Below are positions 1 through 64,000 of a DNA stretch of 64,000 nucleotides, piece after piece. The DNA is taken from positions 36,642,001 through 36,706,000 of the forward strand of contig OZ024751.1 of the NCBI GenBank assembly GCA_964016885.1, read 5' to 3'. The number at the start of each line of letters is the position of its first letter. The stretch's first letter is position 1. Both the position numbers and the translations under genes were made by a program. Source of the stretch: Eledone cirrhosa. Lineage: Eukaryota. A model generated the notes under the pieces. That model made no database searches and was not told the DNA's origin. It saw nothing but the letters and a program-made list of their open reading frames with translations.

Positions 1-26
1 TAGTAGAAGTAATAGTAGTAGTAGTA

Positions 27-93
<67 letters not shown>

Positions 94-216
94 CAGCAGC
101 TGTAATGATTTCTTTATTAGCCACACAGGGTTCACATTAAGAAAGCATTTAGGACAGTAGCTACTATAATAGTAGTAATGGTGGTAGTAGTAGTAGTAGT
201 AGTAATAGTAGTAGTA

Positions 217-289
<73 letters not shown>

Positions 290-295
290 AAGTAA

Positions 296-343
<48 letters not shown>

Positions 344-372
344 AAGTAATAGTAGTAGTAATAGTAGTAGTA

Positions 373-427
<55 letters not shown>

Positions 428-433
428 AAGTAA

Positions 434-523
<90 letters not shown>

Positions 524-538
524 AAGTAGTAGTAGTAG
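1..538. repeat. (TAG/GTA)n trinucleotide microsatellite with a short unique interruption at ~97-165
   Basis: Read directly; explains the poly-T and poly-V ORFs. Confidence 0.97.
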
Positions 539-887
539 CGACCCCCACCCACCCTAACATGAGGGGAGATATGAATTGGAGTAGATAAAATGACAATTGA
601 TAACACAGTGTATGTGTGTGTGTGAGTATAAGCTGAGTATGTGTTAAAGTATTTGAATGTGTGTGAGTGGGTGTGTTAGTGTGTTAGTGTGTGAGTGTGT
701 GTGAGTGTGTGAGTGTGTGAGTGTGTGTGTGTATGTATGTGCAACTGTCTATAGATGAATGAGTGTGTAGTATTATTTGAAACAGGCGGGAAACTTTACG
801 TTAGACACACACATATATATATATATATATGCATATATATGCATATATATTTATGCATATATATATATATATATGCATATATATTTA

Positions 888-957
<70 letters not shown>

Positions 958-977
958 TATACATATATATGCAGGCT

Positions 978-1045
<68 letters not shown>

Positions 1046-1079
1046 ATAGAAAAAAAGTTTCGTTTTACTACCCACACAC

Positions 1080-1113
<34 letters not shown>

Positions 1114-1143
1114 TGGATACCTCTGTGTATATATATATATATA

Positions 1144-1290
1144 CTGCTGCATTAGTGCGGCAGAAACTCGAGCCCGGGAACCATTTTACGTGTGTTGTGT
1201 TGAAGCGAATAACTATGTGTATACTCTGGGAATGTATCTTGAGATACAACCGGTATTGGCATTGATAAAGATGCTGGGTCGTCAACTCCT

Positions 1291-1294
<4 letters not shown>
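1144..1294 (+). mobile_element. Family G TA-flanked element with a hammerhead 3' remnant
   Basis: TGCTGCA-ttag-TGCGGCA (helix II)-GAAA-CTCGAG-CC (palindromic helix III, NUH mutated). Homologous inverted copy at 1747-1895; same 3' tail at 33804-33852. Confidence 0.6.
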
Positions 1295-1340
<46 letters not shown>

Positions 1341-1694
1341 GCATACATTCATACATGGGATATAGTCGAATGTGTGTGTTATATGTACCCATATAACTGA
1401 AAACGTACAGATCCACACATGCAATGATATCCACACGCACACACACACACTCACACACACACACACACAAACACACAAAGATACAGATATAATATAGACA
1501 CAAACACACATATATATATAGTCTAACAAAGTTCTTTCGTTGCACATCTGCAACAGCGTCAGTGGTGCTATTATGTTCCTCTTGCTGTATTGTATATCTA
1601 CGCCATATAATGAAAAAACAGAGTTAAAAACTCGCGTTAATTCCCTTGTAATTTTATGAGCTCAAGGAATAATTTCCGGGTTCTTCATAATACA

Positions 1695-1746
<52 letters not shown>

Positions 1747-1750
<4 letters not shown>

Positions 1751-1895
1751 GTTGGCGGACCCAGCATATTTATCAATGCCAGTACCGGTTGTATCTTACC
1801 GCACTCATGGGCAATGAAAGATACATTACCAGAGTATACACGTAGTTATTTGCCTCAACACAACGCACGTAAACAGGTGCCTATAAGGTTCCCAG
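1747..1895 (-). mobile_element. Family G copy in opposite orientation
   Basis: Reverse complement aligns with 1175-1292 (tttacgtg.gttgtgttga.gc.aataacta.gtgtatactctgg...ccggta.tggcattgataaa.atgctgggtc). Confidence 0.75.
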
Positions 1896-1963
1896 AATGT
1901 GTGACGAAAGAACTTTGACAATATATGAAGAACCATCCGGTTATAGAACCAACCAACCAACCG

Positions 1964-2043
1964 GAAATTTATAATAAATTGAAGTGAAATCAACTGTTGC
2001 GTGTGTTTCATATTGGCAACATGACCCTCCCAAACTATAACAA
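1964..2043 (+). mobile_element. Family B arm-only copy
   Basis: aattgaagtgaaa...gcgtgtgtttc.tattggcaacatgaccctcccaaa.tataacaat-(TA)n, shared with 2326-2528, 25965-26023 and 43847-43976. Confidence 0.8.
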
Positions 2044-2067
2044 TATATATATATATATATATATATA

Positions 2068-2256
2068 GGAACCAGTAAGACCCCGACAGCTGAGCTCAAG
2101 CCGTTTCGACGGCTAATTCTGGACAGAATTAGCCGTCGAAACGGCTTGAGCTCAGCTGTCGGGGTCTTACTGGTTCCTATTACCCACTCTACTACCTCAA
2201 GTATTGAGTACTTTGGTGCGTTATGGTCCACCTGGTTCCTTACCACATTTCCTTCG

Positions 2257-2258
<2 letters not shown>
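2068..2258 (+). mobile_element. Family A fold-back element (hairpin 2068-2177 plus ~80-nt tail) carrying the 3' half of a hammerhead
   Basis: Perfect inverted arms. Right arm reads C-GAAA-CGGCT-tgagctc-AGCTG-TC-ggggtc. Tail ttacccactct...ccttcgtt. (TA)n on both sides; about 20 copies or fragments in the window. Confidence 0.9.
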
Positions 2259-2325
<67 letters not shown>

Positions 2326-2328
<3 letters not shown>

Positions 2329-2522
2329 CATTTCTGAATTTGTTTAGTAAGATTCTTTATCTGAAAACGTGTGTTGAAACCGATATTGTTATGCTTTGGG
2401 AGGGTCATGTTGCCAACTAGAAATTTATAAATTCCTAAATTTATAAATTTAATTTATAATAAATTGAAGTGAAACAACTGGCGCGTGTGTTTCTTATTGA
2501 CAACATGACCCTCCCAAAGCAT

Positions 2523-2528
<6 letters not shown>
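2326..2528 (-). mobile_element. Family B element (tail plus inverted arms)
   Basis: atattgttatgctttgggagggtcatgttg...caacatgaccctcccaaagcataacaatat inverted repeat, TA-flanked. Confidence 0.8.
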
Positions 2529-2556
<28 letters not shown>

Positions 2557-2559
<3 letters not shown>

Positions 2560-2820
2560 GTAATTCCATCGGAAAAGTCCAGGAAAAAAGAGTGCTCTAT
2601 GTAAGCAACAGAGCTTAATTATTATTATTATGTAATAAACAACATAAGGCAATTATTCCATTTACCAGTGGTTTCTTAAAAGCAAAAGGTTTTGCTTTCA
2701 ATCCTCAGAATGAAAAATCCTGGTTTTCAGGATTTTTCATTCTGAGGATTGAAAAAACCTTTTGCTTTTAAGAAACCACTGGTAAATGGAATAATTGCCT
2801 TATGTTGTTTATTACATAAT

Positions 2821-2826
<6 letters not shown>
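2557..2826 (-). mobile_element. Family C fold-back element (tail 2557-2619, ~100-bp inverted arms 2620-2826)
   Basis: Long near-perfect inverted repeat between (TA)n runs, with a hammerhead motif in each arm. Confidence 0.85.
2656..2715 (-). ncRNA. Type I hammerhead ribozyme motif, family C (mirror copy on + at 2735-2791 has a 3-nt helix II deletion)
   Basis: Minus strand: TTTCATT-CTGAGGA-TTGAAAGCAAA(acct)TTTGCTTTTAA-GAAA-CC(act)GG-TA-AATGGAA. All three helices pair; predicted cleavage after GUA. Confidence 0.88.
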
Positions 2827-2856
<30 letters not shown>

Positions 2857-3041
2857 ATTTAGGAAGGTTATGCTTTCTGATATCGATGCGATTAAAATCA
2901 GTATTGTGCTCTCCAGTACACCAGGACTTACCACACAGCAAGAGCAGACGATAAAATGTAGTAAAATACGATAGAGTGAGTCTTAGACAAGACTCAAATA
3001 TAAACCAAGCGAAAACAAATACCAATGCTATACATATATAG

Positions 3042-3162
3042 AGGGGGAGATTATACTAGTTTTAAACTAGTAAGACTGTTATACAGTAGAGTACTGGATA
3101 CTTGGGATAGTAGAGTGTAAATATATTAGATAGCCGGGCCCGACGGCTGAGCTCATGCCGTT
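3042..3162 (-). mobile_element. Diverged family A relative
   Basis: gagtactggatacttgggatagtagagtg...cccgacggctgagctcatgccgtt matches the family A tail/arm junction. Confidence 0.7.
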
Positions 3163-3164
3163 AC

Positions 3165-3196
<32 letters not shown>

Positions 3197-3291
3197 CTGT
3201 GTGATTGTGTGTGTGAATATATTTATTATCTATTGAACAGTATTTTTTTAAACAAATTTTTCTAAAATTGTCTTTATTATTATCAGTATTA

Positions 3292-3485
3292 TAGGCGGTG
3301 GATTGGAAGTATCGGTCGAGGGTCGGACGCCATGCTTTGACGCATAGAGTTACGGCCCTTGCCATTCTGAGTTCAAATCCCGCCGAGGTTAACTTTGCCT
3401 TTCATCCTTACGGGGTCAATAAAATAAAGTACCAGTAATACACTGAGTAATTGGTGGCCTTGTGCCTAACGTAGAAACAATTATT
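3292..3485 (+). mobile_element. tRNA-derived SINE, family S1
   Basis: B-box-like gagttcaaatccc followed by the core actttgcctttcatcctt.cggggtc.ataaaataaagtaccagt; more than 12 copies in the window. Confidence 0.85.
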
Positions 3486-3502
3486 ATCAGTATTCAATCG
3501 GG

Positions 3503-3601
<99 letters not shown>

Positions 3602-3630
3602 ACACTCACACACACATATTCTCTCTCTCC

Positions 3631-3663
<33 letters not shown>

Positions 3664-3794
3664 ACGCACACATTCACACAGTCCCATACGCATACTTTGA
3701 AAGTATAGGTCAATTTCAAACACATACACCTACACATACATGTATGCGCATACACACAAAACACACGCATCCCCCACCACCACCACCACACACG

Positions 3795-3843
<49 letters not shown>

Positions 3844-3976
3844 TCACGGACTGTTATTATATTTGTCTCAGTCCTGGACAATCAAAATAGATTACGTACT
3901 GTACATATACATAACAAGAAGCTGTGATAGACACTCCCTCACTTATTGGAATACAGACACTCACACATACACACCT

Positions 3977-4075
<99 letters not shown>

Positions 4076-4202
4076 GCAACACTTACACATACACACCTAC
4101 ACACACACACATATATATATATATATATGTAGCAACACTTACATATACAACAACACTAATATAACTATACACAGTTTCACACAGACAGATACCCATACAC
4201 GG

Positions 4203-4245
<43 letters not shown>

Positions 4246-4355
4246 AGTAGAAGGGGTATTTAATTTGTTGGAAGTCCAACAAATATAAATGTTTATAACT
4301 GATTTAGAGCACTCAACAGTTTACTGGAGTAAATATTCAATGATATTAAATAAAT
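4246..4355 (-). mobile_element. Family D tail-only copy
   Basis: Reverse complement tactccagtaaactgttgagtgctctaaatcagttataaa matches the tail at 14676-14716. Confidence 0.75.
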
Positions 4356-4384
4356 AAATAAATTACTACACGTAAAGTGGCAGC

Positions 4385-5460
4385 TACTACACATATACAC
4401 TACTACACATATACTAACAGTTACACACATATACTGACGGCTACCCATATACATACACATACACATACTACACATACATACACATACAGCTACACGCATA
4501 CACATACGGCTACACACATACATACACACAAACATACAGCTACACACATACACAAACAACTACACATATACATATACATACAGCTACACAAACAGCTACA
4601 CATATACATACACATACACAAACAGCTAGACATATACGTACACATACACATACAGCTACACATACACATATACATACACATATACATATACATACACATA
4701 CAGCTACACATACATACGCATACAGCTACACACATACATATACGTACACATACAGCTATACATATACATTTACATATACATACACATACAGCTACACATA
4801 TACATACACATACAGCTACACATACATACACAAACAGCTACACATATTCATACACATACACAAACAGCTACACATATACATACACATGCACATACAGCTA
4901 CACATATACATATACGTACACATACAGCTATACATATACATTTACATATACATACACATACAGCTACACATATACATACACATACAGCTACACATATACA
5001 TATACGTACACATACACATACAGCTACACATATACATACACATACCACTACACATATACATATACGTACACATACAGCTACACATATACATATACATACA
5101 CATACAGCTACACATATACATACACATACAGTCACACACATACACATACATACACAAACAGCTACACATACACATACAGCTACACATATACATACACATG
5201 CACATACAGCCACACACATACATATACATACACAAACAGCTACACATACAGCTACACATATACATACACATACACATACAGCCACACACATACATATACA
5301 TACACAAACAGCTACACATACACATACAGCTACACATATACATACACATACACATACAGCTACACACATACATATACATACACAAACAGCTACACATACA
5401 CAAACAGCTACACATACACATACAGCTACACATATACATACACATATACGTACACATAGA
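4385..5460. repeat. Compound (CA/CATA/CAGCTA) low-complexity array
   Basis: Read directly. Confidence 0.9.
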
Positions 5461-5722
5461 GACACAGATATGATCACATGACTACACATAGGTGGCTACA
5501 CAATTACAAATACTACTACAACTACTACCACATATATTCACACACGGGCGATATATAGTAACCGGTCGTCCATTCATTCAGACAGCCATTCATTATTTAT
5601 TACTTCCTCTACCTCCTCTTTCTACACCTCTCACACTATGCTCTACCTCCCCTTCCACCTCCTTTATTTACACCAGTTGTCTCCTCCTCCCTTCCTCCGT
5701 CTACACCTCCCGCCTTTGCTGA

Positions 5723-5754
<32 letters not shown>

Positions 5755-6409
5755 AGTAAAAAAAAAAAATAGAGAGGAGGGGGAGGTACGGTATTACTGA
5801 AATCCCTCCTTTAGACTACAGCTCCCCCTCCTCTCTCTCTATTATATGTTCTACTACATCCACTCATCCCCCTCTCTCTTATTATGCCCTACCTCTTTCT
5901 TCGTCGCTCCACCCTCCCCCCCTTTTCCCCATCTCCAACACTACTTATAGAGAGAGAGAAAGACAGAAAGAAAGAAGAAATCTTTACTTTTTTCTGTCTT
6001 TTGTTTTTGTATGTATATTTAATACATTCATACATATATATATATATTTATATACATACAAGTACACACATACATATATATATATATTTATATACATACA
6101 AGTACACACATACATATATATATATATTTATATACATACAAGTACACACATACATATATATATATATTTATATACATACAAGTACACACACATATATATA
6201 TATATATATATTTATATACATACAAGTACACATATATATATATTTATATACATACAAGTACACATATATATATATATACATACAAGTACATATATATATA
6301 TATATATATATATACACACCTATATGTATCTCTCCATCTGTTAAGCTTTAAGCATGTATGTATAAAATATAAAAATATATGTGTGTGTATGTCTGGTTTC
6401 TTGCCGAAC

Positions 6410-7128
6410 TTAACCACCACCACCACCATCACCACCACCCCACCATCACCACCACCAACACCATCATCACCACCAACACTACCACCACCACCATCACCAC
6501 CACCACCACCATCATCACCACCACCACCATCACCACCACCACCACCACCATCACCACCACCACCATCACCACCACCATCACCATCACCACCACCACCACC
6601 ATCAACCACCACCACCACCACCATCACCACCATCAACCACCACCACCACCACCATCACCACCATCAACCACCACCACCACCACCACCAACATCACCACCA
6701 CCACCACCACCACCATCAACCACCACCACCACCACCACCATCAACCACCACCACCACCACCACCATCACCACCATCAACCACCGTCAGCGTTCAATAATG
6801 TAGTGTTGCCTGTGGTGGTGGCGGTGGTGTTGTTTGGTACAGGTGATAGTGATGATGGTGGTGATGGTTGTAGTGGTAGTGGTGCTAGTGATGATGGTGG
6901 TGATGGTTGTAGTGGTAGTGGTAGTGGTGCTAGTGATGATGGTGGTGATGGATGTAGTGGTAGTGTTGGTACAGGTGATAGTTGTGATGGTGGCGGTGGT
7001 GCTGTTTGGTACAGGTGATAGTGATGATGGTCGTAGTGGTGGTGGTAGTGGTAGTAGTGGTTGTAGTGGTAGTGGTGGTGTTGGTACAGTTGCTAGCGGT
7101 AATGGTGATGATGATGGTAGTGGTAGTG

Positions 7129-7177
<49 letters not shown>

Positions 7178-7213
7178 AAGTAGTAGTAGTAGTAGTAGAA
7201 GAAGTAGTAGTAA

Positions 7214-7246
<33 letters not shown>

Positions 7247-7320
7247 TAGTAGTAATAGTAGTAGTAGTAGTGGTGGTGGTGGTAGTAGTAGTAATAGTAG
7301 TAGTAGTAGTAGTAGTAGTG
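6410..7320. repeat. (CAC/CAT)n followed by (GGT/AGT)n trinucleotide arrays
   Basis: Read directly. Confidence 0.95.
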
Positions 7321-7703
7321 ACACCAGTTCCACCACGCAGACGTCTGTCTGTAAAGAACTGTACGTACAACTGTACTGGTGTGAGATTGATTACAATGTC
7401 AACGTCACACATACACACATACACACATATACACACACATACACACAAATACCCGTCCCACACATATACATATATATACATACATATATATATATATATA
7501 TATGTGTGTGTGTTTGTGTATAATTTTGTTATTACCTGGAAATACCATAGGAGTTCCTCAAGTGCCTAGAGGTTCGTGACAAAGCAAACACACACTCATG
7601 CACACACACACACATGCACACACACACACATACACACACATACACATAATTTAATTACGCATATATATATATATATATATGCGTAATTAAATTATACGTA
7701 TGT

Positions 7704-7735
<32 letters not shown>

Positions 7736-7800
7736 CAAGAGCGTGAACCTAATAAACCTTTATTTGTCTGCCTCTTTGTTTTCGTTCCCGTCCAATTTTG

Positions 7801-7845
<45 letters not shown>

Positions 7846-7847
<2 letters not shown>

Positions 7848-8040
7848 AACGAGTAGGACCCCGACGGCTGAGCTCAAGCCGTTTCGACGGCTAATTCTGG
7901 ACTAAAAATCCAGAATTAGCCGAAACGGCTTGAGCTCAGCCGTCGGGGTCCTACTTGTTCCTATTACCCACTCTACTACCCTAAGTATTGAGTACTTTGG
8001 TGCGTTATGGTCCACCTGGTTCCTTACCACATTTCCTTCG

Positions 8041-8042
<2 letters not shown>
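7846..8042 (+). mobile_element. Family A fold-back element
   Basis: Same hairpin plus tail as 2068-2258, TA-flanked. Confidence 0.92.
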
Positions 8043-8077
<35 letters not shown>

Positions 8078-8197
8078 ACATTCTCCCTACATATGTATGT
8101 ATGTATAATGTATGTATGTGTATATGTATGTATATTTTATGTATGTATAGTATTCTATCAGATGTTCCAGCCGAAAGATAGACCATGCTGGGGCAAC

Positions 8198-8540
8198 GCA
8201 TGTATGTATATTTACATGTATGTGCGCGCATGTGTGTATATTTACATGTATGTGCGCGCATGTGTGTATATTTACATGTATGTGCGCGCATGTGTGTATA
8301 TTTACATGTATGTGCGCGCATGTGTGTATATTTACATGTCTGTGCACGCATGTGTGTATATTTACATGTATGTGCGCGCATGTGTGTATATTTACATGTA
8401 TGTGCGCGCATGTGTGTATATTTACATGTATGTGCACGCATGTGTGTATATTTACATGTATGTGCGCGCATGTGTGTATATTTACATGTATGTGCGCGCA
8501 TGTGTGTATATTTACATGTATGTGCGCGCATGTGTGTATA
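8198..8540. repeat. 30-bp minisatellite (catgtgtgtatatttacatgtatgtgcgcg), about 11 copies
   Basis: Exact 30-nt periodicity. Confidence 0.95.
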
Positions 8541-8634
8541 TCTGTTGATTTATATGCATATATGTATATTTGTATGTATGTATATATGTATGTGTGTGTA
8601 TGTATGTCTATTTATGTGTATGTATGTATATATA

Positions 8635-8750
8635 GACGCAGGTATGTCCGATTAATTAAGTTCGATCCATTAATCACCAGGTTTCGGGTTCGATCCCACT
8701 GTACGGCAGCATATTTCGCAATTGGGTAGACAGAAACTACGTGGAAGCCT
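8635..8750 (+). mobile_element. tRNA-derived SINE, family S2, decayed (relatives at ~33220-33381, ~38615-38765, ~39490-39640)
   Basis: gggttcgatcccactg B-box and ggtagacagaaact...gaagcc 3' end shared between copies. Confidence 0.65.
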
Positions 8751-8814
8751 GTTGGATGGGCTGTACCTGCAACACCTATTGCCGGCCTTGTTACATTTTG
8801 TGTCAAGCTCTTTC

Positions 8815-9955
8815 TATTCTTCTGAGTTCAAGTTCTGCCAGGATCGATGAACTATTTTCCAATCAATTTGACCGGCAACTGCCTTTCGATCTACCTTCAG
8901 TACCATATCAGTGTTATTTATTTATTCAATCCTGGGGGTGGTACCCCCTTCCCACCCCTTTAATCAATTGCACTTGTTCAACTCCCTTCGTTGCTATAGT
9001 TACAATAAAAGACACTGCCTATGATTTTAGAATCATTTTGGAAATAATAATAACAAATTTGAATGGATTTACTAATAAACTAATGTTCCTGTTAGTAAGG
9101 GGTCTGTGAATTGATAGAATCGGTAGAGCATCGGAGAACATGTTGTGTAGAACATATAGTTACGGATTTTACGTTTTGGTTTAATTTCCGCCGAGATTAA
9201 CTTTGCCTTTTATCCTTATGGGTTCGATAATATAAAGTACCAGTAACGGACTGGGTTCGATTTAATCGATTTTCTCCTTACCTGAAATTGTTAGCTATGA
9301 GCCTAAATCAGGAACCATTATTAATGTGTTAAAATCCCGCTGAATTTAGCTTTTCATCCTTAAGGGGTTGATAAAATAAGGTACCAGTAAGACTCTGGGT
9401 GGATTTAATCGATTTCACCCCACCCTTTAAATTGCTAGCTTTGTGCCTAAATTAGAAACTCTTAGGTGGCGTTTTAAGGTGATGGGTTTGTGGAGTCGTT
9501 AGAGCGCCTGACAAGTCGTTAGAGCGCCTGACAAGTCGTTAGAGCGCCTGACAAATGTTTAGCAGTATTTGTTCCGTTTTTTTTAAATTTTCTGAGTTCA
9601 AATCCTAGTGAAGTCAACTCTACCTTCCTCCCTTCCAAGGTTGAGGAAATAAAATACTGGACTCGGTACAATCTACTTTCCCTACACCTCAAATGTGTGG
9701 CCATGTGTCTGGTTTAGAAAGGTTTTTATTGAGCTTGCGTTTGGAACATAACTTAACAAAGTTTCTTGTGGATTGGAAGTATCGGTAGAGGGTCGGACGC
9801 CATGCTTTGCAGCAAAGAGTACACTGTCCCTTACGGTCTGAATTCAAATCCCGCCGAGGTTAACTTTGCCTTTCATCCTTACGAGGTCGATAAAATAAAG
9901 TACCAGTAATGTACTGGTATAATTGCTGGCCTCGTGCCAAATGTAGAAACAATTA
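8815..9955 (+). mobile_element. Cluster of about 5 same-orientation S1 SINE copies
   Basis: Core recurs at ~8820, 9180, 9335, 9590 and 9840; the 20-bp head unit gtcgttagagcgcctgacaa occurs three times at ~9495-9554. Confidence 0.8.
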
Positions 9956-10340
9956 TATTATGATGCAAGTTTTATTTCTTTTTTTTTATATAAATATAAA
10001 CACTTTAAAATAATCAGATGTGTAGCCTGGAAGTGGGTGGTGGTTCGGGGGGTGTAGTATCGCCACCTGCCAGGTTTGGGTACCAGGGTACCATTAGCAG
10101 AGTCCTCTCTGATATAGGGGCTGTTCTGTTGATTGTTGATATCCCTCTCCTTCCATCCCACTATTGTCATTCTGAATAAAGTCATGGCCACTGTCTTGCT
10201 CTCTACTCGGGTTCAATCTCACTCTGAGGAACCCCTTCAATGACTGATCCCTAGAGAGTGAAATTTACTGCATGGAAACTCTAAGGAAGCACGCATACCC
10301 CCCCCCCCCCACCATATATATATATATATATATATATATA

Positions 10341-10594
<254 letters not shown>

Positions 10595-10705
10595 AACACA
10601 TATGTATATATATATGATATTGTAAAATGCTAAAATTAAGTTGTTATAGAATACCAACTACAAGTGAAGTCATTCTTTTGCCTTTTTTTAATATATATAT
10701 ATATA

Positions 10706-10738
10706 TACTAGCAGCTGAGCCCGGTTGCACCCGGGGCC
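10706..10738 (-). mobile_element. Helitron-like 3' terminus
   Basis: Minus strand CCCGG-gtgcaa-CCGGG hairpin, 8 nt, then CTAG|T, the canonical Helitron 3' end layout. Confidence 0.55.
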
Positions 10739-11185
10739 ACTTACTCTTTTACCTGTTCCAGCCATCCGGCTGAGGCCATGCTGGGGCACCGCCCTTTAAT
10801 ATATATATTAGAAAAAACGAGTAAGTTTCGCAATTAATTCTCCTTCTTTTATGAGGTAATTTATACGATTTTCTAAGCTATTATTTATAGAGATCTACAG
10901 CTGTTAAGTTATTTTCTACGTTTGGGATTCCCACATGTTCAAATATGTTATTGCATTTTTATTTTACGGAACCCTTAGACGATTTCTTATAAAATTATGG
11001 TACCCATTCTTATACTTTACAGATAGTTCCGGCTATTAACATTTTAAGGAGATTACAGGAAACTAAGCGACTTTTTCAAGAGAAAAAATTTATTCATATC
11101 AAAATAAAAGAAAACCTATAAAATACATGTTTTTCCCATAAAACGCGTGTTTTTATTAAAACACACCTTGCCTTCCGGAATCACT

Positions 11186-11217
<32 letters not shown>

Positions 11218-11270
11218 GCATATTTCTGTGTGCGCGTCTCTGCCCCCCCCCCCCCCCTTCTTTCTCTCTA

Positions 11271-11303
<33 letters not shown>

Positions 11304-11478
11304 GGGATAAACTACTGACGTGGAGTGCTTTTGATTTACTCAAACCGGATTATCTTTACGAAATTACATCGTAACAATCACATATAAGCACCTTGTCATC
11401 TGCAATATATATATATATATACCTTCGTAAAGTCAAGCCGAGACTGCTCGGCTTCGCGGTAGGGTTTTTACCTTCCTT

Positions 11479-11553
<75 letters not shown>

Positions 11554-11888
11554 CCCCGATTGAACCCGGGATAAACATATATACGTATATGTATACAAAT
11601 AAATGTATACTCATCTTAACAGCATTCTAATAAATATTGCCTGTACAGGTAATCAAAGTGTGTATACATTTTTTGTTGAGGGAGGGGCACTGCTTGTATG
11701 CATGTATATATATATATATATATATCATACACATCTCATATGCTCACGCACACAAATACACATACATAGGTGAGTCTATTAGGTGAAAAACTACCTTTAA
11801 TAACCACGTGGTCTCTGACACTCCCAATGTGTAATTCAATGGGAATAATATTTCTCTACTGCAGCTACTCACAGCCGGGAAGCCGGGC

Positions 11889-12683
11889 TGAGACTAAAGA
11901 ATTAGGTAGACCTAAGACTAAAGAATTAGGTAGACCTAAGGCTAAAGAATTAGGTAGACCTTAGACTAAAGAATTAGGTAGACCTAAGACTAAAGAATTA
12001 GGTAGACCTAAGACTAAAGAATTAGGTAGACCTGAGACTAAAGAATTAGGTAGACCTGAGACTAAAGAATTAGGTAGACCTAAGACTAAAGAATTAGGTA
12101 GACCTAAGACTAAAGAATTAGGTAGACCTAAGACTAAAGAATTAGGTAGACCTAAGACTAAAGAATTAGGTAAACCTAAGACTAAAGAATTAGGTAGACC
12201 TAAGACTAAAGAATTAGGTAGACCTGAGACTAAAGAATTAGGTAGACCTGAGACTAAAGAATTAGGTAGACCTGAGACTAAAGAATTAGGTAGACCTGAG
12301 ACTAAAGAATTAGGTAGACCTAAGACTAAAGAATTAGGTAGACCTAAGACTAAAGAATTAGGTAGACCTAAGACTAAAGAATTAGGTAAACCTAAGACTA
12401 AAGAATTAGGTAGACCTAAGACTAAAGAATTAGGTAGACCTGAGACTAAAGAATTAGGTAGACCCAAGACTAAAGAATTAGGTAGACCTGAGACTAAAGA
12501 ATTAGGTAGACCTAAGACTAAAGAATTAGGTAGACCTAAGACTTAAGAATTAGGTAAACCTGAGACTAAAGAATTAGGTAGACCTGAGACTAAAGAATTA
12601 GGTAGACCTGAGACTAAAGAATTAGGTAGACCTGAAACTAAAGAATTAGGTAGACCTAAGACTAAAGAATTAGGTAGACCTGA
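11889..12683. repeat. 24-bp minisatellite (gactaaagaattaggtagacct[a/g]a), about 33 copies
   Basis: Exact periodicity; source of the LVLGLPNS ORFs. Confidence 0.97.
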
Positions 12684-12844
12684 TACTACATGCAAGTTTA
12701 TAGTATGTACATAAGAGGATAAGCTGTAAGGTTTGGAGGCTGATTTAGGCTGAAGTAGCGATGCTAGAGCTGTGAAATCTTGCATGCATTAATTTCAACA
12801 CTTCTTGTTAATAATTGCATTGTTTCTTTCCAGGGATTATGTAG

Positions 12845-12908
12845 AAAAATAAACCTCATTTGGTCATTCCATGAGAGTATCTTGGTCATTTGGACCTATG
12901 GACATTTC
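12845..12908 (-). mobile_element. Tc1/mariner-type MITE fragment
   Basis: Reverse complement gaccaagatactctcatggaatgaccaaatgaggttt is shared with 20251-20303 and 38095-38135. Confidence 0.6.
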
Positions 12909-12925
12909 TACTGACTCTCGAATAT

Positions 12926-13050
<125 letters not shown>

Positions 13051-13231
13051 TATATACATATATGTAAATATATATATACGCGGGCCGGCTGAAAAGTACA
13101 TACATGCATCACACACACACACACACACTAATATCTGTACGTGTGCATGCGTACATATTGAACTTGTAACTAAATTATAAGGCCTTGAGTCACCCCGTAG
13201 TAAGTCTCTCTCTCTCTCTCTATATATATAT

Positions 13232-13412
13232 CCTGATGTCTTCCAAAAGTAACGGTCGCATTTTGAAAGGGTACGTCAATGTTTATTTATAAAACTGGTA
13301 TATATTGTATTTTGTCTGATGAAGGCATACCATAATTTAACTTGGTATCCTTGAAATATGTATAATGAAATAAATATGGTTTTATAAATATAGTTTCCAT
13401 TTGTTAATATCG
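13232..13412 (+). mobile_element. Family D arm-only copy with hammerhead motif at 13308-13372
   Basis: TATTTTGT-CTGATGA-AGG(c)ATACCA-loop-TGGTAT(c)CTT-GAAA-TATGTA-TA-ATGAAATA; ends at the same boundary as the arms of 14324-14758. Confidence 0.85.
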
Positions 13413-13435
13413 TATATATAAATATATATATATAG

Positions 13436-13498
<63 letters not shown>

Positions 13499-44231: not shown

Positions 44232-44233
<2 letters not shown>
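44042..44233 (+). mobile_element. Family A fold-back element (ggagaatgtttaa variant)
   Basis: Hairpin plus tail, TA-flanked. Confidence 0.9.
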
Positions 44234-44290
<57 letters not shown>

Positions 44291-44665
44291 TTAAAAACAA
44301 AAAAATAAAACCAATAATGAAGAGCACAGTACAAACAGCGTTTCTATTGGGTTCATGCTTCAGAGTGCGGGGTGGGGGACGACGTTTCATCAGGAGGAAA
44401 AGATTTCCGAGGGTGTGAGGGGGTGTGGTGGAAAGACATTAAAAGTGTGTATGTGTGTGTGTGTGTGTGTGTGTGGTAATATAAAGGTATTTAAAATAAG
44501 CCGAGATATGACACCAACAATCATAACGGTACCTGACAAAGAACACGATATTAAATGCAGTTTAACATATTTATTTTCACCATGGGGTGGGTTGTTTAAC
44601 ACCTCCATTCAGACACCCCGTGATCAAAATTATAAGTCATATTATAACGTGTACATATATATAAC

Positions 44666-44767
<102 letters not shown>

Positions 44768-44781
44768 CACATATATATATT

Positions 44782-44814
<33 letters not shown>

Positions 44815-45140
44815 CACATATATATATATACATATATATATAAACATATATATATATACATATATATATATAAACATATACGTATATTTATATACACATA
44901 TATATATAAACATATACGTATATTTATATACGTATATATATATATATATACATGTATATATATACATATATATATATTTATATATTTGTACACACATATA
45001 TATATTTATATATATACATAAACATGTGTATATGTGTTTCAATGAGTCAATAACATTGTATGAACACGTGTTTTGTAGTAAGAGTTTGATGAGTCAGTAT
45101 TTATACACACAGTATGTATACACACACATACATACATATA

Positions 45141-45176
<36 letters not shown>

Positions 45177-45200
45177 ACAGGCACACACACACACACACAT

Positions 45201-45264
<64 letters not shown>

Positions 45265-45376
45265 ATAAATGTTTATGTGAGTGTTACAGGTAAGTTTCCA
45301 TACCTTATTGTTTAATCAAAAAACAATTTCATGAGGCTTCCAGCTTTATCACGCACGCCCTATATATATATATATT

Positions 45377-45408
<32 letters not shown>

Positions 45409-45530
45409 ATGTATATATATATATATATGTATATGTATATATATATATGTATATGTTATTTATGCATATCATTATTGTTGATAGTAATAGTATTATTATG
45501 TATGTATACATATATATATATGTGTCTATG

Positions 45531-45596
<66 letters not shown>

Positions 45597-45662
45597 TGTA
45601 TATATATATATATATATATATGTGTATTTTTATACATACATGCATACACACACTAACACACG

Positions 45663-45760
<98 letters not shown>

Positions 45761-45784
45761 ATATATATATATATATACATATAA

Positions 45785-45827
<43 letters not shown>

Positions 45828-45878
45828 ATATATATATATATACATATAAATATGCATATATATATATACATAAAAGTA

Positions 45879-45920
<42 letters not shown>

Positions 45921-46536
45921 ATATATACATATAAATATGCATATATATATATGTATATATATATGTGTGTGTATGCATGTATTTTATGATATATATATGT
46001 TTGTATGTATGGATTTTAGTCTTCAAATTTATTATTATTACTATATATATATATATATATATACATATATATATGCATATATATCATATATATATATATA
46101 TATATACATATATATATGCATATATATAATATACCATATATCATATATAGCATATGGTTCAATATTTCATATTTCTCCTTAAACGTAGTCTTGCAACCCT
46201 ATCGGACAAAGCATATCTATGTAGGGAAAAAAATCCGATATAGCTGCTATTTCTTGCAACATTAGTAACCACGTAGAAAAGCCTTTATTACAGGGCGTCT
46301 ATTTTCATAGGTGCCTGCGTGGGTGTTTGGGCATACACGTGTGAGTGCGTGTATGTATGTGTGTGCGTGTATGGGAGTTTGTCTTCTTAAGAATGCATGC
46401 CTGCTTTGTAATGAGTGCATGTTTCGGTATAAGCTTGCATGCAAGCACACATCCATATATATATATATATATATAGATGTATATATAAATATGCACACAT
46501 GTATGTATCATGAATTAATGCATCAGCTTGCATGCA

Positions 46537-46583
<47 letters not shown>

Positions 46584-46662
46584 CACGTTGAATATTTATT
46601 CTTCCATAATATACATCTATAACTGTGTGTGTGTGTGTATATATATATATACATATATACAT

Positions 46663-46714
<52 letters not shown>

Positions 46715-46946
46715 ATATATATGTATATATATATGTATATATATATGTATGTATATATATATGTATGTATATATATATATTTATATATCTATATATATAT
46801 ATATATGTATGTATATATATATGTATATACACATATATATTTATGTATATATGTATATATATGTACACACATATATATATATATATATACGAATATATAT
46901 ATACTTATATATGTATGTGTATATGTATGTGTATATATATATTATA

Positions 46947-47023
<77 letters not shown>

Positions 47024-47613
47024 ATATGTATATATACATAAATATACATTTATACATGCCTAAATGCACGCTTATACATACATACATACATACATACATA
47101 CATACATACACACAAACCGCATGAGCGCAGTGACATGCTAGCTTATATTACATGTGCGTGCATATTTCACATCGTTTGAGATTGTGTGCAAGGATATGTG
47201 TGAATATTGCTGTGTGCGTGTGCGTATGCCTCTATACGTATGCGTATGTATGTGTGTATATGTATGCATATGTATGTGTGTATTTGTATGCATATGTATG
47301 TGTGTATCTGTATGTGTATATGAGGATTTGCGGGGGTGTTACGTACGCATCTGCTAACTAGGCCAGTAAGGGTTCATGGGAACTGATAAGGATTATTTGT
47401 GTTTGTGTGTAAAGTATATGTGTATTTCTGTCTCTCTCTCTCTGTGTGTGTATGTGTGTGTGTGAGCGTGTGTGTGTGTACGTGTGTGTACGTGTGGGTG
47501 TAATCCAATAATGCCTCCCCTCTTTTATGTTATATTTCCCTGTTTTTCTTTTCCTCTCTCTCTCTATGTCTCTCTCTCTCTCTTTCGCTCTTATACTTTC
47601 TTTCTTAAAACAT

Positions 47614-47728
<115 letters not shown>

Positions 47729-48105
47729 CTCTCTCTCTCTCACGCACGAGGAGCCTGTACCCTCGCTGAATCACCCCCTAATTTTGTTTTGTAATCTCGT
47801 ACATGCATCCCTACCCCTCACTCTCAACCACCCCCCCTCATTCCCCACCTCACTATTTCTTTCTCCTTCCTTCTATTTCATTCTCTCTCTCCCTCTCCCC
47901 CCTCTCTCTCCGTCTCTCTCTCTCTTCCCCAATCCATTCCCACATGTATCATTCATATATAGACATGGTGGGACTGTGTTGTGAAAACCTTGGCTTCACA
48001 ACCACGTGGTTTCAACTAAGCTTCCCCACATGTAACAAACAATAATTTCCTACTTTCAGGGATTAATCGATGCCATATATCGGGTTGGGTAGTCGAAAAC
48101 TGTTC

Positions 48106-48172
<67 letters not shown>

Positions 48173-48175
<3 letters not shown>

Positions 48176-48201
48176 AGTCAGGACCCCGACGGCGCTCAGC
48201 C

Positions 48202-48241
<40 letters not shown>

Positions 48242-48430
48242 CGAAGGAAATGTGGTAAGGAACCAGGTGGACCATAACGCACCAAAGTACTCGATACTTA
48301 GGGTAGTAGAGTGGGTAATAGGAACAAGTAAGACCCCGACGGCTGAGCTCAAGCCGTTTCGACGGCTAATTCAGTTCAGAATTAGCCGTCGAAACGGCTT
48401 GAGCTCAGCCGTCGGGGTCTTACTTGTTCC

Positions 48431-48463
<33 letters not shown>

Positions 48464-48494
48464 CATCTTGCGACCGGAGCTCAGCCTATATATG

Positions 48495-48560
<66 letters not shown>

Positions 48561-49021
48561 TAAGTTATTCCGGGTTGAATCGGAGGTAACCACAGTAAGT
48601 AAGGTACTCAATACGTAGCAGAGTATAAAAGTTTTTATGTATATATATATATCATCTTACTGTCGAAACGGTCGGGGCTCAGCCTATATATATATATACA
48701 TATATATAACAAAGAAAGTGTGGTAGGAAACCAAGTGCACCATAACGTACCAGAGTACTCGATACTTAGGGTAGTAGAGTGGGTAATAGGAAAAGAGTCA
48801 GCACCCCAACGGCTGAGCTCCGGCTGTTTCGACAGCTAAATCCGAACCCACTTTTTTCATATATATATCCTATATATATATATATATATATCAGATCGAG
48901 TGTGGTAAAATCCAGGTAGACCATAACCCACTAGAGTACTCGATACTTGGAGTAGTAGAGTGGGTAATATGAAAAGCTGTCGAAACGGCCGGAGCCCAGC
49001 CATCGGGGTCCTGAATCTTTT

Positions 49022-49063
<42 letters not shown>

Positions 49064-49235
49064 AACATTCAGGACCCCGACGGCTGAGCTCCTGTCATTT
49101 CAACAACTAGATCCGAAACGGCCGGAGCTCAGCCGTCGGGGTCCTTAATCTTTTCATCTTTGCCACTCTACTAACCCAAGTAGCAATTATTCTGGTGAGT
49201 AATGGTCTAACGGGTTTTTACCGCCTACAATCTGA
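48173..49235. mobile_element. Cluster of family A copies (48240-48430 -, 48708-48858 -, 48892-49023 -, 49061-49235 +, small fragments) plus a family E tail
   Basis: Each piece is separated from the next by (TA)n. Confidence 0.88.
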
Positions 49236-49261
49236 TATATATACATACATATATATACATA

Positions 49262-49403
<142 letters not shown>

Positions 49404-49760
49404 GAGAAAGAGAGGGAAAGAGAGAGAGATAATACAACATAATTTTGGTAATATCCCGTCAGTTTGGTTAAAAAAAATTAACAGAACATGGTGCAGGAAA
49501 TAAATCTAGAAAGCACGTGGTTGAGATATAAACTAGTTATGCCTGGGGTAATATGTCGTATCAAGGTCTCACAGAATTCATTAATTAGTGAAGCCTTTAT
49601 TTTCACCCCTTACCCTAACCAATGACCCAGAAATTAAGGGTTACTATTGGACCCTTTAATACCATTCTTATTTAATTAATGACTTGAGTCACTTGTTAAT
49701 AAGTACACATACATCAGCACCAGTAATTTCACCTCTTCTATCTTATTGTAACACACGCAT

Positions 49761-49931
<171 letters not shown>

Positions 49932-49951
49932 TATATATATATATACACATA

Positions 49952-49991
<40 letters not shown>

Positions 49992-50007
49992 CATATGTAT
50001 ATATATT

Positions 50008-50089
<82 letters not shown>

Positions 50090-50134
50090 CATATATATAT
50101 ATATATACATACATATATATATAAATATACATAC

Positions 50135-50175
<41 letters not shown>

Positions 50176-50196
50176 CATACATATATATATATATAT

Positions 50197-50394
<198 letters not shown>

Positions 50395-50399
50395 TTACA

Positions 50400-50430
<31 letters not shown>

Positions 50431-50538
50431 TTAATTAGGTTTTAACTAATTATACTTAGATCCTCCTTCTATGGATTGAGTGCCCTACCTTTGGATATTT
50501 CTACAGTCTATATATATATATATGTATGTATATATAAA

Positions 50539-51033
50539 TATAAGTATGTATACGTACATACATATATGTATATAGACGTACAGTAGTATGTATACATATA
50601 CATACATGCACACATATATATATATGTACGTATGGATTCACCGAACATTTATTATAATGCTCGGTGTGTTTGTAAACAAACATCCCGAATTAAGCCGTAC
50701 AGGGTCCAGCAACCATCGTTGCCCTTTGGTTCAACACTGATAGCTAATAAGCTTGAAACTAGTACATCGTTCCTTTGTCAGTGTTGAACAAAAGGGCAAC
50801 GATGGTTGCTGGACACTGTACGGCTTAATTAAGATGTTTGTTTACCAACACACCGAACATTGTAATAAATGTTCGGTGAATCCATACGTACATATATATA
50901 TGTGTGCATGTATGTATATATATACATACTACTGTACGTCTGTATACATATATGTATGTACGTATACATACTTATAATTAAGTAACAGCCGTACTAAGAG
51001 TGAGAAATGAAATTTCGTTTCATTTTTTCCGTT

Positions 51034-51034
<1 letters not shown>
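50539..51034 (+). mobile_element. Family F fold-back element (~200-bp arms, tail 50977-51034) with the hammerhead broken at the fold-back junction
   Basis: Left arm ends caacactga, then tagctaataagcttGAAActagTAcatcgt; helix I 5' strand and part of the core are lost. Confidence 0.88.
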
Positions 51035-51107
<73 letters not shown>

Positions 51108-51129
51108 CATACATATATATATACGTATT

Positions 51130-53268
51130 CTTGAAACGGTCGTGGGGGAAGAGTCTTCAAACCCTCCTTCCAGTGGGTCCTATCAGAAGTAACCCTCTCC
51201 ATCTGATCTGGCTGGATCCCGAAGTGTGACCAGCCAAGCTCATGAAGGTTATCCAATCATCTTGCTCAGTGTCTACCCCTGGGTGCCCTACCGGTTGGTT
51301 TTACCCGAAAAATTTGTCCACCGATTCTTTCCTGAGACATTCTAACCACATGTCCATAGTATCGGAACTGTGATCTCACAATTCAGCGATTCTTTCCTGA
51401 GACATTCTAACCACATGTCCATAGTATCGGAGCTGTGATCTCACAATTCAGCGATTCTTTCCTGAGACATTCTAACCACATGTCCATAGTATCGGAGCTG
51501 TGATCTCACAATTCAGCGATTCTTTCCTGAGACATTCTAACCACATGTCCATAGTATCGGAACTGTGATCTCACAATTCAGCGATTCTTTCCTGAGACAT
51601 TCTAACCACATGTCCATAGTATCGGAGCTGTGATCTCACAATTCAGCGATTCTTTCCTGAGACATTCTAACCACATGTCCATAGTATCGGAGCTGTGATC
51701 TCACAATTCAGCGATTCTTTCCTGTGACATTCTAACCACATGTCCATAGTATCGGAGCTGTGATCTCACAATTCAGTGATTCTTTCTTGTGACATTCTAA
51801 CCACATGTCCATAGTATCGGAGCTGTGATCTCACAATTCAGTGATTCTTTCCTGTGACATTCTAACCACATGTCCATAGTATCGGAGCTGTGATCTCACA
51901 ATTCAGTGATTCTTTCCTGAGACATTCTAACCACATGTCTATAGTATCGGAGCTGTGATCTCTCAATTCAGAGATTCTTTCCTGAGACATTCTAACCACA
52001 TGTCCATAGTATCGGAGCTGTGATCTCACAATTCAGTGATTCTTTCCTGAGACATTCTAACCACATGTCCATAGTATCAGAGCTGTGATCTCACAATTCA
52101 GTGATTCTTTCTTGTAACATTCTAACCACATGTCCATAGTATCGGAGCTGTGATATCTCCATTCAGTGATTCTTTCCTGTGACATTCTAACCACATGTCC
52201 ATAGTATCGGAGCTGTGATCTCACAATTCAGTGATTCTTTCCTGAGACATTCTAACCACATGTCCATAGTATCGGAGCTGTGATCTCACAATTCAGTGAT
52301 TCTTTCCTGAGACATTCTAACCACATGTCCATAGTATCGGAGCTGTGATCTCACAATTCAGTGATTCTTTCTTGTAACATTCTAACCACATGTCCATAGT
52401 ATCGGAGCTGTGATCTCACAATTCAGTGATTCTTTCCTGTGACATTCTAACCACATGTCCATAGTATCGGAGCTTTGATCTCTCAATTCAGCGATTCTTT
52501 CTTGTGACATTCTAACCACATGTCCATAGTATCGGAGCTTTGATCTCTCAATTCAGCGATTCTTTCTTGTGACATTCTAACCACATGTCCATAGTATCGG
52601 AGCTGTGATATCTCCATTCAGTGATTCTTTCTTGTGACATTCTACCCCCATTCCCATAGTATCGGAGCTTTGATCTCTCAATTCAGTGATTCTTTCCTGT
52701 GACATTCTAACCACATGTCCATAGTATCGGAGCTGTGATCTCACAATTCAGTGATTCTTTCCTGAGACATTCTAACCACATGTCCATAGTATCGGAGCTG
52801 TGATATCTCCATTCAGTGATTCTTTCTTGTGACATTCTACCCCCATTCCCATAGTATCGGAGCTTTGATCTCTCCATTCAGCGATTCTTTCTTGTGACAT
52901 TCTAACCACATGTCCATAGTATCGGAGCTTTGATCTCTCAATTCAGCGATTCTTTCTTGTGACATTCTAACCACATGTCCATAGTATCGGAGCTGTGATA
53001 TCTCCATTCAGTGATTCTTTCTTGTGACATTCTAACCACATGTCCATAGTATCGGAGCTTTGATCTCTCAATTCAGCGATTCTTTCTTGTGACATTCTAA
53101 CCACATGTCCATAGTATCGGAGCTGTGATCTCACAATTCAGTGATTATTTCCTGTGACATTCTAACCACATGCCCATAGTATCGGAACTGTGATCTCTCC
53201 ATTCGGAGAAGTAGAGGCTCTACCTGGAGTGACTTTCTGATATCCATGCTGCGTACTTTATCGAGCAT
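51130..53268 (-). pseudogene. RTE-clade LINE fragment interrupted by an internal tandem expansion
   Basis: Minus strand LDKVRSMDIRKSLQVEPLLLRMERSQFRYYGHVVRMSQE...KPTGRAPRGRH*AR*LDNLHELGWSHFGIQP. Confidence 0.85.
51323..53204. repeat. 65-bp tandem repeat, about 29 copies
   Basis: Unit gattctttcctgagacattctaaccacatgtccatagtatcggagctgtgatctcacaattcagc; unit starts at 51323 and 53143 differ by 28 x 65. Confidence 0.97.
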
Positions 53269-53479
53269 CAGAAAAACCCACCAGAAAAATCCCGGAAAAA
53301 ATGCCTTTCTAGAAAGAGCACGTGTTTATTCAGTCAGCCATATATATAATTTGACGATAATTCCTGGTATTTTAGTTTATTTCCTACATTTCGTTCATGA
53401 TTAATTGCCCGTTGAGTTGGATTTCTGAAGAAAAAGAACATCCATCCACTTCGTTGTATTTCGAACCATTAACCAGATA

Positions 53480-55900
53480 AATAACTCAGGTCTCATCAAT
53501 GGGGTGACACTTATTTCTACCTTCCTCTATACCAACATCCTTTCATATTCTTCTTTCTTGTTTTATTTCCTTCTCTTTCTCTATGTTCCTACTATTTCAC
53601 TCTCAGTCTGTCTGTATGTCTGTCTGTCTGTCTGTCTGTCTCTTTCTCTCTCTGATTTTCTCTCCGCCTCTCTCTCTATATGTGTCACTCTTCCAGTCAC
53701 ACAAACGAAACTTTATTTTTGTTACCTCCCCTCTCTGTTCCAGTTTCCCTCTCTCTTCTGTCTCTCTCTCTCTCTTCCTCTCTGTCTCTCTGTCTTTCTC
53801 TGTCTCTCTCTCTATCTATCTCTTTTCTCTCTCTCACACACACTCATATTTTCTCCTCCAACCCACTGACACAGAAACACACACACACACAAACCCTCAC
53901 ACACACACACACACACACACAAACCCTCTCACACACACACACACACAAACCTCACACACACACAGCTCTCTCTCTCTCTCTCACAAACCCTCACACACTT
54001 TCTCTCTCTTACACACACTCTCTCATTCTCAGTCTCTCTGGTCTTCCTTTGCCTCCCTCCATTTCTTCCTCTCTCTCTCTCTCTCTCTCTCTCCCTCTCT
54101 CTCTCGCTCTCTCTCTCCCCAATCCCTCTCACACATACACATACACTCCTCCAACCCACCAACACACAGAAACACACACACACACCTTACCCCCCCCTCT
54201 CTGTCAATCAATGACTATCACACATCAGATAAAGAACACGCAACTCTATTAATCTTTATTCCCTATCTCTGAGTTTTGTATTCTTTGTGTGTCTGTGTGT
54301 GTGTGTATATATGTATGTGTGCACCTTTATGTATATGTATGTGTGAGTGTGAAAGTCTGTCGTGTGATGTATGTTGTTTCTGCGTGTGTTATATATGTGC
54401 ATCTGTGTGTGTGCATGTATGTATGTATATGTGTAATTGTGTATGTGTGTATATGTATAAGTTTATGTGTAATTGTGTGTGTGTATGTATGTATATGTGT
54501 AATTGTGTGTGTGTGTGTATGTATGTATATGTTTATGTGTAATAGTGTGTGTGTGTATGTGTAGGTATGTGTGTATGTATATGTTTCACGGGTGCTTATG
54601 TCTATTGTGAGGTGTGTTGTTTCCGTGTGTTATGTATATACATGTGTGTGTGTGTGTATGTTGTATGTTTGTGTGTGATAGTGTGTGTGTGTGTATGTAA
54701 TATGTATGTATGTTGGTGTGTGTGTGTGTGTATGTAATATGTATTATGCTGGTGTATATGTATGTTGTATGTGTGTGTGTGTAATATGTATATATGTTGG
54801 TGTGTGTGTATGTAATACGTATGTATGCTGGTGTATATGTATGTTGTATGTGTGTGTGTGTGTGTAATATGTATATATGTTGGTGTGTGTGTGTGTATGT
54901 AATATGTATGTATGCTGGTGTATATGTATGTTGTATGTGTGTGTGTGATAGTGTGTGTGTGTGTGTATGTAATATGTATATATGTTGGTGTCTGTGTGTG
55001 TGTGTATGTAATATGTATGTATGCTGGTGTATATGTGTGTGTGTGTATGTAATATATGTATGTTGGTGTGTGTGTGTATGTAATATGTATGTATGCCTGT
55101 GTATATGTATGTTGTATGTGTGTGTGTGTATGTAATATGTATGTATGTAGGTGTGTGTATGTAATATGTATGTATGTAGGTGTGTGTGTAAGTATGTTTG
55201 TGTGTGTGTGTATGTATGTTTGTGTTTTATGAGTGCAAATGCTCGTCATGTGGTGTATGTGTATATATGTATATATGTGTGTATGTCTGTGTATGTATGT
55301 GTATATATGTATATATGTGTGTATGTATGTGTATGTATGTGTATAAATGTATATATGTGTGTATGTAAGTGTATGTATGTGTATATATGTATATATAAGT
55401 GTGTATGTATGCGTATGTATGTGTATATATGTATATATGTGTGTATGTATGTGTATGTATGTGTATAAATGTATATATGTGTGTATGTATGTGTATGTAT
55501 GTGTATAAATGTATATATGTGTGTATGTATGTGTGTATGTATGTGTATATCACAATGTATTATATTTTCCAACAAATTACTTTCTCAGCCATTAATTAAT
55601 TAGGTGTAATTACTACTATTTTATTTATACCATTCCCACCCTACGTGTGTGTACATGTGTCTGTGTGTGTGTGTGTGTATGTGTGTGTGTGTCTGTGTAT
55701 ATATACACATATATATACACATACATATACATACATATATATCTATATAAGCATGTAACCATGTATGTATGTATATGTATGTATGTATATATGTATGTAT
55801 GTGTATATATGTATGTATGTGTATGTATGTGTATGTATGTATGTATGTATGTATATGTATGTATATGTATGTATATGTATGTATGTGTGTATGTATGTAT
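53480..55900. repeat. (CT)n/(CA)n then (GT/GTAT)n low-complexity fields
   Basis: Read directly. Confidence 0.9.
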
Positions 55901-56031
55901 GAGTGCGGTAATTGTGACAAACAGATATTATCTACTCTGTCTTGTTACTCTATGTAGAAATCTCCATTTTCCAATGATGATACTGAATTAACAATCGAAA
56001 CACAGTGCCATGTCTGAATTTACGACCCCCG

Positions 56032-56080
<49 letters not shown>

Positions 56081-56082
<2 letters not shown>

Positions 56083-56237
56083 CGAAGGAAGTGTGGTATG
56101 GAACCAGATGGACCATAACGTACCAGAGTACTCAATACTTAGGGTAGTAGAGTGGGTAATAGTAAAATGTTTGACCACGACGGCAGATTTCTGGACTCGA
56201 AACGGCTTGAGCTCTGCCGTCGGGGTCAAATATTTCC
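56081..56237 (-). mobile_element. Family A element with partly deleted hairpin
   Basis: Tail plus shortened arms, TA-flanked. Confidence 0.87.
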
Positions 56238-56415
56238 TATATATATATATTTAGTATTATATATATATATATGATAGTAAAAGGACGAATTATTATGCCT
56301 TCATTTCGTTTATTGAGTAGTGACGCGCTCTTCGCTATTGATCAATCAGCTCAAGGTTCGATCTGTATCAAAATGGCCCGACTCTGGAATTAAAACCTCA
56401 TCGCACCTCTGATAT

Positions 56416-56496
<81 letters not shown>

Positions 56497-57353
56497 CATA
56501 CATACATTGGACATAAGTAAATGGAAACGGCCAGCAGTTTGAGGGCCCGAATATGTGAGTCGTAGATTCGGTTCTTCAGTCTGGCCACTAGACATTTTGG
56601 CTGTTTAGTTTTTGGGGCCTCGGTAGACCATATCACCTAATATCACATAAACAAACCGGACGGAAACACTTTACTTAGCTCTATAATTTTGCTTTCATCT
56701 TAATTCTCTGCTATATGATCAGTGGAGACAATCGTTGACAGACATCTAACGAATTACTTTGAAAAACGGCAACTCTGCTTATAAATTGTCCAATTTCTAT
56801 AGTATTAATCTTAATCTATATTTCGATGGTTTAATTTGGCCGGGTGGTTGTACGGTTGTCTGTGAGGTTGGATGCTTGTTTGGGTGGTTGGTTGGTTGGG
56901 TGGTTGGGTGGTTGGGTAGTTGTTTGTGTTGAGTGTCCGTCTGGTGAGATTAAAGTACTTGCCAATAAGGTATTTGCACGTCTATATATGTAGGGTGTTT
57001 AGAGGCTAAATAAAGGTGAATTTTACCTACCACACCATCATATACCTTAAGCAGCCGTTGTAGTGGATATGTAAGGACAGGGAGTCTGGCAGATAGATAG
57101 ATAAGTAGACAGATAGATAACTAGTTAGTTAGATAGAGATTTAGATAGATAGATAGTCAATTTTGTCGTTCATTCTTCTGACGTCGGTATAATAAAGTAC
57201 CAATCAAGTACTGGGGTTACTCTAATCAACGTTGCCCTTCTCTTAAAATCTGTTGGCGATTTGCCTTTAGTGGACTTCATTCTGCTGCAAGCATTCGGTC
57301 AAGGTCTCCAATTTGAGGATACCTCCCTCACACTGGTCTTTGAAGGCCCCAAA

Positions 57354-57394
<41 letters not shown>

Positions 57395-57440
57395 TATATA
57401 TATATGTATGTATATATATATATATATATACATATATACA

Positions 57441-57496
<56 letters not shown>

Positions 57497-57574
57497 TATA
57501 TATATATATATATATATATACAGTATATATATATATATATATATATACATATATACATATATATATATACATAC

Positions 57575-57609
<35 letters not shown>

Positions 57610-57621
57610 TACATATATACA

Positions 57622-57745
<124 letters not shown>

Positions 57746-57789
57746 ATATATATATATATATATACAGTATATATATATATATATATACA

Positions 57790-58019
<230 letters not shown>

Positions 58020-58073
58020 TATATATATATATATATATATACAGTATATATATATATATATATATATATACAG

Positions 58074-58181
<108 letters not shown>

Positions 58182-59452
58182 GGTTCATATTCACTAATCT
58201 TCCCTCCTGATTAAGCAATAAAAAAATAATTCCAGAGCTTGTTTGATTTGCCACACGTTTGTTTTTGGAGGAGTCGGGGGGTGTATCGTATTTTAGGAAG
58301 TGCAATCAATGTAGTTAGTCTGTACTACTACCTATATCTCAAATGAACCTTAACATTCCTTCTTCAATTATTTTCCTAACCGTTCCGAAAGACAGAGCTG
58401 ATCATAATAAGATATTCTTTTCAAGCCAGTTTATTATATATCAAAGGAAGGAGGAATAAATTTTGAACCATTAACTTTGATTGAACCATGTTTCATGATT
58501 ATAGTAGCCACAGTGCAATTTCAGCCAACGATCTAAAGAACTGGCCGACGTAATGTTACATATTAATGATTTCATTAAGAATAAAATGATACAAATTATA
58601 CACGCTGAAGATTTTATGTTCCATTGTGCGTGTGTTTAAGTCTATGTGTAGTGTTGATGTGTATGTGTGTGTTTATGTCTATGTGTGTGTTGATGTCTAT
58701 GTGTGTGTTGATGTGTATGTGTGTGTTGTGTAATTTGGTTTTTATTTTTGAATTTTGTTTCGTTTGGGATAATTTTCATCAAGTAAAAAATGCTTTACTT
58801 TACTGTTAACTCTTGGAATAATAGGTAGGCCAGACAAGATTCCTGTTTCACATTGTCGGGAGAGGAACATATTGGGAGGAAGAACTTTACCGAAATATGT
58901 ATTTATATCAATGTTAATGTATTTACTGCTCTCCAGGCTAATTTTACACGATTTTTATTGAGAAGGTTTCTAAATGAATCTTCATCATTTGAACATGTAA
59001 AATATTTTTTTCCTTTTTTATATACTTGGTGGGTCTGAAGAAAGAAGCAGGGCACAGACATGGCCTTCATAGAATTTCCGAGACCAGAGAGATCGATAGT
59101 GTTGATGTTTAATTTAAACTAATGCAGTTCTAATACTTTAGGGGGATATGATCATGAGGTGAGGGTTCGGAAGAGCCTATGGCATTCTGGGGAAGAAGTG
59201 ATGGGTATAGGGGTTAGTATGGGTTAGACATGATCTGGGTGATAACCGAACACCCTAACCACTAAGCCACGTGCCTCCACTAACTATTGTTTCATTACAC
59301 AATATTGAATGTAAAGGATTATTAGTAAATCGTTGAATTTATCAATTAAAAAGAGAGAGGGGGAAAAGGACGAGAGAGTGAGACAGTGAGAGAGAATGAG
59401 AGAAAATGAGAGAGAATGAGAGACAGTGAGAGAGGCAGTTAAAATGTGGGAG

Positions 59453-59504
<52 letters not shown>

Positions 59505-59677
59505 CAATGAAGTGGTAGTATTAAAGAATAGTTAATCCTTTAATCTATATTCTGAGATTTTCTCCTCCGTTAATCGCGAAGTTTAATCTTGTACTTTCCA
59601 AACATCTGTCAACTTTGAACTTAATTATTAATCATTATGCTTTCGGCTACAATCTGTCTACGTTGGGTAGCAATCTT

Positions 59678-59742
<65 letters not shown>

Positions 59743-59864
59743 GATACATTTATACAATATATATAAATACATATATGTATATATATATATATATATACAT
59801 GCACATATACACATACACAAGCATTCACACACAAGTATACACCCACGTAGATGCACACATTCAC

Positions 59865-59902
<38 letters not shown>

Positions 59903-59954
59903 TTATTTGGTTTTGAAGATCGTAAACTTTAACCTTAATATTACTAACTACAGG

Positions 59955-60250
59955 CGATGACTTGTCAGAGTTGTTAGAACTTCAGATAGAATACTTTGCA
60001 ATATTTGTTCCGACTCTCAACTCTCTGAGTTCTAATCCTGCAGGGATCAACTTTGCCTTTCATCCTTACAGGGTCGATAAAATAAAGTACCACTAATGCA
60101 CTGGGTAATTGCTGGCCTTGTGCCAAAAGTAGAAACAATATTTGTTCCGACTCTCAACTCTCTGAGTTCTAATCCTGCAGGGATCAACTTTGCCTTTCAT
60201 CCATTTAAGGTCGATATAAAAAGTACCAGTTTAGTACTGGTGTCGATTCT
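59955..60250 (+). mobile_element. S1 SINE with internal tandem duplication
   Basis: A ~65-nt segment is repeated at 60001 and 60138. Confidence 0.8.
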
Positions 60251-60978
60251 TCCTCTATACATATTGTTTACTTCCTTTCTCCCACTCTTTATCCTACTCA
60301 GGAAGAAATCTTCTGTAGTCAGACCAGGAGGGAAGATGGTGTCCGCTATGTTTAAAAAAAAAAAGCTGTAGAAATGTCAACATCGCTTTTCTTGCTTCCG
60401 GCGTCGTTAAAATAAAGTATCAGTCATGTACTAGGGTCAAGTTAACGGGACTTTCTTCTCCTCACAAATAACAACAACAACAACGACGACAATAACCATA
60501 ACAACAATAACAACAACCATAACAACAATAACAACCATAACAAAAACAATAACAATCACAACAGCCATAAAAACAACCACAGCAGCCATGACAACAACAA
60601 CAACCACCAGAACAACCACAATAACCATAACAACAATAACAACAACCATAATAACAACAACAGCCATACCACCACCACCACCAACAACAACAACAATAAC
60701 AATAACAACTGCAACCACAACAACCATAACAGCAATAACAACAACCACAACAACCATAACAACAACACCAGCAGCAACAACCACCACCAACAACAAAAAC
60801 AACAACAATAAGCACCCCTCGGTCCCTCCTCCCACCACCACCACCAACACCCCCTCTCACCCGCAGTCCCCCTCCCACTTTAAACCACCACCAAAAGCTT
60901 GAATGCTAATCGAAGCAGACTTCAGTGAAACAACTACAAGAAACTCTTTAACAACTAATTCAAACTAAACATTACATT

Positions 60979-61720
60979 GTGCTGCTGTCGGTGGTGAGGG
61001 TGGTGCTGCTGCTGTCAGTGGTGAGGGTGTTGCTGCTGTCGGTAGTGAGGGTGGTGCTGCTGTCGGTGGTGAGGGTGTTGCTGCTGTCGGTGGTGAGGGT
61101 GTTGCTGCTGTCGGTGGCGAGGGTGTTGCTGCTGTTGTTGGTGAGGGTGGTGTTGCTGTTGTTGGTGAGGGTGGTGTTGCTGTTGTTGGTGAGGGTGGTG
61201 CTGCTGTCGGTGGTGAGGATGTTGCTGTTGTCGTTGGTGAGGGTGGTGCTGCTGTCGTTGGTGAGGGTGTTGCTGCTGTCGGTGGTGAGGGTGTTGCTGC
61301 TGTCGCTGGTGAGGGTGTTGCTGCTGTCGCTGGTGAGGGTGTTGCTGCTGTCAGTGGTGAGGGTGTTGCTGTTGCTGGTGAGGGTGTTGCTGCTGTCGGT
61401 GAGGGTGTTGCTACTGTCGGTGGTGAGGGTGTTGCTGCTGTGTTGGTGAGGGTGTTGCTACTGTCGGTGAGGGTGTTGCTACTGTCGGTGGTGAGGGTGT
61501 TGCTGCTGTGTTGGTGAGGGTGTTGCTACTGTCGGTGAGGGTGTTGCTACTGTCGGTGGTGAGGGTGTTGCTGCTGTGTTGGTGAGGGTGTTGCTGCTGT
61601 CGGTGGTGAGGATGTTGCTACTGTCGGTGAGGGTGTTGCTGCTGTCGGTGGTGAGGGTGGTGCTGCTGTTGTTGCTGCTGTCGATGAGGGTGTTGCTGGT
61701 GAGGGTGTTGCTGCTGTCAG
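60979..61720. repeat. ~21-24-bp GC-rich minisatellite (gctgctgtcggtggtgagggtgtt)
   Basis: Read directly. Confidence 0.93.
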
Positions 61721-61970
61721 TGGTGATGGTGCTGCTGCTGTAACTGGTGATGGTGTTGTTGCTGCAGGTGAAGATGGTGCTGATGGTCGATTTTCAGCTG
61801 GTCAACGTGTACGTGTACATGTATATATATATATATGTATGTATATATGTGTATGTGTGTGTATATGTGTATATATATGTGTATGTGTATGTATATGTAT
61901 ATATATGTATATGTATGTGTCGGGGTATATGTATCCATCTATCTGTCTAAATATATATATATATACAAAT

Positions 61971-62039
<69 letters not shown>

Positions 62040-62112
62040 ATACATATATATATATAATATATATATATACATATATATATATACATATATATATATAATA
62101 TATATATATATT

Positions 62113-62240
<128 letters not shown>

Positions 62241-62265
62241 ATATATATATATACATATATATATA

Positions 62266-62318
<53 letters not shown>

Positions 62319-62552
62319 TATATACATATATATATATATATAATATATATATATATAATATGCTTGTATATGGTGGTAGAGGGTGTGGGGATGTAACAGG
62401 AGGAGGAGGAGGCGGGGGGGGGGGGGGGGGGGCATGCTATTGTAACCGCCATTTCTTTGATGTTTTAATTAATACATGGTCATGAATATTCGGCTAGCAA
62501 GCCGATCAATGATGAAGTTTGGTGGCTTTTTCTACTAGGTTACTTGTTATTA

Positions 62553-62887
62553 ACACCACCACCATCACCATCATCACCGTCACCATCACCACCATCATCA
62601 TCACCATCATCACCGTCAACATCATCATCACCACCACCATCACCATCATCACCACCATCACCATCATCACCATCATCACCGTCACCATCACCACCACCAT
62701 CACCATCATCATCACCGTCACCATCATCATCACCATCATCACCATCATCACCGTCACCATCACCACCATCATCATCACCATCATCACCGTCACCATCATC
62801 ATCACCACCACCATCACCATCATCACCACCATCACCATCATCACCGTCACCATCACCACCACCATCACCATCATCATCACCGCCACC

Positions 62888-62943
<56 letters not shown>

Positions 62944-63233
62944 CATCATCATTGCCATCCTCACCATTACCATCATCATCATCATCATCATCATTGCCAT
63001 CCTCACCATTACCATCATCATCATCATCATTATCATCATTACCATCATCATTACCATCATCATTGCCATCATTATTACCATCACCCCCCCCCCCACACCA
63101 TCACTCTCACATCATCATCATCATCATCATCATCAATTATCATCTCAATTATTATTATTTTTTACTAATATTATTATTATCGTTATTATTACTACTACTA
63201 CTACAACTACTACTACTAGTAGTAGTAGTAGTC

Positions 63234-63284
<51 letters not shown>

Positions 63285-64000
63285 TTGTTGTTGTTCCTTT
63301 TATTTATTTCGTTATAATATTGTGTCTGTTTATTATATTATACTGTATTGTATTATACTGTATTATATTATATTATATCATATCATATTATATTATATCA
63401 TATTATATTATATTATATTATATTATATTATATCATATCATATTATATTATATCATATTATATTATATTATATTATATCATATTATATTATATTATATTA
63501 TATTATATTATATTATATTATATCATATCATATTATATCATATTAGATCATATTATATCATATTATATTATATTATATTATATTATATTATATTATATTA
63601 TATTATATTATATTATATTATATTATATCATATATATCATATTATATTATATTATATTGTATTATAATGTATTATATTATATTATATTATATTATATTAT
63701 ATTATATTATATTATATTATATTTATTATACAGTATTGTATTATATTATATTATATTATATTATATTATACTGTATTGTATTATATTATATTATATTATA
63801 TTATATTGTATTGTATTGTATTGTATTGTATTGTATTGTATTATATTATATTGTATTATACTGTATTGTATTATATTATATTATATTATATTATATTATA
63901 TTATATTATATTATACTGTATTGTATTATATTATATTATATTGTATTATATTATATTATATTATACTGTATTGTATTATATTATATTATATTATATTATA
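62553..64000. repeat. (CAC/CAT)n, (TAT/TAC/TAG)n and (TATAT/ATATT)n pentamer arrays
   Basis: Read directly. Confidence 0.95.

Follow-up and report, generated by a model that had tools for sequence, protein, structure and literature searches.

The repeats here termed family A, which recur throughout the 64-kb stretch of Eledone cirrhosa DNA that was analyzed (the window), are, judged from their sequence, the ribozyme/tail segment of a Penelope-like element (PLE) of the Hydra clade, and their hairpins probably represent two target-primed cDNAs that ran off the 5' end of one RNA and were then joined end to end. The half-ribozyme found in these copies would reflect the position of the transcription start, rather than priming at helix II of the hammerhead as was proposed in the first-pass annotation.

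The copy at 7846-8041 is a hairpin with a one-sided 76-nt tail, flanked on both sides by (TA)n runs, and consists of a 58-nt arm, an A5 joint, and an oppositely oriented 133-nt arm (Table 1). Its predicted fold (-119.9 kcal/mol, z -16.5) was matched by 0 of 200 shuffled sequences. Positions within the motif are numbered with the G of GAAA as 0, which is nucleotide 7885 on the minus strand in the tail-less arm of this copy. By our reading, family A is present at 18 sites in the window, 12 of which have a mirror arm and 6 of which do not (3090, 27738, 30329, 32495, 48709, and 41293), and exact family A arms number 32,725 in the 3.0-Gb genome. The earlier statement that the family always folds back is therefore too strong, the more so as 1,954 arms genome-wide keep the whole motif.

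Table 1. Family A features in the window, numbered from its first nucleotide
Feature	Positions	Strand	Basis or remark
Left (TA)n target	7804..7845		sequence
Tail-less arm, from the putative inner reverse-transcription start at +42 (GTTCC/TAT) back to A(-18), the putative RNA start	7846..7903	-	reverse-transcription start at +42 proposed from bimodal 3' ends and PMC11167929 (in part)
A5 joint linking the arms; up to 3 letters possibly templated by the parent's TTT	7904..7908		sequence
Tail-bearing arm, from -16 to the outer start at +119 (CTTCGT/TAT); GTC before GAAA absent here	7909..8041	+	
Hammerhead 3' half: GAAA, helix III whose loop is the palindrome GAGCTC, GUC, and GGGGT as the 3' strand of helix I	7922..7949	+	
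Predicted cut within 7922..7949	between 7944 and 7945	+	hammerhead convention, supported by excess ends at +23
Tail of 76-77 nt bounded by the two start sites and, in the intact element, continuous with the 5' UTR and ORF	7965..8041	+	
Right (TA)n target	8042..8074		
Family A hairpin copy	2068..2257	+	
Mini copy: tail-less arm extending at most to the predicted cut (G+23) and fused with a shortened tail arm	10341..10432	+	
Family A hairpin copy	14049..14260	-	
Family A hairpin copy (older)	16760..16944	+	
Solo tail-less arm, untemplated G directly before A(-18), the putative cap signature within the window	27738..27795	-	
Tail-only copy	30329..30405	+	
Single arm, older lineage, joined to unrelated DNA	32495..32617	+	
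Hairpin copy, older lineage	33973..34146	-	
Family A hairpin copy	42741..42946	-	
Family A hairpin copy (older)	44042..44232	+	
Family A hairpin copy	48241..48430	-	
Three consecutive older-lineage copies	48709..49234		48709-48858 a single arm; mirror arms present in 48892-49026 and 49061-49234
Family A copy, mirror arm partial	56082..56237	-	

The parent element is represented by L134, an intact head-to-tail unit of 3,118 bp in which the motif and tail are followed by TATCTAG..., an ATG (3380), an open reading frame of 719 amino acids, the 3' UTR, and the motif again. The single ORF encodes a reverse transcriptase and then a C-terminal GIY-YIG domain without CCHH; the protein contains RLRWR at 35 (R for K), DKT at 117, YRDD at 348, and CNCPDRSIC at 572 and, in its C-terminal part, YIG at 606, CNLC at 670, and CKH at 698, with one Cys between VIY and YIG. 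Assignment to the Hydra clade was by these motifs of the ORF, following the definitions in section 11 of PMC8557442 (in part). A protein search gave 2,054 homologs at E 1e-20 or better, and among the 120 of them that were listed most are about 40% identical and nearly all are unnamed. A broken RT-GIY-YIG element with family A at its end is present in L050, a piece of which gave a weak match to the Pfam GIY-YIG model (E 0.02, below the cut-off), with no match on two other pieces. Upstream sequence is common to L010, L011, and L029, and the junction of tail and UTR occurs in 325 genome copies. Family A thus lies at the 3' end of the element and also forms its first 60-137 nt, ahead of the 5' UTR; it is inserted in (TA)n, with tandem or inverted pLTRs and a one-sided tail. 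A different, second Hydra-like ORF remnant, with a CNCRNRVDC linker, is present at 1069-2360 of L050, separated by 2 kb from the element that carries family A.

The sequence of long copies is ACCCC-YTGANAA-G-NN-CGGCTA...TAGCCG-TC-GAAA-CGGC-9 nt-GCCG-TC-GGGGT, the pattern matched by the 1,954 arms noted above. In the parent, the core reads UUGANAA (U3-A8) and is located about 55 nt upstream of GAAA; helix II covaries, and the core boxes (U3-A8, N7 = G/T/A/C, GAAA, and GUC) are present in two lineages; one lineage has CTGAGAA, a C3-A8 mismatch. The older lineage (89 matches) has TTGATAA, keeps G10.1-C11.1 and has TTAGT at the same distance, with loop II replaced and G-C changed to A-U in helix II. 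In 21 chosen copies (7 of 30 young and 14 of 30 old), 90.5% of cells are paired as compared with 19-50% in slid controls; the two-sided changes comprise three pairs, in helix II only, that mainly separate the two lineages, and helices I and III are almost invariant. The hammerhead fold is the minimum-energy fold in one of seven copies, is within 1 kcal/mol of it in two, and lies 2.4-7.2 kcal/mol above it in four. The parent motif is predicted to be a type I hammerhead capable of self-cleavage, with a core (TTGANAA or CTGAGAA) that differs from the canonical CUGANGA. A canonical hammerhead is described for the Hydra clade, outside its protein definition (PMC8557442, in part); a literature search on C3U/G8A found no paper.

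The first-pass annotation, which took the motif in the short copies to be half of a hammerhead, was correct in this respect: GAAA-CGGCT-tgagctc-AGCCG-TC-GGGGTCC is present at 7922-7951 and is the 3' half of a type I hammerhead, but the GTC that it placed before GAAA is missing from this right arm and is found in the left arm. Neither CUGANGA, as had been noted, nor the true 5' core lies within 70 nt upstream in any of the 25 GAAA-bearing arms of the window, and Rfam at gathering thresholds gave no match in the window. The copy at 7846-8041 lacks the 5' core and the 5' strands of helices I and II and has no complete core in cis; most insertions cannot self-cleave in cis, as the annotation also proposed, and it is possible that the half-motif is a substrate for cleavage in trans. 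The apparent helix II on which the hairpin axis had been placed is, however, the mirror arm itself. The true 5' strand of helix II (CGGCTATT) is found in the parent, some 35 nt farther upstream, and the axis lies within loop II, immediately 5' to the 3' strand of helix II. A genome search for CTGANGA-containing parents, set beforehand as a test, gave 19 matches 4-30 nt before the motif, none of them a native parent; on reading of all 19, the CTG was traced to the mirror arm or else to DNA that is captured or foreign. The search fails because the parent core is UUGANAA, without CUGANGA, and the half-ribozyme reading holds despite this. Chimeric hammerhead-like motifs, in which the CTGATGA core and stem of other repeat families are fused at GAAAC to the right half of family A, were observed in L042 and L043 (G000:C8:46772763-46772811 and C10:12474826-12474882).

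The 5' ends of the arms are sharply bounded. Among 101 arms, 86 end no more than 24 nt upstream of GAAA, 15 extend beyond 55 nt, and none ends at 25-55, a gap with P about 1e-16 under a constant hazard. The edge of this stop is at TT(T/C)AGTC, with the A at -18 and ends spread from about -12 to -21. The TYAGT at the stop is initiator-like, resembling the initiator consensus. An untemplated G directly before A(-18) was found 3,045 times, as compared with 599 for A, and in the older lineage, which has a different loop II, 391 times as compared with 103. No G precedes A(-18) in 100 long arms among those listed. By our own reading, the mirror arm does not explain the G in about 18 of 30 such loci and could do so in about 12. 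In 32 short arms the letter before A(-18) is T in 14, C in 9, G in 7, and A in 2 (13 long arms were re-sorted by hand); since G is a minority here, starts at -19 to -21 or A-tailing would also occur. An extra G is a mark of the cap in full-length L1 insertions (PMC11702581, in part). Together, TYAGT and the extra G suggest that -18 is likely to be a capped transcription start. In a set of 30 loci that have the tail-UTR junction, a start near -18 is also seen for several copies carrying the 5' UTR, and in L254, L255, L256, L257, L259, and L281 the sequence passes from the UTR or ORF directly back to -18, which indicates that the template ran on into the ORF and ended at -18. In L254-L255 (G000:C1:27009638-27009920), 257-bp tandem units extend from the -18 start through the tail and 5' UTR to the first ORF codons, a half-ribozyme mini-array that may have arisen by repeated template jumps. 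Contigs of four sequencing runs and of one have a depth step near -18, which cannot show RNA ends and is not evidence on this point.

The stop at -18 adjoins the helix II 3' strand, and it could be supposed that, on a long RNA, reverse transcription begins at the 3' copy and is arrested by helix II, loop II, or a bound protein. The spread of the ends and the minority of G at -19 are in keeping with such a road-block, but it does not explain why two lineages should have a specific extra G that the joints at +23 lack, nor why no ends fall between -25 and -55, where the enzyme would be crossing the remaining structure, and the spacing of TYAGT is retained where the rest of loop II has been replaced; we consider a road-block unlikely. 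The very high copy number and uniform length of the short copies might alternatively point to an origin from a single non-autonomous master RNA of SINE-like kind, or from a few of them (or from a master hairpin), beginning GAGUCC, and short copies could be transcribed if the promoter is internal. However, joints vary widely among copies, the extra G is found on several haplotypes whose long parents carry T or C at that position, and the copies that continue into the 5' UTR and ORF begin at the same place, so that a master RNA appears very improbable. That the stop might be caused by TTTAG/TTCAG acting as a 3' splice site or branch point was considered and dropped, because the arms include the AG and have an extra G in place of exon sequence.

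The 3' ends of the arms form two main peaks. In an unselected sample of 60 loci, covering the first 100 matches on C1, 60 arms end at +42 and 52 at +119, and TAT is next in the parent at both positions. Exactly one tail is present in 43 of 44 hairpins (P 5e-12 against 50%), and this is also the case in 7 long pairs. The haplotype is common to both arms in 36 of 44 pairs, whereas about 18% would be expected for random pairs; one RNA therefore probably served as template as a rule, but not always, because 8 pairs are discordant, and in at least L124 and L141 (also L018) arms match other lineages. The joints contain filler in 14 of 44 hairpins, in some cases A/T like the A5 above, and overlap in 23. 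Of 52 pairs, the arm extending further 5' is the tail-less one in 28 and the tail arm in 20, and 4 are equal (three further pairs split by BLAST were left out, and one row is a mis-pairing), and a second count gave 19, 17, and 7 of 43, respectively. The excess of the tail-less arm often exceeds 15 nt, e.g. in L104, L114, L125, and L152, but it should be noted that later deletions at palindrome centers could blur arm lengths.

These arm lengths bear on the possibility that the hairpins arise by self-priming, in which a single cDNA would snap back on itself, at helix II or at a short palindrome, and the mirror arm would be copied from it. The haplotypes shared by most arms, the overlaps at joints, and the clustering of joints near AATT and TCGA palindromes are all compatible with such a snap-back. 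However, only a cDNA begun at the tail could template both arms, and the tail-less arm would then never reach further 5'; its greater reach in 28 of 52 pairs is impossible for a tail-first fold-back without later deletion and contradicts the snap-back priming from helix II that was put forward in the first-pass annotation. Moreover, the short RNA does not include the helix II 5' strand, many joints contain fillers, and discordant haplotypes exist. Because deletions at palindrome centers may have occurred later, self-priming keeps a small share of probability. Repeat fragments captured at family A joints, which we take to be a common tRNA-like SINE, are present in L019 and L300; this SINE also lies at about 3330-3420 of the window.

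A minor 5' stop coincides with the predicted cleavage site. Arms starting at G(+23), directly after GUC, number 214, compared with 54 at the single control position, +21, with patterns that required a preceding A; 28 of 30 are true ends at +23 and 15 of 30 at the control. Loci in which both arms end exactly at +23, with A or AA as the filler and without a G, number 10 of 30 as compared with 0 of 30 (Fisher P 8e-4). Joints at the cut were counted only if filler was present, because microhomology at CG gives the same joint as the palindrome GACCCCGGGGTC, which was rejected as evidence of cutting. Jumps from the UTR or ORF to +23 are present in L274 and L276. L295, a sole case among the loci examined, is a long, otherwise continuous arm in which AC and 27 A residues are inserted exactly at the cut. 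Position +23 would be the 5' end left by hammerhead cleavage of a read-through RNA containing the whole ribozyme, and the stop there is likely to be a DNA record of the predicted ribozyme cutting in the living animal.

The origin that we favor, two cDNAs primed on the target, would proceed as follows. Transcription would start at -18, inside loop II, and the front end of the mRNA would therefore carry only the 3' half of the ribozyme. The enzyme of the element would prime both cut ends of the (TA)n target, at +42 and +119 on one RNA, and the cDNAs would run off the cap in most cases, or rarely off the ribozyme-cut end, before being joined head-to-head. For long copies that cross -18 without a scar, candidate sources are read-through RNA, circles, or a jump between the 45-nt repeats. 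Head-to-tail arrays of four copies with a spacing of about 3.54 kb are present in L262-L265 (G000:C1:91476611-91487263) and at C1:437200347-437210965, and the -18 scar is absent from the four copies inspected.

In LTR retroelements, priming near the RNA 5' end gives minus-strand strong-stop DNA, a short cDNA that ends at the cap. It is conceivable, although we regard it as doubtful, that the PLE replicates in an LTR-like manner, with the cap inside its own hammerhead, cleavage and polyadenylation at the downstream copy, and a 45-nt R at both ends. A cleaved mRNA would have, at both ends, the 45 nt that extend from -18 to the cut, like R, but the primer would be nicked target DNA rather than tRNA, there are two starts and no integrase, and strand transfer is hypothetical. 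The cDNAs would begin near the 5' end and reach the cap or cut as strong-stop DNA; a jump to the RNA 3' end would be needed for full-length or tandem copies, and most such jumps would fail, leaving the end-joined family A hairpins. The poly(A) at the cut in L295 might then be one such jump caught in the genome.

Two other classes of element were considered and rejected. In non-LTR retrozymes, as defined in 10.64898/2026.07.22.740005 (in part), tandem units each contain a whole hammerhead, whereas the short copies are inverted pairs with half a ribozyme. A MITE or DNA transposon would have a fixed length and matched terminal inverted repeats, but the ends of family A are asymmetric (+42/+119), the centers are variable, and the parent encodes a reverse transcriptase.

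The element class, the tail, the inverted pLTR, and the U3-A8 core are already known. The Hydra clade of C-terminal EN+ PLEs (Craig et al. 2021, PMC8557442, in part) resembles the family A element in having RW(K/R), DKT, a CxCX5C linker, a single ORF, and a GIY-YIG at the C terminus without CCHH, with CxxC and CxH around the conserved E and N, and also in (TA)n targeting, partial tandems, an inverted copy, and a one-sided tail. It differs in that its hammerheads are canonical and its tail is 30-40, whereas in family A the core is U3-A8, loop II is long, and the tail measures 76 nt. The element is not Hydra-1_Obim, a member of that clade whose protein starts differently and whose core is canonical (CTGAAGAG); neither of two family A motifs occurs in the supplement to that paper. 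PLE hammerheads, including the U3-A8 variant in Cercyon of Schistosoma (Cervera and de la Pena 2014, PMC4209133, in part), resemble that of family A in their type I topology, U3-A8 core, retention of G10.1-C11.1, unpaired bases where helix II begins, and palindromic loop III. Family A is distinguished from the PLE hammerheads of that work by a full 5-bp helix III and a loop II of about 33 nt that holds the putative transcription start, and its promoter would thus split the ribozyme. Penelope of Drosophila virilis (PMC2377424, in part) has an internal promoter with an initiator start site inside the pLTR, as is proposed here for family A.

The Anolis carolinensis Poseidon, PAc (Frangieh et al. 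2024, PMC11167929, in part), provides an in vitro counterpart: two adjacent internal starts bound the tail, as in family A, and are near the RNA 5' end, the target is AT-rich, and both target strands are extended. The PAc start site has no homology to the target, whereas TAT follows both family A starts. Cleavage was not needed in that study, and in the part available no reads begin or end at the hammerhead cut, whereas genomic copies of family A stop at the predicted cut and the likely cap. In Penelope of Adineta vaga (PMC3846280, in part), an inverted tail-less pLTR lies at the other end, as in family A; inversions are attributed there to self-priming, whereas family A arm lengths favor two cDNAs. 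The in vivo role of PLE hammerheads is stated to be unclear (PMC8557442, in part), and an open-access literature search found no description of cap-ended or cut-ended PLE copies. The tens of thousands of family A copies may be regarded as a fossil 5' RACE, with one stop marked by a cap-like G and another exactly at the predicted cut. Such a record allows the start site, the cut, and both priming sites to be predicted to the exact base, and the arm lengths are a test of self-priming versus twin cDNAs for the inverted pLTR.

Other repeat families accompany family A in the window. One, also inserted in (TA)n, has a canonical CTGATGA...GAAA motif (13232-13412 and 14324-14758), and the copy at 14324 is a long fold-back with the motif on each strand. 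A further fold-back family (38980-39183, 48559-48639, and 33480) has GAAACAG...CTGTA, an axis near a CTGATGA, and a GTACTCAATAC-like tail sequence in common with family A. More fold-back families in (TA)n are located at 2557-2824, 15533-15749, and 50626-50891, one of them with CTGACGA on the minus strand at 15689, and a TA-rich minisatellite of about 1.2 kb at 35490-36700 dominates inverted-repeat searches.
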